This document shows, in pieces, positions 1 through 64,000 of a stretch of DNA of 64,000 nt. How positions within the stretch are numbered: the first letter of the stretch is position 1; the number at the start of each line of letters is the position of its first letter. Under the pieces are notes generated by a model. It did no database searches, had not been told where the DNA came from, and was given only the letters and a program-made list of their open reading frames with translations. The position numbers and the translations under genes were made by a program. Where the stretch lies: sequence record MN655998.1; one strand, given 5' to 3'. The stretch comes from Escherichia phage E26.

Positions 1-703
1 GCCCTTCGCGCTGCAAATACCAGTTATGTTTGATCGTCAATTCAGGCATACCGCTAGAATCGCCTACAATGTCCTCTGACACAACATAATTAAGTAAGAT
101 CTCATTACCTAGTGCCACGGTCTTTGATTCCACCACATCCTGTTCTACGTTCATTGTTGCCAGCATGATTTTAGTCGATGCGCTATTGGCTGAATCTTCC
201 GACTCACCCCACACTTTTACAGTATACACGCCGTTTTTATCTGCTGTAAATTTTTGGATTGTAATATCCTGTTTTGTGTCTATAACTTCTTCGCCCTTAC
301 TCCAACTATAATGTAGTTCATAGTTGTCTGATGGAGTCTTCCCACCAGAAAAATTTACTGTTGCATGTAATTCTACGTCTGTTTGTGATGATACGTAGAA
401 ATGCTGCGGTTCGGTGATATTTACGATTAATTCCGCTTCTTCCATGAGGAAAACTTCAGATTCTACTGATGTCGTCGTATCGGTATCTTGTACCGTTACT
501 TTATAGCTACCCGCATTTTCACTTGTTGCGCCTTCTACAGTTAGCGTAGCTGTGTTATTTTCATGCGGTTGGTCGTCTTTTGTCCATGTATATGTCAAAT
601 TGCTGGGTAATGGTTCGTCACCCTCTACAGTCGCCGTTAAGGTGAAACCATCGCCAGCAAGAAAACATCTTTTGTCAGATTTAATTGATACTGTGAAAGC
701 CAT
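1..703 (-). CDS. hoc: Hoc-like outer capsid decoration protein, N-terminal part (3' end lies beyond window start)
   Basis: Minus frame open from window edge to ATG near 703; product begins MAFTVSIK, Ig-like beta-rich repeats; position next to inh/uvsW as in T4. Confidence 0.5.
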   Translation of the reverse strand, partial: MAFTVSIKSDKRCFLAGDGFTLTATVEGDEPLPSNLTYTWTKDDQPHENNTATLTVEGATSENAGSYKVTVQDTDTTTSVESEVFLMEEAELIVNITEPQHFYVSSQTDVELHATVNFSGGKTPSDNYELHYSWSKGEEVIDTKQDITIQKFTADKNGVYTVKVWGESEDSANSASTKIMLATMNVEQDVVESKTVALGNEILLNYVVSEDIVGDSSGMPELTIKHNWYLQREG

Positions 704-872
704 ATAAAGCCACTCCCATCGAAAATCCGAATTTAATTAATTGAAATAGTTGATTGTCATCAACCAGATAACCATTGCGAGATTCCAATACATGAGTATT
801 AGAATAGTGATGCAACGAGGCCGAAATAGTATCGATCTCGTCTGGGTATTTGTTCTGTTTGATGTAATACAT
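681..872 (-). CDS. hypothetical small protein (63 aa) in hoc-inh spacer
   Basis: ORF track; overlaps hoc start in another frame; shares YYIK and KYP(D/E) motifs with C-terminus of the 969..1694 product. Confidence 0.2.
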   Translation of the reverse strand: MYYIKQNKYPDEIDTISASLHHYSNTHVLESRNGYLVDDNQLFQLIKFGFSMGVALYGFHSIN

Positions 873-968
873 TGATTTTGTTAGACATGTAGTATCCTCT
901 TTTTAATTGCATAACGGAACTACAATTAAAATTATAACAAATATTTCACAACTTTTATCACCCAAAAA

Positions 969-1694
969 TTACTTGAGTGTGTGGAATTGGCTATGTTTAG
1001 TCTCTCGCACCTTGACAGACCCATCGCGTTTGATATAATAGATCAGTGACTTGAGGGTGTCGTGTACATACGCGTGCGGGAAACGCTCTGGATACTTCTT
1101 CCAATCTGGAGTATTAACGATCCAGTCGAAAATCCACCACGGGCAGGAGTAGTAACCACGACCGCCACCGATCAAGCAAATGGTCGGACGGAAGCCAGTA
1201 AGATCGCAAAATGAATCAGTGTCATGTGATGGGGAACGATGTTCTGCTTCGTCAGAGAAAATGTTTGCTACCGGAGATTTCACTTTAACTTCCGGTGCTT
1301 CTTCAACATCTGACTTAACTTCTTCGACCACTGGTTCAACTGCTGGAGATTCTTCTTTTGTTTCTTCAATGACGATCTCAGTTTCTTTCATTGCTTCAAC
1401 CAGAGACGGGTCAACTTCGTCGAATACCACTTTATCATCTGCGGTGTCTGCTGCCAGAATAAGATCGTTAATACTGGTTCCTTCTGCCGGAGTTTCTTCT
1501 TCCATTTCGGAAGCCAGTTTAGTTAATTCGGTTTCTACGAACTCGATCATGTTCTCTAGTGATAAAGTCTTTTTGACCTTAATATCAAATTGTTTTGCGT
1601 AGTCAGCTAATTCTGTTTTAGCTGTTTTCTGTGCTTCTTTGTCGTCGGACGCCGCAATAGCGCGGAGTTCTTCGAAATATTCTTTATCAAACAT
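969..1694 (-). CDS. inh: Inh-like protein (position of T4 inhibitor of prohead protease); acidic central region
   Basis: 241 aa, between hoc and uvsW on opposite strand as in T4; assignment by synteny and size only. Confidence 0.35.
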   Translation of the reverse strand: MFDKEYFEELRAIAASDDKEAQKTAKTELADYAKQFDIKVKKTLSLENMIEFVETELTKLASEMEEETPAEGTSINDLILAADTADDKVVFDEVDPSLVEAMKETEIVIEETKEESPAVEPVVEEVKSDVEEAPEVKVKSPVANIFSDEAEHRSPSHDTDSFCDLTGFRPTICLIGGGRGYYSCPWWIFDWIVNTPDWKKYPERFPHAYVHDTLKSLIYYIKRDGSVKVRETKHSQFHTLK

Positions 1695-1720
1695 GTTATT
1701 CTCCTGATTGGGGGTGTTTG

Positions 1721-1728
1721 TATAAATA
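1721..1728 (+). promoter_or_regulatory. T4-type late promoter box TATAAATA upstream of uvsW
   Basis: Exact TATAAATA about 20 nt upstream of uvsW RBS/ATG. Confidence 0.5.
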
Positions 1729-1749
1729 TTTGTATACTGTATTTATTGA

Positions 1750-3267
1750 GTGAGGCTATTCGCTATGCAAGATATTAAAATTCACTTTCTGAACTACTCC
1801 CATGTTCAAATTGAATGTAGCGATTCAATTTTATTAGAAATGCGAGATTATTTTAGTTTTGAAGTCGAGGGAGCGCGGTTCCAAAAAAGATTTAAGTATG
1901 GTGGATGGGATGGGCGTATTCGTCTTTTAGATTACAACGGAAAGCTGCCAATCGGCCTAACTAAAACCGTGGGAATCTTCGCTAAAAATATGGGCTATAG
2001 CGTATGGGTAGATCCTCGCTTATTCGAAAAAGAACAAGTTACAGAAGAAGAAATTACAAAATGGTGTAATGACTTAGAATTATATTCCGGTGCTAACAGG
2101 ATCACCCCGCACTGGTATCAATCAAAGGCTGTCTTTGAAGGTATTCATCATAAACGCCGTATGTTAGTTTTGCCTACGTCCGCTGGTAAATCTGCGATTG
2201 CTTGTATGTTGTCTCGTTGGTACTTAGAGAACTACGAAGGGAAAGTGCTGATCATCGTTCCTACCACGTCGCTAGTGCTGCAAATGCGTGATGATTTTGT
2301 TGATTATCGCCAGTTTCCTTATGAAGCAATTCATACTATCATGAGCGGTACTAGTAAACACGTAGGTGATCGCCTGATCGTTGTTAGTACGTGGCAATCA
2401 GCATGTAAACAGCCTCGTGAGTGGTTCCAACAATTCGGGATGGTTATTGTTGACGAATGTCACAAGGCTACTGCTAAAAACCTGCTAAACATCGTTACTG
2501 ATATGGATCATTGCCAGTTTAAGATCGGCATGACTGGTTCCCCTCGTGACGGGAAAGCTAACATGATGCAGTATGTCGGGCTTTTCGGTGATATTTCTAA
2601 GATCGTGAGTATTGACCGCCTGATGGAAGAAGGGCAGGTGACAAAACTGAAAATTAACTGTCTTTTCCTTCGTTATACCGATGAGGAATGTAGCGCGGTT
2701 AAGGGTAGAGAATATGCGGAAGAGATCAAGTATATTACGTCTAACCCACGACGAAATAAGTTTGCTTGTAATTTGGCGCTAAAACTCGCTAAGAAGGGCG
2801 AAAACGTATTCCTGATGTTCCGCAATACTAAGCACGGAAAACTTATGTATGATGCGTTACAGAAGGTACACGACAAGGTTTATTATATTGACGGTGGAGT
2901 TAAGACAGAAGAACGTGATGAATTTAAGAAAATGGCGGAGGGTGACACCGGGATCATTTGTGTTGCGTCTTATGGTGTGTTCTCTACTGGTGTTTCAATT
3001 AAGAATTTGCACCATGTTATTTTCGGTCATCCAGTGAAGGAATCAACTATCGTTCGTCAGAGTATCGGTCGTGCATTGCGTAAACATGGTTCTAAGGATA
3101 TTGCAACGGTCTGGGATCTTATCGATCATCTGGCGGTGAAGACAAAGAGCAAGAATGCTAAGAAACAGTTTAGTCACCTTAATTATGCTCTTAAACATGC
3201 CCTTGAAAGAATAAAAATTTACAACACCGATCGATTCGAATATGTCACGAAAACCATCGAGATTTAA
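1750..3267 (+). CDS. uvsW: UvsW DNA/RNA-DNA helicase (SF2)
   Basis: 505 aa; Walker A LPTSAGKS, DECH box VIVDECH, N-terminal MxDIKIHF...FSFEV typical of T4 UvsW. Confidence 0.9.
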   Translation: MRLFAMQDIKIHFLNYSHVQIECSDSILLEMRDYFSFEVEGARFQKRFKYGGWDGRIRLLDYNGKLPIGLTKTVGIFAKNMGYSVWVDPRLFEKEQVTEEEITKWCNDLELYSGANRITPHWYQSKAVFEGIHHKRRMLVLPTSAGKSAIACMLSRWYLENYEGKVLIIVPTTSLVLQMRDDFVDYRQFPYEAIHTIMSGTSKHVGDRLIVVSTWQSACKQPREWFQQFGMVIVDECHKATAKNLLNIVTDMDHCQFKIGMTGSPRDGKANMMQYVGLFGDISKIVSIDRLMEEGQVTKLKINCLFLRYTDEECSAVKGREYAEEIKYITSNPRRNKFACNLALKLAKKGENVFLMFRNTKHGKLMYDALQKVHDKVYYIDGGVKTEERDEFKKMAEGDTGIICVASYGVFSTGVSIKNLHHVIFGHPVKESTIVRQSIGRALRKHGSKDIATVWDLIDHLAVKTKSKNAKKQFSHLNYALKHALERIKIYNTDRFEYVTKTIEI

Positions 3268-3310
3268 TAAATAGGGACTTTAATGTCCCTTTATTCTACG
3301 GAGATTAAAA

Positions 3311-3547
3311 ATGATTAGCTTTAAACGTTTTTTGGTTGAGGCCGCTATTGACGGTTTCATGAGTAAGATTTATTCTTGTAATACTATCGAGGGATTAAAT
3401 GAACTTGAGGCATATTATGAGAAGCGCAAGAAAGAAACAGAATTGAAACCTGCTGATGATATTTCGATCCGTGATGCCATCGCTGGACGCCGTAAGCAAT
3501 TGGAAGCGGACAACGAGCCAGAAGAGGAGCCGGAAGAGGATTTTTAA
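3311..3547 (+). CDS. uvsW.1: UvsW.1-like small acidic protein
   Basis: 78 aa ORF directly after uvsW, acidic C-terminus; synteny. Confidence 0.5.
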   Translation: MISFKRFLVEAAIDGFMSKIYSCNTIEGLNELEAYYEKRKKETELKPADDISIRDAIAGRRKQLEADNEPEEEPEEDF

Positions 3548-3552
3548 GATAT

Positions 3553-3583
3553 AAAAAAGCCCCATCATTGATGGGGCAAAATA
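3553..3583. terminator. GC hairpin GCCCCATCA/TGATGGGGC flanked by A-run and T-run (bidirectional terminator candidate)
   Basis: Perfect 9-bp palindrome; T-run on minus strand after stem, A-run before on plus. Confidence 0.45.
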
Positions 3584-3610
3584 AACCAATTAAAATCGGT
3601 TATCAACAAA

Positions 3611-3787
3611 TTACATTAACAGCATTGTTTGCTCTACGAGTTGTTCTTGTTCTTCGCCGTTCGCATCTTCACTAATCGAACGTTCTGTTACTAGCTGTAA
3701 GCAGTAGCCAGTGTGAACAACGCCGTTTTCTGTCTGGACGGCTAACGCATCCTCGACAGGTTGTTTACAACAAATACAGATTTTCAT
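3611..3787 (-). CDS. UvsY.-2-like small Cys-rich protein (58 aa)
   Basis: Hand-translated MKICICCKQPVEDALAVQTENGVVHTGYCLQLV...; CxCC...C pattern; position between uvsW.1 and uvsY. Confidence 0.4.
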   Translation of the reverse strand: MKICICCKQPVEDALAVQTENGVVHTGYCLQLVTERSISEDANGEEQEQLVEQTMLLM

Positions 3788-3807
3788 AAAATTCCTCCTG
3801 TATGTAT

Positions 3808-4215
3808 TTAGCGACCAGATTCCAGCATACGCAATTCTATAGCATTCTTGATCGCAAATCCACGAGATTTAACGATATCAAGTGCGCGACCAGCGAAATC
3901 CATTACCATCTGGTAATATGCAATTTTCGTATCAAGTGGTAAGATCTCGTCGTCTGCTGCCATGACAACTTTCAATTCTGATTTCTCATACTCAGCGCGA
4001 CACCAGTCATCACTACGATTAGTGTAAAAGTCAAGACGATTTTTCATAGCCTTTTTCTTTTTAGCCTCAAGAGCAATCGTCTCTCTTTTCGCCTCGCTGT
4101 AAATCCTTAACCACTTTGAGTATACTACCGGATTATTCAGCGCCTCCCATTGCAACTTAGTCGCATCGATCTTCATGTCAGCTTCTAATTGTTCTTTCAA
4201 ATCGTTTAGGTCCAT
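3808..4215 (-). CDS. uvsY: UvsY recombination mediator
   Basis: 135 aa; MDLNDLKEQLEADMKIDATKLQWEA...KSRGFAIKNAIELR resembles T4 UvsY throughout. Confidence 0.85.
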   Translation of the reverse strand: MDLNDLKEQLEADMKIDATKLQWEALNNPVVYSKWLRIYSEAKRETIALEAKKKKAMKNRLDFYTNRSDDWCRAEYEKSELKVVMAADDEILPLDTKIAYYQMVMDFAGRALDIVKSRGFAIKNAIELRMLESGR

Positions 4216-4262
4216 AATATCCCCTTATTCACACTAAGACCTATATCATATCACACACAAAA

Positions 4263-4649
4263 TCACTTTGCAAGTCTTATGCGTAGTTGTTCAAGATCAT
4301 CTGGGTTATCTATTACTGAAAAGTAGATTGATACTATGATTGAGTTATCGTCGTACTGCGGAGTTACTTCTACTGTCAGGTTTCGGACCCGTGGTTCATA
4401 GTTTCGGATCGCCTCATTGATGTTTTTTGATAAGGTATCCACTGTCAGTGGGTTCATGTTCTCAAACAGTGATTTATTGAGATCGCATCCAAACAGTGGA
4501 TCAAATGGACGAGATCCCTTGCGAGTAGTAACGATCAGTAGAATAGAATCCTTAACCGCTTTAATCCCTATGTTCTTTTTAACGTCGTTATTCCACGATC
4601 TGGATATATTGAGATCCAAATCAGTATACATCTGATTAATAGTTGCCAT
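4263..4649 (-). CDS. 25: baseplate wedge subunit gp25 (start adjusted to MATINQMY)
   Basis: TTRKGSRPFDPLFGCDL and RNYEPR motifs as in T4 gp25; ~128 aa. Confidence 0.85.
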   Translation of the reverse strand: MATINQMYTDLDLNISRSWNNDVKKNIGIKAVKDSILLIVTTRKGSRPFDPLFGCDLNKSLFENMNPLTVDTLSKNINEAIRNYEPRVRNLTVEVTPQYDDNSIIVSIYFSVIDNPDDLEQLRIRLAK

Positions 4650-4657
4650 GTTATACC

Positions 4658-5287
4658 TCAAAGAATTTTAAGGAAACTGGATAGACCTGATAATGAATAT
4701 ACACCAGATTCCCCGCATTCGCACTTGATCGGTACTGCCAGCGTGATTTGATTTCTTGTTAGCTCGTCGATCACTTCTTCCACTTTATCCGTGGTAAGCA
4801 TATCCAGCACGCGGTCAAAGTCCTGTGCGTTCAGGTCGTCTATATTGAATTGCTGATCGCCGATCACGATATATTCGATACATGCAATTACCATCTGCAT
4901 AATATCAACATCTTCTGTAAACTTAGGTTGACGAAACTTGATTTTTACTTGTCCTAAGTCCAGAATATACGGTTCAACTTCTGGTATCTGTGTGCGTGAA
5001 ACATCAAGAGAATATACTTTCTCTTTATTGCATACACCGCATACCCAAGTAGCATCAATTTTCATCTTATTGAGGCTGTGACACCATAAGAGAAGAAAAA
5101 TATATTCTGCTTCGCATTTCTCTAGCTCTAATGCATTGATCCCCGTACATTCATGTATGATCTCTATAACAACCTCTGACAGCTTGCCAGTCTCTTTTGC
5201 TGCTACCAGTTTTTGAAATTCGCCGAAGGTGAAAGCACGGGCGTGTATCAACTTTTCGCCTAATTGGATCTTGAAAAAGTATTGCAT
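4658..5287 (-). CDS. 26: baseplate hub subunit gp26
   Basis: 209 aa, synteny 25-26-51, size match. Confidence 0.75.
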   Translation of the reverse strand: MQYFFKIQLGEKLIHARAFTFGEFQKLVAAKETGKLSEVVIEIIHECTGINALELEKCEAEYIFLLLWCHSLNKMKIDATWVCGVCNKEKVYSLDVSRTQIPEVEPYILDLGQVKIKFRQPKFTEDVDIMQMVIACIEYIVIGDQQFNIDDLNAQDFDRVLDMLTTDKVEEVIDELTRNQITLAVPIKCECGESGVYSLSGLSSFLKIL

Positions 5288-5329
5288 AATAAAACACCCT
5301 TTATAAACACATAGAATTATTTAGTATTT

Positions 5330-5337
5330 TATAAATA
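5330..5337 (+). promoter_or_regulatory. late promoter TATAAATA upstream of gene 51
   Basis: TATAAATA ~20 nt upstream of gp51 ATG in the divergent 26/51 spacer. Confidence 0.5.
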
Positions 5338-5357
5338 CCCGAAAGGGGGATTATACC

Positions 5358-6128
5358 ATGAATATTATCCGAATAAAACTACCGGAAGGTGTGCAGAGAT
5401 TTAAACCATTCACGGTAAAAGATTATAGAGATTTCCTTCTGGTGTCAACTGAAATTAAGATGAATCCAGAAGAAGAACAAACGATTCTTGATGAGCTATT
5501 AGAAGAAATATATCCAGAAGTAGATCCTGCATTTCGTGAATATATTTTCCTGAATGTCTTTACTAGTTCAATTGGTAAAACTAAGATACCGCTTTGTTTT
5601 ACTTGCCCGACTTGCAACAAAGAAAGAAAAATGTTGCTTAACTTACAGATTGAAGCACTAAAACCAATCGTTCTGGAGGCCGCAGGGCTTAAAATAACTT
5701 TCCGGTATGTGAAACCATCAACCGACTATGCAAAAACGTTTCTAGATGCGATAGAGCGTGTATCTGATGGTATTAATGATTATCTATGGACTGAATTACC
5801 GGAAGAAGTTAGAGAACAGGTTATCGATTCAATCTCATTTGCTGAATTTGAAGAAGTTGTTAAGCAGATGCACACGATCAAGATCGAACAAAAGATATCT
5901 TGTTGTGAAAGTCATGATCTAAAATACATAGGTCTTCTTCCATTATTCAAATTGTTGTTGAATCCAGATGAGTTATTCATCTTTTATCGAATAAACCATC
6001 TATTGGCAAAATCAAATTATTCTATCAGTGATCTTATGGATATGTTACCGATTGAGAGAAACATTGCATTGACACTGGTCGAGAAAGACGTAAAAGAGGC
6101 AAACAATGCAAAGAACGGGGTTTCCTAA
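5358..6128 (+). CDS. 51: baseplate hub assembly protein gp51
   Basis: 256 aa, synteny and size. Confidence 0.75.
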   Translation: MNIIRIKLPEGVQRFKPFTVKDYRDFLLVSTEIKMNPEEEQTILDELLEEIYPEVDPAFREYIFLNVFTSSIGKTKIPLCFTCPTCNKERKMLLNLQIEALKPIVLEAAGLKITFRYVKPSTDYAKTFLDAIERVSDGINDYLWTELPEEVREQVIDSISFAEFEEVVKQMHTIKIEQKISCCESHDLKYIGLLPLFKLLLNPDELFIFYRINHLLAKSNYSISDLMDMLPIERNIALTLVEKDVKEANNAKNGVS

Positions 6129-7215
6129 TGTCTCAATAAAACTTTATCAGGATTATGAGGCGTTTCTAAATCATCGCTTTATAGAGTTGGGTGCTACCTT
6201 TGTTACAATGACTCTGCGTGATTCGATCCGTGGGGTCAATGAAGGATTGTTGCAATTCTATGATAATAAAGCGATGCATACAAAATTAAACGGACGAGAG
6301 ATTATTCAGATTTCGCTATCCACTGCCAACACAGATGAAGTGTTCAACCGAATCTATGGGATCTCTCATAGTAATGTAACTATTGACCAAAAATCTGACA
6401 ACATTTTAACATTCCAGTTAAAGAGCTATCACGAAACACTAAACCTTAAATTTTCTCGCGCATTGACAAATAACGCTGTTAATAACGTAACCAGTATGAT
6501 TGATGCCATCTATAAGGAAGTTCCTTTATGGAAACCTACTATAAAGGGCGATAACGTTGTTATTCCTCGTTGCCCGTGGGTTAGTACCATAAATGACTAT
6601 ATGGATTTTGTTAGGGCATACGGGCAAAGCGTAGAAACCGAGTCTTTCGTGTATTGCTGGGAAGATTTTGATGGTATAACGATCGCTGGACACGATACAA
6701 TATTAAAAAATGAGCCAATACCAGCTATAATCTGTGAGCCTAGACTCATGGGGCAATTTATTGATATGTCGCCTAATCTGATGGTTTTTAATTTCGAGTG
6801 GCAGACTAAGAGCAATGCTAAAGTTAAAAATTCATTTAGCAATGTGACATACACAACTATTGATTTTGTTACTAAGCAGTATAATAAAATTGTTGTTGGT
6901 AATGGGGATAATATTGCACACTTTGCTCATGGTGGCGCTTATGGTAATTTAACTTATAAGAATGCGTTTTTGGAAGGTTCTAAACTTGCCATAATAGAAC
7001 AATATGATTCATATGCTACCGCCGTGTGTCACGGTAATTTTTCGTTGCGCCCCGGTATGGTTATTCGATTCTTTGATGAGAAACAACAAGCACGCAATGA
7101 TTTTATTGTTGACGAAGTTGTGCATGAAATTAGCCGAGAGCAATCATTAACTCACCTGTATATGATCGGTAACAGCGAAGAATTACAGGAAGTAAAATTT
7201 GAAGGTAAGATATAA
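6106..7215 (+). CDS. 27: baseplate hub subunit gp27
   Basis: 369 aa, overlaps gp51 end and gp28 start as in T4. Confidence 0.8.
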   Translation: MQRTGFPNVSIKLYQDYEAFLNHRFIELGATFVTMTLRDSIRGVNEGLLQFYDNKAMHTKLNGREIIQISLSTANTDEVFNRIYGISHSNVTIDQKSDNILTFQLKSYHETLNLKFSRALTNNAVNNVTSMIDAIYKEVPLWKPTIKGDNVVIPRCPWVSTINDYMDFVRAYGQSVETESFVYCWEDFDGITIAGHDTILKNEPIPAIICEPRLMGQFIDMSPNLMVFNFEWQTKSNAKVKNSFSNVTYTTIDFVTKQYNKIVVGNGDNIAHFAHGGAYGNLTYKNAFLEGSKLAIIEQYDSYATAVCHGNFSLRPGMVIRFFDEKQQARNDFIVDEVVHEISREQSLTHLYMIGNSEELQEVKFEGKI

Positions 7216-7733
7216 TGACAGAAACTAAACCTATGTTAAAATTTGTTGTTCCTGTAAAAAAATTAGAGATAAACGGGAAACATATTAAGATCCCAAAAAT
7301 GGGGATTAAGCAACATCGATTATTAAAAGATGTTCGTAGCTGTGATGAAACATTAAAGATTCTTCTTGATTCAATCTGTCCTGGGTTAAACGCTGCCGAG
7401 TCTGAATTGGTTATGCTTAACCTTTGTGCGTTTAATGGTAAGTGTCTGGAAGAAAAAGATGGTCTTAAGCTGTCTGATGTGTATATTTGTACAGAGACCG
7501 AATTTACTTTAAATGGTAAAGTCTTTAAATTTAAAAATCCAATGTATACTTCTGACCCCATTATCGATGACGCTGATTTCTTGAGTCATCATTATCACGA
7601 TCCTAGCGTAGACTTCCATGATTTCCCAGCTTTTATTATGGATTGGGCTACAGGATTAAGAAAAACTATTGCACTGGATACACCGGAAGGTACTATCTAT
7701 GGTGGAATTAACATATTGGATCGCCTATCATGA
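7215..7733 (+). CDS. 28: baseplate hub distal subunit gp28
   Basis: 172 aa, ATGA overlap coupling, synteny. Confidence 0.75.
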   Translation: MTETKPMLKFVVPVKKLEINGKHIKIPKMGIKQHRLLKDVRSCDETLKILLDSICPGLNAAESELVMLNLCAFNGKCLEEKDGLKLSDVYICTETEFTLNGKVFKFKNPMYTSDPIIDDADFLSHHYHDPSVDFHDFPAFIMDWATGLRKTIALDTPEGTIYGGINILDRLS

Positions 7734-9463
7734 ATGACGCATTAACATCATTTCGCGGGATGCGCAAGGAAGCGGAAGAAAACCCGATTGATAAACTTAA
7801 CAAATTAGATAAACTTGATTCTATTGATAATTTGCAAGCCGCTACCGAATTGGTGGCAGAGACAGTAGAACAAAAATCTAATGAAGTTGTTGGTGCGGTA
7901 GAGGATAACACCGCAGCCAATGAATTGACGGCAGAGAATACCCAATCTACCGCTGGCAATACCCAAAAAACTTATGAAGAATTGCAAAAACTCAATAATT
8001 TCTCTTCTCAGATGAATGAGAAATTACGTGGTTTTGGTGTTATGATGGAACGTAGATTTGGTGTTGTCAGTAAAATGGCTAGCGGTATTGGTGCGATTGA
8101 AGAAGCACTGAAAAAACCGGAACAACCGCAAACAATGCCATCACCTCAGCCAGTTTTGCCTACTGTACCGGAACAGCCTAATAATGACAACTATCAAGGT
8201 CTTCCAAAGAAAAAACCAGATGTTGAGGAACGGAAGAAAAAGAACGCCGCAGATAAGCGTAATGCGGATTCTATGGAAAATCTTCTTAAAGTTGTTCGTG
8301 GAGGATTTAAAGAAACCATAGGCATCTCTAATAAGGTCTTAGGGATGTTATTTAAGATCACCTTGACCGCTATGGCAGAAGCCGCAAAATGGGGCGCTAT
8401 TTTGATGGGTATTGTTTTTGCCATCGATACCCTTATGATTCATTTCAGATATTGGAGTGATTTATTCGAAACACAATTCGATGAATTTATGGATAAGGCC
8501 GGAGAATGGGCTGGACCAATTAGTGATATTCTAACAACTATTCGTCAAGTTCGAGATTATTGGTCTAAAGGTGAATATGGAGAATTAATTAAATCGCTGG
8601 TTATGGGTATTGGTGATGCATTCTATAAAACCTTTATCCAACTTGATCGAATTATCACTACTGGTATTGCTAAAATTCTTCGCATGATCCCTGGTATGGG
8701 TGATTATGCCGATAAGTTAGAATATGGTGCTTTAAAATCTGCTGTCGCTCAAGGCTATACGCCAAATGAAAGAGAACTCGAATTAATGGATAAGGTCGAG
8801 TCTGAACACGAAGAGGACAAATACGGGGAGCGCACAGGGTGGACCGGAAAAGCCCGTGATATTGGCGAAGCTATTGGGGATTCTATTAAGGATAAAGTTA
8901 ACGAAGGTCTTGTTAGTCTGGGTTGGAGAGATCAAAAGGATGTTGACGCAGAGAAACGACAAGAAGAGTTAAAGCGCGGGGAATACAAGTCTGTTTCTGC
9001 TGAACAACGATCTGCTAGTCGTAAACTTAAAATTAAAAGCGAGGGAGCGATCAATAATATTAATGAAGTTATGGAGAATTTGAGCGGTGACTATGACAAA
9101 GAAAGAATGGGAGAGTTGAAAAAGGATATTGATGTTTACCGTGAGAAAGTTCAAGATCCTACATTAGTTGAAAGTGATCGTTCTCAGTTAGAGCGTCTTA
9201 TTGAAAAATTTGATGAGATGTATGCTGATAAAACTAAGGGTGTTGTGCAAACACAGCCAGTTCCGGCAACTGAAACGGAAACAGCAAAACAAGCGGAGCG
9301 TACTGAACAAATGCAGAAACAAGCTGCAATCCAGCAACAAACGACAAATCAGACCTCAAACGTAAATAATACACAAATTGTAACAAACAATAGAACTATT
9401 AAACAGGGTGCACCAACAACTAGAATTGATGCCCCCGGTACAATTAATATGGGGAACTTTTAA
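7730..9463 (+). CDS. 29: baseplate hub subunit / tail length determinator gp29
   Basis: 577 aa, coiled-coil-rich, Q/T-rich C-terminus, synteny. Confidence 0.8.
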   Translation: MNDALTSFRGMRKEAEENPIDKLNKLDKLDSIDNLQAATELVAETVEQKSNEVVGAVEDNTAANELTAENTQSTAGNTQKTYEELQKLNNFSSQMNEKLRGFGVMMERRFGVVSKMASGIGAIEEALKKPEQPQTMPSPQPVLPTVPEQPNNDNYQGLPKKKPDVEERKKKNAADKRNADSMENLLKVVRGGFKETIGISNKVLGMLFKITLTAMAEAAKWGAILMGIVFAIDTLMIHFRYWSDLFETQFDEFMDKAGEWAGPISDILTTIRQVRDYWSKGEYGELIKSLVMGIGDAFYKTFIQLDRIITTGIAKILRMIPGMGDYADKLEYGALKSAVAQGYTPNERELELMDKVESEHEEDKYGERTGWTGKARDIGEAIGDSIKDKVNEGLVSLGWRDQKDVDAEKRQEELKRGEYKSVSAEQRSASRKLKIKSEGAINNINEVMENLSGDYDKERMGELKKDIDVYREKVQDPTLVESDRSQLERLIEKFDEMYADKTKGVVQTQPVPATETETAKQAERTEQMQKQAAIQQQTTNQTSNVNNTQIVTNNRTIKQGAPTTRIDAPGTINMGNF

Positions 9464-10521
9464 TGAAAATTAGTGTTATCAATGATGCCGTTGATAGCTT
9501 TAAAGCGGGGGTTAAAACCTCCGCTGGTTTTACCTCAAAAAATAAAGGGAAAACATTAACCGCTCAATTCCCCGCTGAACGTGCTAGCGGTAATGATGCT
9601 AGCGGTTATTATATCAACGACTTATATAATAATGGTCTGTTATTCACTGCATACGATTATACATCTCGTACTACTGGATCGTTGCGTGATTTCAGGAAAA
9701 AGAAAAATGTTGCTAGCGGTTTTGGCGGTAGCGTTAATATCGCTGGTTTTGATTTAAATTTGGGTGGGAGAAATGCTGCATTTGACCGAGAGGCAATTGC
9801 TAATATTCTTCTTCCTCGTAGTCAATCTGACGTTGACGCTGCTAGCCATAAGTTTAATGATGTTGGTGAATCTGTCATTTCTCGCGGCGGTGGTACTTTA
9901 GGCGGTGCTCTTTCTAATATGGCATCTACTGCCGTTTTTGGTGGTATCGAAAGTATTACTGGTGGATACCTTGCCGATCACGGTGAACAGATTTATAATA
10001 CTGCGCGAAGCATGTATGCGGGTGCTGACGCACGAACTAAAAACTACGTATGGCATCTAACCCCACGTAGTATTGAAGACCTTCGCAATATTCTGATCAT
10101 ATACGAAACGTTTTTAGAATTGTCTTATGGTTCTAGTGGTATTTCCAGCACCGCAAAAGAATTAAAAGCGGAAGTTGATGCGTGGTATAAAAATACACTA
10201 TTGAGAAAATCCACCCCAGAGGAAGCGAAGAGAAATGATACTCTGTTTGAAGGGATCACCGATTTTCTATCAAACGCAATTACTGTATCTAACCCGACAA
10301 TATGGATGATCTCTAACTTCGGTAAGCGTACATCGTTTGAAGGGCGTAGCGATGTATTTGGTCCCGCTCAGATCTCAAGTGTACGTCTGGACAAGTCGCC
10401 TGATGGTAAGTTTAATGGCCTTGCTATTTCTCCTAACTTGCCGAGTACCTTTGTTCTGGAAGTATCATTTAGAGAGATCTTGACACTTTCCCGTGGTACT
10501 ATATTTGGGAGTGCGGCATAA
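9463..10521 (+). CDS. 48: baseplate tail-tube junction protein gp48
   Basis: 352 aa, synteny 29-48-54. Confidence 0.8.
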   Translation: MKISVINDAVDSFKAGVKTSAGFTSKNKGKTLTAQFPAERASGNDASGYYINDLYNNGLLFTAYDYTSRTTGSLRDFRKKKNVASGFGGSVNIAGFDLNLGGRNAAFDREAIANILLPRSQSDVDAASHKFNDVGESVISRGGGTLGGALSNMASTAVFGGIESITGGYLADHGEQIYNTARSMYAGADARTKNYVWHLTPRSIEDLRNILIIYETFLELSYGSSGISSTAKELKAEVDAWYKNTLLRKSTPEEAKRNDTLFEGITDFLSNAITVSNPTIWMISNFGKRTSFEGRSDVFGPAQISSVRLDKSPDGKFNGLAISPNLPSTFVLEVSFREILTLSRGTIFGSAA

Positions 10522-11453
10522 TGTTTGATTTAAATGACTTTAACGAACAAGCCGCTAACCTTGACTTTCAGCGATCTAACTTATTCAGCGTGGCATTTGC
10601 CACCACTCCAAGTAATAAGACACAAGCGATCCTAGAAAGTATGGGCGGTGCGGTATATGATATTATACCAAATGCATTAAATGACTATTTCGGGATTACT
10701 CGTGGTGATTATACTGACGCATTAACAAATCTTGCTGTACAGGGTGTTAGGCGTGCTGTTGATTCATCTGGTGTCAAAAAGTATCTTTTAGGTGCAATGT
10801 CATCCCGCGTAGTTCAATCTCTTCTGGGGCAATTTGATGTTGGTACATATGCGCTTGACTGGTTCAATATGGCATATAAGACAAGCGGTCTTCTGGTGTA
10901 TGCTGTTAAGGTTCCAGAAAACAGATTGAATTATGAAATGGACCGTAACCACAATGCGCCAAACATTCGAATTACCGGACGTGATTTCGATCCGCTTGTA
11001 TTGAGCTTTAGAATGGACTCTAGCGCATCAAACTATCGAGCAATGCAGGATTGGGTTAACTCAGTAGAAGACCCCGTTACAGGGCTTCGTGCGCTTCCTG
11101 TTGACGTTGAAGCAGATATTCAGGTCAACTTACATAACCGAATGGGAGTTCCTCACACGATCATGATGTTTAATGGTTGTGTTCCTGTTGGTGTGAGTGC
11201 ACCGGAATTAAACTATGAAAACAACAACGAAATCACAACATTCGATGTTACTTTCGCATATCGTTCTATGCAAACTGGTGCTGTAGGAGAGCAAGCCGCG
11301 CGAGAATGGATTGAGGATAAGGCAATAAACGCAATAACAAACACGTTCGGCAATAATTTACTTGATAGTGGGTTATCTGCTGCTGGTAATGCTTTATCGC
11401 GTCTAAATGGCGTTGGTGGGCGTGTGGTGAATACTGTCACTAACTGGTTCTGA
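10521..11453 (+). CDS. 54: baseplate tail-tube initiator gp54
   Basis: 310 aa, synteny. Confidence 0.8.
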   Translation: MFDLNDFNEQAANLDFQRSNLFSVAFATTPSNKTQAILESMGGAVYDIIPNALNDYFGITRGDYTDALTNLAVQGVRRAVDSSGVKKYLLGAMSSRVVQSLLGQFDVGTYALDWFNMAYKTSGLLVYAVKVPENRLNYEMDRNHNAPNIRITGRDFDPLVLSFRMDSSASNYRAMQDWVNSVEDPVTGLRALPVDVEADIQVNLHNRMGVPHTIMMFNGCVPVGVSAPELNYENNNEITTFDVTFAYRSMQTGAVGEQAAREWIEDKAINAITNTFGNNLLDSGLSAAGNALSRLNGVGGRVVNTVTNWF

Positions 11454-11459
11454 TAAGCG

Positions 11460-11489
11460 AAAGGCGGGGATAATCCCCGCCTTTTTATT
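11460..11489. terminator. rho-independent terminator GGCGGGGA-taa-TCCCCGCC + TTTTTATTT
   Basis: 8-bp GC stem followed by T-run on plus strand; sits between convergent gp54 and lipoprotein gene. Confidence 0.6.
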
Positions 11490-11997
11490 TGATTAAATCA
11501 TCACATTGTTTGCGTAGTTTATAGCGATACTGTTTTGATTGTAGCAATTGAAGTTTTTCATAATCCCCTTCCTCATATGCAGCCGAAAGATCATCTTGAT
11601 ATGCTGCTTCCGTCCCGATTACACATACTCCAAATTTTCTACGACGGTCGGCATCTTCCATTGCTTTGCGATTCATTTCTTCAATTGAATTTTCATGACC
11701 ATAATAATATTCGTAAATGCGTTTCTTCTCTGCTTCTTTATCTGCCTTAATCTTTGCGATCTGTTCTGCTGATTCCGGTTGACGACCTAAACGCTGTAAT
11801 GAGGCGTCTTTCTTTTCAAGGTAGTCAATCACGCAATCTTCAACGCTATTAAATGGAAAACGTGACTCTTTCTGCCATCGTTCACATGACCGTACAAACT
11901 CGTGTGTATTCTTAGATGCAAGTGCCAGATCATGCACAGCGCACCCATTAAGCATAGCCACTAAAGCCGCAAGACCAATCAGTTTAATCATTTTCAT
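11485..11997 (-). CDS. putative lipoprotein (signal peptide with LNGC lipobox)
   Basis: MKMIKLIGLAALVAMLNGC...; charged helical mature part; ATGA overlap with upstream ART gene. Confidence 0.5.
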   Translation of the reverse strand: MKMIKLIGLAALVAMLNGCAVHDLALASKNTHEFVRSCERWQKESRFPFNSVEDCVIDYLEKKDASLQRLGRQPESAEQIAKIKADKEAEKKRIYEYYYGHENSIEEMNRKAMEDADRRRKFGVCVIGTEAAYQDDLSAAYEEGDYEKLQLLQSKQYRYKLRKQCDDLIK

Positions 11998-12818
11998 TTA
12001 GTCACCTCACCGAAAATTGTAAATTGTCTACGATTCTCATCACCGAAAGATTCTACTACGTCGTTTACCTTGACGCAAGTCCCGCGCGGTAAAATTACTT
12101 CACATTCGCAAGGATTCCATGCAATTGACCCAACAACAAAACCTTTATGATCTTTTACGTCAATTACCCACGATACATTACAAGAATGTTGCATCTTTCC
12201 GGTCATGGATTCATATCGATTCTCACAATAAAGGCTAGTGCTGTTTGATAGCCAGCCTCCAAAGATGATCGGTGTCATGCTGGTTGACACAAAGTTTTTA
12301 AAGGTAAATTCCTTATCTTCAATAATACGCTCTATTGTCTGAATGTCAAGATGTTGACCGCGATAAAGAGTACCGTTTAACTTTTCGGTTTTATCCATGA
12401 CGCAATCCATCAAATCAACAATCTCTGATATCTCATCGGTCATGTCTTCTTCCCCTAAGAGAGCACCATTTACCCATTCGTATTGTTCAGACACATAATC
12501 ACAGATTGCATTATATTCTGCTGGGGTTATGTTGTTATGTTTGTAATGTTTGAATACATTATCTCCAAAGTCTTCGGAGTGTACTTCATACATCACATTA
12601 ATGATTTTCTTGACAAATCCATAATCTTGTGTCTCACGCTCAAGGAAGCGGATAACCTTCACATAATCATCAAAGTTAATCTGATCGCTGATCATCTCAG
12701 TGATCATGTAACCATTAATCCCCTCAATGTCATATGTTTCGATGTAATTATCCATACGTTCCATCATTGATTCGCGTGATTCTTCTGAAAGACGAAAATC
12801 CTGTAATTTCTTGAACAT
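11994..12818 (-). CDS. short Alt-like mono-ADP-ribosyltransferase (R-S-E class)
   Basis: 274 aa; LYRGQ, STS and ECEVILPRG motifs; same motif set as C-terminus of Alt but lacks the long N-terminal region. Confidence 0.7.
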   Translation of the reverse strand: MFKKLQDFRLSEESRESMMERMDNYIETYDIEGINGYMITEMISDQINFDDYVKVIRFLERETQDYGFVKKIINVMYEVHSEDFGDNVFKHYKHNNITPAEYNAICDYVSEQYEWVNGALLGEEDMTDEISEIVDLMDCVMDKTEKLNGTLYRGQHLDIQTIERIIEDKEFTFKNFVSTSMTPIIFGGWLSNSTSLYCENRYESMTGKMQHSCNVSWVIDVKDHKGFVVGSIAWNPCECEVILPRGTCVKVNDVVESFGDENRRQFTIFGEVTK

Positions 12819-12842
12819 TTTAAGCCTCCCATATAACAGAAA

Positions 12843-12879
12843 ACGGGGCTAGTATAAAACTAGTCCCCGTTTGAGTCAA
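12843..12879 (-). promoter_or_regulatory. PeSL-type early promoter: -35 TTGACT, stem-loop spacer, -10 TATACT
   Basis: Minus strand TTGACT-17 nt-TATACT with ACGGGGCTAGT/ACTAGCCCCGT palindrome in spacer; upstream of short ART. Confidence 0.55.
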
Positions 12880-12896
12880 CCATTATTTCTTAAAAA

Positions 12897-14948
12897 TTAC
12901 ATTTTAAATTTATCTGGCATTGCGTCTACAGATACCAGATCAGCGATAAGCTGACGTAGAGTTGCCTTATCTGCTTTCTTACGTTCGGTTTTAGCTTCGC
13001 TAATGAAGCTGGAGAAAGACAGGTCAGAAGCAGGTTTAACAACACCTTCACGGATGAATGCATCACCGTCCGCGATCATCTCGCCAGATTCTTGTAATGC
13101 TGCCAGTTCATTTTTGTTCATAATATGTGCCTCAATGTAATAAGTTTCTTGTGAATCCGTCGATGCCGTAGCACGAGTTACCGTATCAAAGGATAACACA
13201 ACACCGCGAGGAAGTAAAATCTCGCATTCTTTGTAAGCAAATGCTTTGTTACCTACTGGCAAGACAGGGATGTTTTCCGCGCCAGCAATGGAGAAAGCAA
13301 CATTAGCGCCACCTTCACCGCGAGAGCCAGCCATAGAATCAACACCAGCAACGGCACTAGCCACGTTTGCATTCCAGCCGCCAAAAATGTTAGGTGCAAG
13401 GGAAGTGCTCACATAGTTTTTAAAGTAAAACGCTTTTTGCTTACGTGCAGTTTCCCACATTTGCGACCGGAAGTCCATACCACGATACAGAATAGTACCC
13501 GGATCAAGTTTAACTCCATAGTTGGAGAAGGCATTATCCAGTGCATCGCACATCTTGACCAATTCTTCTGGATCTGCGATGCCTTCAAACTCTTCCAGCT
13601 TACGATCAGTTAGGAAGTTGTTCATATTGATGTATGCTGCATCGGCATATTCGCTCAATACAAAACCTTCCGCGCCAGGCAGATCAAGATCAATATCTGC
13701 CATCATTTCACCCATGTTGCTAGCAATTGCTTCAAACATACCGGAAGCAACATTACGTAGGGCATCGGTTTTAATCTGTGTGATGTGACTACGCAGCATT
13801 TCAGCTTTTACATCTGCTGGCATAGACTGGTCTACTCGATCCATTGCCAGGGCGGTGATCTTGTTTTCGAATACTTCCTCGCTCATGATTTCTTTTAAGC
13901 GTTTGATTGATGCTGCGATAACTTCCGCAGACAACGGATCATATTGATCCTGAACTTTTACCAGTTCGCTTACTGCGTATTTTGCATCGGCTTCGCTTTC
14001 AAAAATAGTACGCATGAAACCATAGCGAGTGATAATATCACTTGTCCAGTCATTCAGAGAACGGGCGGTTGAACGTTCTAAGGCTTGACGATCAATCAGA
14101 GTATTAAACTGTTTCTTAGGTTCGGCTTCGGTGATATCTTCTTCTGGTTTAAGATTAATTTTTTCTGGATGATTCACGTAGTCGCTGTTATATGTCGCTT
14201 GAGTTTTCAGCATTTCTTCTTTAGTCAAACGAGATTTAGCCGCTACGCGTTGTTCTGCTTCCGCGTTTCGTTCTTCTTCTGACACAAGACTAGCCGCATA
14301 TGCCTCATCTTTAGTCAGAGATTCACCAGTAGCCTTAGATACCCAGCGATCACCTAAATCACTTTCTACTTTAGTGAACAAGGATTCATCAAGTTTAATC
14401 CCTTTAATCTTATCAATCGCCATCCCGCGACGCTTGACAACAACTAAAGCGATCTTTTTGCTGGTCATTACTTCCTGCTGGAATACTTCAAACTTCGGTG
14501 TACGACGCACCAAACGCTCTATAACGCGCTTAACCAGTTCGGTCTTACCTTTCATGCGGGATACGTTAAAACGGAACATAACAGCGTCTAATTGCGCTTT
14601 ACGGGCTGTTTCCATAACCACATCAAAAGCACTTGCCATAACTGCAATCGGGTTATCGCCTAGACCATTTTTAAGCTGTACAATACGACCGCTTTTGTTC
14701 ATTTCGCACAGTACAACATGTGCGGTTTTGTCACCCATACGAATGATTTTAGGTGTTTTGTTGGTGAAGTTACAAAGACGGACAATCACATCTTTATCGC
14801 GTGTCTGTACTGCAAAAAGCTGTTTAGGATTCTGCTTAGGCTTTAAGCACTGTACCGGAGCAATACTGCCAAAGTTTTCTTCCTCTTCCGTCAACAGCCA
14901 TTTCTCGAAAGATTCAATCATTAGATCGTCGATTTCTAAGTTAAACAT
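12897..14948 (-). CDS. alt: Alt ADP-ribosyltransferase (head-packaged, T4 Alt-like)
   Basis: 683 aa; C-terminal LYRGMDF, STS, ECEILLPRG ART motifs; size matches T4 Alt. Confidence 0.8.
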   Translation of the reverse strand: MFNLEIDDLMIESFEKWLLTEEEENFGSIAPVQCLKPKQNPKQLFAVQTRDKDVIVRLCNFTNKTPKIIRMGDKTAHVVLCEMNKSGRIVQLKNGLGDNPIAVMASAFDVVMETARKAQLDAVMFRFNVSRMKGKTELVKRVIERLVRRTPKFEVFQQEVMTSKKIALVVVKRRGMAIDKIKGIKLDESLFTKVESDLGDRWVSKATGESLTKDEAYAASLVSEEERNAEAEQRVAAKSRLTKEEMLKTQATYNSDYVNHPEKINLKPEEDITEAEPKKQFNTLIDRQALERSTARSLNDWTSDIITRYGFMRTIFESEADAKYAVSELVKVQDQYDPLSAEVIAASIKRLKEIMSEEVFENKITALAMDRVDQSMPADVKAEMLRSHITQIKTDALRNVASGMFEAIASNMGEMMADIDLDLPGAEGFVLSEYADAAYINMNNFLTDRKLEEFEGIADPEELVKMCDALDNAFSNYGVKLDPGTILYRGMDFRSQMWETARKQKAFYFKNYVSTSLAPNIFGGWNANVASAVAGVDSMAGSRGEGGANVAFSIAGAENIPVLPVGNKAFAYKECEILLPRGVVLSFDTVTRATASTDSQETYYIEAHIMNKNELAALQESGEMIADGDAFIREGVVKPASDLSFSSFISEAKTERKKADKATLRQLIADLVSVDAMPDKFKM

Positions 14949-14981
14949 TTTATATCCTCTAGTTGATAACCTATAAACCTA

Positions 14982-14989
14982 TATTTATG
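14982..14989 (-). promoter_or_regulatory. late-promoter-like box CATAAATA upstream of alt
   Basis: Minus-strand CATAAATA ~35 nt upstream of alt ATG; one mismatch to TATAAATA. Confidence 0.3.
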
Positions 14990-14993
14990 AAAA

Positions 14994-15010
14994 GGGGGCT
15001 TAACGCCCCC
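14994..15010 (-). terminator. hairpin GGGGGC-ttaa-CGCCCCC followed by T-run on minus strand
   Basis: Same hairpin recurs at 18777..18796. Confidence 0.45.
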
Positions 15011-15015
15011 ATTTA

Positions 15016-15228
15016 TTATAATGCACCATCGAGCAATTGCTCTAATGTGTATCCTGAATAGTCTTTTTCAATCAGGATATATTTTCCTACTCGTTTAATA
15101 CAACCGCGCATTTCAACGTATTCTGCGTAGTTGATGGTGCGAGTTGTTCCATCTTCTAGCAAAGCAGTACCGATTTCGTTAATGCGGTCATAAGTTACGT
15201 CGGTAATGATGATTTCGATGTTAGCCAT
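15016..15228 (-). CDS. hypothetical early protein (70 aa)
   Basis: ORF track; RBS AAGGAG; preceded by PeSL promoter. Confidence 0.5.
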   Translation of the reverse strand: MANIEIIITDVTYDRINEIGTALLEDGTTRTINYAEYVEMRGCIKRVGKYILIEKDYSGYTLEQLLDGAL

Positions 15229-15264
15229 TTGATACTCCTTAGTAGTTCGTTTCGGTATGGGTGT

Positions 15265-15293
15265 ATTATGATATACACCCTCTGTTATGTCAA
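15265..15293 (-). promoter_or_regulatory. PeSL early promoter (-35 TTGACA, -10 CATAAT, palindrome GGGTGTAT/ATACACCC)
   Basis: sigma70 hexamers with 17-nt spacing read on minus strand. Confidence 0.6.
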
Positions 15294-15299
15294 CAACTT

Positions 15300-15479
15300 T
15301 TAGAACATTTTTGAAATTAATTCTGCTTTGATTTCGCAGAGAACATCTAAAGATTTCTCGTCACCCGCTTTTGCTGCTTCTGATTGCATTTTTGAAATGG
15401 CTTCAACGTAAGTGCAATTATAAGCCGCTTGAACTTTAGCGATTGCGATGATTGCCGATTCGATGGTTAAGTGTTTCAT
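15300..15479 (-). CDS. hypothetical small protein (59 aa)
   Basis: Hand-translated MKHLTIESAIIAIAKVQAAYN...; RBS AAGGAGAAT; below ORF-track cutoff. Confidence 0.4.
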   Translation of the reverse strand: MKHLTIESAIIAIAKVQAAYNCTYVEAISKMQSEAAKAGDEKSLDVLCEIKAELISKMF

Positions 15480-15511
15480 GTTTGATTCTCCTTTCGTTTC
15501 GGTATGTGTGC

Positions 15512-15540
15512 ATTATAGGGGATCACCGATCCCCTGTCAA
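15512..15540 (-). promoter_or_regulatory. PeSL early promoter (TTGACA - GGGGATCGGTGATCCCC - TATAAT)
   Basis: Perfect sigma70 consensus hexamers, 17-nt palindromic spacer. Confidence 0.65.
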
Positions 15541-16068
15541 CAACTTTTTTGAATTATTTTTTAATTGCTCATCTTGTAATAGAGCAATAACATGCTGGCG
15601 ATGTTCTTCCGATTGAGGCACACCGAAAAAGTTTGTTTTGTAGAAATATTCTAATCGATCTTCTCGTGTGCTCTCTTCCATCATGATCGCGGGTAGTCCG
15701 AGATTTCGGAAACGTCGCTTTTCTGCTGGCGTAAAATCACTGTAATACAACATAGAATCATCATTACCAGCAATGCTAAACTCATCTTTCATAAAGGAGA
15801 ATATTGCGTTTAAACGCTGTTTACCGTCCACGATTTCGATCTCATAGCGAGAGCCATCATCAATCTTAGCCATTGCGATAGCACCAACCGGAAAATCATT
15901 AATCAGGTTTTCGATAAACATACGTTTGTTTTCGGTGTCCCATACCAAAGGACGCTGATAATCTGGGTTCATGTTGATATAGCCATCTTCTAACCACGCC
16001 TCATAAACAGAGATGACAAAGTTTTTAGTATTGGTATAGTAACGGCGTTTAGGCGTTAAACGGTTCAT
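15523..16068 (-). CDS. DUF262 (ParB/GmrSD N-terminal-like) domain protein
   Basis: YQRPLVWD ... FPVG ... IVDGKQRLNAI match the DUF262 signature (DGQQR box); start set at MNRLTPK with AGGAGA RBS. Confidence 0.55.
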   Translation of the reverse strand: MNRLTPKRRYYTNTKNFVISVYEAWLEDGYINMNPDYQRPLVWDTENKRMFIENLINDFPVGAIAMAKIDDGSRYEIEIVDGKQRLNAIFSFMKDEFSIAGNDDSMLYYSDFTPAEKRRFRNLGLPAIMMEESTREDRLEYFYKTNFFGVPQSEEHRQHVIALLQDEQLKNNSKKLLTGDR

Positions 16069-16069
16069 G

Positions 16070-16399
16070 TTATAGTCTCCTGAATGGATCATCACGTAAA
16101 TCAATATCTTTTAAGAACTCATCCCATGAATGGCGGATATTGTTCTTAATTCTCCAGATAAGCGCAGGGATTGAACGCTCTCCCATCTGGAAGTAAGGAT
16201 CATATGATCCATATGCCCAATATGCTACTACAATTCCACAATCAGCGCAATAATATTCTATTTCACTTGCTGGCGACCAAAGTCCATCAATATGATCGGT
16301 GATCCTGCTTTCGATGTTATGGCTATGGCAATCAGGGCAACGGATGCAATGACCTTGTTTATCGTAATTTGACGTTAGCGAATACTTAAACAATCTCAT
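16070..16399 (-). CDS. Cys-rich putative zinc-finger protein
   Basis: 109 aa; CIRCPDC ... CADCG pairs; translationally coupled to flanking genes. Confidence 0.5.
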   Translation of the reverse strand: MRLFKYSLTSNYDKQGHCIRCPDCHSHNIESRITDHIDGLWSPASEIEYYCADCGIVVAYWAYGSYDPYFQMGERSIPALIWRIKNNIRHSWDEFLKDIDLRDDPFRRL

Positions 16400-17115
16400 T
16401 ATAGATCCTTATTTGCTTCAAATACTGCCTTTGCGAATCCTCGCGGGGTAAGTGACCTTATAGTCTTTGTTTTCGTTCCTTTCCCGCCTAGCTTAGAATG
16501 CTGTTTACTGTACCCTTTATTAATCTGCAACGGTTTCTTTTCTGGCATTATAAAGCCTTGTCCGGTCCATAAGCAAGTCCTTTTCGGGTACATATCACGG
16601 GCGGCAATATACTCAGGAAAAGTAGGATGTTTATCATCTTCCGGCAAATAACCGCCATATTCCCACGGATGGAACATATAATCAGGCTTACGCCACATGC
16701 TAGAGATAACGCTTACAGGATTCTCTATCATGTAGGGAACTCCTAGCCATTCACCCAAATAAGCGGTTATTTTAGCTGCCCGTACATCATGAACTTGAAT
16801 CAATGGTCCTTGCTCTCGTTTCTTTCGTTCAAAGTGTGCAGCGCCACTAACAGCTAAATTGGTGCACGGTGGGAATGCAAATATAATATCCGGTTTCCCC
16901 CATTCAAGGTCCATTGCTCTTTCTAGCCAGTTCAAATCAATCCATGTGTTTACATATGTAATGTTTGGATGTTCAAATCGGGTATTATATTTTTTGTATG
17001 TACCGTGGTCGCCATCGTCAGCATTAAAGCAGATCACCTTATGACCTGCTTTAGCCCATTCTAACCCCATTATCCCCGATCCGTCAAAGTTGCAGAATAT
17101 TAATTTTTGTTTCAC
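16399..17115 (-). CDS. compact C5-cytosine-methyltransferase-like protein (motifs I, IV, VI)
   Basis: FDGSGIMG (FxGxG), FPPCTNLAVSG (PC motif), ENPV (ENV motif) in canonical order; only 238 aa, no obvious TRD. Confidence 0.4.
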   Translation of the reverse strand: MKQKLIFCNFDGSGIMGLEWAKAGHKVICFNADDGDHGTYKKYNTRFEHPNITYVNTWIDLNWLERAMDLEWGKPDIIFAFPPCTNLAVSGAAHFERKKREQGPLIQVHDVRAAKITAYLGEWLGVPYMIENPVSVISSMWRKPDYMFHPWEYGGYLPEDDKHPTFPEYIAARDMYPKRTCLWTGQGFIMPEKKPLQINKGYSKQHSKLGGKGTKTKTIRSLTPRGFAKAVFEANKDL

Positions 17116-17363
17116 GCTGCCCCCATTGGTTTGATAGTAACAGAATCTAAAAGACCTTTGTTAGCCAGTTCGCGGCAAGTTTTCAGATCCGCAACTTCCC
17201 AGCCAGCCGCAATCAGGTTATCAATCAGGCTGTTAGCAATTTCTTCGCTCATGAAAGAGCACTGTTTGCCGATGGTGTAGCGTACACGCTGTAATTTCAG
17301 TTTACGGAAGCCTTTAACGTTCAGGTCTTTAGCGATTTTCTTTGCGGTTTCGATGTTAGCCAT
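17112..17363 (-). CDS. hypothetical early protein (83 aa), first gene of four-gene operon
   Basis: ORF track; ATGA overlap with downstream gene; PeSL promoter upstream. Confidence 0.5.
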   Translation of the reverse strand: MANIETAKKIAKDLNVKGFRKLKLQRVRYTIGKQCSFMSEEIANSLIDNLIAAGWEVADLKTCRELANKGLLDSVTIKPMGAA

Positions 17364-17403
17364 TGTTTGATTCTCCTAAGTGGTATCTCGTCTTGATGGT
17401 TGT

Positions 17404-17432
17404 ATTGTAGGGGAGTTATCCTCCCCTGTCAA
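17404..17432 (-). promoter_or_regulatory. PeSL early promoter (TTGACA - GGGGAGGATAACTCCCC - TACAAT)
   Basis: Hexamers with 17-nt palindromic spacer. Confidence 0.6.
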
Positions 17433-17446
17433 CACTTTTTATAAAA

Positions 17447-17614
17447 TTATTTGTTAATTTCCGGTGCGTTGCTTGGATAGTAACCTTCTTTAACTCCGAG
17501 GTATTTCGCAACCATCCCTACAATCTTCTGTGCTACTACAATGTCAAATTTCAGATAATCTTCACCGTAGGTTTCAATGATATATGCTTCACATGCTGCT
17601 TTAGTCTCGAACAT
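17447..17614 (-). CDS. hypothetical 55-aa protein, paralog copy 1 (MFETKAACEAY...YYPSNAPEINK)
   Basis: Hand-translated; near-identical paralog at 20716..20883. Confidence 0.45.
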   Translation of the reverse strand: MFETKAACEAYIIETYGEDYLKFDIVVAQKIVGMVAKYLGVKEGYYPSNAPEINK

Positions 17615-17647
17615 TTTGATTCTCCTATTTCGTTTCGGTATGTGTGT

Positions 17648-17676
17648 ATTATAGGGGATCTCCCGATCCCCGTCAA
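17648..17676 (-). promoter_or_regulatory. PeSL early promoter (TTGACG - GGGATCGGGAGATCCCC - TATAAT)
   Basis: Near-identical to element at 20918..20947. Confidence 0.6.
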
Positions 17677-17691
17677 CAACTTTTTTTAAAA

Positions 17692-17973
17692 TTATTCGTG
17701 ATTAGTTTCGATGTTGTGCATTTTGCACCAGTTCAGCCAATCGCCCAGTTCTTGATAGTTGATGCTTTTATCTGCTGCCATCGTTTTTGTCTTGATACCC
17801 ATATGTGCGTTATGAGTAAGCATTTTTACAGTGAACTCGATTTTATCGCCTTTAGCTTTAACATCAACCAGTTTGGTCCACTGGCTACCAGCACCGCGAA
17901 TGTTCATGCCAACGATGTTTCCGATGTATGCTTCTTTGTTTTTCAGGATTTCGGTTGCTTTGATGAATTTCAT
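17692..17973 (-). CDS. hypothetical early protein (93 aa)
   Basis: ORF track; RBS; own promoter. Confidence 0.5.
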   Translation of the reverse strand: MKFIKATEILKNKEAYIGNIVGMNIRGAGSQWTKLVDVKAKGDKIEFTVKMLTHNAHMGIKTKTMAADKSINYQELGDWLNWCKMHNIETNHE

Positions 17974-18006
17974 TTTTGATTCTCCAGTTCGTTTCGGTAT
18001 GGGTGT

Positions 18007-18035
18007 ATTATGCTATGTTCTTACTTTGGTGTCAA
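18007..18035 (-). promoter_or_regulatory. early promoter (TTGACA-17-CATAAT), no strong palindrome
   Basis: Hexamer match and spacing. Confidence 0.5.
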
Positions 18036-18043
18036 CAACTTTT

Positions 18044-18313
18044 TTAGATATTTTCAGAAATAAATTTTAAAACTTGACGTAAATGTTTCTCATCTTTGAT
18101 AGTCGCCGGAAGTTCTTCTTTTACTTCCTGTGCAAGATAGATATTTCCGTTCCAAGTGAAAGATCCGTCTTCGTTTACGCGATAGCTGAACATCCACTCG
18201 CAATCATTTTCGATTTCATATACACACAGAAGAGTGTAATCTTCAAAGCTATTGAGTTCAAGGTCGAAGCCGTGACGTTTTGCAAAGTTGGTAGTGGTTT
18301 TAGTCAGTGCCAT
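18044..18313 (-). CDS. hypothetical early protein (89 aa)
   Basis: ORF track; RBS. Confidence 0.5.
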   Translation of the reverse strand: MALTKTTTNFAKRHGFDLELNSFEDYTLLCVYEIENDCEWMFSYRVNEDGSFTWNGNIYLAQEVKEELPATIKDEKHLRQVLKFISENI

Positions 18314-18353
18314 TGTTTGATTCTCCTAAGTGGTATCTCGTTTCGATGTGTGT

Positions 18354-18382
18354 ATTATGCTATAGGCGTGTTCTGGTGTCAA
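18354..18382 (-). promoter_or_regulatory. early promoter (TTGACA-17-CATAAT)
   Basis: Hexamer match and spacing. Confidence 0.5.
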
Positions 18383-18412
18383 TTCTTTTTTTAAAATTTT
18401 ATGCAATAAAAA

Positions 18413-18432
18413 AGCCGACGCTAAGGTCGGCT
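18413..18432 (-). terminator. intrinsic terminator AGCCGACG-ctaa-GGTCGGCT + T-run (minus)
   Basis: Stem plus TTTTTT on minus strand downstream of 18440 gene. Confidence 0.55.
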
Positions 18433-18439
18433 AATAAAA

Positions 18440-18748
18440 TCATTTAGACAAATAATCATTCTGTGCAATCCGGTCAGCATGTTCCGGCGTTACGTCAATT
18501 GCAATCACTTTAACGCGTGCTTTCTTGCGACCTGGGTTTTCTCGTAGCCAGTGCGTGTGACCGTACAAATTTTTATACTTTGATGCTTCTTCGAAGGTAC
18601 GGATCGGACCTGGGTAATCAGCGTAAAGGATCTCTAGATCTTCGGTGATGTAAAAATATACATCGTAATTGCTGTTCTCTAGCTTAAGCAGAGACTTTCG
18701 GAACATTGGGAGATTTTCGCGGGTAAATTCAAAGATATTATCTTTCAT
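18440..18748 (-). CDS. HxHW-family paralog 1 (start adjusted to MKDNIFEF)
   Basis: YFYITEDL ... GHTHWL ... VIAIDVTPEHAD; RBS GAGGAT. Confidence 0.55.
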   Translation of the reverse strand: MKDNIFEFTRENLPMFRKSLLKLENSNYDVYFYITEDLEILYADYPGPIRTFEEASKYKNLYGHTHWLRENPGRKKARVKVIAIDVTPEHADRIAQNDYLSK

Positions 18749-18776
18749 AGTATTATCCTCAATAGTTGGATGAAAA

Positions 18777-18796
18777 GGGGGGCTTAACGCCCCCAT
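18777..18796 (-). terminator. hairpin GGGGGGC-ttaa-CGCCCCC + T-run (minus)
   Basis: Duplicate of hairpin at 14994..15010. Confidence 0.45.
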
Positions 18797-18799
18797 ATA

Positions 18800-19087
18800 T
18801 TAAAACAGTCCTTCCTGTACACCGTAATAGAGTTCGTCGCTGATAATTTCATTAATGCGACGGTGTGCATATTCCTGATTTGCGAAGTTGTCAGCAAGTT
18901 CTACTTTAGTTTCTCCGTCATGAGTCCATTTAGTGATAACTTTACCATCTGCAAATTTGAAGTTGAACTCTTTAGCTACCGCATCGCGTACCAGACGTGC
19001 AAACTTATTGTTGCGGATTGCATTGTCGGTTTCGTGTGCAGCGTGAGCGAATTTGTTAACTTTCAGAGTGATAGTAATGTATGCCAT
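18800..19087 (-). CDS. hypothetical protein (95 aa), KEFN-motif paralog a
   Basis: RDAVAKEFNFKFADG shared with 22100..22411 product (RKALAKEFNTKIHSVTG). Confidence 0.5.
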   Translation of the reverse strand: MAYITITLKVNKFAHAAHETDNAIRNNKFARLVRDAVAKEFNFKFADGKVITKWTHDGETKVELADNFANQEYAHRRINEIISDELYYGVQEGLF

Positions 19088-19133
19088 AATTTGATTCTCC
19101 TAGTTAGAAAGTGTATCTCGTTTCGATGGGTGT

Positions 19134-19162
19134 ATTATGCTATACACCCGACCTTATGTCAA
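19134..19162 (-). promoter_or_regulatory. PeSL early promoter (TTGACA ... CATAAT, palindrome GGGTGTAT/ATACACCC)
   Basis: Same palindrome as 15265 element. Confidence 0.6.
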
Positions 19163-19168
19163 CACTTT

Positions 19169-19447
19169 TTATAAAATAATTTTTTGATATTTTTCTATGA
19201 TGTTCGTGTAAGTCACATCAACCGCTAGCACCGTTGCTTCGAATCCACCGTTTAGCCAATGGCTATGGTCATGATCGTGAAAGAAACCAAGACCAGTACG
19301 AAGACCTTCTTTATATTCTGCGCGTACATTTAGATCATCATCGATAAACAGATAAAACCATGAATTTTTACTAGGATTGATGATACAACCTTTCAGATTA
19401 GGGAGAATATCACGACTAAGAATAAACTTATCACCTACTTTGAACAT
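19169..19447 (-). CDS. HxHW-family paralog 2 (start at MFKVGDKF)
   Basis: FYLFIDDDL ... HDHSHWL ... VLAVDV. Confidence 0.55.
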   Translation of the reverse strand: MFKVGDKFILSRDILPNLKGCIINPSKNSWFYLFIDDDLNVRAEYKEGLRTGLGFFHDHDHSHWLNGGFEATVLAVDVTYTNIIEKYQKIIL

Positions 19448-19461
19448 AATATTTTCCTCAC

Positions 19462-19770
19462 TTATAAAGTTTGACCGTTGTTTTTCGCGTAATGCTGAAT
19501 GCGTGCTTGATCTGCTTCCGCTGGTGATAGATTCCATGCAACCACTACAACTTCTGACGCATCGTCATCCGTTTTTGATACCCAATGATTATGATTCATA
19601 CAATTGTTTGCTATCGCGTGAGCAAATGATTTCATCACTGGAGATGTATAATCATAGTAACGGATTTTCAGATTTTCATCAACATACAAGTAGATCGTAT
19701 AAGGTTTATATTCAGTAACCAGTAACAGACAGTTACGCAATTCTGGGAAAATCTTTTTAGTTAATTTCAT
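19462..19770 (-). CDS. HxHW-family paralog 3 (start at MKLTKKIF)
   Basis: IYLYVDENL ... NHNHWV ... VVVAWNLSPAEAD. Confidence 0.5.
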   Translation of the reverse strand: MKLTKKIFPELRNCLLLVTEYKPYTIYLYVDENLKIRYYDYTSPVMKSFAHAIANNCMNHNHWVSKTDDDASEVVVVAWNLSPAEADQARIQHYAKNNGQTL

Positions 19771-19771
19771 T

Positions 19772-19981
19772 TTATAATCCTCGGTCGCGGCTATAGTACA
19801 CGGTACGCCATACAATTTCATGTTTCGTGTCGCTCCAGCACACGATCTCATTTACTCTTAAATCTTTGTTATCAACAAAAGATGAACATTGTGACGTTTC
19901 TTTCATCATTTTATCTGCTGTTTTCTCATCAAATACAGCACAGATTTCTTTATACACTCGATAATCTTTAAACTTGCTCAT
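19772..19981 (-). CDS. hypothetical protein, MSKFKDY tandem paralog a
   Basis: MSKFKDYRVYKE...FDEKTADKMMKETSQCSSF; paralog immediately upstream. Confidence 0.5.
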   Translation of the reverse strand: MSKFKDYRVYKEICAVFDEKTADKMMKETSQCSSFVDNKDLRVNEIVCWSDTKHEIVWRTVYYSRDRGL

Positions 19982-19983
19982 AA

Positions 19984-20193
19984 TTAACACCAATCAAGAG
20001 TTTTTGAAAACACATCTATCCATTGTTGAGTATATGCGGTTTCTTTCCATGATACAATACCGGTAGAATAATGGTTTTTGTTTCCAGAAAAGGACGGGCA
20101 TTTTGATGCATCTTCCATCATCTTTTCGGCGAACTCTGGTTCGTATACTCGCAAGATCTGTTGATATGCTTTGTAGTCTTTAAATTTGCTCAT
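19984..20193 (-). CDS. hypothetical protein, MSKFKDY tandem paralog b
   Basis: MSKFKDYKAYQQ...FAEKMMEDASKCPSF. Confidence 0.5.
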   Translation of the reverse strand: MSKFKDYKAYQQILRVYEPEFAEKMMEDASKCPSFSGNKNHYSTGIVSWKETAYTQQWIDVFSKTLDWC

Positions 20194-20458
20194 AATCGTT
20201 AACTACCTTATCAGCTTCTTTTATTGTTTTTACATCAACTGCGATAACCCGTAAAGGTTCGTCGTGGTTCCACCAATGATCGTGAATATCAGCTTGTGAT
20301 TTATCACCAAAGGAATCACGAATATCATTTTTACATTTATAGCTAATGTGACCGTCATAGTCAACATAAAGGTAATTATCGAAAATCGGCGTTTTTAAGA
20401 TCATACCGAAAAATCTTTCTTTGTGTGTCTTATCCAGCGTTGCAGTAATTCGCATCAT
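20180..20458 (-). CDS. HxHW-family paralog 4
   Basis: NYLYVDYDGHISY ... IHDHWW ... VIAVDVKTIKEAD. Confidence 0.55.
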   Translation of the reverse strand: MMRITATLDKTHKERFFGMILKTPIFDNYLYVDYDGHISYKCKNDIRDSFGDKSQADIHDHWWNHDEPLRVIAVDVKTIKEADKVVNDYEQI

Positions 20459-20471
20459 AATATATTCCTCT

Positions 20472-20651
20472 TAGAAAGGGATGGTCATTTCTTGAGCTTG
20501 TACATTCTCGTTAGGATTAAACTTCATCCAACCGATATTGTCTACCAGCATATGTACATTTTTATCATACCCTACGTGAGTAGTCAACACTAAATGTGCT
20601 TTACCTTCAACGATGATTTCCATGTACTTCTGAACTTCGATAGCTTTCATT
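20472..20651 (-). CDS. hypothetical small protein (59 aa)
   Basis: Hand-translated MKAIEVQKYMEIIVEGKAHLV...; RBS GGAGAAT. Confidence 0.4.
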
Positions 20652-20678
20652 TTGATTCTCCGTTTGTTGTCTTGATGG

Positions 20679-20712
20679 GAGTATCTTACTACTCCCTTTA
20701 ATCATTGTCAAC
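20679..20712 (-). promoter_or_regulatory. PeSL early promoter (TTGACA, stem GGGAGTA/TACTCCC with -10 TAAGAT in loop)
   Basis: Same stem variant recurs at 31271, 58091, 58856. Confidence 0.5.
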
Positions 20713-20715
20713 TAT

Positions 20716-20883
20716 TATTTGTTAATTTCCGGTGCGTTGCTTGGATAGTAACCTTCTTTAACACCCAGATATTTTGCAACCATTCCGGTGATCTTCTGTG
20801 CTACTACGATATCGAATTTCAGGTAGTCTTCACCGTGGGTTGCTACAATGTATGCTTCGCATTCTGCTTTAGTCTGGAACATT
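20716..20883 (-). CDS. hypothetical 55-aa protein, paralog copy 2 (MFQTKAECEAY...YYPSNAPEINK)
   Basis: Hand-translated; ~85% aa identity to 17447..17614 product. Confidence 0.45.
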
Positions 20884-20917
20884 TTTGATTCTCCTATATC
20901 TCGTTGGTATGTGTGTA

Positions 20918-20947
20918 TTATAGGGGATCTCCCGATCCCCTGTCAAC
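20918..20947 (-). promoter_or_regulatory. PeSL early promoter (TTGACA - GGGGATCGGGAGATCCCC - TATAAT)
   Basis: Duplicate of 17648 element. Confidence 0.6.
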
Positions 20948-20954
20948 AACTTTT

Positions 20955-21263
20955 TTATTCTTCATCTTCATTTTTATCTTTATATGCGTACTTCATAAAT
21001 TTGTCTGCTACTTTGTCCGCGTTTTCAGGTTCTACGTCTGACGCTAGGACAACAGCTAGTTCGGTTTTGTCGTTTCCATCATACCAATGATTATGAGTGT
21101 CGTTTTCTTTGATATAAAACGAATCATTTGGAGTTGTGCGACAATATACGTCTAAATTCCCATCGATATAAAAGATCCAATCCGAATACAAAATGATTGT
21201 TTTAGCCAGATTTTTATTGTCTCTTACAAAAGGTTCCGCGACAAATAGCTTAGTTTGTTCCAT
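20955..21263 (-). CDS. HxHW-family paralog 5 (start at MEQTKLF)
   Basis: IFYIDGNLDVY ... THNHWY ... LAVVLASDVEPENAD. Confidence 0.55.
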   Translation of the reverse strand: MEQTKLFVAEPFVRDNKNLAKTIILYSDWIFYIDGNLDVYCRTTPNDSFYIKENDTHNHWYDGNDKTELAVVLASDVEPENADKVADKFMKYAYKDKNEDEE

Positions 21264-21279
21264 AGTAATTTCCTCAAAA

Positions 21280-21471
21280 TTATACAGCTTCGTAAACTTC
21301 CCAATGTCCAACACCAGCACGCTTAACGAAAAGGTTTTCTTTGATGTTATTCATAAACGTCTGGATGGATTTAATGCGGTTGGAAGGTTTCCAGTCTTCG
21401 TTAGCATTGCGGCGATACATTATAACATTACCAGATCGCTTATATTCAGCAACCATTTTAAGACCACACAT
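21280..21471 (-). CDS. hypothetical protein (63 aa)
   Basis: ORF track; RBS GAGGAT 8 nt upstream. Confidence 0.4.
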   Translation of the reverse strand: MCGLKMVAEYKRSGNVIMYRRNANEDWKPSNRIKSIQTFMNNIKENLFVKRAGVGHWEVYEAV

Positions 21472-21527
21472 AATAATATCCTCAATTTGTGGGAGAGTAT
21501 TACCCTCCCAATTATTGTTATACTACA

Positions 21528-21830
21528 TTACGCAAAATGGCGTGTCAATGCTTCTTTTGCTGTTCCGCTAAGATTCTCGATCTCTCCTGGCATAACATCA
21601 ACCGCCAGAACTTCTACAACATCCTCTGATCCTAACCAGTGAGTATGACCTTTGTAGAACTTGATATCCCATTTAACGCTATCGCTAGCCCACCACACAT
21701 CACCGTCGATAAAGTTGATGTAAAGCACACTACGACACATTGAATTAATTACTTTCAATACTGCGCCTTTCATCTCTTCCACGGTATGGTCTTCCATTTT
21801 GAAGACCTCACCTACCTGAACTTTTGCCAT
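21528..21830 (-). CDS. HxHW-family paralog 6
   Basis: LYINFIDGDVWW ... GHTHWL ... VLAVDVMPGE. Confidence 0.55.
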   Translation of the reverse strand: MAKVQVGEVFKMEDHTVEEMKGAVLKVINSMCRSVLYINFIDGDVWWASDSVKWDIKFYKGHTHWLGSEDVVEVLAVDVMPGEIENLSGTAKEALTRHFA

Positions 21831-21847
21831 TTAGTCACCTCTCTTTA

Positions 21848-22027
21848 TTACATAACAATCACGCCAGCCGTTGAAAGTTGATGTTTCAACTGAGCATTTT
21901 CTGCTACCGTCAAATCAATGATTTCTTGTGACGCTGCAATCATATAGCCATTGGTGATATTGTTTTGCATCAGTTCAATGGTTTCTTCGTTGTAGCGGAT
22001 TTTAGCGATGATTTCGTTGAAGTTCAT
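21848..22027 (-). CDS. hypothetical small protein (59 aa)
   Basis: Hand-translated MNFNEIIAKIRYNEETIELMQ...; RBS AGGAGAAT. Confidence 0.4.
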   Translation of the reverse strand: MNFNEIIAKIRYNEETIELMQNNITNGYMIAASQEIIDLTVAENAQLKHQLSTAGVIVM

Positions 22028-22061
22028 AATTGATTCTCCTAGTTCGTTTCGGTATGTGTGT

Positions 22062-22091
22062 ATTATAGGGGAGTTTAGCCTCCCCTGTCAA
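22062..22091 (-). promoter_or_regulatory. PeSL early promoter (TTGACA - GGGGAGGCTAAACTCCCC - TATAAT)
   Basis: Hexamers plus palindromic spacer. Confidence 0.6.
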
Positions 22092-22099
22092 CAACTTTT

Positions 22100-22411
22100 T
22101 TAAAGTTTTTCCATGATAACGGTCATAATTACATCTTCTGCGCGAGCGGTCAGATTATCAGCGTCAGCATGTGGGCGGTTGGTTGTTACAGAGATAACAC
22201 CGTTGCGCACTGGTTTGATATTGATATCAAGATGATCCGCGAAACGTTCGCCAGTTACAGAATGAATTTTGGTGTTAAATTCTTTTGCCAGTGCCTTGCG
22301 AACTTCACGAATCAGGATAGCGTTTTTCAGTTGGTTCTCCGCGCTCATGGTCTTCTGGGTGTTCATGGTTCCGTCGAAGTCAATCATTGGCAGCGTTACG
22401 ATGTATTTCAT
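22100..22411 (-). CDS. hypothetical protein (103 aa), KEFN-motif paralog b
   Basis: Shares AKEFN block with 18800..19087 product. Confidence 0.5.
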   Translation of the reverse strand: MKYIVTLPMIDFDGTMNTQKTMSAENQLKNAILIREVRKALAKEFNTKIHSVTGERFADHLDINIKPVRNGVISVTTNRPHADADNLTARAEDVIMTVIMEKL

Positions 22412-22456
22412 TTTTGATTCTCCGTTTAAGAAAGTGTGTTTCGTTTTGATGTGTGT

Positions 22457-22485
22457 AGTATAGGGGATCGGTGATCCCCTGTCAA
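22457..22485 (-). promoter_or_regulatory. PeSL early promoter (TTGACA - GGGGATCACCGATCCCC - TATACT)
   Basis: Hexamers plus palindromic spacer. Confidence 0.6.
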
Positions 22486-22498
22486 CAACTTTTTTGAA

Positions 22499-22843
22499 TT
22501 ATTTTTTCATGAGCTTAATTGCTTCTTCCATAGCCAACACATTTCGATAGTTAGGGTATCGTGTTAGATCGTCATACATTCGCTTAAGGGTGGAAACTTC
22601 CTCAAACTCTGGGTTTTCTAGATACAGTTGAACAAATTGTTTCTCTATCATCTCTGCTTTTAGCTTGTCTGCTTGTTCCTGTTCATATGATTTAGTTGGA
22701 CCCAACACCAACAAAATGATAAAGGTGATCAACGGGCTAATGATCAACGATAGGATAACATAACCGATAACGCTACGGTTTAAACGGCTTGCATACATGC
22801 CTACCAGGAAAACAAAAAGGATATAGATAAACAGAAAGAACAT
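22499..22843 (-). CDS. small membrane protein (two predicted TM helices)
   Basis: Hydrophobic N-terminal 45 aa then charged helical tail. Confidence 0.5.
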   Translation of the reverse strand: MFFLFIYILFVFLVGMYASRLNRSVIGYVILSLIISPLITFIILLVLGPTKSYEQEQADKLKAEMIEKQFVQLYLENPEFEEVSTLKRMYDDLTRYPNYRNVLAMEEAIKLMKK

Positions 22844-22850
22844 ATAATGG

Positions 22851-23324
22851 TTACTCCTTATTTTCGCGCTCGTACTTTTCGAAATAAAATTCTACTGGCT
22901 GGTCATTAATTGACAGCAAGCCAAAGCGTTTAGCCGCTCGCAATCCCATATTGCGCTGAATGTACTTCTGGAAGTTCTCGCGTATACACTTACGCCAGTA
23001 TTCTAAGCCCATACAGCTTTTATAAAGATTGCATTGCACACACGCCGGATTCATGTTATCAAGTATATCATGTTCCGGTTTATGCATTCCTACAACCTTA
23101 TACTTCCACGATCCATCATCATTACGGGCAATTCGTCCATTTTCATCATAGACTACCTTTGAGCGTCGCAATACTGGTTTGATGTGGTCTGCGTGCCAGC
23201 GATCCCCTAGTTCCTCGCCACAATAGGCACAACGTCCACCATATTTCATTTTCAGGATCTGGCGTTGCTCTTTCTTTGACAATTTTTTAGGTTTAGGGGC
23301 TTTTGCCCCTTCATTATCACACAT
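22851..23324 (-). CDS. HNH endonuclease
   Basis: CAYCGEEL ... WHADHIKP ... N ... CVQCN: HNH motif with two CxxC pairs; directly downstream of ligase gene. Confidence 0.6.
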   Translation of the reverse strand: MCDNEGAKAPKPKKLSKKEQRQILKMKYGGRCAYCGEELGDRWHADHIKPVLRRSKVVYDENGRIARNDDGSWKYKVVGMHKPEHDILDNMNPACVQCNLYKSCMGLEYWRKCIRENFQKYIQRNMGLRAAKRFGLLSINDQPVEFYFEKYERENKE

Positions 23325-24819
23325 CGAATACCTCTTTTACTGTATTTGCAGTGGTCTTGTCGTAGCGAATACGTTTGATGATTGGGAGAAATAAAGAGAA
23401 CTCCGGTTCATCTTCTTTACGTGATTTGCTGCGGATATACCCGTTGCATGTCATCTCAATGACTTTTCCAATCAGGTTATGACGATCAGCCCATAACATT
23501 TCTCGGTCGAGTTCATTTCTACGATCGAACGGAATTACACGTTCAATACCATCATCACCTTTTTCGGTTGTAGTGTCGGTTAATCCAGATCCGGTGTTAG
23601 TCATCATTCGTCCGCACGCACTACGGACAGTAAAACCGCCTACCTTATTGGGGTCTTTACTATGCGGATATACATCAACAATTTCCGCGTCGAAGTCAAT
23701 CACTTCTTTAAATTTAACCTGATCTTTACTACGGCGATCTTCAAATACACCATGTAAATTTTTAAGGATAATACCTTCTAAGCCCATGTTTACATAGCGA
23801 TGATATACTTCGCGAGCTTCGTCTATATTGTTAACTACAGTGTTTTCGATTATCTGAACACGAGGATCGTTAAGTTCTTCAACAATCTGTTTTAGTTCTT
23901 CGAATCGATCTTTATATTGCTTCGTTGCTTTCTCGTTTCCGTAATACACATCACGGTCGATAACATCCCAGACAGTGTAAACAATACATTGGGCTTCTTC
24001 TTTTGGAATAGTTCCTTTCAGTGATTTGTTGAGGATACCATTTCCGGTCTGACGATCTGCAACAACGGATTCTTTTACTGCTTCCGCTACTGGAGTTAAT
24101 GGCATTTCCTCTTCTTCAAATATCCATGACAGAGTACCATCATAAACGCTCTCAACGAAGTTCTGCGCTGGTGTTTGTGAAAGGGTAGGCATATATACCA
24201 ATTCGCCATCTAGAACAATTCCACGGCCTCGTAGACGCTCTAAAACCGCAAACAAATCATCAAGCCCTTGATAGGTATTACCTGAGCGGGTATAGATTGC
24301 TAATGTTTCCCCGTCAATATCAGCCATACCACGAGCGCCATCGCTTTTAAGTTGTGCATACGCCGGATATTTGATATTGGCAATAGTCTTATCAGAACAT
24401 GACGATGCAAGGTGGCACGGTTGCTGAGGAATCAGTTTCTTCCATACCTTGTTTGCAGTGGTAGCGGAACAGCCGCATTCCAGATCACGATTCAGGACCA
24501 TCATCGCAACTTTAGCATCATCCTCTGACAAGCAAGTCAGAGTATCGGTAACTAGCTGTAATGCTGCATTACCAGTTACTTGACGCGTGGCAAGTTTATT
24601 TTTAAAGACCTGTAATGCACCGGATAAAGACAATACAGACGAATAGCGAGATGGTTTATCGTATTTCTTTACGCCAAACGTAACCTGTTTGCAATATGCC
24701 AGATAAAAGCATTCTTTCAGCGTTTCATTGCTCGCGGATTCTTTCAGGATCTTTTCTTTCAGCGATGTTTTGTCGGTTGCTGCAAGCTGATTAATGATAT
24801 TAAGAATTGACATTTTCAC
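23317..24819 (-). CDS. 30: ATP-dependent DNA ligase gp30
   Basis: 500 aa; adenylation KxDG motif AQLKSDGAR; size and synteny with T4 gp30. Confidence 0.85.
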   Translation of the reverse strand: MKMSILNIINQLAATDKTSLKEKILKESASNETLKECFYLAYCKQVTFGVKKYDKPSRYSSVLSLSGALQVFKNKLATRQVTGNAALQLVTDTLTCLSEDDAKVAMMVLNRDLECGCSATTANKVWKKLIPQQPCHLASSCSDKTIANIKYPAYAQLKSDGARGMADIDGETLAIYTRSGNTYQGLDDLFAVLERLRGRGIVLDGELVYMPTLSQTPAQNFVESVYDGTLSWIFEEEEMPLTPVAEAVKESVVADRQTGNGILNKSLKGTIPKEEAQCIVYTVWDVIDRDVYYGNEKATKQYKDRFEELKQIVEELNDPRVQIIENTVVNNIDEAREVYHRYVNMGLEGIILKNLHGVFEDRRSKDQVKFKEVIDFDAEIVDVYPHSKDPNKVGGFTVRSACGRMMTNTGSGLTDTTTEKGDDGIERVIPFDRRNELDREMLWADRHNLIGKVIEMTCNGYIRSKSRKEDEPEFSLFLPIIKRIRYDKTTANTVKEVFDV

Positions 24820-25279
24820 CTCGTTTTGTTAAACGTTCACGAATATCATTGAGGATACTACAAAATTCCGATTCAGTCAATATAGTCTTTAACGGATCAG
24901 TTCCACCTATACTATGACGTAATTTCTTATTTCCGGTCGAGAGTAATGCTTTACAAAATTCTGGGTTATTCCGTGCCATCGTAACAAATGCCAGATGTAC
25001 CAGTCTGTAATAATGCTCACTCATTCGATGAATCGGGCGACCCTGAAAATATAACATGTGATTCTCAATCTTTTCAGTTCTTCCGGTTCTTTTTGCTTTG
25101 CCACCATGCATCAAAAAGATTTCTCTTTGTCTCTGAGGGTTCTTAAATCTTAGCCCCTGTAAAAATCCTTCTGTGCTGTTAATATCGCAACCAAATAGAC
25201 GGAATGGTCTTTTATTGAAATTACTCAATTCACCAGATGGATAAGGTCCACCCGCATAGATATCAATTTCAGAAGTCAT
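24800..25279 (-). CDS. hypothetical protein (159 aa)
   Basis: ORF track; upstream of ligase in same operon. Confidence 0.45.
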   Translation of the reverse strand: MTSEIDIYAGGPYPSGELSNFNKRPFRLFGCDINSTEGFLQGLRFKNPQRQREIFLMHGGKAKRTGRTEKIENHMLYFQGRPIHRMSEHYYRLVHLAFVTMARNNPEFCKALLSTGNKKLRHSIGGTDPLKTILTESEFCSILNDIRERLTKRGENVNS

Positions 25280-25433
25280 TGAAACTAATCTCGCTAATCA
25301 GAGAGAACGGATCATAATCGTCATGAGGAATATCGACAGTAATCGAATGAGGATTTACCCATACACCAAACTGGTCTTCTTCGGTGAATACTTCGGTATG
25401 GATTTCGTGGATGTTTACATTCATAGTTTTCAT
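25269..25433 (-). CDS. hypothetical small acidic protein (54 aa)
   Basis: Hand-translated MKTMNVNIHEIHTEVFTEEDQ... Confidence 0.3.
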   Translation of the reverse strand: MKTMNVNIHEIHTEVFTEEDQFGVWVNPHSITVDIPHDDYDPFSLISEISFNDF

Positions 25434-25485
25434 AATAAAATTCCTTAATAATCAATAACTTACAAAATCATATAGCCAAAATATA

Positions 25486-25506
25486 GGCGGGATTATTTCC
25501 CGCCGT
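25486..25506 (-). terminator. hairpin GGCGGGA-ttat-TTCCCGCC + T-rich tract (minus)
   Basis: GC stem downstream of gene 31. Confidence 0.4.
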
Positions 25507-25515
25507 TTAAAATCA

Positions 25516-25839
25516 TTAACCGTAAACTACCACAATATTCTGTTTGTGCGTTACAGTCCATTTCAGGTCGATCTCTTCTTCCTTCTTAACGCCGTTAATA
25601 ACGTCTGGATGAGGAACTTTATTAAGTTTCCCATGAGGAAGCAATACAGTCTTGCCCAGCAATTCTTTATCAACGTTATCACCGATATCAATAATCTTAC
25701 CGACTAAAGGAATCTCTCCCATAGTTCGTTTTTGCTCGATGATAATACCAAAATCGCTCTTTACTTCGGTCCCTGCGCTTTCCGCTTTAGCTTCAATGAT
25801 CACATAGTCACCAAGTGCTTTAGGAGTTTTAACGGTCAT
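25516..25839 (-). CDS. 31: co-chaperonin gp31 (GroES-like)
   Basis: 107 aa; GDYVIIEA ... mobile loop ... LPHGKL pattern like T4 gp31/GroES; late-promoter-like TATAAATA upstream. Confidence 0.7.
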   Translation of the reverse strand: MTVKTPKALGDYVIIEAKAESAGTEVKSDFGIIIEQKRTMGEIPLVGKIIDIGDNVDKELLGKTVLLPHGKLNKVPHPDVINGVKKEEEIDLKWTVTHKQNIVVVYG

Positions 25840-25875
25840 AATTTTCTTACCTCTTCAATTCATCTCAATAGTAAA

Positions 25876-26493
25876 TTATTTATATTTCGCGACCTTTGGA
25901 TTTCTCCGCAGACCGGAATGTATTTGCGCTATACAACAATAAGAAACATTAAACATATCAGCTATAATTTGCTTCTTAACTTTTCCTTTAAGCCGCATTA
26001 TTTCTTCGACTTGCGCATTTGTCAGTTTTGCCCGTGAGTGGTTTTCACCGACATTGTTATTGAGTCCAGTTCTAAATGAATGTCTCATATTTTCTAGTAA
26101 GGTTACTATTTCTAGATTCCACACATAATTGCAGGTTTTTACACCATTGATGTGATTAACCTCAAGTCCGGTAACGTCTCCTAGAAATGCATTTGCTACA
26201 AGTCGATGTATCTTTTCGGCTTTAACTGAGATTTTACCATTGTCTTTTTGTTTTGACAATGTTGAATAATAATATCCATATCGGTCTAAAATTGGTTTTA
26301 TTATTTTACCAGCACGTTTTTGTTTTACGAGCTTAATATTACCGGGAGAAACTTCTCTATAAAATTCGATACTTCGGTCAATAGATCTCAATCTACCATA
26401 ATTAGAGATTTCATACCACGGATAACCTACAGCTTGTCTCCATTCTTCCGGCGCTGGTAATACGATATTATCATCTTTTGTTTCCATTGTCAA
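25876..26493 (-). CDS. HNH homing endonuclease (NUMOD-like N-terminus)
   Basis: WYEISNYGRLRS motif; HNH core EVNHINGVKTCNYVWNLEIVTLLEN; inserted between gene 31 and cd region. Confidence 0.65.
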   Translation of the reverse strand: MTMETKDDNIVLPAPEEWRQAVGYPWYEISNYGRLRSIDRSIEFYREVSPGNIKLVKQKRAGKIIKPILDRYGYYYSTLSKQKDNGKISVKAEKIHRLVANAFLGDVTGLEVNHINGVKTCNYVWNLEIVTLLENMRHSFRTGLNNNVGENHSRAKLTNAQVEEIMRLKGKVKKQIIADMFNVSYCCIAQIHSGLRRNPKVAKYK

Positions 26494-26816
26494 CTGCCAC
26501 CGTAAATTTCGACGATCTGCGCTGGAGTCAGCCCGTCTACATTAATCAGACTATCAAGCCCAAAACTACGGAAACCTTCAACTGCAATTTCATATACTGG
26601 CAAAGATGTTTCTGAGTCTTTACGCGGTTTTTCAACATTCGGAACTAACCACTTTTCGTATGTTTCGAAAGGCATCAGTGCCGGATCTCGCGTGGCGATC
26701 ATCTCACGGACAGTACCATCTTTCTTAGTAAACTGCAAAGAGTGAGTACCGACCGAAAACATTTTCTTTAGTGCTTCACGAAGTGCGATATTATCAACTT
26801 GTTCAGTCATTATCAA
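26490..26816 (-). CDS. hypothetical protein (108 aa)
   Basis: ORF track; overlaps cd stop. Confidence 0.45.
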   Translation of the reverse strand: MIMTEQVDNIALREALKKMFSVGTHSLQFTKKDGTVREMIATRDPALMPFETYEKWLVPNVEKPRKDSETSLPVYEIAVEGFRSFGLDSLINVDGLTPAQIVEIYGGS

Positions 26817-27309
26817 TACCCTTCAAATCAGTCAATAATGCTTTTGGAATACGCGTGATCGTAATATCTGCATTATTCAGAATATCAGCCCAATCACGCC
26901 CACCATTTCGATCATATGTGTCGCAATAGTATAGATGTTTAATTCCACTGTTTGCAATTGCTTTAGCGCAATCTGGACACGGTGAAGCAGTACACCACAT
27001 ACTAGCGCCTTCAATCGATACACCGCTACGGGCAGCAAACAAAATAGCATTTAATTCAGCGTGGATCTCGTTTTTCTGTGACCATGCACTATGCTCTGGT
27101 CGTTTTTCTGGGATCATTTTGCCGTCATCATCCAGCCAACCGTTTTTATGTGCATGACAGCTACAATTTACTTGCCCTGCTGGAGTTCCGTTAAATCCAG
27201 TAGAAATGATTCGCCCGTCTTTTTCGATCAGTGCGCCTACCTTCCACGAAACACATTTAGAGTTCTTTGCGATCAGATAGGCGATCTGCATGTAAGTTTG
27301 TGACAACAT
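26803..27309 (-). CDS. cd: dCMP deaminase
   Basis: HAELNAI and PCPDCAKAI zinc-binding motifs. Confidence 0.85.
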   Translation of the reverse strand: MLSQTYMQIAYLIAKNSKCVSWKVGALIEKDGRIISTGFNGTPAGQVNCSCHAHKNGWLDDDGKMIPEKRPEHSAWSQKNEIHAELNAILFAARSGVSIEGASMWCTASPCPDCAKAIANSGIKHLYYCDTYDRNGGRDWADILNNADITITRIPKALLTDLKGIDND

Positions 27310-27330
27310 AATATAATCCTCACATATTAA

Positions 27331-27534
27331 TTAACCGTATACGCGAAAGTATTCTACTGACCCGTCGCTATACTGTTTTACATTGAATGTATTCACACCA
27401 TGATTATTTCTCATGATGACATATACACTACGACGTTCATCGCTAAACGGCATAACTGGTGCGGGTTCAATATCAACATTAAAACCACGTTTAGCAAGTG
27501 CTTCGCCCAATTTCTTGATTTTATCGGTAAACAT
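27331..27534 (-). CDS. hypothetical protein (67 aa)
   Basis: ORF track; ATG overlaps pseT stop. Confidence 0.45.
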   Translation of the reverse strand: MFTDKIKKLGEALAKRGFNVDIEPAPVMPFSDERRSVYVIMRNNHGVNTFNVKQYSDGSVEYFRVYG

Positions 27535-28433
27535 TAAAAGTCTCCGTAGTTAACCTGAAAACATTCTACACCAATTGAGCGGTACATGTCAACCACTTGA
27601 TCACGATCATCTACTGCCAACACAACATGATAACGTGGTGCAATTTCAGAGAAGAAAATCTCTTTCTTCACTTCATGATCAGGACGACGATCATTAGTTT
27701 CACGTTGAAAGTGATCACTCGGTTCAATACCCTGTTCACGCAACCATTGCAGAGTATCTTCTTCGCAAACATCCTCACGCCCTGAGCATGTAATGATACG
27801 ATAACCATTATCACGATACAGTTTAAGCATTTCGATAACTTGCGGACGCGGTTTATCTTCTTTGACCTTTGTCCAGTCAAACGGATGACGACCGCCCTTA
27901 TCCGCTAATGTTCCATCAATATCAAAGATCACTGCCTTCGGCAGCATGGTATTCGGTTTGTATACTTCTTGACCCATATATTCCTGCATCAGATAAAATT
28001 GGTTACGCAAATGAGAAAGTGGAATTGCTTTCTCGCCTCGATAGAAATTACGTTTCTTTAGTGTCTCAAATGATTCATTGAACACTTGTTCAGTATACAC
28101 CGCGTTAAATTCTTTTGCAAGTTCTTTGTAGAATACACGATGTTTTTCTTTCAGGTTGGTATCGGAGATAATGATACTCAATCCGCGTGATAGAGTCTCG
28201 CGAGCAATCATTCTCTGAATAGACTCTACCAGCTTTTCCTTTTCCTTAGTATATTTGTATTTCAAAGGTGAGTCAACACCAAACAACATAAGACGAAGAT
28301 CATCACGATTCACATTACGATAATTACTAAACCGTTTACATGTTTCCATAGCCCATGTAGTTTTACCGGACCCAGAACAACCAACGGTTAAAATCACTTC
28401 ACATTTCGGCATTATTTCTCCTTCGGTTTGCAC
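27534..28433 (-). CDS. pseT: polynucleotide 5'-kinase/3'-phosphatase
   Basis: P-loop GCSGSGKTTW; phosphatase DxDGT motif VIFDIDGTLA; C-terminal IGVECFQVNYGDF as in T4 Pnk. Confidence 0.85.
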   Translation of the reverse strand: MQTEGEIMPKCEVILTVGCSGSGKTTWAMETCKRFSNYRNVNRDDLRLMLFGVDSPLKYKYTKEKEKLVESIQRMIARETLSRGLSIIISDTNLKEKHRVFYKELAKEFNAVYTEQVFNESFETLKKRNFYRGEKAIPLSHLRNQFYLMQEYMGQEVYKPNTMLPKAVIFDIDGTLADKGGRHPFDWTKVKEDKPRPQVIEMLKLYRDNGYRIITCSGREDVCEEDTLQWLREQGIEPSDHFQRETNDRRPDHEVKKEIFFSEIAPRYHVVLAVDDRDQVVDMYRSIGVECFQVNYGDF

Positions 28434-28864
28434 CGTTCCTCATTAAGTTCTTTGCGATAATAACACAGGATCAACTTACTTTCAAGTGTATATCTCTTAA
28501 TATCAGCCAACCAGACTCTAAATTTTTGGGAGTCCTCCCACGACATAGAAACTCTAGGTTTACCGTCTATTGTATCCACTTTCAGGTCAATGTCAACTTT
28601 TTCTATTGGTGCTGGTAGTGGAGGATGTAATTTCGGTTCCTGTGAATAATGGTCCATTGTACACGAAGAAAGAGCAAATACAATAGGCACAGCGAAGACA
28701 TGGATTATGGCGGTCTGAAAATTCTTATGTGCTTTCTTAAACATCCAGTGTATCACGAAAATTGAAAACACCATCAGGATAATAATGCTTGCACCTATCC
28801 ACAGATAATCAACCAGATTAAAATTGCTTATCTGCTCTTGTGTAGGCAATATTTCTATGCTCAT
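28412..28864 (-). CDS. putative o-spanin-like lipoprotein (internal signal peptide with LSSC lipobox)
   Basis: MFKKAHKNFQTAIIHVFAVPIVFALSSC lipoprotein signal; Pro-rich mature part; adjacent to pseT as T4 pseT.2/pseT.3 spanins; true start uncertain. Confidence 0.35.
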   Translation of the reverse strand: MSIEILPTQEQISNFNLVDYLWIGASIIILMVFSIFVIHWMFKKAHKNFQTAIIHVFAVPIVFALSSCTMDHYSQEPKLHPPLPAPIEKVDIDLKVDTIDGKPRVSMSWEDSQKFRVWLADIKRYTLESKLILCYYRKELNEERCKPKEK

Positions 28865-29184
28865 TTAGTAGCCTCCTTTAATTCTTCGGTAAACTCCTTA
28901 AATGAGTCATTAAGCTGTTTCTCTACCAACCTGGGTTTTTGTGCTACTACATAGCCTCGTGTAGCGTCTTTCATTGCTTTGTTTTGTTCTTCTGCAAACT
29001 TAGTTCTTATTCCGTACATCTCTTTTTGCAGCGAGTCTACGACCTTCATCTTTTCATCTGTCTTTTTCTTATACTCTGTAAATTCCTGATTCAGTCGATC
29101 TACCTCCTTTTTATTTTCCCACCACATATTGCCACCGACCCCCAGCAATACAGAGATGATAACAATGTATATCAGCTTTGACAT
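28861..29184 (-). CDS. putative i-spanin-like protein (N-terminal TM + coiled coil; start at MSKLIYIV)
   Basis: TM helix IYIVIISVLLGVGG then charged helical domain. Confidence 0.35.
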   Translation of the reverse strand: MSKLIYIVIISVLLGVGGNMWWENKKEVDRLNQEFTEYKKKTDEKMKVVDSLQKEMYGIRTKFAEEQNKAMKDATRGYVVAQKPRLVEKQLNDSFKEFTEELKEATK

Positions 29185-29228
29185 ATTACCCCCAACGACA
29201 AAAGGCGGGGAACTAGCCCCGCTTATTA

Positions 29229-30398
29229 TTACCAATCAATCTTATCAGCCGGAATCAGTTTCTTATAATTCCGTAGATAGTAAGTTTTCATTGAATCCAG
29301 AATACGGTCATAATCAAGACCATCAAATGCAATCATCAGACACATGAAAATATATGCTTGTGCATCACCATGTTTACGCGATTCGATAGTCGCATTGGAT
29401 GCATATGTCTTTCTATCTTCTCCCGCGTGTGCGTTATAAAACTCTGTTGCTGTCGTAAAGGCATTGCGAAGAATAGACCTGAATGCTTCCTCGAATAGCT
29501 CGATTCGTTCCAGTGCTTCCGGTTCGCCTTCATATGCAGCACGCAAATCATCGGTTTCGCTTTCTACGACATAGTAGATCAGGTTATTAGGAAACATCGA
29601 TGTGTTTTTAATGTTATGCACACCAATATACCATTCACTCTTCACTTTGAACATTTGACCGTCTTTAGTGCGTGCAACAATTCCTTCGATGCCTTCTGCG
29701 ATCCGAACTTCATCAAGAATATTGCTAAAACGCGCTGAATCAACCTGTAACGCATTTACCAGATGAGGACGTAGGATTGCGTCCGCAAATAGCATTTGAT
29801 GCGGTACGTACTCTCCTGTGACGTTATGGCGTACATTCAGAAGTGTTAGCGACGGTTCAGAATATTCTACAACAATTCGGTTGCTGGGCGCTGTATATTC
29901 AAAGTTGAAAGTATAATCAGACCCAATATCAGCAATCTTAGCGCGTAGATCCGCATACTTCTCTGAATACAGAAGACCGTTTGCTCTCTCTGCCTGGCTT
30001 GAGTACAAGGCCGCTTTAGACTTCAACTGAACATAGCCGTTATCAATGTATGTGCTTACTAGACTACCGTCCATTTTGTCCATGACCATTTCCACATCTT
30101 CCGGCTTAAAGCGAGCGCGATCATTCTCACCCAAATTAAAAAACTTCTCCATAGGACGAGATGCGATGCGGACCGGACGACCTTTATCGTCAATTTCAAA
30201 CATGATCCCGCGACACTCTAACGCATCTGGTTTATTCCACATTTCAGGTTTGCTCAAGTACATATAGCTAAAAATGCGCATACGGGTTTGCATCGCCGTA
30301 ATTTCATCTTTGTAATAGAACGTATCAGATCCGTCACACAGTGCCATAAGATTTTTGAACAATGCTAAAACTTTTTTGTTGTTTTCTTTTGTTGACAT
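29229..30398 (-). CDS. rnlA: RNA ligase 1
   Basis: 389 aa; YxIFSY, ECRGIMFE, VRIASRPMEKFFNL, KEDGSLVSTY (ligase KxDG) and EGIV motifs as in T4 Rnl1. Confidence 0.8.
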   Translation of the reverse strand: MSTKENNKKVLALFKNLMALCDGSDTFYYKDEITAMQTRMRIFSYMYLSKPEMWNKPDALECRGIMFEIDDKGRPVRIASRPMEKFFNLGENDRARFKPEDVEMVMDKMDGSLVSTYIDNGYVQLKSKAALYSSQAERANGLLYSEKYADLRAKIADIGSDYTFNFEYTAPSNRIVVEYSEPSLTLLNVRHNVTGEYVPHQMLFADAILRPHLVNALQVDSARFSNILDEVRIAEGIEGIVARTKDGQMFKVKSEWYIGVHNIKNTSMFPNNLIYYVVESETDDLRAAYEGEPEALERIELFEEAFRSILRNAFTTATEFYNAHAGEDRKTYASNATIESRKHGDAQAYIFMCLMIAFDGLDYDRILDSMKTYYLRNYKKLIPADKIDW

Positions 30399-30795
30399 AA
30401 TTTGTGTTCCATTCTGGTTTAAATTTGGTGATCAAAACAGGTTCTTCGATATCGGCAGTGCTTATAATATCCTTACCCGTTGGATTCTCGATGTACAACT
30501 CAAAGCACTGGCGGTAATAGAATGTTACTGTCTTACCTTCCTCTAGCGCCTTATGAATATTCTTACTCTTGCGAGTATCCGCTGTTGGTGTTTGTCTGTT
30601 AATGCTAGTCCGGTAATAATTGATCCGCTTTCTGAGATTGACAGTCTGACCAATATATACCAGTTCATCATCAACCGCAATAGCGTAAAGAACATTTAAA
30701 CGGTTCTTCTGAGGCGGCAGAATCACATCACCATCTTTACACTCTAAACATGAATATTTAACGAATCCATAGTTTTCTATTAGCTCATTAATCAT
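30334..30795 (-). CDS. denA: endonuclease II (GIY-YIG)
   Basis: VLYAIAVDDELVYIGQTVNLRKRINYYRT near-identical to T4 EndoII core. Confidence 0.8.
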   Translation of the reverse strand: MINELIENYGFVKYSCLECKDGDVILPPQKNRLNVLYAIAVDDELVYIGQTVNLRKRINYYRTSINRQTPTADTRKSKNIHKALEEGKTVTFYYRQCFELYIENPTGKDIISTADIEEPVLITKFKPEWNTNYVNKRKQQKSFSIVQKSYGTV

Positions 30796-30845
30796 TATCC
30801 TTTCCTCACGTCACAACAAAGGCGGGATTTCTCCCGCCCACCTTA

Positions 30846-31244
30846 TTAACTTTCCAGAATATCGCGAGCTTCGTTACGCTCCTTGATGATTTTCAGGACA
30901 AATTCCAGTTTTTCTTTGTTCAGCGTTCCATTTTCCATTGCTTCTTTGACGGTAAACACTCCGCCACCTTGCCCGTATACAGTGACAGTGATTTCACCTA
31001 ACATCGTGGTATGAAAACCGCCAATTTTCGGTGATTCGAAAGAAACAATTACCTCGCGGACAGTATTACCGTCGTTGATTTCTGAGAGGGTAATGTCGTT
31101 TTTGTAGGCGGTTGCTTTAACCATACGGATCAGCATAGTCTGATCTGGGGAGATGGTCATTTTGTCCATTGCATGTTGCAATGCAGCGTAACCGAAAACT
31201 TTAACGAAGTCCAGAACGTCTTTGCGAGTTTGAAATTTAATCAT
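30846..31244 (-). CDS. hypothetical protein (132 aa)
   Basis: ORF track; RBS AAGGAG. Confidence 0.45.
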   Translation of the reverse strand: MIKFQTRKDVLDFVKVFGYAALQHAMDKMTISPDQTMLIRMVKATAYKNDITLSEINDGNTVREVIVSFESPKIGGFHTTMLGEITVTVYGQGGGVFTVKEAMENGTLNKEKLEFVLKIIKERNEARDILES

Positions 31245-31270
31245 CTTGATACTCCTTAGTTGTTTTGGTA

Positions 31271-31306
31271 TGGGAGTATCTTACTACTCCCGTGATATGC
31301 TGTCAA
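31271..31306 (-). promoter_or_regulatory. PeSL early promoter (TTGACA, stem GGGAGTA/TACTCCC)
   Basis: As 20679 element. Confidence 0.5.
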
Positions 31307-31314
31307 CTGCTTTT

Positions 31315-31464
31315 TTATGCAACCGCAAACATCAACATTTGAACATTCTTGGCTGTCTGGCTTTCAAAGTTCTGACATTCTTTGATAATGTCCTCTACTT
31401 TCTCGCCGGAGATCTCCGCGTAAGTTTCGATTGCCATTTTCAGTACCGCGTCAAAGTTGTTCAT
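31315..31464 (-). CDS. hypothetical small protein (49 aa)
   Basis: Hand-translated MNNFDAVLKMAIETYAEISGEK...; RBS AAGGAGAAT. Confidence 0.35.
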   Translation of the reverse strand: MNNFDAVLKMAIETYAEISGEKVEDIIKECQNFESQTAKNVQMLMFAVA

Positions 31465-31500
31465 TTGATTCTCCTTAAAGTGTATTTCGTTTCGATGGGG

Positions 31501-31531
31501 GTATATTACTACCCCCGTTATTCAGTGTCAA
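31501..31531 (-). promoter_or_regulatory. PeSL early promoter (TTGACA, stem GGGGGTA/TACCCCC)
   Basis: Hexamer plus palindrome. Confidence 0.5.
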
Positions 31532-31750
31532 CTACTTTTTAATGACAAGTTCGAATTTTGCTACCTTGCGTCCTCGTTTATTGAAAGCAACCCACGGACG
31601 GTTTTCAATGTAGAACAATTCTTCGCCAATAATGAATACTGGCTGATTGTAAAGGCGACCCATCAGGTCACGCTGGCGAATGGTAGTAGATTCGTATACT
31701 TCTCCTACTACAAAGTGCTTGCTGATAGAGTCGGTGCAAGTAAATTTCAT
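31532..31750 (-). CDS. hypothetical protein (72 aa; start at MKFTCTD)
   Basis: ORF-track entry starts at TTG that is the -35 TTGACA of the upstream promoter; ATG with RBS AAGGAGAAT is the likely start. Confidence 0.45.
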   Translation of the reverse strand: MKFTCTDSISKHFVVGEVYESTTIRQRDLMGRLYNQPVFIIGEELFYIENRPWVAFNKRGRKVAKFELVIKK

Positions 31751-31780
31751 TTTGATTCTCCTTTGTTTTCTTGATGGGAG

Positions 31781-31810
31781 TATTATGCAATACCCCCTAA
31801 TGTGTGTCAA
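31781..31810 (-). promoter_or_regulatory. PeSL early promoter (TTGACA ... CATAAT)
   Basis: Hexamers with partial palindrome. Confidence 0.5.
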
Positions 31811-31974
31811 CTGCCTTTTTGAAAGTTTTCTGCTTTTCTTAGGTGAAATTTCGAGGAATAAAATTTAAAGTCTTCCTCTTTCACGATACTAATTGACGTT
31901 GCAAGGTTTTCGTCCCAATGGTTGATGATATAGAGATTTCCTTCCGCTCTAAAATACCAACGTTGTGCTTTCAT
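31807..31974 (-). CDS. hypothetical small protein (55 aa)
   Basis: Hand-translated MKAQRWYFRAEGNLYIINHWDE...; RBS AAGAGGTGA. Confidence 0.4.
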   Translation of the reverse strand: MKAQRWYFRAEGNLYIINHWDENLATSISIVKEEDFKFYSSKFHLRKAENFQKGS

Positions 31975-31983
31975 GTTCACCTC

Positions 31984-32151
31984 TTAGCTAAACCAGATTT
32001 TACCATCGTTAGATACTTCGCAGATCAGGCGATTGCGCCATGTGCAGAAGTAAACACGTCCGAATTTACCTTCACCTGCATCGTGCTCGAAAGTAACGCC
32101 TTTGTTTTTCTTAGCCATGTTGCAAGCCTGACGATAAGTTAAAGTTTTCAT
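31984..32151 (-). CDS. hypothetical small protein (55 aa)
   Basis: Hand-translated MKTLTYRQACNMAKKNKGVTFEHD...; RBS AAGGAGAAT. Confidence 0.4.
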   Translation of the reverse strand: MKTLTYRQACNMAKKNKGVTFEHDAGEGKFGRVYFCTWRNRLICEVSNDGKIWFS

Positions 32152-32180
32152 TTGATTCTCCTTAAAGTGTGTTTCGATGG

Positions 32181-32213
32181 GTGCATTATGCTATACCCCG
32201 ATCCGATTGTCAA
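32181..32213 (-). promoter_or_regulatory. PeSL early promoter (TTGACA ... CATAAT)
   Basis: Hexamers ~17 nt apart. Confidence 0.5.
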
Positions 32214-32260
32214 CACCCAATAACAAAAAAGTCGCCACTATGGGCGACTTTGAACAAACA

Positions 32261-32737
32261 TTAATCATGACCGTGATTTGCAATATCCGCGCGTGTCTTA
32301 TCTTTGTGGTTCCCTACATCAAAGACACGATAGCCGTTTTCTCTGAGAACTTTAATCACTTCTGGGTTATCCTCAAAGACTCCCACTACTTCATCTTTAT
32401 CAAAGGATTTAATTACCTCTAATTTGATGTGATAGTCTTTACGGGAATCGGTACGGCCTCTCATAAAGATTTTATCAAAACACACCCCGTTAGAAATTAA
32501 CCAATCAATTGTTTCCATGTAAGCATGTGAACTTCGTCCGGTGAGGATGTAAATCAAATGCCCGTTGTCGGAAAGAGCATTAATAACACGAATTACATCG
32601 TAAATGGGGGAATCTCCCCCACATGCCTTGTTATATTCGATCCATGACTCTACTTTATCAAGATTTTCGGTTGGCATCTTTGCTAGTCGATGTGTTGGAT
32701 CTGTGATCGTAAAATCTAAATCAACAAAATATATCAT
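32261..32737 (-). CDS. HAD-superfamily phosphatase / nucleotidase-like protein
   Basis: N-terminal DLDFTIT (HAD motif I DxDxT), 158 aa; sits next to nrdB. Confidence 0.5.
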   Translation of the reverse strand: MIYFVDLDFTITDPTHRLAKMPTENLDKVESWIEYNKACGGDSPIYDVIRVINALSDNGHLIYILTGRSSHAYMETIDWLISNGVCFDKIFMRGRTDSRKDYHIKLEVIKSFDKDEVVGVFEDNPEVIKVLRENGYRVFDVGNHKDKTRADIANHGHD

Positions 32738-33894
32738 AGATATTTCCCGAATCGGTTGTAGTCATCGTCTGTTAAATCGGTATTAACCTGAGATACCAGA
32801 TACATGATCTCTACTTCTTGCGCCGCGTTTTGAACTTCGTCAGAGTTCAACCATTTACGCATCCACGGTAAAGGATGACGACGAACACTAAACGGGCTTT
32901 TCAGTCCGGCAGCACGCATACGGGAATCTGCCAGGTATTCTACATAGGTTTTCAGAATTTCCGGTGACAGGTTAGGAATTGCCCCCATTGCGAATAGGTG
33001 GTCTACCCATTCTTTTTCTTGCTCGACAACATCCAGAAAGATTTTCGTTGCTTCGCCTTCAAGTTCTTCCGCAATCTGTTTCCACTCATCACCATCAACC
33101 CCCGTTTGCCATTGACGAATAATGTATTGTGTGCCTTTTAAGTGAAGTTGTTCATCACGCGCAATAAATTTCATGATCTTCGCGTTACCTTCCAGTAAAC
33201 CACGTTCGGCAAAGCTGAAAGTACATGCAAAGGACACATAAAAACGAATTGCTTCCAAAGCATTAACGCAGTGTGCACACAGATAAATCGAAGCCATCAG
33301 ATCTCGTTTTGTATCTTCAAAAAATCTTCTTGCATCATCTAATGCTGCCTGGTCGTCTCGTTCTTCCCAATAGCGGAGATCTTCTTTTGCATTCTCATAC
33401 TTACGAATCCAATAAAGAACATCATCATAATATTTCCCGATAGATTCCGCTCGCTTCATGATAGCAGGGTTATCGATGATCTGGTCGAACTCACTAGCCG
33501 GATCAATAAAACAGTTACGCATAATGTGAGTATAACTGCGGCTATGAATCGTTTCGCTGAATGTCCATGTTTGTAACCATGTATCGAGAGTTGGATCAGA
33601 TACAATTGGACCAAATGCTGCGGACGGTGCGCGACCTTGAATAGAATCAAGTAATGTCTGATACTTCAAGTTTTCGGTAAAGAAACGCTTTTCAACGTCA
33701 CCCATATTAAGATATTGAATGCGGTCGGTTGCAAGTGAAATCTCTTCTGGACGCCAGAAAAATGACAATTGCTTTTCGATTAGTTCTTCAAATACTTGAT
33801 GACGCTGAATATCATAGCGAGCGATACCCAACCCACTACCCAGAAACATCGGTTCGTTCATAATATCAACATGTTCGCGGTTAAATACGCTCAT
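32734..33894 (-). CDS. nrdB: ribonucleotide reductase small (beta) subunit
   Basis: 386 aa; ferritin-like di-iron motifs (ExxH), C-terminal acidic tail. Confidence 0.9.
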   Translation of the reverse strand: MSVFNREHVDIMNEPMFLGSGLGIARYDIQRHQVFEELIEKQLSFFWRPEEISLATDRIQYLNMGDVEKRFFTENLKYQTLLDSIQGRAPSAAFGPIVSDPTLDTWLQTWTFSETIHSRSYTHIMRNCFIDPASEFDQIIDNPAIMKRAESIGKYYDDVLYWIRKYENAKEDLRYWEERDDQAALDDARRFFEDTKRDLMASIYLCAHCVNALEAIRFYVSFACTFSFAERGLLEGNAKIMKFIARDEQLHLKGTQYIIRQWQTGVDGDEWKQIAEELEGEATKIFLDVVEQEKEWVDHLFAMGAIPNLSPEILKTYVEYLADSRMRAAGLKSPFSVRRHPLPWMRKWLNSDEVQNAAQEVEIMYLVSQVNTDLTDDDYNRFGKYL

Positions 33895-33909
33895 TAATTC
33901 ACCTCACTA

Positions 33910-34077
33910 TCACTTTTTAACACAAAAGAACTTAGTATTTCTGTTTATTTCGCTATCCTGTTGTAGTTCCCGCAAAGCCTCAAAACAACTTTGATGAGAT
34001 GTAAACTCTACACCAGTGACCGTGCCTTTATTATACACACCAACACTAACGGAAAGCAATAACCATATTGTAGCCAT
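33910..34077 (-). CDS. small hydrophobic-N-terminus peptide, tandem paralog a (55 aa)
   Basis: MATIWLLLSVSVGVYNKG...FFCVKK; TAATG overlap with paralog b. Confidence 0.4.
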   Translation of the reverse strand: MATIWLLLSVSVGVYNKGTVTGVEFTSHQSCFEALRELQQDSEINRNTKFFCVKK

Positions 34078-34250
34078 TAGTTCACCTTCTGCTTTTCAAC
34101 ACAGTACAGATTCATAAAGCGTTTATTGTCTTCGCGGATAATCTCGCGAGCTTTAACGCAATCCTGCTTTGTGGAAAATTCAATGCTTGACATATTTCCG
34201 TAATTATACATTGAATTGCTTATTGCAATCAATAACCATACAGTAGCCAT
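34077..34250 (-). CDS. small hydrophobic-N-terminus peptide, tandem paralog b (57 aa)
   Basis: MATVWLLIAISNSMYNYG...LYCVEK; paralog of previous. Confidence 0.4.
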   Translation of the reverse strand: MATVWLLIAISNSMYNYGNMSSIEFSTKQDCVKAREIIREDNKRFMNLYCVEKQKVN

Positions 34251-34417
34251 TATCCGACAACCTCAAAACATTTATCATCAGGAAGAATAGCCCATTCTAC
34301 GCCGTATTCATCCTTAACGTAGTAGCAAGTCCCATCATGTCGAGCATCATATTCATCACCGACAACAAAGCTATCAGCTAGCTCAAAATCTACCGCAACA
34401 CATTTTAATTTTGCCAT
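34250..34417 (-). CDS. hypothetical protein (55 aa; start at MAKLKCV)
   Basis: ORF-track N-terminus reads through the promoter; internal ATG is the likely start. Confidence 0.4.
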   Translation of the reverse strand: MAKLKCVAVDFELADSFVVGDEYDARHDGTCYYVKDEYGVEWAILPDDKCFEVVG

Positions 34418-34448
34418 AATAAAATCCTCATTTGTTTTTGATGGTTGA

Positions 34449-34477
34449 ATTATAGCGGGGATTTCTCCCCGCGTCAA
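34449..34477 (-). promoter_or_regulatory. PeSL early promoter (TTGACG - CGGGGAGAAATCCCCGC - TATAAT)
   Basis: Hexamers plus palindrome, immediately downstream of nrdA. Confidence 0.55.
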
Positions 34478-34485
34478 CACTTATT

Positions 34486-36729
34486 TTACAGCTTGCAAGA
34501 TGAGCACTCGCTAGCGTCTTCCGTACCATCTGCACCATCACGCACGTTAGCGTAATACAGTGTCTTGAGGCCGTAATATTGAGCAAACAACATATCATCT
34601 AATACATCAGCAATATCGACTTTACCAGTCTTATAAGTGCTTGGATCGTAGGATGTGTTGGAACTAATCGCCTGATCTACAAACTTCTGCATGATCGCTG
34701 CCAGTGTCAGATAAGGCTTGTTACCTTTCTTGATCAGTGTCCAAAGCAGGTCAATAACATCAGCATTATTCTCTACGTTCGGAATAACCTGATTAAATTG
34801 CCCTTCTTTCGATCCTTTAACCGATACAATCCCGCGAGGCGGTTCAATACCGTTTGTGCTGTTAGACACCTGAGAAGACGACTCACAAGGCATCAGAGCC
34901 GAAAGCGTACTGTTACGAATGCCATATTTTTTCAGGTCTTCGCGCAGTTCTTCCCAATCCATCTCATACACCGGATCAACCAGTTCATCTACTGTCTTTT
35001 TGTACCAGTCAATAGGAAGTTCACCGCGACCATAACGTGTTTCGTGCATCAGTTCGCAAGCGCCCTTCTCTTTAGCCAGTTGCACACTAGCTTTAATCAG
35101 AGCATATTGCAAGCGTTCAAACGTTTTATGCGTAAACTCGTTAGCGTCTTCATATGTGAAGAAATTATCCGCAAGATATGATGCAAAGTTAGTCACGCCA
35201 ACACCCAGAGAGCGACGTTTTTTGGCTGTCAGAGCTTGTTCTACTGGATAATCCTGGTAATCTAACAAGTTGTCAAGCGCACGCACCATAACCATAGCAA
35301 TGCGTTCTACTTCTTCCATGTTTTCGATATCGAAATTACCTAAAACATATGCTGCCAAAGTGCATAGACTGATCTCTGAATCATCACGACCCATCGGTTT
35401 TGTCGGCAGAGCAATTTCACAACACAGGTTAGATTGTTTAATCGGTGCTACATTACGAATAAACGCCCCGTGATTGTTCATGTTGTCTGTGAACGCTGGA
35501 TAGATTCGACCAGTGTTAAAACGTTCAATTGCCACCGCTAAAAACAGGTCTTCGGCTTTAACACGAGTTTTACGAACACTCGGATCTTTTTCCAGTTTTT
35601 CGTAAAGCTGACGGAATCCTTCCTCATCTCGGAAGTACAGATCCCACAACAAGCCACCCGCAACATCTGGACTAAACAGAGTAATGTAATCCCGTTTAAG
35701 GAATCGCTCTACCATCAGGTTATTAATCTGTACGCCGTAATCAAGATGACGAATGCGGTTATCTTCTACCCCTTTGTTGTTCTTCAACACAATAAGACTT
35801 TCAAACTCTAAATGCCACATTGGGTAATAGAGAGTCGCCGCTCCGCCACGAATACCGCCTTGCGAGCATGACTTAACAGCAGTCTGAAAATGTTTCCAGA
35901 ATGGGATAACGCCAGTATGACGAACTTCACCATGTCCGATCTTAGATCCTTCCGCGCGAATCATACCAGCATTGATACCGATACCAGCACGCTTACTAAT
36001 ATACTTGATGATTGCATTTGCTGTTTCATTGATGCCCTGCAATGAGTCATCACTTTCAATCACCACACACGAACTAAATTGTCGTGTTGGAGTACGCACA
36101 CCCGCCATAATCGGAGTAGGCAGAGAAATTTGCTTATTCGCAACAGCATTATAAAAATCAATCACATGTTCAAGTCGATTTTCTGTCTCTTCTTGATGTA
36201 AGCACATACCGATCAGCATATAAGCAAATTGCGGTGTTTCAATGATTTTCTTAGTGCTGCGATCCTGAACAAGATATTTCTCTTTTAACTGCATCGCACC
36301 AGCGTAGGTCATTTTAAAATCAAGTTTATGATCGATGAATTTCTCCAGATATTCCACTTCTTCACGGGAATACTTTTGCAGAATTTCGCGATCATATTTT
36401 CCGGTTGCAATATTACGCTCAATATGGCTATAAAAATCAATCGGTTGGAATTGACCGTATACTGATTTACGAAGCGCGAACATTGCAAGGTTACTTGCTA
36501 CATATTGATAATCAGGTGTTTCTACAGTAATGTTATCTGCGGCGACCTTAATCAATACTTTCTGGATATCATTGGTAGACATACCTTCTGTCAGAAGTGG
36601 TTCAACCATATCAAACAATTCATATGGATCAACGTTATGACCTTCGGCTGCCGCTTCCAGAATTTTCATTACTTTTTCTTTTTCAAACGGAACAGTCAGA
36701 CCGGAAGACTTAACAACATTTTTAATCAT
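34486..36729 (-). CDS. nrdA: ribonucleotide reductase large (alpha) subunit
   Basis: 747 aa; N-terminal ATP-cone, catalytic Cys motifs, C-terminal CxxC tail. Confidence 0.9.
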   Translation of the reverse strand: MIKNVVKSSGLTVPFEKEKVMKILEAAAEGHNVDPYELFDMVEPLLTEGMSTNDIQKVLIKVAADNITVETPDYQYVASNLAMFALRKSVYGQFQPIDFYSHIERNIATGKYDREILQKYSREEVEYLEKFIDHKLDFKMTYAGAMQLKEKYLVQDRSTKKIIETPQFAYMLIGMCLHQEETENRLEHVIDFYNAVANKQISLPTPIMAGVRTPTRQFSSCVVIESDDSLQGINETANAIIKYISKRAGIGINAGMIRAEGSKIGHGEVRHTGVIPFWKHFQTAVKSCSQGGIRGGAATLYYPMWHLEFESLIVLKNNKGVEDNRIRHLDYGVQINNLMVERFLKRDYITLFSPDVAGGLLWDLYFRDEEGFRQLYEKLEKDPSVRKTRVKAEDLFLAVAIERFNTGRIYPAFTDNMNNHGAFIRNVAPIKQSNLCCEIALPTKPMGRDDSEISLCTLAAYVLGNFDIENMEEVERIAMVMVRALDNLLDYQDYPVEQALTAKKRRSLGVGVTNFASYLADNFFTYEDANEFTHKTFERLQYALIKASVQLAKEKGACELMHETRYGRGELPIDWYKKTVDELVDPVYEMDWEELREDLKKYGIRNSTLSALMPCESSSQVSNSTNGIEPPRGIVSVKGSKEGQFNQVIPNVENNADVIDLLWTLIKKGNKPYLTLAAIMQKFVDQAISSNTSYDPSTYKTGKVDIADVLDDMLFAQYYGLKTLYYANVRDGADGTEDASECSSCKL

Positions 36730-36740
36730 ATTACCTCACT

Positions 36741-37043
36741 TCATATATCAAGCGTATTTTCTGGAGTATCGCCGAAAACTCTATTAACGAGATCCGCCAA
36801 TACTTCACCGTGGCATTTCTTAGGGTAGCAAGTACAACCTAAGCGCATATGTCTTAATACTTCTAAATGCGCTCGTGTTATCTCACCATTTCGAATCTTA
36901 TTATACAACCACTCTTTGTATAATGCAATAGCTTTCTCGCGTCCGTATTCTTTGGCGGTGTATGGATTTCCCCACATAGTACCACGCTGAATATTAACAT
37001 CAAAATCGCTATTGTACTTGTTTACAACGCGGCATATTTTCAT
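36741..37043 (-). CDS. DUF4326-like protein with C-terminal ...ENTLDI tail
   Basis: WGNPYT ... LGCTCYPKKCHGEVL pattern; C-terminal motif shared with gp33-like protein. Confidence 0.4.
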   Translation of the reverse strand: MKICRVVNKYNSDFDVNIQRGTMWGNPYTAKEYGREKAIALYKEWLYNKIRNGEITRAHLEVLRHMRLGCTCYPKKCHGEVLADLVNRVFGDTPENTLDI

Positions 37044-37078
37044 TTGATACTCCTGGCGGGGATTTCTCCCCGCCTTTG

Positions 37079-38299
37079 TTAGACTGCCATTTGAGCGGTG
37101 ATCGCTGGATGGCTTTGATAGTTGTGAATTTTAAAGTCTTTCGGAGTTTTTGTCAATACCTCCTCTAAAGATTTAAATTCCGGCAACTCAATTGTTGGTT
37201 TATCAAACGGAACACGGTTTAATTGCTCCATAACTTGATCAAAATGGTTTTTGTAAATGTGAGTATCTCCACCAGAGAAAATCAGTTCTCCTACCTCAAG
37301 ATCACACATTTTCGCTATGATGTGAGTTAACAGCGCATAGCTGGCGACGTTAAAGGGCAAGCCCAAAAAGCTGTCTACGCTTCGCTGAAACCACATACAA
37401 GACAGTTTACCTTCATTGACGTAGAATTGCACGAAAGGATGACATACACCTAATACAGCATTATGTGTTCCTTGTACGTTCCATGAGTCAATAATGATCC
37501 GGCGATCCGTTGGATTGTTTTTAATTTGTTCAATCACGTTTTGTAACTGGTCTTCCCAAATCTTCGGGCGATAGACATATTCTTCATCGTCTTTAGTGCT
37601 TGATGTGTCTACGTCCATACTAACAAACATCGTGGTATCCGGTGCTAAAATGTCGCCACCCAGATAATCACTATCAAGCAGATAATCGAAATAACCACTA
37701 TCTACCCATTCCTGGAATCCCCACAAGCAATATGCATCATTAACAAAATTAGATTGAGTCTTCCAGTGGTCTGCTACCAGAATACAATCAAACTCTTCAT
37801 AAATCATACCACGCCAGATAGCACATAAACGGTCTTCTGTTTCATTGGTTGGCGTAAAGTCTTCTACCCACGGGTGTTTAAATGTATGTGTATATTTGCT
37901 CTTAACACGCTTAATTTTGATCTCACCGTGTGGATGAATCGGTTTGCGTCGCCATGCCATGCCATACATATTCCCAACATTATAACCATTGAATCGCAAA
38001 GGATTCTTTTCTTTCATATCAAGACAGTTGCCGCGCCAAATGTCGAAGGCTTCTTCGTCAAACTTACCGCGTGTAATTTCCTGTAAGCGACGGCGGTCAA
38101 GTGATCCCTCCATAAACCATAGCAATTCGCCAATTACAGAGGCTGTAGCCATCTTTTTAGTGGTAAGTAAGGGGAAACCCTTGCTTAAGTCAATTCGCAT
38201 TTCTGTACCGAATTTAGAGAGCGTACCTACCCCAGTTCGGTCGTCACGAGGCCAACCATTATCAAGAACATCACGCAATAGTTTCAAATATTCTTTCAT
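37079..38299 (-). CDS. td: thymidylate synthase with ~110-aa internal insertion
   Basis: ThyA motifs DDRTGVGT, ELLWF, PTDRRIIIDSWN, CHPFVQFYV, DSFLGLPFNVASYALL; uninterrupted 406-aa ORF. Confidence 0.8.
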   Translation of the reverse strand: MKEYLKLLRDVLDNGWPRDDRTGVGTLSKFGTEMRIDLSKGFPLLTTKKMATASVIGELLWFMEGSLDRRRLQEITRGKFDEEAFDIWRGNCLDMKEKNPLRFNGYNVGNMYGMAWRRKPIHPHGEIKIKRVKSKYTHTFKHPWVEDFTPTNETEDRLCAIWRGMIYEEFDCILVADHWKTQSNFVNDAYCLWGFQEWVDSGYFDYLLDSDYLGGDILAPDTTMFVSMDVDTSSTKDDEEYVYRPKIWEDQLQNVIEQIKNNPTDRRIIIDSWNVQGTHNAVLGVCHPFVQFYVNEGKLSCMWFQRSVDSFLGLPFNVASYALLTHIIAKMCDLEVGELIFSGGDTHIYKNHFDQVMEQLNRVPFDKPTIELPEFKSLEEVLTKTPKDFKIHNYQSHPAITAQMAV

Positions 38300-38633
38300 C
38301 CCACATCACCTTTTTCTTGTTGATTGCTTTCTTACGCAGTTTTGCTACTGTCTCGTCAATATCGATAAAGACAACGCCACGGTCGAATACAGTTGCAGGT
38401 CTTGAGATATCGCTATTTTCTTGCACAGGAAGCCATGATGCGCTCGCTTCATCATAGAGATATTGTAAACCGTAATAATCTACGGCTACTGCGTAGTTTT
38501 CACTGGTAGCTGACCATAATTGAATAATACCGACTTTCATTATTGTTCCCGTCCGCAATGTAAGCACCGGACTACCAGCAAACATCAAAGATTCACCACA
38601 ATGTTTGCACTCATAATCTGTCAGAATTTTCAT
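38271..38633 (-). CDS. hypothetical protein (120 aa)
   Basis: ORF track. Confidence 0.4.
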   Translation of the reverse strand: MKILTDYECKHCGESLMFAGSPVLTLRTGTIMKVGIIQLWSATSENYAVAVDYYGLQYLYDEASASWLPVQENSDISRPATVFDRGVVFIDIDETVAKLRKKAINKKKVMWDERIFETIA

Positions 38634-38634
38634 G

Positions 38635-39216
38635 TTACGCCTTCTTACGTTCTAAAATTTGTTCGCTGATCAGGTAATCATCAAGGAAGTAATTATGTTC
38701 TTCTTTTGTTGCAAAGTCAAAATATAATTCCTGAATCATTTCCTTAGAGATACCAACATCATATTCAAATGGATCGTTGATCCCTGAACGTTGAACATAC
38801 GTTAACACAATACGGTCCGCAAAGTCAACTGCTTTTTCAATCAGGGAAGGTCCACCGATAACGCTTACCATACCTTGCAATTTCTCTATGACTTCCAATA
38901 AATCCTTCAAACCACCATCATTAGTAATCGCGGTATACACATCAGGATGTTCGCCGTTTTTTGCTTTCGGTGCTGGCTTACTGGTATCGGTGCTAACAAC
39001 CACATTCACACGACCTTCCAGTGCTTTAGGGAGACTTTCAAAGGTATTACGTCCCATTACAACCGCCGCAAGATCAACATCTCCCATAGTGCGCATTTTA
39101 AAGTTTTCCATGTCCTTTTTGATTGGACGTCCCCACGGTAAGCCGCCTTTAAAACCAAACGCCCAATTTTCATCCGACATTTTAGTGTCACCAATCGCAA
39201 ATACACATTGAATCAT
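38635..39216 (-). CDS. frd: dihydrofolate reductase (start at MIQCVFAIG)
   Basis: FGFKGGLPW, GRNTFESLP, VIGGPSL DHFR motifs. Confidence 0.8.
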   Translation of the reverse strand: MIQCVFAIGDTKMSDENWAFGFKGGLPWGRPIKKDMENFKMRTMGDVDLAAVVMGRNTFESLPKALEGRVNVVVSTDTSKPAPKAKNGEHPDVYTAITNDGGLKDLLEVIEKLQGMVSVIGGPSLIEKAVDFADRIVLTYVQRSGINDPFEYDVGISKEMIQELYFDFATKEEHNYFLDDYLISEQILERKKA

Positions 39217-39230
39217 AATATAATCTCCTG

Positions 39231-39560
39231 TCAAATCAGTTTAAAGAAGTTTTCGTTTACATTTTCTTCGGTGATTGCTGTCTTAAATTCTTGACCGTTA
39301 TCCGGTGTGATGAAATAACGGTCAGAATAATCACGAAAACGTTTTAAGTGAGATAACCCAACATTAACACCATTTTCCCAAAAACGAAAGGTAATCATTT
39401 TTGGTTCATATCGATAGTCGCTGGTTAACACAGTACCATCACCGCGACGGGCTTCATAAACCGTAATACATTCACGATTAGCGGCTTTAAGGCATTCTTC
39501 AATAGTGCCACACGAGATAATACTTACTTTTTCATCTACGATTTGCTCTACAGTCCACAT
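39231..39560 (-). CDS. hypothetical protein (109 aa)
   Basis: ORF track. Confidence 0.45.
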   Translation of the reverse strand: MWTVEQIVDEKVSIISCGTIEECLKAANRECITVYEARRGDGTVLTSDYRYEPKMITFRFWENGVNVGLSHLKRFRDYSDRYFITPDNGQEFKTAITEENVNENFFKLI

Positions 39561-39615
39561 AATATAATCCTCTCTTCGTTTCGATGTTTGTATTATACAT
39601 CATCTGTGTTCGGCG

Positions 39616-39945
39616 TCAACCTTTTTGTTCCATGAAAAGCGGTGCTGTTTCTTCTTTCAGTTTAATAACTAGCGCGGAAACTTCATCAAGAAAATCTTTT
39701 TCCATATGAGCAAGCATTGATTTAGAATCTTTGATGACTTTCAAAGAATATTCACTTAGATTTCCGTTTCCTAACAATAATGCAGGATACACACTATGTG
39801 GGATCTCGATTTCATGATATTCGCTCATAGTATAATATTTGTGAATTTTTAAATCTATATTTCTTCGTTGTACGTCCACATCAGCAATGACATACAGAAG
39901 TTCGATTTTATCGCTTTTCTGGGAAAGGGTAGCATTCAAAAACAT
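39616..39945 (-). CDS. hypothetical protein (109 aa)
   Basis: ORF track; RBS GGAGGAT. Confidence 0.45.
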   Translation of the reverse strand: MFLNATLSQKSDKIELLYVIADVDVQRRNIDLKIHKYYTMSEYHEIEIPHSVYPALLLGNGNLSEYSLKVIKDSKSMLAHMEKDFLDEVSALVIKLKEETAPLFMEQKG

Positions 39946-39974
39946 TGTTAATCCTCCATTGTTTCGATGTGTGC

Positions 39975-40002
39975 ATTATACATTACCACATAAGCATGTC
40001 AA
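39975..40002 (-). promoter_or_regulatory. early promoter (TTGACA-16-TATAAT)
   Basis: Consensus hexamers upstream of 39616 gene. Confidence 0.5.
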
Positions 40003-40025
40003 CATCTTTTCATAAATTTTTAGGC

Positions 40026-40056
40026 AATAAAAAAGCCTCCCCGAAGGAAGGCTTTA
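40026..40056 (-). terminator. intrinsic terminator downstream of gene 32 (stem AGCCTTCC/GGAGGCT, T-run)
   Basis: Hairpin followed by TTTTTTATT on minus strand. Confidence 0.55.
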
Positions 40057-40063
40057 AAATTCA

Positions 40064-41038
40064 TTACATCCCTAACAGAGCGTCAAGATCATCCAGATCA
40101 GAAGCGGAGGAAGTACCGCCACCCAGGTCCAGAGATGCCATCAGGTCATCAGCGGAAGAATCTAACGCCGTGCTAGCTGCGTTAATACCAACTACAGTGC
40201 TAGCTGCGGTCATACCAGAATCGAATGCATTCATCTGTGCGTCAAAATCGTCAAGCTGGCTGTTAATCGCTGCCGCAGCACTGGAAGCCGCAGCACCAGC
40301 TACCATAGAAACGCCCATAGTTTTCTTAAATTTGGTTTCCAGTTCATCGAACGGTTTAAACTGGCTAGGCGCTACAATCTCACTCAGATCAACCATGTTT
40401 TCCATCAGATATTTCTGATATGCTTCGTCTTCAATTTTCGGAAGCTGTGATTGCTGCATGAAACGAGAATCATCATAGTTCTGGTGTTTATCAACCTTCT
40501 TAGCTTTCAGGAGGAAGTTAGCACCGGAGAACACACAAGTTACATCTACCGGAACTTCGCCCATATCGGTATTCACGTTCACCATCGCAACGATCTTATC
40601 ATAAATTTTCTGACCGAAGCGGAATTTGAATACCTTACCTTCGTTTTCTGGTGCTTGAGGATCTTTCAGTACCAGAATATTTGCGTAGTAAGACGCTTTA
40701 CGTTTAATCAGTTGCCATTCGGTTTTATCGGTATTGTACAGATCTTTTTCGTTAATATATTTGCACACCGGGCAAGAATCAAAATCACCGTGGGTGCTGG
40801 AGCAGTTTTCCCAATACCATTTTCCATTAACTTTGAAGGAATGGTTTACCAGTTTCACAATCGGCAGACCGTCTTCTGTCTTAGACGGCAGGAAGCGAAT
40901 CAGGGCTTCACCGTTACCCGCTGCATCAGTCTTAATCTTCCACTCTTTCGGATCTTCTTTGGAGAAACCGTTGCCACCTTTCAGTGCGGCCAGTTGAGCT
41001 TGCAGTTTGGAGCTATCTTGACGTTTAAACATATTCAC
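40064..41038 (-). CDS. 32: single-stranded DNA-binding protein gp32
   Basis: 324 aa; IRFLPSK, NGKWY...CSSTHGD, CPVCKYI zinc motif, acidic C-terminal tail. Confidence 0.9.
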
Positions 41039-41085
41039 TATTCCTTCTTTTGATTAATTTACTAGACTATTATACAGATTTAAAT

Positions 41086-41679
41086 TTACTTGTCAAATAC
41101 TTTATTAATTATATCTAACAACTTTGGTTTTCTATTTTCAAATTCTAACATTTCTTCGGGAGAAATGTCAACTACTTCTGTTTTATGAAAGAAATCAGGA
41201 TCTATTGCATCGGCAACAAAGTTTCTAGCTAACGCAGCGGCCTTTTCGTAATCATAAAGACCTAGATACAAAAGTTTCCCTCTATCAACCTGAATACATG
41301 CTTTATATTTACCATCTCGTTTATAAAAACTTACTCCGATATACTCAGACGTCTTACCTTTTTGCTTTCCAACATTTCTTGAGTTTTGTTGGTCGGTCGC
41401 ATCTCTCAAGTTTTCAATCCGATTATCGGTTATAACTCTGTTTACATGGTCAACACATTTTGGCATATATCCATGATGCATGAAGAAAATTATTCTATGC
41501 TCTTTGTGCAATCGACCATCAAACTTAACTACTCTATATCCAGTTCTTGGATTTACATAGCCCGCTCTAGATCCGACTTTATGCTTTCGGTTTGTCGATA
41601 TCTTGCGAATCAGCTTACCGTTATCATATTTAAAGAGTTCATGACAACGAGCATACAATTCAGGGTCATATGTTTTCAC
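41086..41679 (-). CDS. HNH homing endonuclease with AP2-like DNA-binding domain
   Basis: HNH core DHVNRVITDNRIENL; YIGVSFYKRDGKYKA AP2-like; occupies the 32/59 junction where T4 carries segG. Confidence 0.65.
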   Translation of the reverse strand: MKTYDPELYARCHELFKYDNGKLIRKISTNRKHKVGSRAGYVNPRTGYRVVKFDGRLHKEHRIIFFMHHGYMPKCVDHVNRVITDNRIENLRDATDQQNSRNVGKQKGKTSEYIGVSFYKRDGKYKACIQVDRGKLLYLGLYDYEKAAALARNFVADAIDPDFFHKTEVVDISPEEMLEFENRKPKLLDIINKVFDK

Positions 41680-42343
41680 CTTTTAACCTCGATATTTCTT
41701 TACACTCTTTAACTACTTTAACAAATAATGCTCTTGCTTTTGCGGCGTCAATAACAAGTAGTTTCTTGTACGCCTTCATTTTAACACTATAAGTTTGCCA
41801 AATCAAGTCTTTGGCTACCTTGTCGTGTTCGTCGATTATATTTAGAAAGCTATCTAACAACATAAACGACTCAAACGATATAATCCGATTTTGCAGTAGT
41901 TTAAAGATACCGCTTGTTTCGGTTGCGGGATTGTATGTAATTAGCTCTTTAAGAGTAACCCCGCGTTTCTCGGAGAAGTATACCAGACTTTTAATGTCAT
42001 CGTCAAATCGTGTTGCTGCATCGGTTATCTTTCCTATGTATTCCATATAAAAGCCGTATGCGTCAACATCAGTGATTTCACCTACCCATGCATCGGTATT
42101 GGCTACCAGATTGCTTAGGAATAGGAAGTATAATTCTCTTAGATTGTACTTTTCCGCTAATTTTGCGAAATAATACTTATCTCTGCGTTTATTGAATGCG
42201 GCATCAGACAACCGCATCCTCCAATTGTATTTTACGCAATCATAACGCCCGTTCATATGAGCTTTCATCATGCAATATAACATATACACAGATTTAGCAT
42301 TAATTCGCATATCTGGATCTGGAGGAAGACGGTTTCTGATCAT
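41666..42343 (-). CDS. 59: helicase loader gp59
   Basis: 225 aa; KSVYMLYCMMKAHMNGRYD, YNWRMRLSDAAFNKRRDKYYF, IFKLLQNRIISFESFMLLDSFLNIID match T4 gp59. Confidence 0.85.
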   Translation of the reverse strand: MIRNRLPPDPDMRINAKSVYMLYCMMKAHMNGRYDCVKYNWRMRLSDAAFNKRRDKYYFAKLAEKYNLRELYFLFLSNLVANTDAWVGEITDVDAYGFYMEYIGKITDAATRFDDDIKSLVYFSEKRGVTLKELITYNPATETSGIFKLLQNRIISFESFMLLDSFLNIIDEHDKVAKDLIWQTYSVKMKAYKKLLVIDAAKARALFVKVVKECKEISRLKGENI

Positions 42344-42352
42344 ACATACCCC

Positions 42353-42622
42353 TTAAATATCGAGAGTGTTGGTCGGTTCGTCGATCACTCCCTTCCTGAG
42401 CGTTCTATTTACTATACATTCTTGTGTGATCTTGTCAATAATGGACACCGGAATATACTTCTGATAGTGACCATATTCTATAGAGTTTTCCTCTACAAAC
42501 TGAGTGGTCGCTTCAAGATAAGTCAATCCCTCTTCAACAACCAGTTTTTCGATTGCAAGACCGTTTGCTGTTTTGTTCGCGGCTTTTACCGCATGTTCAT
42601 TAAGCATTGAACACCCGATCAT
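42353..42622 (-). CDS. 33: gp33-like late transcription co-activator (position-based), C-terminal ...PTNTLDI tail
   Basis: Position 59-33-dsbA-rnh as in T4; C-terminal hydrophobic tail resembling clamp-binding motifs. Confidence 0.35.
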   Translation of the reverse strand: MIGCSMLNEHAVKAANKTANGLAIEKLVVEEGLTYLEATTQFVEENSIEYGHYQKYIPVSIIDKITQECIVNRTLRKGVIDEPTNTLDI

Positions 42623-42875
42623 AGAGTTCTACTGCTTCATCGCGTTCTGCTTCGAAGGTTTCGCGCTGTTGCTGGTGATACAGTTTAAACAGAATGCCCC
42701 ACATTTTACCATCTACGCCTAATTCTTCTTTAGCACGCTGTTTGATCTCTTTGATCTTATCGCCATATGCTTCTTGAATGGTTTTCTGATCGCTGGCTTC
42801 TTTAATCAGTTGTGCCAGGGTATTTCCGTGCACTGCTTCGTCAAATACTACTTTTTCTTTTTTCTGTTCAGTCAT
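42600..42875 (-). CDS. dsbA: DsbA-like dsDNA-binding protein (position-based)
   Basis: 91 aa, synteny only. Confidence 0.3.
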   Translation of the reverse strand: MTEQKKEKVVFDEAVHGNTLAQLIKEASDQKTIQEAYGDKIKEIKQRAKEELGVDGKMWGILFKLYHQQQRETFEAERDEAVELYDRVFNA

Positions 42876-42879
42876 AATA

Positions 42880-43476
42880 TTAACCCTCTTTAGTCATTAA
42901 TTGAAAACCACGTTCAGCTTTTGAAATTTCGCTAGGACTTAAATCGTCACCAACATATTCTAGCATCATTTCTCGGATAATGTCAAGTGCTTTTTCATCA
43001 CCTGATTTTAACTCGAACTCAAGTTCATAGTGAGCCTCTCCCATTCTTTCGCCGACTTTACAATAATAGAAAGTGTCTTTGCACATTTCCACTATAGCAC
43101 ACTCAAAGTCAAGTGTCAATGACTTGCGGTATGTCATTACTTGCAATAAAGGAACGATAAGGTCGGAGTTTACGCCTAGACTATCAACATAGTGATAGAA
43201 ATCATCCGTTGTTGAAAAAGTAATTTCTTCTCGGTTGAATAGTCCAGATTCACTATCACCTATTTTGACCATGATCAATGATCTGTTAACGTCAAGTCGA
43301 GCATAAATTCCTTTTCGACGCAGTGCATGATCTTCGGTATCATAATAAAATTCGTGTTTTAATATGTTATATCGATCGACGAGATTGTACCCGTCATACA
43401 TTGCTACCCACAAATCACAGATGGTTTCGACGCCAATTGGTGATTGTGCATAGTATTTTAATTCAAGTTCTTTCAT
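42880..43476 (-). CDS. CYTH / triphosphate-tunnel-metalloenzyme-like protein
   Basis: N-terminal ELELK (ExExK) box, central RRKGIYAR, C-terminal YELEFELK (ExExE); 198 aa; no counterpart at this locus in T4. Confidence 0.5.
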   Translation of the reverse strand: MKELELKYYAQSPIGVETICDLWVAMYDGYNLVDRYNILKHEFYYDTEDHALRRKGIYARLDVNRSLIMVKIGDSESGLFNREEITFSTTDDFYHYVDSLGVNSDLIVPLLQVMTYRKSLTLDFECAIVEMCKDTFYYCKVGERMGEAHYELEFELKSGDEKALDIIREMMLEYVGDDLSPSEISKAERGFQLMTKEG

Positions 43477-43486
43477 ATGTCAACCC

Positions 43487-44434
43487 TTAGAACTCACCAA
43501 TTTTCTGCAACATTTTAACTAACGCATTTGTTACAAAATAGTTATAAATTTTACCGCGTGGTGCTGGTTTAGATTTTTCCCATGCTAACAAAATTTCATA
43601 TTCGATGTTATCAGGAATAAATTCAAAATCAATAAGTTCGCGGTTTTCGTCAAAGCGTCGTGCTTCTTCCTCTGTCATCAAAGACTTTGGATCTTCGGCA
43701 TCGAAAATTTGCTCTAACCATTTGGTTGCAATTGGTTTAGCTCGTTCACCTTCCAGCCGTGAGATAATGAAATCACTACGGCACTTGATAGAAGCTACAC
43801 CGTCTTTTGCGTCACCCTTAACACATTTTACCATAAGGTCTTTGTAAGGACTACCATATTTGCATTTCTTCCATGCTTTCTGTACTGGTGCCCACTGTTT
43901 CACATTTTTGTATTTGTGCAACTGTGTGTAGTCACCATCGCCGGAGTTGATTAGCACCTGGCGACCTTCTACAGAAAACTTTTTAGTTAATACAGCGATT
44001 ATATCATCTGCTTCAACTTTGTCAACCTTAATAACGTGATAAGGCATGTTCTCTTTAAACTCTTCGGTGATCTTATTGATCGCAGCAAAGATCATCTCCC
44101 AATCACGCGGATCTGCGTCTCGTTTTTCCTTACGGTTGCGTTTATAGTAAGATGCGATATCACGTCGCCAGTAACCTTTGCTTGAATCAAAGGCAAGTAC
44201 CGTAATTGGGTATTGCTCTTTGAATTTTGTCATATTATAACGCATGGTGTCAAGGATAAGATGACGGATCATGCCTTCATTAATAGGATCTTCCGGTTTA
44301 AAGGTATGCGAGATAGTAGCAATCATAAGCTGCGACATATCAATCAAATGCACACCGTCCGGTAGTTTATCTTCTGGATCATCGAAGAAATCATTAAGTG
44401 TAGCGGTAGTTTTTGTAAACGGGTTATAAGTCAT
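43487..44434 (-). CDS. rnh: RNase H / FEN-like 5'-3' exonuclease
   Basis: 315 aa; IDMSQLMIATI, VLAFDSS, INSGDGDYTQL acidic-cluster motifs as in T4 RNase H. Confidence 0.85.
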   Translation of the reverse strand: MTYNPFTKTTATLNDFFDDPEDKLPDGVHLIDMSQLMIATISHTFKPEDPINEGMIRHLILDTMRYNMTKFKEQYPITVLAFDSSKGYWRRDIASYYKRNRKEKRDADPRDWEMIFAAINKITEEFKENMPYHVIKVDKVEADDIIAVLTKKFSVEGRQVLINSGDGDYTQLHKYKNVKQWAPVQKAWKKCKYGSPYKDLMVKCVKGDAKDGVASIKCRSDFIISRLEGERAKPIATKWLEQIFDAEDPKSLMTEEEARRFDENRELIDFEFIPDNIEYEILLAWEKSKPAPRGKIYNYFVTNALVKMLQKIGEF

Positions 44435-44436
44435 AA

Positions 44437-44622
44437 TTAAGTTCTCTCCACTCTCACAACAACATATTCACCAAACGAGTTAGATACTTCACGGTCATAC
44501 CCGTACTTCTCCATAACTCGCAGAATTGCATTGTTTAATTCGGCACGGAAATAATTATAATCCTTATCAGGGATTCTGTCAACTACCCATTTTGCACCGT
44601 CTGACAAATCAAATTTAACCAT
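44437..44622 (-). CDS. hypothetical protein (61 aa)
   Basis: ORF track. Confidence 0.4.
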   Translation of the reverse strand: MVKFDLSDGAKWVVDRIPDKDYNYFRAELNNAILRVMEKYGYDREVSNSFGEYVVVRVERT

Positions 44623-44660
44623 AATATATCATCCTCTTTTGTTTCTATCAAGCCTTATTT

Positions 44661-44668
44661 TATAAATA
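44661..44668 (+). promoter_or_regulatory. late promoter TATAAATA upstream of gene 34
   Basis: Exact TATAAATA ~28 nt upstream of ATG, RBS AAGGAGA. Confidence 0.55.
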
Positions 44669-44696
44669 TGAACATACTATAAAAGGAGACCCAATA

Positions 44697-47600
44697 ATGG
44701 CAGATTTTTCTCAACATTTCAAGGCCACGTTTGGCTTTGACGCTGGTAATGAAAAGGTCGTCAATGTAGCATTGGCTGATAAGAATGTCAACACCGATGC
44801 GGTCAACGTTGAATTTTTCAATTACCATAATGGTATTACTCAGTATGACACAACTCGCGGTTATGATCAATACGGAACTACAATCTATCAAAACCGTCCG
44901 TATTATGCAAAAGAAGATATCACAAAACCGGCAGGTGATTTTGACCCGACTAAATGGCAAGCACTGCGCACGGACCCACGTTGGGATTATATTGCAGCAA
45001 CTTCCGGTGATACTCCTTTAAAGTCTGGTGATTATATCGCAGCAGATGGTCAATTTGCAAACTTGACTTTCTCTATGCCAACTAAACCAGCAGAGGGAGA
45101 CACTATAACAGTAAAAGATATCGGTGGCAAGTGTGGTGTTAACGAATTATCGTTCTTGAGTTCAGGACATGAGTTTTACCATAACGGTAATGTGTATAAC
45201 CGAAAATGGTATTGCACTACCCCGTATGCAATGAACTATTTCATCTTTGTTCGTAATCGTTGGCATGTTTATCAGACAGGAACAGAGCCACGCGGTGTGT
45301 ACGCACAGCCAGCGATTGATGCTATTCAAATGCAGAATGGTGACCAGGTATTTCGTCGTAGTTCGTTGGGTAATATTACCTTAGTGCTTCCTAAGTTTGC
45401 CAACAATGGCGACATGATCCAGACTACAGACCTTGACGGATTAACCGCAACCAACCACGTTACGGTTAAAGTTCATGAGCACGCAGAAGAACAATCAATT
45501 GGCACGTCCGGTCTAAAAGAGATTATCGGTAAGCGTAGCGGTCATGGTGTATTCATCTTTGACAAGACGGAAAACTTATGGCGTTTGTGGGATGGTGATC
45601 AGTCTGTTCGTCTTAAACCGATCATCGATGACACTCGCTTGCAACCTAATAGCTATGTTGCTGTATTTGGTGATCGTGATGTTACTCTGACGCTGCCGAC
45701 CAATGTCGAGCCGGGTGATCGTATTCAAGTTTCTATGCAGTATATGCACGGAAACCAGAATTGCCGTATTATCACCGCCACAGAGGATACAAAAATCCTT
45801 ATGTCGAAAAACATGGTTCAGTTTCCGAAGCGTAGCGAGTACCCATTCAACGGGACCGACACATGGAAGGAAGTGTCTGAATTGTCGTTCAATGCGGCTA
45901 GTGATTATGTACCTTATCTGGAGTTCTCTTATTCAGAAGGTGATGATGGTAAGAAACATTGGCTGGTAGCACACTCTCATCCGATCGTCGAACGAGTAGA
46001 CCCTACTCGTAAAGAGCGTGTTGGTGTAATTGCACTGGCTACCCAAACTGAAACGAATAAAAACCATGAAGAGAATCCTAGCGACGAAGTTGCAGTAACA
46101 CCAAAAATGCTGGCTAATAAAACCGCCAACGAAACTCGACGCGGTATTGCTCGCATTGCGACTCAAGCGGAAACGCATCAAGATACTGGTTCTAACTTCC
46201 TGGATGATGTTATCGTTACGCCTAAAAAGTTAAATGACTGTGTTGCTACCGAAGCCCGTCGTGGTGTGATGGAAATTGCAACTCAACATGAAACCAATGA
46301 AGGTTTAGACGATACCCGCGCTATTACTCCTAAGAAATTAGAAGAACGTCGCGCTTCCGAAGATCTCGCTGGCATTGCTGAAATTGTTCAGGCTGGCGGT
46401 AGTGCTGCCGCTCGACGTGGCGAAGCTGGTACAGGGATCTATAACATCAACGACCATGCTAAAATTGTTACGCCACAAAACATCAACGAAGTCAAGGCGA
46501 CCGAAACTTCCCGTGGTGTTGGCTATCTGGCAACTGACGCGGAAGTGCAAGGGGCTACAGAATCAACCCCGCAAGATGCTTTACTAATCACGACTCGCAC
46601 GCTAACGAAACGTACTGCTACCGAATCGCGCACTGGTATCGCTGAAATTGCAACTCAGGAAGAAACAAACTTAGGTCAAAGTGATAACCATATCATCACG
46701 CCTAAAAAGCTGCATGGCAAAAAAGCCACCGAAGGTAAAGAAGGTATTATCCGAGTTGGTACTCAAGCCGAAACCGTGGCTGGTACACTGGCTAATGTAG
46801 CAATTTCTCCGAAGAACTTCAAATATGTTGTTCAGACAGAGGATACATGGAAAGCAACAGAAGCGCGTCGTGGATTCTTGAAAGTTGCTACTCAGGAAAA
46901 CTGTTTTGTTGGTGATAATCTGCAAGGTTCTACTCAAGAACTAGGAAACTACCAGCATGACGGAATTGCTGTTACCCCTAAAGGATTAAACTACGCACTT
47001 GCTAATTTCTTACCTAAGATGGCAACCGCTCAGAATAGTTTGAAATTGGGTAACGTAGAGGCCGCTAAATGGGCGCGTAGAGACATTGACCAGACCATAG
47101 AGAGCAATTACACGTTTAATAAAAAAGTTAACGTGAAGGGCGATTTAGAGTGCTTAAAATCAGGTTCCTTTGAAACTCTGTATGTGACTAAGAACTCTAC
47201 TGATGATCCGAGTAATGGTCATCTGGTGTTGGGTGAGCGTGGAGTTGACGGTCACACCGGAATTACTCTGCATGGCACAACCGCATCGGAAGGCATGAAA
47301 AACTCCTGGTCTATTATCGTTGGTGGTACTGGAACGGCGCAAGCAGTTAATAGTGGCGCTATCGCTTTCGGTCAAATCAATGATGGTGGAGTCGTCGAGC
47401 ATTACGCCTTTGCTATGGAACACACTGGCGACGCGACAGCATATAGAAACTTAATGGCAGGTCGTAACCTGTATGCAAAACAAGGCGGTTTATACATTGT
47501 TGACCTGTCTAATCCGGCAATGACTCGTTCCTCAGATGGTATGCTGAATATCGGTCACGGTGGAAGTGTTAACATCAAGGCAGGTTATCAGAATCTGACT

Positions 47601-48131
47601 ACAGAGATCGCCGGACAGAAATATCAGATCGTACACACAGGAAACGCTGACGAAGTTCTTAACCGTCAGTTTGTTAAGAATGCTGGCGATACAATGGTCG
47701 GTAAGCTGACTATGGATAATGCGCCTATTGTTTCTGTTAAGCATGAAGCTAGCGCGGCAACCGCCCCAGCAATCGGTAACATCGGTTTCTGGAATATGCG
47801 AGTTACTACCCAGAACATCAAAGAAACTTATCCAGAGAAGAAAAACGGTACTCTGATGCAATGGGGTACTGACGCGGACGGGCTTACCCAGCTTTGGTCC
47901 CCTGATGGTACTCATAAACATTATATCCGTTCCGGTACTGGTGGTCAATGGACCGCATGGGGTGAAATTTACACCAAACAGAATAAGCCTACCGCTCAGG
48001 AAATCGGGGCAGTAGTTGCAGAAGGTGGTTTAATGAACTCTATGACGGTTCGTGATTGGATCAAAGTTGGTAATGTTAAAATCATCGCCAATAATCTGAC
48101 TCGTACCGTAGACTTTATCTGGGAAGACTAA
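44697..48131 (+). CDS. 34: long tail fibre proximal subunit gp34
   Basis: 1144 aa; repeated ATQxETxxG blocks; synteny 34-35-36-37. Confidence 0.85.
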   Translation: MADFSQHFKATFGFDAGNEKVVNVALADKNVNTDAVNVEFFNYHNGITQYDTTRGYDQYGTTIYQNRPYYAKEDITKPAGDFDPTKWQALRTDPRWDYIAATSGDTPLKSGDYIAADGQFANLTFSMPTKPAEGDTITVKDIGGKCGVNELSFLSSGHEFYHNGNVYNRKWYCTTPYAMNYFIFVRNRWHVYQTGTEPRGVYAQPAIDAIQMQNGDQVFRRSSLGNITLVLPKFANNGDMIQTTDLDGLTATNHVTVKVHEHAEEQSIGTSGLKEIIGKRSGHGVFIFDKTENLWRLWDGDQSVRLKPIIDDTRLQPNSYVAVFGDRDVTLTLPTNVEPGDRIQVSMQYMHGNQNCRIITATEDTKILMSKNMVQFPKRSEYPFNGTDTWKEVSELSFNAASDYVPYLEFSYSEGDDGKKHWLVAHSHPIVERVDPTRKERVGVIALATQTETNKNHEENPSDEVAVTPKMLANKTANETRRGIARIATQAETHQDTGSNFLDDVIVTPKKLNDCVATEARRGVMEIATQHETNEGLDDTRAITPKKLEERRASEDLAGIAEIVQAGGSAAARRGEAGTGIYNINDHAKIVTPQNINEVKATETSRGVGYLATDAEVQGATESTPQDALLITTRTLTKRTATESRTGIAEIATQEETNLGQSDNHIITPKKLHGKKATEGKEGIIRVGTQAETVAGTLANVAISPKNFKYVVQTEDTWKATEARRGFLKVATQENCFVGDNLQGSTQELGNYQHDGIAVTPKGLNYALANFLPKMATAQNSLKLGNVEAAKWARRDIDQTIESNYTFNKKVNVKGDLECLKSGSFETLYVTKNSTDDPSNGHLVLGERGVDGHTGITLHGTTASEGMKNSWSIIVGGTGTAQAVNSGAIAFGQINDGGVVEHYAFAMEHTGDATAYRNLMAGRNLYAKQGGLYIVDLSNPAMTRSSDGMLNIGHGGSVNIKAGYQNLTTEIAGQKYQIVHTGNADEVLNRQFVKNAGDTMVGKLTMDNAPIVSVKHEASAATAPAIGNIGFWNMRVTTQNIKETYPEKKNGTLMQWGTDADGLTQLWSPDGTHKHYIRSGTGGQWTAWGEIYTKQNKPTAQEIGAVVAEGGLMNSMTVRDWIKVGNVKIIANNLTRTVDFIWED

Positions 48132-48164
48132 TTAAAGGGGGCGAAAGCCCCCTATGGGGTTATT

Positions 48165-49304
48165 ATGACACAAGAGATAGAATTACGCAACACTGGAATT
48201 AGGTTTGCGCATTTCGACGAAGACTCTGCGACATTTACCAGCATTTCAGAAAATAACTCTGTGATGTATAAGCTGGAAGTGCGCGGATCTAATGCGGATT
48301 CTACCAAACCAGCAAGGATTAGATTTAATGGAGTGGAGATCGTTGGCACTGGCTATGAAAATGGCCTAAATTTTAAAGTTCTTACTCCAACTGGACAATT
48401 ACACGAAGAAAAGGTATTCTATGGTCGCGGTGCTGTTTTGGCAATGCGTGATTATCTTTCTTTGCTGAAAGGTGACTATATCATTGCGATGGCAACGCAT
48501 GGAGAATTGTTTGCAGATCCGGTAAGTGATGTTGTATTTTCTAAGCTGGGATCTGTATCATTCCCGAATCACATTTTGTTACAGCAAATGCCTCGTGTAT
48601 CATATGCAGCAATTTATTCTACTAAAATGGGTAAAATTGTGTGCGAAGGGATGCAAGCAACTCACGGGGAAGGACAAGATTCATCTATACAAATTGAGAA
48701 AGTCTATGATACTATAGATGATCTTGCTATAACAGGAACACCACAACGATTTTTAGATTATCCGGTTGAGTATGTTAGCGAAGATGCCGAACATTTCGAG
48801 CTAATACAATGGCCTCACGATGAGATCAGCGCCCCACTTGAGGATTTTAACATAAAGGCAGGTGACAAACTATCAATATCCTTTGAATTGTTCCGTGATA
48901 GTGCCGCAGCCGCAGCCAACGTAACCGCGCGTTTCTATCACAACTACTTCACCGATGGACAATATCAAACTGGTGTTCGATACAATGCCAGCAAAAAAGA
49001 TCAATGGGAAAAGTTTGAAGCAGTCTATACCGTACCGGAAGGTGTCGATAGTGTAGTAACTGGTTGTATCAGATATCCAACCAACTCAAATGAAGGTATT
49101 GTTAAAATTAGAAACATACTAATAACGCCGATCAGTGGAGTCGTCAAAACTACTGGTCCTACTTCATTTGGTGTTAATGGTGTTAGAACAACTCATATTC
49201 AGGATAACGGTGATTTTACTAACCCTGTAATGAGTCTTCTTAAACTGCCTAGAGATAATAAACACATCACATCCAACAACTTTAAAGAGTTCGATGTTGA
49301 TTAA
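48165..49304 (+). CDS. 35: long tail fibre hinge connector gp35
   Basis: 379 aa, synteny. Confidence 0.7.
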   Translation: MTQEIELRNTGIRFAHFDEDSATFTSISENNSVMYKLEVRGSNADSTKPARIRFNGVEIVGTGYENGLNFKVLTPTGQLHEEKVFYGRGAVLAMRDYLSLLKGDYIIAMATHGELFADPVSDVVFSKLGSVSFPNHILLQQMPRVSYAAIYSTKMGKIVCEGMQATHGEGQDSSIQIEKVYDTIDDLAITGTPQRFLDYPVEYVSEDAEHFELIQWPHDEISAPLEDFNIKAGDKLSISFELFRDSAAAAANVTARFYHNYFTDGQYQTGVRYNASKKDQWEKFEAVYTVPEGVDSVVTGCIRYPTNSNEGIVKIRNILITPISGVVKTTGPTSFGVNGVRTTHIQDNGDFTNPVMSLLKLPRDNKHITSNNFKEFDVD

Positions 49305-49315
49305 CATTTTTAACA

Positions 49316-49337
49316 AGCCGATCCATGTGGTCGGCTT
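49316..49337 (+). terminator. intrinsic terminator AGCCGATCC-atg-TGGTCGGCT + T-run
   Basis: Hairpin then TTTATTTTTAT; same hairpin in opposite orientation at 59756..59777. Confidence 0.5.
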
Positions 49338-49465
49338 TATTTTTATACAGTTGGTTAAATTGTAACCAAAACGAAGAAAGATCTTTAGAATAATAGAAAA
49401 TTTGTTTCGGTTAAAAATTAGTCAGTGCCTACGGCACGTCGCGAAGCGATATTTTGTTAACATTC

Positions 49466-49473
49466 TATAAATA
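49466..49473 (+). promoter_or_regulatory. late promoter TATAAATA upstream of gene 36
   Basis: Exact TATAAATA ~34 nt upstream of ATG. Confidence 0.55.
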
Positions 49474-49506
49474 CTCGGAACTATAACTAATTTTTGAGGT
49501 TACTTT

Positions 49507-50997
49507 ATGGCAGATTTGAAATATGGATCTACTGTAGGCGGATCTCCCATTTGGACGCAAGGAAACTTGACGATCCAGCCAGCGGGGGATCAGCTTTTCT
49601 ACAAAGGTCATAAAATCTATACCGCTTTTGATAGACCTTCGGCTACCGATTTTGATGCTGTTAGTGCATCCGAAGGTGGCACATTTCAAAAGCAAGTTCA
49701 TTTCGAGGAAGGTTTAAGCGTAGGTAGCGCATCGGCTGGAGAAACCAAAAAGAATGGTATCTTTAAAGGCCAGAGTGATGCCGCTAATTTTGACGGCGTA
49801 AGCTGGGGTTTGCATTCATGGAAGTCAATCGGCTTTGTTAATGCCCGTGATGGCGTTATTATGGCGTATATTGACACCACAACGGGCGAATTTAAGTCTA
49901 AAGGGACTATCGAAGGGACAACCATTAAAGACACAGGTCAACGCGTCTATAGCCCTGTTAATAAACCAACGAATAATGATTTAGATTTGGTATCTCGTCG
50001 CGGTGATACTCTCACAGGAACATATAATTTAAACACTGTCACTGTTAAACTATCGGTTGATTCGAAATTAATTGCAAGGGAACGTGATTTAATTAATTTT
50101 GATGCGACTAAGATCTATTATGGTAACGTTCTTGATACGTTGGTATTCCGAAGTAAAGATGAGCCTACCATTTTTGTTAATGGCAGAGAAGGTCGTTTTT
50201 ATCACACCAACAATAAACCAACTAAAGCCGATGTTGGGCTAGGCAATGTCACCAATGATGCACAGGTTAAACGTGCTGGTGATATTATGGAAGGTAACTT
50301 GCAAGCGCCTAGAATGTTGGCGACAAACGATCCTGCTGGTCCTAATGAATTGGTTCGTTTGAGCTACTTTGAGAGAAAATCAATGGTAGCAAATCCAACC
50401 ATCATTGGAAACGTTGATTGGAACACTCTTATTAATCGCGGTATCTATCGTGTGGAAAATGCTGGGTCGGGTACTAATAAACCGTCTGATAGTTATTATA
50501 ACGGCGTTTTAATGGTATATCGCCCAGAAGATGCGGTCGGTACTCGTCGAATTGTTCAGGTGTATTATCCTGAATCTATTGACCATCCGATGTGCTGGCG
50601 TTCGTGTTCTAATGAATCATGGACTGCATGGAACTATGTAGATCACCGTAAATTGGCTGATATTCGCTATGTTAACGTCACCGGCGATACCATGACAGGA
50701 CCGTTAACTGTTCCGGCTGCAAACGGTGTTAGAACGGCTAGAGGTGCATATAATGGTGATAACTACTATGCCGGGTTAAATAGTGCTGATGGTACTGCTA
50801 TGATTCACCGCATTAGTGATATTAAAGGGACCGAAAAGCTGGGGATCACCCACGACTCAAAGGTCGTGTTTTTCCGTTCTAGAAACAATACTCAAACCCT
50901 GGACCGCTATCAGCTTTATCATGAAGGTAATAAACCTACTCCGGCTGATGTTGGAGCGGTTCCACTTAATGCGGTGATTGATTTTGGTACTTTCTAA
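49507..50997 (+). CDS. 36: long tail fibre proximal-distal connector gp36 (extended form)
   Basis: N-terminus MADLKYGSTVGGSPIWTQGN resembles T4 gp36 start; 496 aa. Confidence 0.7.
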   Translation: MADLKYGSTVGGSPIWTQGNLTIQPAGDQLFYKGHKIYTAFDRPSATDFDAVSASEGGTFQKQVHFEEGLSVGSASAGETKKNGIFKGQSDAANFDGVSWGLHSWKSIGFVNARDGVIMAYIDTTTGEFKSKGTIEGTTIKDTGQRVYSPVNKPTNNDLDLVSRRGDTLTGTYNLNTVTVKLSVDSKLIARERDLINFDATKIYYGNVLDTLVFRSKDEPTIFVNGREGRFYHTNNKPTKADVGLGNVTNDAQVKRAGDIMEGNLQAPRMLATNDPAGPNELVRLSYFERKSMVANPTIIGNVDWNTLINRGIYRVENAGSGTNKPSDSYYNGVLMVYRPEDAVGTRRIVQVYYPESIDHPMCWRSCSNESWTAWNYVDHRKLADIRYVNVTGDTMTGPLTVPAANGVRTARGAYNGDNYYAGLNSADGTAMIHRISDIKGTEKLGITHDSKVVFFRSRNNTQTLDRYQLYHEGNKPTPADVGAVPLNAVIDFGTF

Positions 50998-51002
50998 TTT
51001 TA

Positions 51003-51027
51003 GCGGGGAGACAATCCCCGCTTTTCT
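51003..51027 (+). terminator. hairpin GCGGGGAG-acaa-TCCCCGC + TTTTCT (partial terminator/attenuator)
   Basis: GC stem between genes 36 and 37. Confidence 0.4.
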
Positions 51028-51067
51028 AAATAATGTTATTCTAATAACCGTTTAAGGATTTTATAAA

Positions 51068-54013
51068 ATGGCAGATTTAAGCAGAATCCAATTTAAACGC
51101 ACTAGCACTAAAGGTCGTCGACCGGATGCTAGTACGATGAATCCGGGGGAATTGGCAATCAACCTTGCGGATCAATATCTTCTTACTAAAAATGATTCCG
51201 GTGCTATTATCAATTTAAGTTGTCCTCCGGTTTATGACCGTGACGTTACAATGGCGGGTAAAGTTAAAGGTAATAATTATATCTTAAGTAAAACCGCTAA
51301 CTATCTGGAAGATCAGACAGCGCGAGATCTTAACTACTTTGGCGCTTTCCGTACCAATGGTCTTGATGGTTTTCTAGAACTAACGCTAAACGTTCCTCAT
51401 CCTACTGGTGTTCAGCATGGTCGAGGATTTACTTTCCAGTATGGACACACTGGATCGCGTGTAGAAACTTATGGCTATAATAAAGAAGGTCAAAAAGCAT
51501 TTAGCTATAAAATGTATCATGAAGGTGATAAACCAACTCCAGGAGAATTGAACGTTTATAGCAAACAAGAAGTAGATAGAATGTTTGTTAAGAACGTTAA
51601 ACTTGCTACATCTCCTAGTGATATCGTTGAAGGCTATTTTAAATTAGCAACTGCAATGATTCCACAAAACGGTCTTAGCGTATTTTTCCGTATTCATGGT
51701 GGTAACGGATATAACGTTACTGCATACGATCAAGTTGATATTGTAGAAATTGTTATTCGCAGTGGAAATGGTCGCCCTAAAGGTGTTAACGTTATTGCAT
51801 ATCGCCGAAATACAAACAAATCATTTGATGTTTTGGCTGTTAATACTTCTGGTGATAACTATGATATCTATGTGAAATATCAGCGTTACACTGATAACGT
51901 TATTGTTGAATTTGGTAAAAGTGTTGGTGTTAATCTGGTAGTTCATGACGTTCCAGACTTTGTTGTTGATCGTCCTGTTGGTGATAATGTTATTGGCGGT
52001 CGCGCGGTAACTCTTTTTAACACCGAAAACAAACGAGGTGTGTTGAGTTTTGACGATAACACACAAAATAGTTATGATATTGTTCACTTGAGTAATGATA
52101 AAGGTACTGGAAGGAAATATATTCGTAAATTCCGTAGTAACTATAATGAAATGATCTGGCATGAGACTGTTCAAGGTTCTACTTATCGACTCGCCACGGG
52201 TAGTACAGATGCTCAGGAGATTCTATCCGTTGAATCTAGTAGCTCTATTGCTGGGACTCATAAAGGTAATATTCTTTCTGGTCGAATGATGTTAGGTGGC
52301 GGTAGTAATGTTATTACCTTGCGGCGTCCTGCTGGTCAATCCAACCATATTGCGTTTCAAGATAATCGGACTGGAGCTATTACCCGTCAAGGGTGGATCG
52401 GTTATGGTAATGCTGATACTAACGTTTTTGAATGGTATAGTGATGTAGGTGGTAGTTCTATTCGTCACCACATCGACGGACAGATCGAACTTGCAACCGG
52501 TAACACAAAACGCGTTTATACTAACGCTCAATTCATCTCAATGAATAGCGACGCCTACCGCATGCTCTACGGTAATTATGGTGCATTCTGGCGTAATGAC
52601 GGCGTTAAAGTTTATCTTCTTTCTACTGCCGAAAATGATACAATGGGCGGATGGAATGCCTATCGTCCATTCATTTATGATTTAACTTCCGGTAACGTTC
52701 AATTAGGCGGTGATGGTAACGAAGAAGCATTAACGTTAGAACGTGCTTCTCGTGCCGCTCGCTTTAGTAATGACGTTTACATTAAGAAAGGGCTTTTGAC
52801 TTTCGACGCTGGTCGCTCTGGATCTCGCGATTATATTCGATTTAATCATTGGGGTGATAGTAATAATGCCCGTGATAACGTTTTGTACATAGAAGATAGT
52901 CAAGGCCGACATTTTAGCACAGAACGTGCGATGGGTACTGGTGCTCTTAAAGCATACTTCTTAGGCGATCTTGAAGTCGGTGGTAAGTTTACTTGGGGTA
53001 AAAATACAGCTACATCTAGCTTTAATATTCGTGCATGGGGTAATGATTCCCGTAAACAAGTATTAGAATGCGCGGATGAAAGTGGTTGGCATTGGTATAC
53101 CCAACGTCCAGGCGGTCCGGGAACAAATGAGATTATATTCAATGTTAACGGGAAAGTTCAATCTCAGGGTTTTGAGACTTCTGGTAATATTAAGATAACT
53201 GGACCAGACATTGAGTTTCGTCGCACTGGCAATAAGCACATCTGGTTTAGAGATCCTGACGGCTTAGAATTGGGTTTGATTTATTGTGACGACAACGGCG
53301 TTATTCGTTTCCGTGGTCAAAAACAAACTCAAGATTGGATATTTGGCAATAAGACGATCCAATTAGGAACTAGTGCTACTGTTAGTGGATCTGGTAACGG
53401 TTTGATTCGCGGACAAGTTCAAGGTGGTGCTTGGACACAATGGAGAGATCGTGCTGCTGGCTTATTGGTTGATTGTCAGAATACCGAAAACTCTGCACAT
53501 AACGTGTGGAAAGCGACACATTGGGGCAAATTCCACATTGCAGCTATGGGTATTCACGTTTCAGGTGGAAATATAGCAAACGCATTGGCGCGTCTACATG
53601 TTAATGATGCAACTTTTGACCATAGTGCGAGCGGTGACTTCCAGGCAAGCCGTAATGGTAGCTTTAACGATGTTTATATTCGTTCTGATGCTCGCCTTAA
53701 AATCAATAAGGAAGAGTATAAAGAGAATGCCACAGATAAAGTTAATCGCTTGACGGTATACACCTATGACAAGGTTAAATCTTTAACCGACCGTACTGTC
53801 ATTGCTCATGAAGTTGGTATTATTGCACAGGATCTTGAAAAAGAATTGCCGGAAGCAGTAACAACTTCTAAGGTCGGCGATCCTGATAAGCCAGAAGAGA
53901 TCTTAACAATTTCTAACTCTGCTGTCAACGCTCTTTTAATTAAGGCGTTTCAGGAAATGAGCGAAGAATTGAAAGCCGTTAAAGCTGAACTAGCGGAACT
54001 TAAAAAGAATTAA
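51068..54013 (+). CDS. 37: long tail fibre distal subunit gp37 with C-terminal intramolecular-chaperone-like domain
   Basis: MADLSRIQFKRTSTKGRRPDA...GELAINL resembles T4 gp37 start; C-terminal SDARLK (Ser-x4-Lys) box as in S74-type autocleaving chaperone domains. Confidence 0.8.
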   Translation: MADLSRIQFKRTSTKGRRPDASTMNPGELAINLADQYLLTKNDSGAIINLSCPPVYDRDVTMAGKVKGNNYILSKTANYLEDQTARDLNYFGAFRTNGLDGFLELTLNVPHPTGVQHGRGFTFQYGHTGSRVETYGYNKEGQKAFSYKMYHEGDKPTPGELNVYSKQEVDRMFVKNVKLATSPSDIVEGYFKLATAMIPQNGLSVFFRIHGGNGYNVTAYDQVDIVEIVIRSGNGRPKGVNVIAYRRNTNKSFDVLAVNTSGDNYDIYVKYQRYTDNVIVEFGKSVGVNLVVHDVPDFVVDRPVGDNVIGGRAVTLFNTENKRGVLSFDDNTQNSYDIVHLSNDKGTGRKYIRKFRSNYNEMIWHETVQGSTYRLATGSTDAQEILSVESSSSIAGTHKGNILSGRMMLGGGSNVITLRRPAGQSNHIAFQDNRTGAITRQGWIGYGNADTNVFEWYSDVGGSSIRHHIDGQIELATGNTKRVYTNAQFISMNSDAYRMLYGNYGAFWRNDGVKVYLLSTAENDTMGGWNAYRPFIYDLTSGNVQLGGDGNEEALTLERASRAARFSNDVYIKKGLLTFDAGRSGSRDYIRFNHWGDSNNARDNVLYIEDSQGRHFSTERAMGTGALKAYFLGDLEVGGKFTWGKNTATSSFNIRAWGNDSRKQVLECADESGWHWYTQRPGGPGTNEIIFNVNGKVQSQGFETSGNIKITGPDIEFRRTGNKHIWFRDPDGLELGLIYCDDNGVIRFRGQKQTQDWIFGNKTIQLGTSATVSGSGNGLIRGQVQGGAWTQWRDRAAGLLVDCQNTENSAHNVWKATHWGKFHIAAMGIHVSGGNIANALARLHVNDATFDHSASGDFQASRNGSFNDVYIRSDARLKINKEEYKENATDKVNRLTVYTYDKVKSLTDRTVIAHEVGIIAQDLEKELPEAVTTSKVGDPDKPEEILTISNSAVNALLIKAFQEMSEELKAVKAELAELKKN

Positions 54014-54053
54014 GGAAACTCCCAGGGAAGGGAACTACTAAGGAGAAACGGCT

Positions 54054-54293
54054 ATGGTCTATAATATCGTCATTGGTGCTTTGTCTAATTTCGGAATGAA
54101 ATTATTGTCAAAGTTAATTAGTGAAAAGATGCTCACTAAAATTTTCTTCTATTGCGCTCGTCGTCTTGCGGCTTATACCAATACGCCAATTGATGACCGT
54201 TTCGTGGAAGAACTTTATAAGGAGTTTAATAAAGATCAGTCAGAAGATAGTAACGAGCAAGATAAACCTAGTGATAGTCAACTACCTAAATAA
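54054..54293 (+). CDS. hypothetical protein (79 aa) at the position of gene 38
   Basis: Hydrophobic N-terminus, acidic C-terminus; no similarity to gp38 adhesin recognised. Confidence 0.4.
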   Translation: MVYNIVIGALSNFGMKLLSKLISEKMLTKIFFYCARRLAAYTNTPIDDRFVEELYKEFNKDQSEDSNEQDKPSDSQLPK

Positions 54294-54326
54294 GAGTACA
54301 CTGTCATAGTTATCTTAGGGCATTAT

Positions 54327-54983
54327 ATGCAAGTTTCTGAAAAAGGGAAAGACTTTGCTATCTCAAATGTCCTGCGCGCTATTTTCACAACTAAAAGCAC
54401 GGAGTTGCTCGTACTTCGTGTTTTTGCTGCCGTCGTGTTGTCCATATTGGCATTTGTCGTTTATAGTAAAAACGAGTTATTTGCGCTTTATAAAGAGACT
54501 CGTTATGAGACTTATGCTCACATTCTCCAGGTAGAGAAAGACCGCAATTTTGATAATGCAGCACAGGAGCAGTTACAGATAGTTCATGTGTCGGCTGATG
54601 CCGATTTTTCTGCTGTTTTTAGTTTTCGTCCGAAAAACCTAAACTATTTTGTTGATTTGGTGGCATATGAAGGAAAGCTACCGCACACAATCGATGAAAA
54701 AAATTTAGGCGGATTCCCTATCAATAAAACGAGTGAAGAATATCGTAGGCATCTTTTAGGTAAATCATATTTTACCGATAAAGATTTCCAGTATATTCCA
54801 TCAAGAGAAAAGAAATTAGAGAATATCGATATAGGTTTCATGTATTCTTGTCCTATATTCAATCTCGATAATGTCTATTCTGGTAGTATCGCCATTTCAT
54901 GGAAGAATAAACCGGATATTGACATTGAGAATTTAGATACTCTTTGCAATCAATCTGCCAGAATCCTCGGAAGGATTAGATAA
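54327..54983 (+). CDS. t: holin T
   Basis: 218 aa; single N-terminal TM; QLQIVHVSADADFSAVFSFRPKNLNYFVDLVAYEGKLP and C-terminal ARILGRIR as in T4 T. Confidence 0.8.
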   Translation: MQVSEKGKDFAISNVLRAIFTTKSTELLVLRVFAAVVLSILAFVVYSKNELFALYKETRYETYAHILQVEKDRNFDNAAQEQLQIVHVSADADFSAVFSFRPKNLNYFVDLVAYEGKLPHTIDEKNLGGFPINKTSEEYRRHLLGKSYFTDKDFQYIPSREKKLENIDIGFMYSCPIFNLDNVYSGSIAISWKNKPDIDIENLDTLCNQSARILGRIR

Positions 54984-54990
54984 CTTAAAG

Positions 54991-55018
54991 GGGAAGCCTT
55001 TCGGCCTCCCCTTCTTTT
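54991..55018. terminator. hairpin GGGGAAGCC-tttc-GGCCTCCCC + T-run
   Basis: Between convergent t and minus-strand gene. Confidence 0.45.
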
Positions 55019-55266
55019 TATTGACGCATAGACGCGCCTGAATCACATTTTGACGCTGTATGATGAAAACATGTAGCGTACCAGTCATCGGCTTGTTTGT
55101 CTTCGTCAGAAAACGCGTAATTTCGTTGTATGCCGTTTTCTACTTTGACCAGTGCAATAGCTGTTTCTGGAAGATCAATCAATCGGACAAAATCACCATC
55201 TTCCCACTCTACACGAGCAATATCATAGCCCATCTCAAAGTATACAATCGCTTGTTCTAATTTCAT
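55018..55266 (-). CDS. DUF2829-like (Tad2-family-like) small protein
   Basis: 82 aa; N-terminal EQAIxx...GYDIARVEW and C-terminal QADDW resemble the DUF2829 pattern; weak. Confidence 0.3.
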   Translation of the reverse strand: MKLEQAIVYFEMGYDIARVEWEDGDFVRLIDLPETAIALVKVENGIQRNYAFSDEDKQADDWYATCFHHTASKCDSGASMRQ

Positions 55267-55586
55267 TCTGGAAACTTCCCGTAAACATTCTCTGCCAGCT
55301 TACGTGCATCTTTTACAATATCTTTCATGTAATGACTATAATTTTTAGCTAGATCAATGATGCAATCAACAAAGAAGTAATAGCGTCGCAGTGCTACCAG
55401 CTCAACATCTTCAAGATGACCATTTTCTCCAATCGCTGAAATATGTTTAAATTCCTTTCGGATCGCGTCCATCGCTACATTAACTTCTTTTATAATATCT
55501 TTCGTATTATATGCACCTCGACTAATCAAAATTTTGGTTAGGTCTTCTGCTTTTTCGTGAAAGTTGTCAATTTCAAACTCGATCAT
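55263..55586 (-). CDS. hypothetical protein, EVN...GKF paralog a (start at MIEFEID)
   Basis: ORF track starts at GTG; ATG with RBS AGAGGTGA preferred; C-terminus ENVYGKFPE. Confidence 0.45.
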   Translation of the reverse strand: MIEFEIDNFHEKAEDLTKILISRGAYNTKDIIKEVNVAMDAIRKEFKHISAIGENGHLEDVELVALRRYYFFVDCIIDLAKNYSHYMKDIVKDARKLAENVYGKFPE

Positions 55587-55700
55587 AATCACCTCTCATA
55601 ATTTCACGCTGTTGTTTCAACATTTTTTCGTGGTTTGCTAATTCTATACCTTGTAATAGCATAACCAGTGCAATTTTCAATGATTCATCATCTTTCATAA

Positions 55701-56033
55701 TCAAAATTTACCGAAAATATTCTCTGTCATAATTCTTGCTTCGTCGATTATTTTCGTCATGTTCATGGTGTAGTTATGATCATTTAGTGCTTTAATGACA
55801 ACGAGCAAGGAATCTAAAAACACTCGATAACGGGTATATTCTACACTATTTGTGAATACCGATGTTTTCTCTACTTTATCGATCAGATAGCCTAAAACCG
55901 ATAGCGCCTCGTTTACTTCCCTTGTTACTTTATCGGCGCTAAACAGTACCGGATAAAGACGCGGTGTGATTAACCGCGCTGCCTCTTTCAATTCTGTCGC
56001 TTTCCATGATTCATATTTGTCATAGTTAAACAT
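55701..56033 (-). CDS. hypothetical protein, EVN...GKF paralog b
   Basis: Shares KEVNxA and ENIFGKF blocks with paralog a. Confidence 0.45.
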   Translation of the reverse strand: MFNYDKYESWKATELKEAARLITPRLYPVLFSADKVTREVNEALSVLGYLIDKVEKTSVFTNSVEYTRYRVFLDSLLVVIKALNDHNYTMNMTKIIDEARIMTENIFGKF

Positions 56034-56045
56034 TGTATAATCACC

Positions 56046-56377
56046 TTACAGATGAAAACCTGTTACGATCACCGCATCGATCATACCGCTAGGAATAAAC
56101 GGTTCGCCCTCTTTTATTTCAACTTTGAATTGATGCCATTTCGCTAATACTTCTTCCGGTACACCCAGCGATTCGGCGTCTGCTTTAGTTTCATCCATAA
56201 TCCAACTAGGCTGCATGAGAGCATAGTTTACATAGTCCATTTCTGGGGTCATGTCATCAATGTTAATATATTTGCAGTTGACACGTTTCAGAATTTCAAA
56301 TTCTTTATCGTCAACTTGTACCATATACAATTCGGTAGTTTCTGGTATCAGTTCCCACACAATCAGTACATTTTTCA
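56046..56377 (-). CDS. hypothetical protein (~110 aa; start at MKNVLIV)
   Basis: ORF track (GTG start) with internal ATG preferred. Confidence 0.4.
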
Positions 56378-56386
56378 TAGTTAACC

Positions 56387-56755
56387 TCACTTAACAAAGA
56401 TTTTCTTTAATGCTTTCAGGATCGTTGCTTCCGGCGCTTCTTCCGGTGGAGGAAGCAATTCTACAACTTCCTCTTCCAACTCGATATAGTCTACCAGATA
56501 TTCTACATAGAATGCAAGTGCTTCCATGAAATTAGATGCTACATCCGATTCGCCACACGCGCCCACATGCATTGTATAAACATCACTGCGATCAAGTTTG
56601 TGGATGCTTCCCAGATAGTTTCGGTTATACCAAACTTCCCACACTTTCAGTTTTCCGGTTTTGGTTGCGGTTTTATAGTCTGTTTCGTAGTGATGCAATT
56701 GACGTTGCAAATCATTGATAATAACACATTTTTCGTAATTGTTTTGAATTTCCAT
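56387..56755 (-). CDS. hypothetical protein (122 aa)
   Basis: ORF track. Confidence 0.45.
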   Translation of the reverse strand: MEIQNNYEKCVIINDLQRQLHHYETDYKTATKTGKLKVWEVWYNRNYLGSIHKLDRSDVYTMHVGACGESDVASNFMEALAFYVEYLVDYIELEEEVVELLPPPEEAPEATILKALKKIFVK

Positions 56756-56765
56756 GATTTAATCC

Positions 56766-56957
56766 TCACTTATCGTTAAGAAGTTCTAAAACTTTCTGTC
56801 GTACTTTGTCAATATCGGTTGATTCAAAAACTGTACGGTATCCCCAGCTTTGACCGTATGAGCGGTTGCAATCTCCATATCCCCATTGTTCAACCTGGTA
56901 GTATTCAAGGAATTGGTGCTGCCGAACTATGATACCATCGCGATTAAAAATTACCAT
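56766..56957 (-). CDS. hypothetical protein (63 aa)
   Basis: ORF track; RBS GAGGAT. Confidence 0.4.
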   Translation of the reverse strand: MVIFNRDGIIVRQHQFLEYYQVEQWGYGDCNRSYGQSWGYRTVFESTDIDKVRQKVLELLNDK

Positions 56958-56979
56958 GATATAATCCTCACGTCAAAAC

Positions 56980-57258
56980 TTATCTTCGGTTGTACTTCTG
57001 CCACTTTCGGTAATACTGCTTGTAATGTTGTTTAATGTTTGTTGGTTCGTCACTATACATGTTATCAACCATCATGTCAATAAGACCTTCCGGTGTTTGA
57101 TAGTTACCCGCTCGAATGAGTTCCTTAATCAAAAGATCTTGTGTCGCTTTATACTTGACAATAACAATTGTCTTTTCTGCCTTTCCAATTCCGATCCGGT
57201 CGTTAGCTCTCATAGCATCCCACCAATCTTTTTTAAACTTCATGTTGTTAAATTTCAT
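56980..57258 (-). CDS. hypothetical basic protein (92 aa)
   Basis: ORF track. Confidence 0.45.
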   Translation of the reverse strand: MKFNNMKFKKDWWDAMRANDRIGIGKAEKTIVIVKYKATQDLLIKELIRAGNYQTPEGLIDMMVDNMYSDEPTNIKQHYKQYYRKWQKYNRR

Positions 57259-57261
57259 AAT

Positions 57262-58062
57262 TTAACCCTTCTTATATTCGCAAACATATTGAGTACCATA
57301 ATCATAGCTAATGCGACCTTTCTCGATGACTTCAAAGCGGATTTCATCGTTTTCCCCTACCCACATTTTGTACTCGTTGAAGTATCCTGCTACATCCGGT
57401 TTGCTCATACCAACAACCATATTTTTATATTGTTTGCTGCGTGTCAGATTTGATTTAAACACTTCGCGCTCATCAACATATACGAAAGAAGACAATTCAC
57501 CTTCGGTCATGGTCATTTTCAGCTTGCCGCCCTTGTTGCCATAAGTAGAGTTGCCATACAATGGATCTTTGCGGCTGTCTGTTTCAATACCATCAATGAT
57601 TTTCCATGTAAATTTTGCAATGCACTGATAAGTGATAGATCCAGAGATTTTCTCTTCTTTCTTCTGTTCTTCCACCACTTTTTCTTCCTGTTTCGGTTGT
57701 TCTTCGTCAACCTTCACAGAAGTCTCTGAATCGCTTTCTGATGCGGTTTCTTCTTTAGGTAATACATTCATCAAGTTTTGGATTTGAGCGTTATATACAG
57801 CCTCCAGTGGCTGGATCTGCCCGATATTGATCATTGTATCACGAACAGTTTTATTCCAGTTGCGTTGCTCTTGTTTAAGAGACGGATCAATCTTAACAGC
57901 CTTAACATACACTTCATGAAGTTTAGAATCCAGTGCGGAGATTGACTCATTAGCACAAATAAACTTCTCTGATTTGGTAGTAGCTTTAGCGCAATCGAAG
58001 GAAGCAGCATTAGCACCGAAAGCAGTAGCAGAAAGAACGATAGCAGCGATAATGTTTTTCAT
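57262..58062 (-). CDS. secreted protein with DUF1311 (LprI lysozyme-inhibitor-like) N-terminal domain
   Basis: Signal peptide MKNIIAAIVLSATAFGANA; CAKATTKSEKFICANESISALDSKLHEVY...QRNWNKTVRD matches the DUF1311 Cys/QRxW pattern. Confidence 0.5.
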   Translation of the reverse strand: MKNIIAAIVLSATAFGANAASFDCAKATTKSEKFICANESISALDSKLHEVYVKAVKIDPSLKQEQRNWNKTVRDTMINIGQIQPLEAVYNAQIQNLMNVLPKEETASESDSETSVKVDEEQPKQEEKVVEEQKKEEKISGSITYQCIAKFTWKIIDGIETDSRKDPLYGNSTYGNKGGKLKMTMTEGELSSFVYVDEREVFKSNLTRSKQYKNMVVGMSKPDVAGYFNEYKMWVGENDEIRFEVIEKGRISYDYGTQYVCEYKKG

Positions 58063-58090
58063 AATATATTCCTCAATGTTTTTCTTGATG

Positions 58091-58124
58091 GGAGTATCTT
58101 ACTACTCCCTTAATCCGGTGTCAA
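58091..58124 (-). promoter_or_regulatory. PeSL early promoter (TTGACA, stem GGGAGTA/TACTCCC)
   Basis: As 20679 element. Confidence 0.5.
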
Positions 58125-58131
58125 CTACTTT

Positions 58132-58287
58132 TTAAATTTCTTCTACAGTAAAGTCTTCAATGTTGTTGTGCTCGGAGAACGTTGCTAGACCAGCATCCCA
58201 TGCATCATCCTCAGAGAAGAATACACCGTAACGTTCATATCCTTTAGCGCCTTCAAATTTAACCATTAATTTGTGAGTATGTTTCAT
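58132..58287 (-). CDS. hypothetical small protein (51 aa; start at MKHTHKL)
   Basis: ORF-track entry begins at the TTG of the -35 box; internal ATG with RBS AAGGAGAAT. Confidence 0.35.
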   Translation of the reverse strand: MKHTHKLMVKFEGAKGYERYGVFFSEDDAWDAGLATFSEHNNIEDFTVEEI

Positions 58288-58322
58288 TTTGATTCTCCTT
58301 CGTTGTCTTGATGAGTTTAGTA

Positions 58323-58347
58323 TAGGGGATCGCCGATCCCCTGTCAA
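58323..58347 (-). promoter_or_regulatory. PeSL early promoter (TTGACA - GGGGATCGGCGATCCCC - TATACT)
   Basis: Hexamers plus palindrome. Confidence 0.5.
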
Positions 58348-58359
58348 CTATTTTTTAAA

Positions 58360-58620
58360 TTATTTTCGCCATTCACCGGAAACAATGAAGTTTGTAAAGT
58401 GATTGTGGTCCGTGATAATGTCATTAAGTACCATATGCGGATATGCTTTAGTGTAATCACGTTTACGATCAGTCATCCAGCCAACGAAAGTCGGTGCAAA
58501 GTACGGCACACCGTCAGACGATGCCATATTAAACCCTTTATCAACCATAAATGCAGCCGCCCGAAGATTTTTAATTGAAGTAGTGCGACTAATTTCAAAA
58601 ACTTTATCGGTAAAATTCAT
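58360..58620 (-). CDS. hypothetical protein (86 aa)
   Basis: ORF track. Confidence 0.45.
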   Translation of the reverse strand: MNFTDKVFEISRTTSIKNLRAAAFMVDKGFNMASSDGVPYFAPTFVGWMTDRKRDYTKAYPHMVLNDIITDHNHFTNFIVSGEWRK

Positions 58621-58832
58621 TTTAAGCCCCCCGCTCGTGCATTAATACGCATTTTCTGCATAGCCATAATCTGGCGTACTGCTTCTTCTTTGCGTTCTTG
58701 TGTGATAACGTGACCAGATTCCGCAAACTCTCCAGCGACCTCTTCCACGATCTCGCGAACTTGAGAACGTCCAAAGATGCGGTTTCCTTCGTAGCTCATA
58801 AATTCAGTCACTACTTGCTCAATAGATTTCAT
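58617..58832 (-). CDS. hypothetical protein (71 aa)
   Basis: ORF track; RBS AAGGAGAAT. Confidence 0.45.
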   Translation of the reverse strand: MKSIEQVVTEFMSYEGNRIFGRSQVREIVEEVAGEFAESGHVITQERKEEAVRQIMAMQKMRINARAGGLK

Positions 58833-58855
58833 GTGATTCTCCTTTCGTCTGGTAT

Positions 58856-58890
58856 GGGAGTATATTACTACTCCCGTTTCTTTACGTCAA
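58856..58890 (-). promoter_or_regulatory. PeSL early promoter (TTGACG, stem GGGAGTA/TACTCCC)
   Basis: As 20679 element. Confidence 0.5.
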
Positions 58891-58897
58891 CTGGTTT

Positions 58898-59140
58898 TTA
58901 GAAATTTTTCGCTTCTTCTTCGGTCATCATAACCGCGCATTCGTGCATAACTTTGAAAACCGGATCAATCATGTCGAATGCTTCGCGAGACAGTTTACGA
59001 GAAGCGATTTTGATTGCTTCAACGTCTTCTACTACAGGAACAAAAACAGTTTTCAGTTCATCGAGCACGGCAGCTTCTTTTTCATTCAGGAAGATTCCAG
59101 CGTCGTACAGTGCAACTTCGATAACATTAACTTTAACCAT
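58898..59140 (-). CDS. hypothetical acidic protein (80 aa; start at MVKVNVIE)
   Basis: ORF track with internal ATG, RBS GGAGGAAAT. Confidence 0.45.
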   Translation of the reverse strand: MVKVNVIEVALYDAGIFLNEKEAAVLDELKTVFVPVVEDVEAIKIASRKLSREAFDMIDPVFKVMHECAVMMTEEEAKNF

Positions 59141-59173
59141 TTTTATTTCCTCCAGTTCGCTTCGGTATGTTAG

Positions 59174-59203
59174 TATAATACTACCGATGACCTTTGGTGT
59201 CAA
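59174..59203 (-). promoter_or_regulatory. early promoter candidate (TTGACA ... TATACT/ATTATA)
   Basis: -35 exact, -10 less certain. Confidence 0.4.
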
Positions 59204-59398
59204 CTAGTTTTTGTTATTTTCGTGAAAATTTTTCGTCTCCTCTAGGTTCTTTTCGACCTTCATCCATTCCGCGTATTCTTGCGCGGCTACTTTCGGATTT
59301 AGTCCGTCTTCGTACATTGCTTCAAGTAATTCTTCGTCGGTGGGCTTATACCCTAGATAAGCCTCCACCTGATTTTTCCAAATTTTATACCAGTTCAT
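59204..59398 (-). CDS. hypothetical protein (64 aa; start at MNWYKIW)
   Basis: Internal ATG chosen to avoid 65-nt overlap with upstream gene. Confidence 0.35.
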   Translation of the reverse strand: MNWYKIWKNQVEAYLGYKPTDEELLEAMYEDGLNPKVAAQEYAEWMKVEKNLEETKNFHENNKN

Positions 59399-59402
59399 AT
59401 TA

Positions 59403-59675
59403 TCACCAATCAAGAGCGCGTGTCTCTGCGTCTTCCCATGCTTGATCCATAACAGCCTTGAAAACATATTCTAAAGTATCATCTTTAGAGAATCCGAAGA
59501 CTTTAGACGGAATATCTTCAATTGCTACTCCCGCAACTTCTGCATTACGCGCTTGGCAATAATGCAACTCTAAGTTATCGAGATAGCGACCGCCTAATTT
59601 CTCCATATCATCCCAGCATTTCCAGTAACCTACTTTATCTGCAATTGCTAACACTTTGCTGTTTTTGTTGCTCAT
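59403..59675 (-). CDS. hypothetical protein (90 aa; start at MSNKNSKV)
   Basis: RBS AAAGGAGAAT before internal ATG. Confidence 0.45.
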   Translation of the reverse strand: MSNKNSKVLAIADKVGYWKCWDDMEKLGGRYLDNLELHYCQARNAEVAGVAIEDIPSKVFGFSKDDTLEYVFKAVMDQAWEDAETRALDW

Positions 59676-59706
59676 CTTTGATTCTCCTTTTGTTTGGTAT
59701 GGGTGT

Positions 59707-59735
59707 ATTATGCAATGATGGATTTGTGAAGTCAA
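59707..59735 (-). promoter_or_regulatory. early promoter (TTGACT-17-CATAAT)
   Basis: Hexamer match and spacing. Confidence 0.5.
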
Positions 59736-59755
59736 CAACTTTTTAAAATAAAAAA

Positions 59756-59777
59756 AGCCGACCACAAGGATCGGCTT
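59756..59777 (-). terminator. intrinsic terminator AGCCGATCC-ttg-TGGTCGGCT + T7 run (minus)
   Basis: Same hairpin as 49316..49337 in inverted orientation. Confidence 0.55.
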
Positions 59778-59786
59778 AATAATCAG

Positions 59787-60182
59787 TTACTTACTAAATT
59801 TCTTTTTGGCTTCGTCTACTGCATGAGATGCCAGTACCGCTGCCGCATGTGCACTTTTATCTGTGTTGCAGAGAACACCCAGATAAACATCACGCCAAAG
59901 TTTAATCATCTCGTAGATCATATCAATATCATTTTCTTGTTTGTTGGCGATGCTATTCGTTGTTATCTGGTAAGGTAACGGCTTAATCTGTACTGGTTCC
60001 GCCATCGGGCTAATCGGTTTCGGATCAGTCATAATAGGTGCTGTTGTGGGTGGTGTTTTCCATACGCCATTATTCCACGGTTTAATCGTTGTATCGTAAA
60101 GTTTATAAGGATTTTTGTCTGGGTCAACCATCCATGCATGATGAGTACCCAAACCATTTGAAGTGATGCGTCGTTCAGTCAT
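59787..60182 (-). CDS. hypothetical Pro-rich protein (131 aa)
   Basis: ORF track. Confidence 0.45.
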   Translation of the reverse strand: MTERRITSNGLGTHHAWMVDPDKNPYKLYDTTIKPWNNGVWKTPPTTAPIMTDPKPISPMAEPVQIKPLPYQITTNSIANKQENDIDMIYEMIKLWRDVYLGVLCNTDKSAHAAAVLASHAVDEAKKKFSK

Positions 60183-60185
60183 AAT

Positions 60186-60383
60186 TTATTTCCTCTCTGA
60201 TAATTCTTTCATCAAGCTGTCGATCTTTGCTCTGTGTTCTGGCGTGTTTGTCATCTCTGCTAATTTGCTCAGAGATTCACTGGTGATCCGGTTGGATTCT
60301 TCCAGTGTTTCAACGACAATTGGCACAATCTTTTTATTGTTGTACAGAAATGCAATATAACCGCCTTCTGGATATTCTTTCAT
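60186..60383 (-). CDS. hypothetical protein (65 aa; start at MKEYPEG)
   Basis: ORF track begins at TTG; ATG two codons in. Confidence 0.4.
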   Translation of the reverse strand: MKEYPEGGYIAFLYNNKKIVPIVVETLEESNRITSESLSKLAEMTNTPEHRAKIDSLMKELSERK

Positions 60384-60385
60384 AA

Positions 60386-61750
60386 TCAACCCTTCTTAAG
60401 TTCTTTAAGATCTTTCTTATATTCCTTCATTGCGGTCGTCTTTGTCCAATACTCATATTCACTATGATGTTTCTCGGCATCTTTGACCAGTCGATCATAC
60501 TCTTCTTGAGTAACGCTATACAATGGCATAGAAACTAGCTTATCGGCGTATGGACGCAGTTTTTCATGTCCATTGATGGATTGCATTACCTCGGCCTTTT
60601 TCTTTCCCTGTAGCTCGATTTCGCCCTTAATTACAAGGTCGATAAATTCTGCTTTAGCCATTGCATAATTGTATGCTTCCAGCGTTTCCGCTTGCATCAA
60701 TTCAATGCGTTTATCGACATACCCTAATCGGATTTCGACGAATCGACGGATCAGATCGCTCGCTTTCTCGAATACTTCAACTAAGCCACGTTCATTAACT
60801 ACCACGATATTCTGGGCTACTAACTGCGTTAGTTTAAAATCCTTCATGATCTGCTCATGTCGAGCGGATTCATCTTCGCTTTTGAAATAATCGCGTTTCA
60901 GTGTTACTTCAAATCTGAATCCGTCCTTAGAGCAACGGTCATTATATGAGACAATCAGATCTTTTTCTTCCAGTGCATCCAGTACCGCCACATATTCTTC
61001 ACGGTCGAACTTATAAGGAACTTCTGATATTGTCAGTTTAGTCTTGCCGTTTAGTTCATATGTACCCTCAAGGATCACACCATCTCGATCATCTCGCGGG
61101 ATAACTTTACCCGTGAATTTCGGGAATTGAACACGAGGTTCTTTATCCAGTTTTCCGGTAAGTGCTAGCTCTGTGCATTCAATGAGGCTTTCCAGTGAAT
61201 GCGGTAAAATGTCAGTTTTATACCCTGTAGCAATACCACTAATACCATTAGCTAGTACCATTGGCACAACTGGCAAGTAGAATGCTGGCGGGATGTGTTC
61301 CAGATCTTCGTGCTTAGGTGCGCAATTCATATCTTTATAGATTTTAAAGAAGTTTTCATGCACACGAGCAAAAATATAACGTGCTGCACCTGCTTTCTGG
61401 ACTAAACGCGATCCAAAGTTACCTTGACCGTCAAGCAGCGGAGTATTATTGCTCCATGTATTCGCCATGAGTGATCCAGCTTCTACAGCATTAGTTTCCC
61501 CGTGGTGATACCCCAACTCAGCGACACCAGATCCAATATCTGCCATCTTACGGAATTTCTTACGGTCGCCTTTACTCTTTTGAAGTGCGCACTCCATAAC
61601 AAAGCGTTGCACTGGTTTAAGCCCATCCACTAATTGAGGAATCCCGCGTTCCTCGGCAGAATAGATCGCATATTCCTTAGCTTCATTATGTACAATGCTT
61701 TCAAGGCTGCGGTAAGTAAATGTGTTTACAATTTGACTAATTTTATCCAT
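60386..61750 (-). CDS. 52: type II DNA topoisomerase medium subunit gp52 (GyrA-like)
   Basis: RGIPQLVDGLKPVQR GyrA-type motif; ~454 aa from ATG with RBS GAGGTGA. Confidence 0.8.
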   Translation of the reverse strand: MDKISQIVNTFTYRSLESIVHNEAKEYAIYSAEERGIPQLVDGLKPVQRFVMECALQKSKGDRKKFRKMADIGSGVAELGYHHGETNAVEAGSLMANTWSNNTPLLDGQGNFGSRLVQKAGAARYIFARVHENFFKIYKDMNCAPKHEDLEHIPPAFYLPVVPMVLANGISGIATGYKTDILPHSLESLIECTELALTGKLDKEPRVQFPKFTGKVIPRDDRDGVILEGTYELNGKTKLTISEVPYKFDREEYVAVLDALEEKDLIVSYNDRCSKDGFRFEVTLKRDYFKSEDESARHEQIMKDFKLTQLVAQNIVVVNERGLVEVFEKASDLIRRFVEIRLGYVDKRIELMQAETLEAYNYAMAKAEFIDLVIKGEIELQGKKKAEVMQSINGHEKLRPYADKLVSMPLYSVTQEEYDRLVKDAEKHHSEYEYWTKTTAMKEYKKDLKELKKG

Positions 61751-61757
61751 CTTCACC

Positions 61758-62120
61758 TCATACACGCTTACAAATCACATTCTTTACTTTATCAGATTTA
61801 TCAGCCCAATCCAATAGCCATTTTAACGGAAGGATTGAAACAATAAACGGGGCAGCAATCAAAGCAAACATGATACACCTGATAATCAGGAAAACGCAAG
61901 TGACAAAACTAGCGATAGTGATCCCGACAAAACAAAATACCATAGAAAACAGAGTAATGATATAGAAAGGCCAGAATACCCACTCCCGCATCTTAACGCC
62001 TTTGTATTCTCTGAATTGCTTAAAATCTACAAACAACTCTCGGATAGACGCGTACAGGACCGAAAAATCATCTTTCATTGCTCTGAATGAGCAATCTTCT
62101 ATTTTAGAATGACCTAGCAT
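61758..62120 (-). CDS. hypothetical membrane protein (3 predicted TM helices)
   Basis: 120 aa, hydrophobic segments. Confidence 0.45.
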   Translation of the reverse strand: MLGHSKIEDCSFRAMKDDFSVLYASIRELFVDFKQFREYKGVKMREWVFWPFYIITLFSMVFCFVGITIASFVTCVFLIIRCIMFALIAAPFIVSILPLKWLLDWADKSDKVKNVICKRV

Positions 62121-62122
62121 TA

Positions 62123-62416
62123 TTAACCGCCTTTAACCATTGATACAGGAATTGTTTTCTGATTTGTGTATAAGTGGCCTACTTCAATTTTTTCTTGAAT
62201 CACCACGACGTTACAATATCCACTGTCTTTAAGTTTTCTGATAATGACTCGCTTTTGTTCGTCGGTGATAGGATTGACTGTTCTCACCAATTCACCGCAA
62301 ATAATAGCACCATCTTTACAATTGCCAGTAACTTTCATGCTACGACCGTGAACAACAACCACATCACCGTAAATCACATTTTCGTCGTCGTATTTGGTAA
62401 TAACCGTGACTGTCAT
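62123..62416 (-). CDS. hypothetical protein (97 aa)
   Basis: ORF track. Confidence 0.45.
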   Translation of the reverse strand: MTVTVITKYDDENVIYGDVVVVHGRSMKVTGNCKDGAIICGELVRTVNPITDEQKRVIIRKLKDSGYCNVVVIQEKIEVGHLYTNQKTIPVSMVKGG

Positions 62417-62461
62417 AATGTATTCCCTCTAAGAAAGGCCGCGCAAAGCGGCCTATGTTGA

Positions 62462-62788
62462 TTATTGTTCTACAGTATAACCGTTGTTTTCAAGCCATGC
62501 AATAACAATCTTTTCGCCAATTTCATCGAGCATTTCATCAGCGCCGTATTCTTTGATGAAAATCGATGGATCGTTATTGCTTACTACGTGCTGGATCACA
62601 ACATGTTCAGGAATTGCGTCTAGCAGTTCGCTATGATCATACTCATTAACGATATCTTCAACACTAACATTATTAACCAAATCAACATCATCCATAGTCA
62701 CAGTAACGCGACCGGACGGACGAAGTGAATATTGGCTACTTTCAACTTCAACATGTGCACTTTCGCAAGTAACTTTCATATCAACCAT
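62462..62788 (-). CDS. hypothetical acidic protein (108 aa)
   Basis: ORF track; RBS AGAGGAAT. Confidence 0.45.
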   Translation of the reverse strand: MVDMKVTCESAHVEVESSQYSLRPSGRVTVTMDDVDLVNNVSVEDIVNEYDHSELLDAIPEHVVIQHVVSNNDPSIFIKEYGADEMLDEIGEKIVIAWLENNGYTVEQ

Positions 62789-62802
62789 AATTAATTCCTC
62801 TG

Positions 62803-63795
62803 TTAGTAATGGCTAAAACCTTCGGTCACATCTTCAACCACATAGTAACGATGACAGCGCATTTTGGCATTCGCATAATCTTTCGGGATACTTACAACGT
62901 GACGCGGATCAACTTTACATTTAATGATTCGGCCTCGTCCACCGCCATAGTGCGGAATATAGTGTTTCGCTGCAACGTGGAGGCCATTAGAGCAAGTGCG
63001 ATCATCATCTGGGTCCACGTCTTTACGCTTCATTTTAACCGTGCGACCTGGGCTATTATCAAACGTATGCGTAAAGAAATCTTTATAATCAACATCAACA
63101 CGTTTCCATGCATAGAAACAACCATCTTCCACGATCTCAATGTCGTTGTGCTCTAAGAAGTCAAACAGACGATCTACGGCCTTACGGCTAGGGTTTTTCT
63201 TGCACTTCTCAAAGAAGTTCAGATAGTGCGTATATGGCTTATTCTCTTTAATCGACTCCACAACTCGACGAGTCAGATTATTATCAAGAACAATATTATG
63301 ATAATACACAATACCATTTTCGATCCGGAAAGCGCCGTGATAATATACTTCAACCGCTTTCTTAATGTCAATCAGCGTAATAGCTTTGATGAAATCATTA
63401 TGTTTAATCGCTTCCAGTGCTTCATTAAAGTTAACATGCGACGGATCAGCAGTATAAACAATGTCACCACATGTAATAGTAATAAACTTAGTTGAGGCTA
63501 TTGCTACGATTTTTGAGGAAGTAGTCACGGGCTTTTTTGCGCGTTCACCGCCTTTTCCTTTACTGGTTTTACGGCGTGCTTTACGTTTTTCTAGTGCCTT
63601 GCGACCTTCCGCTACCGCGTCTTTCTGAATCAGTAATACACGGGAGGCAGTACGACGAGATACCCCAAATGCTGCCGCAAGTGCTTCGCGGGTAGTAAAC
63701 TTACCTTCGCCCCACTGTTTAGCCAGTTTGATTTGTTTTGCAGAGTCCAAGCATTGAACGTTACGGTCAGAGACGGTGATTTTTGCTTTAGTCAT
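62803..63795 (-). CDS. rIIB: rIIB-like protein (size and map position only)
   Basis: ~330 aa at the genome-end position after gene 52 in T4 order; N-terminal HTH-like REALAAAFGVSRRTASRVL. Confidence 0.3.
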   Translation of the reverse strand: MTKAKITVSDRNVQCLDSAKQIKLAKQWGEGKFTTREALAAAFGVSRRTASRVLLIQKDAVAEGRKALEKRKARRKTSKGKGGERAKKPVTTSSKIVAIASTKFITITCGDIVYTADPSHVNFNEALEAIKHNDFIKAITLIDIKKAVEVYYHGAFRIENGIVYYHNIVLDNNLTRRVVESIKENKPYTHYLNFFEKCKKNPSRKAVDRLFDFLEHNDIEIVEDGCFYAWKRVDVDYKDFFTHTFDNSPGRTVKMKRKDVDPDDDRTCSNGLHVAAKHYIPHYGGGRGRIIKCKVDPRHVVSIPKDYANAKMRCHRYYVVEDVTEGFSHY

Positions 63796-63857
63796 AGTAT
63801 TCATTCCTCTATTAGTTGGGCGACTATCGCCGCCCGATTCACATCATTATACCAGAA

Positions 63858-64000
63858 TTATTTTGCTTCTACAACCTTGCGGATTGTGCGGTCTGATACA
63901 TTATAGATTCGTGCCAGTTCGCCTTTAGTCAAGCCGCGAGCGTATTGTTTACGGATGGTTTCTTTCTGGATAGCGGTCAGTTTAGTCATAATATCACCTC
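63858..64000 (-). CDS. 3' end of upstream gene (frame open to window edge) or 43-aa HTH ORF
   Basis: Frame open to window end; internal ATG with RBS GAGGTGA gives MTKLTAIQKETIRKQYARGLTKGELARIYNVSDRTIRKVVEAK. Confidence 0.3.
   Translation of the reverse strand, partial: GDIMTKLTAIQKETIRKQYARGLTKGELARIYNVSDRTIRKVVEAK

Follow-up and report, generated by a model that had tools for sequence, protein, structure and literature searches.

A duplicated 55-residue gene in the PeSL cassette array of a Krischvirus, with traces of exchange between its two copies

The closest described counterpart of the locus examined here is the set of PeSL cassettes of phages RB49 and phi1, which belong to the same genus and occupy the same hyperplastic region (PMC2839356; PMC4122927). 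In these phages a PeSL consists of an A/T tract with the stop codon of the upstream gene, a promoter of the form TTGACA-N17-TATAAT with a hairpin in the spacer, an SD and an ATG, and recombination between PeSLs is proposed to delete, insert and circularise ORFan cassettes. The original basis for proposing this shuffling was a comparison of two genomes plus a handful of inverse-PCR products (PMC2839356). One sequenced mini-circle carried ORFs 191-194, ORF191 included, and experimental crossovers mapped from the -10 box to the ATG (PMC2839356). PeSL206/205 proved to be a very strong promoter, yielding about 13,000 Miller units when fused to lacZ, and the only published terminator/attenuator test of a PeSL stem-loop concerns PeSL211/210 (PMC2839356). 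Text searches of PMC2839356 and PMC4122927 for "duplicat" and "paralog" gave no hit in the sense used here, so a duplicated cassette is apparently undescribed there, and a search for literature naming RB49 ORF191 or ORF205 found none besides Arbiol 2010. Integron gene cassettes provide an analogy only: they too form arrays of mostly function-unassigned single-ORF units, which can be released in circular form and inserted again at a conserved site. PeSL cassettes, unlike integron cassettes, each carry their own promoter, and their exchange, unlike that of integrons, is thought to rely on the general homologous recombination of the phage. We know of no attC site or integrase for PeSL cassettes.

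We analysed a stretch of 64,000 nucleotides from Escherichia phage E26 (MN655998.1), called here the window. The source phage is a Krischvirus (RB49-like T4-type), with 58 Krischvirus records at 93-97% identity in megablast. Between alt and gene 30/31 the window carries an array of small genes, none with a Pfam match. A preliminary description had claimed two 55-residue ORFs in this array, each with a near-identical promoter, as an old duplication. Both ORFs are present on the minus strand, copy A at 17447..17614 and copy B at 20715..20882 (stop codons included); the units had been placed correctly, except that the second ORF begins at 20715 rather than 20716. Synteny with RB49, phi1 and JSE identifies copies A and B as ORF191 and ORF205, respectively, of RB49 and phi1. 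The RB49 proteins (NP_891762.1 and NP_891776.1) are 96% and 98% identical to A and B, and all are 55 residues long and annotated "hypothetical protein". Like the RB49 proteins, both copies belong to PHROG 8009 (E 1.7e-37 for A, 1.1e-38 for B) and fit it end to end, residues 1-55 of the 55-position profile. The proteins, MFETKAACEAY...YYPSNAPEINK (A) and MFQTKAECEAY...YYPSNAPEINK (B), are 89% identical (86% at the nucleotide level), which makes them the closest paralogue pair among the window ORFs in an all-against-all BLASTP; their six differences fall at residues 3, 7, 13-16 and 32. A repeat scan of the window recovered the pair as a long direct repeat (17446-17617 versus 20714-20885; 172 nt, 87%, spacing 3268), the sole one that is not a PeSL. 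In pairwise alignment the similarity starts at the A-tract that precedes the -35 box and continues to the stop codon (TAAT), with no relatedness in the flanks 3' of the two copies. The similarity is thus not restricted to the promoter, the outcome that would have refuted the preliminary description, and its edges are those of a cassette, from PeSL start to stop codon, which bears out that promoter and gene were truly duplicated together. When the cassette was looked for elsewhere, both copies were found in most of the 58 relatives. The interval between them (17692..20650, minus strand) holds ten ORFan genes that are orthologous to RB49 ORF193-204; ORF192 is absent from the window, as it is from phi1.

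All the elements by which PeSLs are recognised (Arbiol et al. 2010) are found upstream of both copies: sigma-70 boxes, an A/T tract with a stop codon, a stem-loop of a G-run and a C-run, and an SD with a start codon; as expected of the hyperplastic region, both PeSLs lie directly 5' of an ORFan. The PeSL of copy A (17615..17694, minus strand; RNA fold -14.9 kcal/mol, z -3.1) comprises the -35 box TTGACG (17671-17676), the hairpin GGGGATC-GGGA-GATCCCC (17654-17671), the -10 box TATAAT (17648-17653) and the SD GGAG (17622-17625). That of copy B (20883..20957, minus strand; -16.0 kcal/mol, z -3.6) has TTGACA (20941-20946), the hairpin (20923-20940), TATAAT (20917-20922) and GGAG (20891-20894). 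The stop codon TAA of the upstream gene (17692-17694 for A, 20955-20957 for B) is part of the A/T tract that immediately precedes GTTGTTGAC, and GGAG is separated from the ATG by 7 nt in A and 8 nt in B. Read as promoters, A (TTGACG-17 nt-TATAAT, 17676->17648) matches the sigma-70 consensus at 11/12 positions and B (TTGACA-18 nt-TATAAT, 20946->20917) at 12/12. At the other end each cassette abuts the next promoter: TTGACA-GGGGAGGATAACTCCCC-TACAAT (17404..17432, minus strand), a PeSL promoter, starts right after the stop codon of A and marks the 3' edge of that cassette, and TTGACA-17 nt-TAAGAT (20683..20711, minus strand), whose hairpin overlaps the -10 box, lies directly past the stop codon of B and forms the 3' edge of cassette B. 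Each cassette would form a self-contained transcription unit of PeSL, GGAG SD and 55-residue ORF, with a stop abutting the next promoter. The hairpins are stable by folding, have no T-run 3' of them and are not listed in a terminator scan. PeSL206/205 is the orthologue of the copy B PeSL, and the two PeSLs of the window are candidate strong early promoters.

About 18 of the 58 Krischvirus genomes were read at the nucleotide level. A and B form two lineages, distinguished by 44 diagnostic columns between -77 and +171, and pairs of sequences differ on average by 3.5-3.7 nt inside a lineage and by 24 nt across the two. Synonymous divergence between A and B is near saturation (dS 0.74-1.05), while dN is about 0.05 (dN/dS 0.05-0.12), values that indicate purifying selection on both copies and uphold the earlier proposal of an old duplication retained by selection. 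The reading that we favour, with a probability of roughly 0.78, is that A and B are paralogous single-gene early cassettes that arose by an old duplication into a PeSL slot, followed by selection, exchange of tracts and occasional crossover. One cassette would have been copied into a second PeSL slot through homologous recombination between PeSLs, either by excision of a PeSL mini-circle and its re-entry into a sister genome or by unequal exchange. This event would long predate the sampled Krischvirus radiation, and strong purifying selection has maintained both copies since.

The near-saturated dS could also be expected if the two genes had been acquired independently by horizontal transfer from different donors into PeSL slots, and later conversion had made them resemble a duplicate pair. 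Homologues are known in unrelated phages (Swiduovirus, Skatevirus, Sashavirus) and on metagenomic contigs, PeSL mini-circles are apparently packaged and may thus carry genes between phages (PMC2839356), and conversion homogenises the pair and inflates the similarity of A to B. We nevertheless regard separate capture as unlikely, since neither A nor B has a closer relative than the other copy: their amino-acid identity is 89%, that to P0003, the nearest outsider, is 85%, and that to the siphophage homologues does not exceed 74%. Over CDS nucleotides 1-120, A and B differ at 23 positions, versus 33-41 for either copy against the outgroups, and a C-terminal PEINK tail is common to A and B and missing from the siphophage homologues. 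The family is tiny, with 5 clusters from 5.8 billion proteins, 9 hits, including four spurious ones to long repeat proteins, among 1.8 billion representatives and three more loci only in a scan of IMG/VR; in the two protein searches no donor was nearer to one copy than to the other.

Exchange between the resident copies, which forms part of the duplication reading, is recorded in the coding sequence. The 3' 48 nt of copy A (17447..17494, minus strand) are identical to 20715-20762 of copy B, with 0 differences versus 23 in the first 120 nt, and constitute a putative gene-conversion tract. This clustering of identity at the 3' end has P = 3.7e-5 when all sites are counted and P = 1.6e-3 for synonymous codons. 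Across the same 48-nt stretch the L021 homologue carries 7 synonymous differences, so the identity of A and B does not reflect constraint at the nucleotide level; from sequence comparison it is best read as conversion. Contiguous runs of the other paralogue's alleles at diagnostic sites were scored as conversion in the relatives. In Brandy, copy B contains six adjacent A alleles (CDS 51-75) among 26 diagnostic CDS sites, a run that 21 of 230,230 placements would give by chance (about 1e-4). Runs of B alleles occur in copy A of LF73P4 (CDS 108-120) and of G2494 (CDS 117-153), copy A of the window has B alleles at positions 141 and 153, and at the A locus of PTE-Eco09 the -10 flank, the UTR and roughly the first 11 codons are B-type. 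To judge from these alleles, the mosaic tracts of several phages show repeated exchange between A and B in both directions. The direct repeats of roughly 240 bp continue to trade short tracts both ways, an exchange that appears to have made the copies alike at the 3' end of the CDS and also, in the window phage, in the hairpin loop of the B promoter. Unlike in the described PeSL system, the coding sequence itself here provides homology for recombination, beyond the PeSL alone.

The promoters had been called near-identical, and this holds for their cores, which share an 18-nt palindrome, GGGGATCTCCCGATCCCC, that occurs exactly twice in the 64 kb (17654-17671 and 20923-20940; chance expectation 0.01); a minor correction is that the spacers are one base apart (17 versus 18 nt). 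The explanation first offered, that after an old duplication selection kept the promoters alike more strictly than the coding sequences, agrees with the numbers in the window, where the cores differ by one inserted base and the CDSs at 23/168 positions, and sigma-70 recognition obviously constrains the boxes of a PeSL. It is contradicted by the relatives. In the first 13 read and in PTE-Eco09 the loop is GGGA in A and ACC or GGT in B, and the two PeSLs differ also in the sixth base of the -35 box, the -10 flank and the UTR. An A-type loop in the B PeSL is a minority state (the window, G5211, FL15, G2248 and FL38); in FL38 the core of the copy B PeSL is wholly A-type, and in the B orthologue of RB49 the loop is GGT and the spacer 17 nt long, where window B has a GGGA loop and an 18-nt spacer. 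The PeSL is, moreover, a dispersed repeat that also precedes unrelated genes: from A-tract to ATG, the PeSL of A is 95% identical to that of B, and it also resembles the PeSL of an unrelated gene whose end is at 15479 (93%) and the one at 22027 (88%). The loop that matches between A and B in the window is no recognition element, and the B PeSL of the window is itself a chimera, B-type in its -35 box and 5'UTR and A-type in its loop and -10 flank. Preservation by selection since the duplication thus fails as an account of the match and seems to us very improbable; the match looks like a short gene-conversion tract.

We give hardly any credence to duplication of a larger segment or tandem array whose other genes were since lost or diverged past recognition, since one edge of the similarity falls precisely on the stop codon and the other lies within a generic PeSL, the neighbours of A (ORF193, ORF190) are unrelated to those of B (ORF206, ORF204) in the all-against-all BLASTP of window ORFs and ten to thirteen unrelated ORFs separate the copies, even though the array does hold old paralogue families. 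These are six H-x-H-W ORFans and a tandem pair of 69-residue genes, and they show that duplication of neighbouring genes does occur in the array. Two further candidates were tested and rejected: the 312-bp ORF adjoining copy A in JSE as another case of cassette duplication, from ORF210, and the genes at 18800-19087 and 22100-22411 as paralogues.

The duplication had also been presented as direct evidence of cassette mobility. This was an overstatement, and the stronger evidence comes from comparison of relatives. Cassette A is missing with precise edges from Brandy, JK32 and UPWr_E1, where ORF193 is joined directly to ORF190, and MIZ4 has a larger deletion. Cognac has a single copy, in which the upstream flank, PeSL and UTR of B lead into the CDS and downstream flank of A; the switch from B to A sequence falls in the region from -18 to -4, and the genes that separate A from B in the window are missing en bloc. 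Judged by its sequence, the Cognac copy is a deletion product of A x B recombination. An assembly collapse could in principle leave a single copy, but the junction is a clean in-register chimera. Together with the chimeric PeSLs of JSE (A), FL38 (B) and the window (B), the losses of cassette A and the Cognac crossover mark these PeSLs as recombination sites on comparative evidence. Under the duplication reading, occasional crossover between the repeats would remove everything between them and release a reciprocal circle. The Cognac crossover falls within the zone from -10 box to ATG where crossovers have been seen experimentally.

A bolder reading makes A and B the brackets around ten ORFans, a 3.3-kb "super-cassette" that would be excised at appreciable frequency as an A x B circle, packaged and transferred between co-infecting Krischviruses, with conversion preserving recombination competence and the duplication retained partly as a hinge and not solely for its protein; we consider this a doubtful extension.

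The 55-residue protein has no match in Pfam, and a PDB sequence search with the family profile gave none either, leaving it with no solved-structure analogue. The AlphaFold model reached a pLDDT of 90 from 9 sequences and of 56 from 6 sequences. Homologous genes (42-74% identity) encode 51 residues and are the first early gene of Swiduovirus, Skatevirus and Sashavirus siphophages (for example swi2 QNR52488.1, SeSz-2 gp25, Sasha gp04). Like the A and B cassettes, they lie directly 3' of a sigma-70-type promoter; unlike A and B, they are single-copy and have no PeSL hairpin. They are always translationally coupled to a 70-residue basic partner, a gene that was sought in the window and is absent from it. 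The product may be a small alpha/beta early protein, and since its homologues are the first gene behind an early promoter in several unrelated siphophages, it would most likely act as an accessory host-interaction factor.

The A/B pair fits the PeSL cassette shuffling already described, and the conversion tracts and the Cognac deletion are observations beyond the published PeSL work. The pair adds natural-history evidence from many genomes for cassette copying within an array and for concerted evolution, and a deletion product of the predicted PeSL type exists in a sequenced phage, Cognac. It also cautions that promoter identity between cassettes need not mean shared ancestry. A small, strongly conserved early protein common to unrelated siphophages is a candidate for functional study. 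Overall, the pair is an instructive case of a known mechanism, and it leaves the known picture of PeSL cassettes unchanged.

Two minus-strand 55-aa ORFs, copy A (17447-17614, MFETKAACEAYIIETYGEDYLKFDIVVAQKIVGMVAKYLGVKEGYYPSNAPEINK) and copy B (20715-20882, MFQTKAECEAYIVATHGEDYLKFDIVVAQKITGMVAKYLGVKEGYYPSNAPEINK), encode the closest pair of paralogues among the window's proteins. A repeat search of the window recovered their coding sequences as a 172-nt repeat (87% identity, spacing 3268), the sole long direct repeat in 64 kb other than the PeSLs (promoter-early stem-loops). Each ORF follows a near-consensus sigma-70 promoter on the minus strand: TTGACG-17 nt-TATAAT for copy A (17676 to 17648) and TTGACA-18 nt-TATAAT for copy B (20946 to 20917). 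The hairpin GGGGATC-GGGA-GATCCCC fills the spacer in both; the window contains exactly two occurrences of this 18-mer, where 0.01 would be expected by chance, and the fold energies are -14.9 and -16.0 kcal/mol for A and B, respectively. PeSLs were defined as an A/T tract with an upstream stop codon, sigma-70 boxes with a G-run/C-run hairpin, an SD and the ATG, located in hyperplastic regions before ORFans (Arbiol et al., 2010; PMC2839356), and both promoters have all the sequence-level features of a PeSL. PeSL206/205, the orthologue of the copy B promoter, gave about 13,000 Miller units when cloned (PMC2839356). In a pairwise alignment, the similarity of the two copies begins in the A-tract 5' of the -35 box and ends at the stop codon, with none downstream of it. 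The similarity is thus not confined to the promoter, and the duplicated promoter-gene cassette proposed in the preliminary description stands, with promoter and gene duplicated as a unit.

Fifty-eight Krischvirus (RB49-like, Straboviridae) genomes match the region at 93-97% identity, and synteny identifies copies A and B as the orthologues of RB49/phi1 ORF191 and ORF205, respectively. Copy number by tblastn is at most two per genome and falls to one in at least six of these 58 Krischvirus genomes. The cassettes were read at the nucleotide level in 13 relatives. In this set, 44 diagnostic columns from -77 to +171 separate A and B into two conserved lineages, and mean pairwise differences are 3.5-3.7 nt within a lineage and 24 nt between lineages. 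Within the same genome, dS between A and B is 0.48-1.05 (0.74 in the window), the lowest value being that of LF73P4, a bearer of conversion tracts; dN is about 0.05 and dN/dS 0.05-0.12. The dS values and the separate lineages indicate a duplication far older than the sampled radiation, and dN/dS indicates purifying selection on both copies, in agreement with the earlier suggestion of an old duplication kept by selection. FL20 is an exception: its copy A (locus L016, 5001-5168) has the nonsense codon Y45*, so loss of one paralogue is tolerated in at least one phage. The duplication could have originated by mini-circle re-entry, unequal exchange or double capture.

The near-identity of the two promoters had been regarded as a conserved relic of the duplication, a reading that the comparisons below contradict. 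Over the stretch that begins 10 nt before the -35 box and ends at the ATG, the A and B PeSLs are 95% identical, but the A PeSL is also 93% identical to the PeSL of an unrelated gene ending at 15479 and 88% identical to that at 22027; the complete element is a dispersed repeat. In the 13 relatives first read and in PTE-Eco09, the A PeSL has TTGACG and a GGGA loop, and the B PeSL has TTGACA, an ACC or GGT loop, and a -10 flank and 5'UTR unlike those of A. The window's B PeSL is a chimera, B-type in its -35 box and UTR and A-type in its loop and -10 flank. The same allele is found in G5211, FL15 and G2248, and in FL38 the entire B promoter core is A-type. Such segments are the expected outcome of short A-to-B conversion tracts, and the promoter near-identity in the window can be put down to the resemblance among PeSLs together with a local conversion tract.

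Other regulatory repeats were seen in the window. A 79-nt repeat (17328-17406 and 18278-18356, 76% identity) covers, in the ORF190-like and ORF194-like genes, the 5'UTR, SD and first codons and marks a PeSL subfamily with an identical leader, ACCACTTAGGAGAATCAAACAATGGC. A 61-nt repeat (18384-18444 and 40005-40065, 77% identity) has at its centre a hairpin resembling an intrinsic terminator (AAAAAAGCC...GGCT, then T's on the minus strand). Terminator modules, like promoters, seem to be repeated.

Minority alleles at diagnostic sites cluster as contiguous runs of the other paralogue's state, a pattern that indicates continuing exchange between the copies. The run in copy B of Brandy (CDS 51-75) spans six adjacent diagnostic sites out of 26 in the CDS, expected by chance, in our own count, in 21 of 230,230 placements (about 1e-4). 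Further runs lie in LF73P4 (B, CDS 69-75; A, CDS 108-120) and in copy A of G2494 (CDS 117-153), and alleles of the other paralogue at positions 141 and 153 occur in copy A of the window and copy B of MIZ4. The A-locus copy of PTE-Eco09 (L026, 4485-4742) is a three-part chimera: an A-type PeSL core, then B-type sequence through the -10 flank, the UTR and roughly the first 11 codons (MFQTKAECEAY), then an A-type CDS. This pattern is a clear B-to-A conversion tract. In the window, CDS nt 1-120 contain all 23 differences between A and B, and the last 48 nt are identical (P = 3.7e-5 for all sites, 1.6e-3 for synonymous codons only). Nucleotide-level constraint does not explain this identity, because a metagenomic homologue (L021, SRR5584643) differs at 7 synonymous positions within the same stretch.

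Cognac has a single copy, with upstream neighbours, PeSL and UTR from B, and CDS and downstream neighbours from A; the A-B interval (ten ORFs in the window) is missing. The arrangement corresponds to the deletion product predicted for an A x B crossover, and we infer a circular counterpart. A mini-circle with ORFs 191-194, including the orthologue of copy A, has been sequenced (PMC2839356); its crossover lies between the -10 box and the ATG. The switch in Cognac lies between -18 and -4, within the common AGGAGAATC. In Brandy, JK32 and UPWr_E1, which have B alone, ORF193 adjoins ORF190 directly, and cassette A is precisely absent. MIZ4 lacks ORF191-186. Upstream of A, phi1 and the window have an empty slot, which is occupied by ORF192 in RB49 and by an unrelated 312-bp ORF in JSE. 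Upstream of B, G5211 (L022, 4021-4742) and PTE-Eco09 (L026, 908-1458) are trimmed, with different genes missing: B directly follows an HNH endonuclease gene in G5211 and follows an ORF210-like gene in PTE-Eco09. Each cassette has an indel hot spot on either side.

The A/B protein matches PHROG 8009 (function unknown), a Pfam search with it gave no match, and searches of 5.8 billion proteins and of 1.8 billion representatives recovered a tiny family. Swiduovirus, Skatevirus, Sashavirus and related metagenomic siphophages carry homologues of 51-62 aa. In these phages, the homologue is the first gene after a sigma-70-type promoter, always coupled to an overlapping 68-70-aa basic ORF (MPTNYMPRCL.../MNYIPKCL...; L009 and L010, 4001-4358; L011, 3992-4386; L017-L020, 4001-4358) that is conserved across the three siphophage genera. 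A search of the window for this 70-aa partner found none. The siphophage pair appears to be an early two-gene module from which Krischvirus retained the first gene only. L021 (4723-5165) carries a homologue of 54 aa with 85% identity to copy A. A stop/start overlap couples its translation to that of the 92-aa ORF194-like gene ahead of it, and neither a promoter nor a PeSL lies between the two. The arrangement hints at the A locus as the ancestral position and may represent its pre-PeSL state. A confident AlphaFold model from a 9-sequence alignment, for which only two of five models were confident, is beta-alpha-alpha-beta-alpha-beta (mean pLDDT 90). Position and timing suggest a possible accessory early role in host interaction.

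Other paralogues lie nearby, all on the minus strand. Six ORFans of about 92-102 aa in and around the A-B interval (18440-18748, 19169-19447, 19462-19770, 20180-20458, 20955-21263 and 21528-21830; 23-29% identity) share an invariant H-x-H-W motif, then V-x-A (often LAVDV); a Pfam search with them gave no match. Tandem 69-aa paralogues (MSKFKDY...; 19772-19981 and 19984-20193; 42% identical, E 4e-18) are orthologues of RB49 ORF201 and ORF202. Adjacent Alt-like ADP-ribosyltransferase paralogues (11994-12818 and 12897-14948; 37% identity over 109 aa) are annotated in RB49 as ORF183 and alt.

The A/B pair is an instance of the known PeSL system. The text of PMC2839356 and of its 2014 sequel yielded nothing on duplicated or paralogous cassettes. 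The conversion mosaic and the Cognac deletion are the most useful additions made here and provide comparative support for the PeSL shuffling model.

Follow-up and report, generated by a model that had tools for sequence, protein, structure and literature searches.

Krischvirus phages are often met in collections of coliphages and in cocktails for phage therapy (phi1 itself was isolated for that purpose), and their hyperplastic regions are thought to contain host-range and counter-defence genes. Gene accordions, or multigene host-range families, are known from viruses more widely (for example, the amplification of K3L in poxviruses and of the tifA region in T4). The closest described system is that of RB49 and phi1, in which promoter/stem-loop cassettes (PeSLs) were reported (Arbiol et al. 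2010, PMC2839356), were found by experiment to be strong promoters and terminators, and were demonstrated to mediate insertion, deletion and the formation of mini-circles. The locus described here shares its phage group (RB49/phi1/JSE) and its hyperplastic region with the ORFans associated with these cassettes (PMC2839356; Comeau et al. 2014, PMC4122927). RB49 ORFs 192, 205/206 and 210/211, which were studied in those papers, flank the genes that we describe; ORFs 197, 199, 200, 203, 206 and 208 are not mentioned in either paper. Both papers handled the ORFs as unrelated orphans, whereas the six analysed here, which we call m1 to m6, belong to one old paralog family. They had not previously been recognised as a single family, and the literature on RB49 paralogs, Krischvirus anti-defence and the HxHW motif yielded nothing concerning them.

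The window (the whole 64 kb stretch of DNA that was analysed) comes from a Krischvirus genome (RB49-like, T4-type) with 94-96% identity to Delraymugoa and KFS-EC. The six genes are present where the initial annotation had placed them (Table 1), every one on the minus strand and all within 3.4 kb. The window and 13 relatives carry them as an array within a hyperplastic region bounded by the Dcm methylase gene and alt (RNA polymerase ADP-ribosyltransferase) on one side and by HNH and DNA ligase gp30 genes on the other; at the equivalent 30-alt position T4 has alt.1 only. As in gene accordions, a small accessory gene of a virus is here present as tandem paralogs within a plastic part of the genome. 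Further paralog pairs (o55a/b, o69/o73 and o95/o103) occur in the region of the array.

Table 1. Members of the family, leader ORFs and candidate regulatory sites in the array (positions in the window)
Feature	Coordinates	Strand	Length (aa)	RB49 ortholog	Leave-one-out E	PHROG	Remarks
m1	18440..18748	-	102	ORF197	1.2e-13	phrog_9345	Last gene of o95-m1 unit; SD GAGGA 7 nt upstream
m2	19169..19447	-	92	ORF199	6.7e-9	phrog_17255	
m3	19462..19770	-	102	ORF200	1.3e-12	phrog_9345	
m4	20180..20458	-	92	ORF203	6.2e-7	phrog_15972	
m5	20955..21263	-	102	ORF206	4.5e-9	phrog_15965	Acidic tail, pI 4.5
m6	21528..21830	-	100	ORF208	1.7e-6	phrog_16486	
o59a	20471..20650	-	59				Leader ORF ahead of m4
o59b	21848..22027	-	59				Leader ORF ahead of m6
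PeSL-type early promoter	22062..22091	-					TTGACA-18-TATAAT, 12/12; drives o59b then m6
Weaker promoter-like site	21520..21548	-					10/12, consensus match only; inside m6 3' end; upstream of o63 then m5
Promoter-like site	20683..20711	-					10/12; upstream of six-gene unit o59a-m4-o69-o73-m3-m2
PeSL-type early promoter	19134..19162	-					11/12; repeat family D2; drives o95 then m1
G5C/GC5 hairpin and T-run	18778..18794	-					o95/m1 gap; 6 G-C pairs; ~30 nt before m1 ATG
Intrinsic-terminator-like hairpin	18413..18432	-					Directly 3' of m1

Relatedness was evaluated with leave-one-out profile HMMs searched against the 779 six-frame ORFs of the window. The omitted member was recovered in each case (E 1.7e-6 to 1.2e-13), as compared with E values of at least 0.04 for the best unrelated ORF, and the proposal that the six are true paralogs of one family is thereby confirmed at the level of sequence. 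Pairwise identities are 23-29%, the closest pair being m1 and m3 (phmmer E about 1e-11 to 1e-13), and the six are spread over five PHROGs. A seventh copy was sought in the 64 kb window and none was found. The motifs that had first drawn attention to these ORFs occupy conserved positions in the alignment: all six carry HxHW, a YLYID-like strand is common to the members with exceptions in m1 (YITE) and m6 (YINF), and a VLAVDV-like strand is common to them with an exception in m3 (VVAWNL). The proteins have predicted pI values of 4.5-6.9 and net charges of 0 to -10.

The distribution of the family is narrow. An exhaustive HMM search of 1.84 billion representative proteins returned 20 matches at E <= 1e-3, 19 of which are small family proteins (the exception, P0101, is a repetitive protein of 532 aa at E 6.8e-4); the matches come from Krischvirus-like phages, among them an uncultured T4-like phage that is more distant, and one match is a natural fusion of two domains. 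Their contigs, where traced, are all phage-like. A set of 5.8e9 sequences contributed 88 orthologs, the 56 phage records with the family are all Krischvirus-type, a search for related loci with m4 as sole query gave only two IMG/VR loci, and hmmsearch of the T4 locus, including the 30-alt region, gave no family homolog (E at least 0.12). On these searches the family is restricted to the Krischvirus-like phage lineage. Member order is the same in all 13 Krischvirus loci examined, each with six members except L005 and JSE, so that 12 of the 14 genomes compared (window included) keep the full set. Losses nevertheless occur: in JSE m2 is absent and replaced and the m1 reading frame is broken, as it also is in the kvi record, and a natural deletion in L005 from the m2 C-terminus through m1 has removed m1 and truncated m2. 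Chimeras also occur (P0088).

In far more divergent phage, the m6, m5, m4, m3 and m2 subfamilies are each still recognisable. One such contig (L014) carries five family domains in four genes, and another (L016), whose ligase is only 72% identical, has two members in the corresponding place between ligase and alt. The leader ORFs are also kept on L014, where a 62-aa ORF that is 67% identical to o59b precedes an m6-like gene and an o59a homolog precedes family members. Identity is 31-47% for the members, as compared with 58-67% for the o59a/b ORFs of the same contig and 72% for the ligase, showing at the sequence level that over long distances the members diverge faster than their neighbours. 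In this they again resemble gene accordions; they differ from them in that the duplications are ancient (given the 23-29% identity) and each copy is under purifying selection. These comparisons support a tandem duplication that preceded the split of Krischvirus from related uncultured T4-like phages, and a later reshuffling, through PeSL-mediated recombination, of both the members and the ORFans beside them.

The initial annotation had taken the strong divergence outside the motifs as a sign of diversifying selection, and the orthologs tell against this. Across 12-14 Krischvirus genomes dN/dS is 0.09-0.28 (Nei-Gojobori, gene-wide and in 15-codon windows, a crude method that ignores recombination), with no signal of gene-wide diversifying selection, and the only sliding window that is not below 1 is a low-count one in m6; such values indicate real, constrained proteins under purifying selection. 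The most conserved member across strains is m2 (98-100% identity, dN/dS 0.09) and the most variable is m5 (68-97% identity, dS 0.64, dN/dS 0.17), and recombination is evident from the high dS in m1 and m5 alleles. Alleles differ mostly in the two loops that flank HxHW and at the ends of the protein; in m6, alleles carry an insertion of 6-10 aa in the loop ahead of HxHW, and residue 32 is hypervariable. The ortholog comparison supports the view that each paralog lineage is maintained by purifying selection and that single members can nevertheless be lost.

Each member had been credited with its own promoter or ribosome-binding site, and the two halves of that claim fare differently. A strong GAGG Shine-Dalgarno site lies 5-8 nt ahead of the ATG in all six, and start codons and Shine-Dalgarno sites are conserved; a promoter of its own is found for no member. 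The family genes instead occupy the second to sixth positions in four small operons (o59b-m6; o63-m5; o59a-m4-o69-o73-m3-m2, with intergenic gaps of -14 to +14 nt; and o95-m1), none directly behind a promoter. The window contains eight minus-strand sigma-70 consensus promoters (11-12 of 12 matches) with G/C stem-loops, grouped in repeat families, which match the PeSLs of RB49/phi1 (PMC2839356). Sigma-70 consensus promoters with G/C stem-loops near the genes, small size, an absence of homologs beyond the lineage and a gene content that differs among close relatives are all shared with the PeSL-associated ORFans; unlike those, m1 to m6 are stable in fixed order in 12 of 14 genomes (JSE and L005 depart), and no member is individually bounded by PeSLs. 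A contiguous PeSL cassette directly upstream of the ORF is found for none of the six, PeSLs heading the operons instead. The hairpin in the o95/m1 gap is a possible attenuator ahead of m1, and at the site of the hairpin 3' of m1 the phages G2248 and Makalu_001 have an annotated terminator. The location of these small paralogous proteins in an early-promoter region agrees with their original description as early proteins, and we infer from the promoter type and from the RB49/phi1 literature that the genes of the array are expressed early.

Predicted structures were compared for two members. The AF2 models of m1 (pLDDT 84.3, pTM 0.80) and m2 (pLDDT 88.0, pTM 0.83) share one topology (strand-helix-3 strands-loop-short helix carrying HxHW-strand-helix), and the predicted structure is confident and, as modelled, unlike anything in the PDB. 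Neither the six proteins nor 35 family members fell consistently into any one family in scans of Pfam, NCBIfam, PADLOC and PHROGs; the only PDB sequence that a profile search picked up was PhtD (E 2.2); and Foldseek against BFVD gave family members only, plus weak matches to two uncharacterised phage proteins. The earlier statement that no known fold could be assigned holds against the profile and Foldseek searches, none of which gave an enzyme-family signal. Weak structural neighbours include small phage and bacterial inhibitors, namely Tis1 (6ox6_B), AcrIIA7 (8kbi_A) and Tad2 (9eib_A), and there is no sequence or fold homology to a characterised anti-defence (Acr, Tad, Acb and so on) or defence protein. 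Several other readings of the HxH motif were considered and rejected because motif context, size and fold are against them: the JAMM/MPN metalloproteases (defined by an E...HxHx7Sx2D motif and the MPN fold), the HIT/histidine triad proteins including pneumococcal Pht (an H-phi-H-phi-H-phi-phi or HxxHxH motif and the HIT fold) and the metallo-beta-lactamases, among them Apyc1-type anti-defence nucleases (HxHxDH on an alpha-beta-beta-alpha sandwich of at least about 200 aa). A Pfam T4_Y03C hint in one member (E 0.1) was likewise set aside, hmmsearch of the T4 locus giving E of at least 0.12.

Our preferred reading, which we hold tentatively, is that m1 to m6 are non-enzymatic, early, host-binding accessory proteins. 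They constitute an old, lineage-restricted family of soluble, acidic-to-neutral early proteins of Krischvirus (about 90-100 aa), whose genes never come first in their four short operons and depend on sigma-70-type PeSL promoters for transcription; the proteins would bind or inhibit host macromolecules early in infection without catalysis, in host takeover or counter-defence. All would share a compact alpha/beta scaffold whose sole conserved polar feature is an F...HxHW patch, flanked by two loops variable in length and sequence, and separate paralogs would act on separate partners, possibly as dimers (the natural tandem fusion of two family domains in P0089 is compatible with a dimeric unit). 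A counter-defence or host-interaction role, as initially suggested, is plausible from the genomic context. Against the host-binding reading, the conserved His, near-conserved His-x-His and Trp could mark a metal, ligand or catalytic site, the gene-wide positive selection that an arms-race inhibitor might show is absent, and m2 is 98-100% conserved across strains. A bolder version, in which a new fold has expanded into seven subfamilies of early inhibitors with the two loops around the shared patch tuning each to its own target in host defence or takeover, we consider rather unlikely.

The conserved residues bear directly on an alternative that we judge to be unlikely, namely that these are small metal- or ligand-binding proteins in which the HxHW patch holds Zn/Ni or a nucleotide, perhaps across a dimer interface, and which act as minimal hydrolases or as sponges that take up a small molecule such as an immune signalling nucleotide. 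Across 35 diverse members invariance is confined to the Phe, the second His and the Trp, with ~90% conservation of the first His, m2 carries the His-rich stretch HDHDHSHW, the sub-threshold matches are of His-triad type (Pfam Strep_his_triad, E 0.12, in addition to PhtD), and a composite site would be possible in P0089. Two His alone are insufficient for a site, however, and the Asp residues that the initial annotation had enlisted with His-x-His as metal ligands are not invariant (T, N, G, W-N-L and E-G-I substitute for them). Certain orthologs, moreover, have Ser or Asn in place of the first His (it is Ser in both P0086 and P0087) and P0093 lacks it, and a seventh, divergent subfamily (JSE gp215 type), linked to the family by hhalign at a probability of 94.6%, retains the second His only, with Trp replaced by Leu; the proposed site is not supported on either count. 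This alternative also lacks any significant JAMM/MPN, HIT, metallo-beta-lactamase, Pht or sponge-family match in sequence or fold, and HxHW falls where the models are less confident (block-mean pLDDT about 70-86).

Equally improbable, in our estimate, is that the members regulate the phage's own programme (transcription, translation or replication) by binding RNA polymerase, the ribosome or nucleic acid, and are not factors of host range or defence. The early operons adjoin alt, the Dcm methylase and the ligase, the retention of six members in most genomes and the near-invariance of m2 are as expected of a fixed internal partner, and one metagenomic ortholog (P0074) bears its depositor's label 'KOW2-KOW3 of Spt5'; the low pI and neutral to negative charge are nevertheless unlike those of nucleic-acid binders, loss of individual members is tolerated, and T4 does without the family. 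That the genes are passenger ORFans, copied by recombination or mini-circles during PeSL shuffling and themselves almost or entirely functionless, is very unlikely: the demonstrated PeSL activity in this region (PMC2839356), the other paralog pairs nearby and the losses and chimeras stand against low dN/dS in every member, distinct subfamilies kept between phages with ligases only 72% identical, conserved start codons and Shine-Dalgarno sites, confident predicted folds, and PeSLs that do not flank members individually.

What the analysis offers is a small, defined study target, in that six 'hypothetical proteins' are unified as one old, selectively maintained family. Should the members not be inhibitors, this would be an ordinary orphan family. 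If they inhibit different host systems, they would show clearly how a phage can counter host defences by multiplying paralogs; and if they prove to be tuned inhibitors built on a new fold, they would be a phage counterpart of the poxvirus multigene host-range families.

The six minus-strand ORFs m1 to m6 (ORFs 197, 199, 200, 203, 206 and 208 of phage RB49; products of about 90-100 residues) are real, and their grouping as one paralogous family in the initial annotation is borne out by full-length alignment at 23-29% identity, with M1, H-x-H-W, a V and an A invariant among the six. In pairwise phmmer comparisons against the 779 six-frame ORFs, E-values run from about 1e-11 for m1-m3 up to about 0.4 for m3-m4; profiles built with one member left out recover the omitted member at 1.7e-6 to 1.2e-13, as compared with at least 0.04 for the best unrelated ORF, and we regard this sequence evidence as decisive for paralogy. 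PHROGs distributes the six proteins over five families (9345, 17255, 15972, 15965 and 16486), all annotated as function unknown, with cross-hits between families. No seventh copy was found in the window.

The 6 kb around m1-m6 is 94-96% identical to about 58 Escherichia and Shigella Krischvirus phages (RB49-like Straboviridae, T4-type), including Delraymugoa, KFS-EC, PHB13 and RB49, and every gene of the window between 15.5 and 24.8 kb lies on the minus strand. Because T4 has alt.1 alone between ligase and alt, we consider this interval a lineage-specific hyperplastic region. The 193-aa ORF adjoining the methyltransferase matches Pfam GmrSD_N (DUF262; E = 3e-20), a phage-borne, stand-alone N-terminal domain of a type IV restriction enzyme, and a zinc-ribbon-like protein is encoded between the two. 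Among the neighbouring small ORFs, o73/o69 (E = 4e-16) and o95/o103 (E = 3e-4) are paralog pairs with no Pfam match. A further two ORFs, each of 55 aa, are nearly identical (phmmer E = 6e-34), and their DNA is 87% identical over 172 nt, extending into the adjacent promoter/stem-loop (PeSL) cassette. The pair appears to stem from a recent duplication of a cassette mediated by PeSLs, unlike the ancient duplications behind m1-m6.

Features of the ligase-alt interval, with transcription units and dN/dS
Feature	Coordinates	Strand	Remarks	dN/dS
DNA ligase gp30	23317-24819	-	first in transcription order	0.04
HNH endonuclease	22851-23324	-	second, after ligase	0.04
About twenty small ORFs	between HNH endonuclease and methyltransferase	-	include m1-m6; dN/dS is for the neighbours of m1-m6 only	0.00-0.35
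o103	22100-22411	-	paralog of o95	
m6	21528-21830	-		0.13
m5	20955-21263	-		0.17
55-aa ORF	20715-20882	-	duplicated	
m4	20180-20458	-		0.16
o69	19984-20193	-	adjacent to o73	
o73	19772-19981	-		
m3	19462-19770	-		0.16
m2	19169-19447	-		0.09
o95	18800-19087	-		
Hairpin	18778-18794	-		
m1	18440-18748	-		0.28
55-aa ORF	17447-17614	-	duplicated	
Dcm-like methyltransferase	16399-17115	-	after small ORFs; alt further on	
Zinc-ribbon-like protein	16070-16399	-	109 aa	
GmrSD_N ORF	15523-16104	-		
Unit 1	P(22091)-o59b-m6	-		
Unit 2	P(21548, weak)-o63-m5	-		
Unit 3	P(20711, weak)-o59a-m4-o69-o73-m3-m2	-		
Unit 4	P(19162)-o95-[hairpin 18794-18778]-m1-terminator (18432-18413)	-		

Six members in the same order occur in 11 of the 13 Krischvirus loci examined, the exceptions being JSE, with an m3-like 111-aa gene in place of m2, and L005 (IMG/VR UViG_3300045988_033703). 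The latter carries a natural deletion (5889-6351) that joins mid-m2, just after HSHW, to mid-o83 and takes out o95, m1, o89, o93 and o55a. In the JSE and kvi records m1 has a disrupted frame, possibly through sequencing error. An extra 88-aa gene directly upstream of m6 in JSE (gp215; L003 1801-2064) and G2248 (L012 1666-1932), absent from the window, matches the family in profile-profile comparison (hhalign probability 94.6%, E = 7e-8) and on that comparison forms a seventh, divergent subfamily, with GNGHLI where the others have HxHW.

With the six-member profile as query, a word-indexed search across 5.8e9 proteins returned 88 of them, each an ortholog of one of the six (55-100% identity), the long contigs, where present, being 150-176 kb. 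When 1.84e9 cluster representatives were searched exhaustively by hmmsearch with a profile of 29 sequences, only 20 proteins reached E <= 1e-3, the new matches being proteins of 84-111 aa and a natural two-domain fusion (P0089). Only 2-3% of the 20-kb contig L016, from an uncultured T4-like phage, matches Krischvirus DNA; its ligase-alt locus, too, holds two family members, and reshuffled homologs of o69, o95, o89, o93 and o83 also occur on it. On the 2.1-kb contig L014 (Logan SRR8048117), four adjacent genes encode five family domains between them, in the order m6-like, m2-like/m5-like fusion (P0089, 823-1434, 203 aa), m4-like and m3-like, together with o59b-like and o59a-like leader ORFs. 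The subfamilies therefore already existed when these phages diverged and have stayed distinct from then on. Across Krischvirus and these lineages, family members share 31-47% identity, as compared with 58-67% for the neighbouring o59a/b on the same contig and 72% for the L016 and window ligases; on these identities the family is fast-evolving over long distances. An old tandem expansion is supported, as are the separate maintenance of subfamilies and the occasional loss of single members.

The metal site that had been proposed from His-x-His plus Asp is not supported by wider comparison. Among 35 diverse members, three residues do not vary: a Phe, the Trp and the second His. The first His is kept in about 90% of them (P0086 and P0087 have Ser, P0093 lacks it), and the seventh subfamily retains only one His of HxH. 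In place of the 'YxYxD' Asp, m1 has T and m6 has N; the 'AVDV' Asp is replaced in m3 (WNL), P0080 (EGI) and several m5 alleles (SGV). None of four candidate assignments of HxH (JAMM, HIT, Pht and MBL) held up when tested. Two His residues could form a site if a dimer completed it, and the tandem fusion P0089 is compatible with dimers. AlphaFold2 models of m1 (29 sequences; pLDDT 84.3, pTM 0.80) and m2 (35 sequences; pLDDT 88.0, pTM 0.83) have the same predicted order of elements: strand, short helix, three strands, long loop, short helix starting at HxHW, strand (VLAVDV) and C-terminal helix. Tis1, Cif, YopQ and AcrIIA7 recur as weak structural neighbours, with MazF/CcdB/Kid and Tad2 for m2 only; a BFVD search gave significant E-values for family members only. 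Pfam, NCBIfam, PADLOC and PDB sequence-profile searches gave nothing consistent for the family and no enzyme signature was found; that its members are metal- or ligand-binding enzymes or sponges seems unlikely to us.

Each gene has its own ribosome-binding site, as proposed (GAGG(A/T), 5-8 nt ahead of ATG); the idea that each has its own promoter fails, all six being downstream genes of four units. The minus strand has eight sigma-70 sites that agree with the consensus at 11-12 of 12 positions, and many have a G/C stem-loop lying between the hexamers or next to them. They fall in two direct-repeat families and are the PeSL cassettes described by Arbiol et al. 2010 (PMC2839356), for which strong promoter and terminator activity and gene shuffling were shown in the same RB49/phi1 region (ORF192, 205/206, 210/211). 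These promoters, and the lack of the late-promoter motif TATAAATA on the coding strand, suggest that the family is probably expressed early. We hold it improbable that its members regulate the phage's own programme. The o95-m1 spacer contains a strong G5C/GC5 hairpin and T-run only some 30 nt ahead of the m1 start codon. No recognisable promoter follows the hairpin, which may therefore attenuate m1 expression. The gene behind this hairpin is also the member broken or deleted in the three records noted.

Diversifying selection, also suggested initially, gives no gene-wide signal (dN/dS 0.09-0.28; Nei-Gojobori, 12-14 genomes), and by this measure m1-m6 are constrained, functional proteins; that they are near-functionless PeSL passengers is very improbable. 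Between-strain identity is much lower for m1 (64-94%) and m5 (68-97%), and their high dS (0.35 and 0.64) points to old alleles swapped by recombination, not to fast adaptation. Omega, taken in windows of 15 codons, is below 1 except in one low-count m6 window (1.65, centred on residue 32). Codon 32 is hypervariable (alleles have C, W, F, L or M) within an otherwise conserved strand region, and accounts for this sole window above 1. Site-level diversifying selection is possible; allelic variation is concentrated at the N-terminus, in the loops before and after HxHW and in the C-terminal tail.

The proteins are soluble and acidic to neutral (pI 4.5-6.9). Our preferred reading, held tentatively, is that they would be non-catalytic binders of host macromolecules serving takeover or counter-defence, with a common scaffold and patch paired with variable loops that would set specificity. 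The genes are already databased as encoding hypothetical proteins and the regulatory cassettes of the region are published (PMC2839356), in a paper with no mention of ORFs 197-208; we found no account that treats these ORFs as a single family. The family belongs with the lineage-restricted orphan gene families of T4-type hyperplastic regions, and goes beyond them in its six- to seven-fold old paralogy and unassigned fold. It is a well-defined experimental target rather than a demonstrated new system.

Follow-up and report, generated by a model that had tools for sequence, protein, structure and literature searches.

Escherichia phage E26 carries two adjacent minus-strand genes whose 69-residue products both begin MSKFKDY; they lie in the 64,000-nucleotide stretch of record MN655998.1 analysed here (the window), and we refer to them as copy A and copy B. 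Our comparisons show that the two are anciently diverged paralogs, that A is held under strong purifying selection, and that B has been replaced as an allele between close relatives—we are highly confident in this account of the anatomy and evolution of the locus. The explanation that we favour overall, in which A and B are old early-ORFan paralogs, the first conserved and the second swappable, that act as independent binders of host proteins, we place a little short of an even chance.

As hypothetical proteins, A and B are already known from RB49, phi1, and about 50 other phages, and the plasticity of the hyperplastic region in which they lie has been published. What is new is the extension of the family past Krischvirus, to early-region genes of Autographiviridae from several genera; a fold that is predicted with confidence and for which no relative has been solved; a natural series of B alleles (B1, B2, mosaics, and absence) in otherwise 95-100% identical genomes; and gene-precise exchange via conserved coding 5' ends, rather than via the promoter-early stem-loops (PeSLs) of the region.

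The MSKFKDY pair and its operon

A megablast search with positions 18400-21400 matched 58 phage records at 92-96% identity, all of the genus Krischvirus, the RB49-like T4-type coliphages of the Straboviridae. The MSKFKDY region is a series of small minus-strand genes located 3' of gene 30, which encodes DNA ligase, and of an HNH endonuclease gene, and it is syntenic with RB49 ORFs 190-213. The pair falls within the hyperplastic region, between DNA ligase/HNH (24819..22851) and a large ORF (14948..12897); the equivalent region of an uncultured RB49-related T4-type contig (L020) spans from the ligase to the Alt ADP-ribosyltransferase. The HNH endonuclease itself (157 aa, 23324..22851, minus strand) lies directly 3' of the ligase with an 8-nt overlap; RB49 has the same layout (RB49p212), and in L020 a 166-aa homologue is found 3' of the ligase. 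The features of the pair and its operon, in the direction of transcription, are:

20651..20714, minus strand: PeSL-type early promoter, the nearest upstream of the pair (10/12 in the promoter scan), TTGACA ... GGGAGT-AGTAAGAT-ACTCCC, with the stem-loop between the -35 and -10 elements
20471..20650, minus strand: first cistron of the operon, 59 aa, followed by a 12-nt gap (GAGGAATATATT, which contains GAGG) and then HxHW-92
20180..20458, minus strand: upstream HxHW-family gene (HxHW-92), 92 aa, HDHWW, phrog_15972; overlaps copy A by 14 nt at the A start
20174..20196, minus strand: first copy of the 5' direct repeat, ATTATGAGCAAATTTAAAGACTA, which extends across the A start and matches 19984..19962 at 21/23 nt
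19984..20193, minus strand: copy A, 69 aa, MSKFKDYKAY..., full sequence MSKFKDYKAYQQILRVYEPEFAEKMMEDASKCPSFSGNKNHYSTGIVSWKETAYTQQWIDVFSKTLDWC; orthologue of RB49 ORF202 and phi1 ORF202, phrog_8471
19962..19984, minus strand: second copy of the 5' direct repeat, ATTATGAGCAAGTTTAAAGATTA, which extends across the B start and includes the conserved junction GGTGTTAATTATG
19772..19981, minus strand: copy B, 69 aa from its ATG, MSKFKDYRVY..., full sequence MSKFKDYRVYKEICAVFDEKTADKMMKETSQCSSFVDNKDLRVNEIVCWSDTKHEIVWRTVYYSRDRGL; allele class B1, orthologue of RB49 ORF201 and phi1 ORF201, phrog_8471
19462..19770, minus strand: downstream HxHW-family gene, 102 aa, HNHW, phrog_9345; its ATG lies 1 nt past the B stop
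19169..19447, minus strand: HxHW-family gene further downstream, 92 aa, HSHW; it closes the operon and is preceded by an 11-nt gap with GAGG
19088..19168, minus strand: next PeSL, the downstream operon boundary, TTGACA-17-CATAAT plus stem-loop

An earlier sequence-only reading of this DNA had described a tandem pair of paralogs, and on formal alignment the pair holds up: BLASTP gives 26/62 identities (42%) between A and B, gapless, at E 4e-18, a similarity far above chance. Both proteins match phrog_8471 over their full length (A at E 1.5e-36, residues 1-69; B at E 1.1e-32, residues 1-67), a PHROGs v4 family HMM that is listed with unknown function. A and B are direct orthologues of RB49p202/p201 and phi1p202/p201, which occupy the corresponding position and have the same HxHW genes on either side; E26 A is 88-99% identical to the RB49 and phi1 copies, and E26 B shares 97% of its residues with RB49 B and about 63% with phi1 B. 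The RB49 and phi1 entries read 'hypothetical protein'—both the paralogy and the allele structure are absent from the annotation.

The same reading had the two genes overlapping and sharing a conserved cysteine, and neither claim survives. The TAA of A (19986..19984) is followed by TT and then by the ATG of B at 19981 (…TGG TGT TAA TT ATG…), which leaves a gap of 2 nt; the true overlap is that of A with HxHW-92. A TTG at 19993, from which B would overlap A, was considered as the B start and rejected for the ATG at 19981, since MSKFKDY is the start of A, of every MSK-type allele, and of the B-only variant L028. In RB49-type phages a 5-nt indel shifts the frame of A near its end, giving an 85-aa A that overlaps B. 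We also rejected an upstream in-frame extension of A, which came from a tblastn alignment with the distant family member P0015; a stop codon lies four codons 5' of the A ATG. As for the cysteine, Cys32 is Y in the phi1-type B (class B2), Q in the metagenomic B alleles P0006 and P0017, and R, V, I, T, S, or A in distant members; no Cys column of the family alignment, Cys32 included, is conserved.

Between the two PeSLs the cistrons run in the order 59-aa gene, HxHW-92, A, B, HxHW-102, and HxHW-92, spaced by a 12-nt gap, a 14-nt overlap, and gaps of 2, 1, and 11 nt. A and B are internal cistrons with no intergenic space of their own; no promoter and stem-loop cassette was found directly 5' of either, the nearest PeSLs being two genes upstream and two genes downstream. 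The 14-nt overlap between the end of HxHW-92 and the start of A implies that translation of A may be coupled to that of its upstream neighbour.

The two PeSLs are copies of a repeated minus-strand intergenic cassette that consists of AAAAGTTGTTGACA, a G-rich/C-rich stem-loop, TATAAT, and then AGGAGAATCAAA; nine such sites score 10-12/12 against the sigma-70 hexamers in the promoter scan:

22498..22412, 22099..22028, 20954..20883, 20714..20651, 19168..19088, 18439..18314, 18043..17974, 17691..17615, and 17446..17364, minus strand: cassette copies (n=9) with the -35/stem-loop/-10 layout

These nine cassettes match the PeSLs reported for RB49 and phi1 by Arbiol et al. 2010, whose tested promoter and stem-loop terminator examples were active in lacZ reporters (PMC2839356); PeSLs were also proposed as mediators of modular shuffling (PMC2839356). 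From the promoter consensus matches in E26, taken with the published reporter assays on other PeSLs, we infer early transcription by the host RNA polymerase, and the six-gene block would then be expressed early, polycistronically, and with translational coupling. Rfam returned no credible RNA on either strand of 19000..21000, and no credible plus-strand ORF was found to compete for the DNA of the pair.

The placement of the pair inside an array of HxHW genes, also part of the earlier reading, is correct; the immediate neighbours carry HDHW and HNHW. At least six paralogs of this 92-102-aa family, with an invariant H-x-H-W, lie within 3.4 kb:

21830..21528, 21263..20955, 20458..20180, 19770..19462, 19447..19169, and 18748..18440, minus strand: HxHW paralogs, each with the H-x-H-W motif

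The paralogs fall into different PHROGs (15972 and 9345) with weak cross-matches, and the family occurs twice in L020. A functional linkage between HxHW and MSKFKDY proteins was considered on the basis of co-occurrence and is unsupported; an HMM of eight HxHW proteins found no member of that family in the podophage loci that carry MSKFKDY relatives, so we regard the adjacency as a feature of the hyperplastic region only.

Age and origin of the pair

The sequence-only reading had further called the duplication recent. Its interpretation stands as far as tandem paralogs inside an HxHW array are concerned; however, the recent date is refuted. The nucleotide identity between A and B is 51%, and their synonymous differences are saturated (pS 0.86). 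A tblastn search located the MSKFKDY family in 56 GenBank phage records, all Krischvirus, among which A is 90-100% identical, and both copies are present in 53 of the 56, a copy number that itself argues against a recent origin. Identity among A orthologues is 88-100%, as against 35-45% between A and any B; neighbour joining on 65 columns with 500 bootstraps gave an A clade with 100% support and a separate B clade with 93%. A and B are, then, anciently diverged paralogs. A recent tandem duplication would account for the identical first seven residues of the two proteins and for their near-identical 5' ends, but given the saturated synonymous sites and the two separate, genus-wide lineages we assign it next to no probability. 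A contrast pair of 55-aa paralogs gives an idea of how a recent duplication looks in the same genome.

These 55-aa genes, at 20882..20715 (MFQTKAECEAYIV...) and 17614..17447 (MFETKAACEAYII...) on the minus strand, are 86% identical in DNA and 89% identical in protein. Both are immediately preceded by PeSLs that are nearly identical—a cassette duplication much more recent than the MSKFKDY pair. Between the neighbouring 95-aa and 103-aa genes paralogy is not detectable.

The parsimonious origin of the pair is an old duplication in situ, on account of the adjacency of A and B and the MSKFKDY start that they uniquely share. Alternatively, a second and already divergent family member may have been inserted beside the first by modular shuffling, with no duplication in place. 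The similarity values are consistent with this route, since A is as similar to outgroups (45% to P0011 and 43% to P0013) as it is to B; the bootstrap support for grouping A with B is 30%, and gene-precise allele replacement is demonstrated at the B slot itself. On the other side, the point-estimate tree does group A with B, and the MSKFKDY N-terminus and 21/23 nt of the 5' end are common to A and B alone; however, gene conversion, which chimeric alleles such as P0006 suggest, could explain both of these shared features. We consider insertion unlikely, though it should be kept in mind, and retain the old in-situ duplication as the preferred origin.

Selection, allele exchange, and copy loss

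Among 14 distinct alleles of A the mean dN/dS is 0.067, and A is evidently the conserved copy, under strong purifying selection. The B slot is more varied. Of the 56 records, 31 carry B1 (the RB49 type), 22 carry B2 (the phi1 type), and 3 have no B; B1 and B2 proteins are 61-65% identical, with dN 0.27, dS ~1.5, and ω ~0.18. Metagenomic B alleles (P0006, P0009, P0016, and P0017) are in some cases mosaic—P0009 joins a B2 N-terminal half to a B1 C-terminal half, and P0006 starts like A—and at least six B allele types are found overall.

A sliding comparison of E26 with Phi1 (L013) shows 95-100% identity across 3.2 kb, save for two gene-sized, sharply bounded blocks. One of these covers the B body only (19953..19774, 53-73%), and 98% identity is regained exactly at the next gene start. 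The confinement of this block to the B body amid a 95-100% background, together with the genome-wide amino-acid identity of 95.8% published for RB49 versus phi1 (PMC2839356), argues that B has been replaced as an allele and has not merely diverged. The E26 locus is accordingly read as a mosaic, with a phi1-type 69-aa A, a phi1-type MSKFKDY start of B, and an RB49-type B body. The other divergent block is the HxHW-92 gene directly upstream of A (20493..20194, 62-78% nt); the two neighbouring single-gene allele swaps, of HxHW-92 and of B, have no PeSLs at their borders.

Either copy can also be missing. The records that lack B are those of JSE (two) and KMB43, in which an extra HxHW gene takes the place of B, and the GGTGTTAATTATG junction is found 5' of this replacement gene as well. 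In the contig L028 (MAVA01000018.1, 1353-1833) it is A that is absent, and HxHW-92 is directly followed by B2; the junction consists of the A upstream and 5' sequence, exactly ATTATGAGCAAATTTAAAGACTA, fused to the B2 body. Recombination across the 21/23-nt repeat at the A and B starts would produce this arrangement, and the near-identical 5' ends thus appear to act as a direct repeat that allows A to be deleted. Additionally, six contigs, which come from several samples, carry a frameshifted A (P0005) with B intact behind it (for example L022, 2501-2929). Copy number is 1-2, with A-only, B-only, and A-frameshifted genomes known; since both genes have been lost in nature, neither A nor B is indispensable, and any benefit that they bring is conditional. 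That one copy is kept and the other swapped or lost between relatives is usual for phage accessory genes.

The pattern can be set beside the PeSL-bounded ORFan cassettes described previously (PMC2839356; Comeau et al. 2014, PMC4122927), which belong to the same region (ORFs ~190-212 of RB49 and phi1) and are the same cassettes; presence/absence and replacement polymorphism between close relatives is common to both. Unlike those cassettes, the A/B pair sits inside a six-gene operon and is not flanked by PeSLs, and its replacement and deletion breakpoints fall at gene starts, in short conserved coding or junction sequences, rather than at PeSLs.

Copy loss also bears on the possibility that A and B form an obligate heterodimer, one subunit each, which would explain their adjacency and coupling. 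The 2-nt spacing within one operon and the presence of both copies in 53/56 records would fit such a complex; however, A-only phages (JSE and KMB43), the B-only contig L028, and A-frameshift variants exist, and relatives outside Krischvirus have a single copy. The near-invariant A is, moreover, paired with B alleles that are about 60% alike and 8 charge units apart, which is unexpected for a co-evolving interface. We therefore hold an obligate heterodimer to be very unlikely; the single-copy relatives, the genomes with A or B only, and an A that stays invariant beside very different B alleles support proteins that act independently.

The wider family, its predicted fold, and its possible function

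A word-indexed search of 5.8 billion proteins returned solely Krischvirus-type sequences. HMMER, run as a full profile search over 1.84 billion representatives and followed by a further profile search, gave 22 clusters, and a scan of IMG/VR and metagenome contigs added a few extra loci. All 21 of the 21 aligned family members match phrog_8471, and members from unrelated phage families retain 25-45% identity. L020 carries a single copy (P0012) in the same ligase-to-Alt region, flanked by homologues of the window genes at 19087..18800 and 18313..18044. In Autographiviridae podophages, single copies lie in the leftmost, early part of the genome: the family gene is at 3.8 kb of 44 kb in Enterobacter phage SDFMU_Pec (Koutsourovirus). 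In Aeromonas phage phiAS7 it is gp15, upstream of primase/helicase, and a further 13 records of Aeromonas podophages have it as well; in three Klebsiella podophages and in Yersinia phage fHe-Yen3-01 it lies 2.7-7 kb from the left genome end. All relatives outside Krischvirus are single-copy.

In metagenomic podophage contigs the family gene lies a few genes 5' of an S-AdoMet lyase and, in one contig, beside a pentapeptide-repeat protein. In two podophage contigs that are unrelated to each other a DUF7267 protein is encoded 3' of the family member, adjacent in L008 (8319-8534) and three genes off in L009 (2838-3017), and the S-AdoMet lyase follows within ~1-2 kb downstream in L008 and L010; these surroundings may represent a conserved early-gene neighbourhood.

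The conserved core of the family is [FW]-x-[DE]-[YW]-x-x-[YF] … A-x-x-M-M-x-D-A … S-F … I-V-x-W-x-[DE]-T-x-Y-x-x-x-W. With 21 sequences, AlphaFold2 models A as four helices (8-14, 19-30, 43-46, and 55-64) at pLDDT 93.7 and pTM 0.81, and we are confident in predicting a small, soluble, all-alpha, aromatic-rich fold with a core of ~62-70 aa. Structural matches are weak: all have Z <= 4.4, which is insignificant, and the resemblance to SAM/RST/HhH-type interaction modules reaches Z <= 4; among the nearest known systems are SAM/SHD2/RST-type small helical interaction domains (for example Sla1 SHD2 3idw, AF1502 5a1q, and RCD1-RST 5oao). Foldseek against BFVD matched solely uncharacterised family members (phiAS7 and fHe-Yen3-01).

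Searches for known families gave little else. A Pfam scan of A, B, and 21 relatives found nothing above the gathering threshold; the best NCBIfam hit (E 0.006) was far below the cutoffs; PADLOC had no match for A and a best E of 0.012 among all members; and a PDB sequence-profile search reached E 0.18 at best. No catalytic motif, signal peptide, transmembrane segment, or conserved Cys or His is evident in the sequences. We found nothing in the literature on the function of RB49 and phi1 ORF201/202, and the names Krischvirus, RB49, Bas46/47, Straboviridae, and Tevenvirinae are all absent from the HIDEN-SEQ preprint.

Could the two ORFs be spurious, or decaying hitch-hikers with no function? Loss of either gene, the frameshift of A in some contigs, and the lack of an assigned function would fit; against this stand the strong purifying selection (dN/dS 0.067 and 0.18), the persistence of the family at 25-45% identity across unrelated phage families, and the quality of the deep-alignment AlphaFold model (pLDDT 93.7). 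We find this explanation highly improbable.

A second possibility is that A and B are small nucleic-acid-binding regulators of phage or host DNA or RNA. Four distant members (P0015, P0022, P0023, and phiAS7 gp15, L019 4929-5204) have a conserved N-terminal extension of ~20 residues, a strongly basic tail with M[IL]KR[KN]RK[IL]NKQ, that hints at nucleic-acid or membrane association in those phages, and a K/R-rich tail is a better fit to nucleic-acid than to protein binding. The Krischvirus copies are without this tail, and family members vary in net charge from -7 to +7 (B alleles from -7 to +1), with A neutral and invariant; in addition, the structural matches are insignificant and domain scans detected no HTH or HhH sequence motif in A or B. 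A role in nucleic-acid binding seems to us quite unlikely.

We lean instead, tentatively and at clearly less than even confidence, towards a mechanism in which A and B bind host proteins or counter host defences. This proposal draws on the small, soluble, helical, and seemingly non-enzymatic domain, the placement in early regions of unrelated virulent phages that the host polymerase transcribes, the dispensability of both genes, and the swapping of alleles; this set of features agrees with T4-type and T7-type early accessory proteins whose known mode of action is to bind a host protein. Both proteins would be made right after infection from the host RNA polymerase, and would act independently as stoichiometric, non-enzymatic binders of host proteins in host takeover or counter-defence. 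The target of A would be a conserved one, and the alleles at the B slot would differ in specificity and be exchanged among co-circulating phages. No similarity to a characterised anti-defence or takeover protein was found. Precedents exist among other T4-type ORFans and variable-region genes: T4 gp55.2 is an inhibitor of topoisomerase I (PMC4396842), and RB43 057w is a J-domain protein that acts on DnaK (PMC3486835). A and B are likewise small, non-essential, variable-region products of T4-type phages; however, the MSKFKDY family has no sequence or structural similarity to gp55.2 or 057w, and the analogy is one of context only. With dN/dS between the B classes well below 1 there is no signature of positive selection, and the diversity of B could reflect the neutral cassette traffic that is usual for hyperplastic regions rather than an arms race.

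Taken further, and more doubtfully, phrog_8471 may be an unrecognised early counter-defence or takeover family of T4-type myophages and phiKMV-type podophages of Enterobacteria, Aeromonas, and Yersinia, with a compact helical fold that has no solved relative—A would be the 'generalist', and B (B1, B2, ... or empty) would be a 'specialist' slot that tracks variable host immunity. The B allele series, set in otherwise near-identical genomes, offers a ready-made experiment linking an accessory gene to host range or defence evasion. If a host target is found, A and B would be a compact case of paralog sub-specialisation in phage–host conflict.
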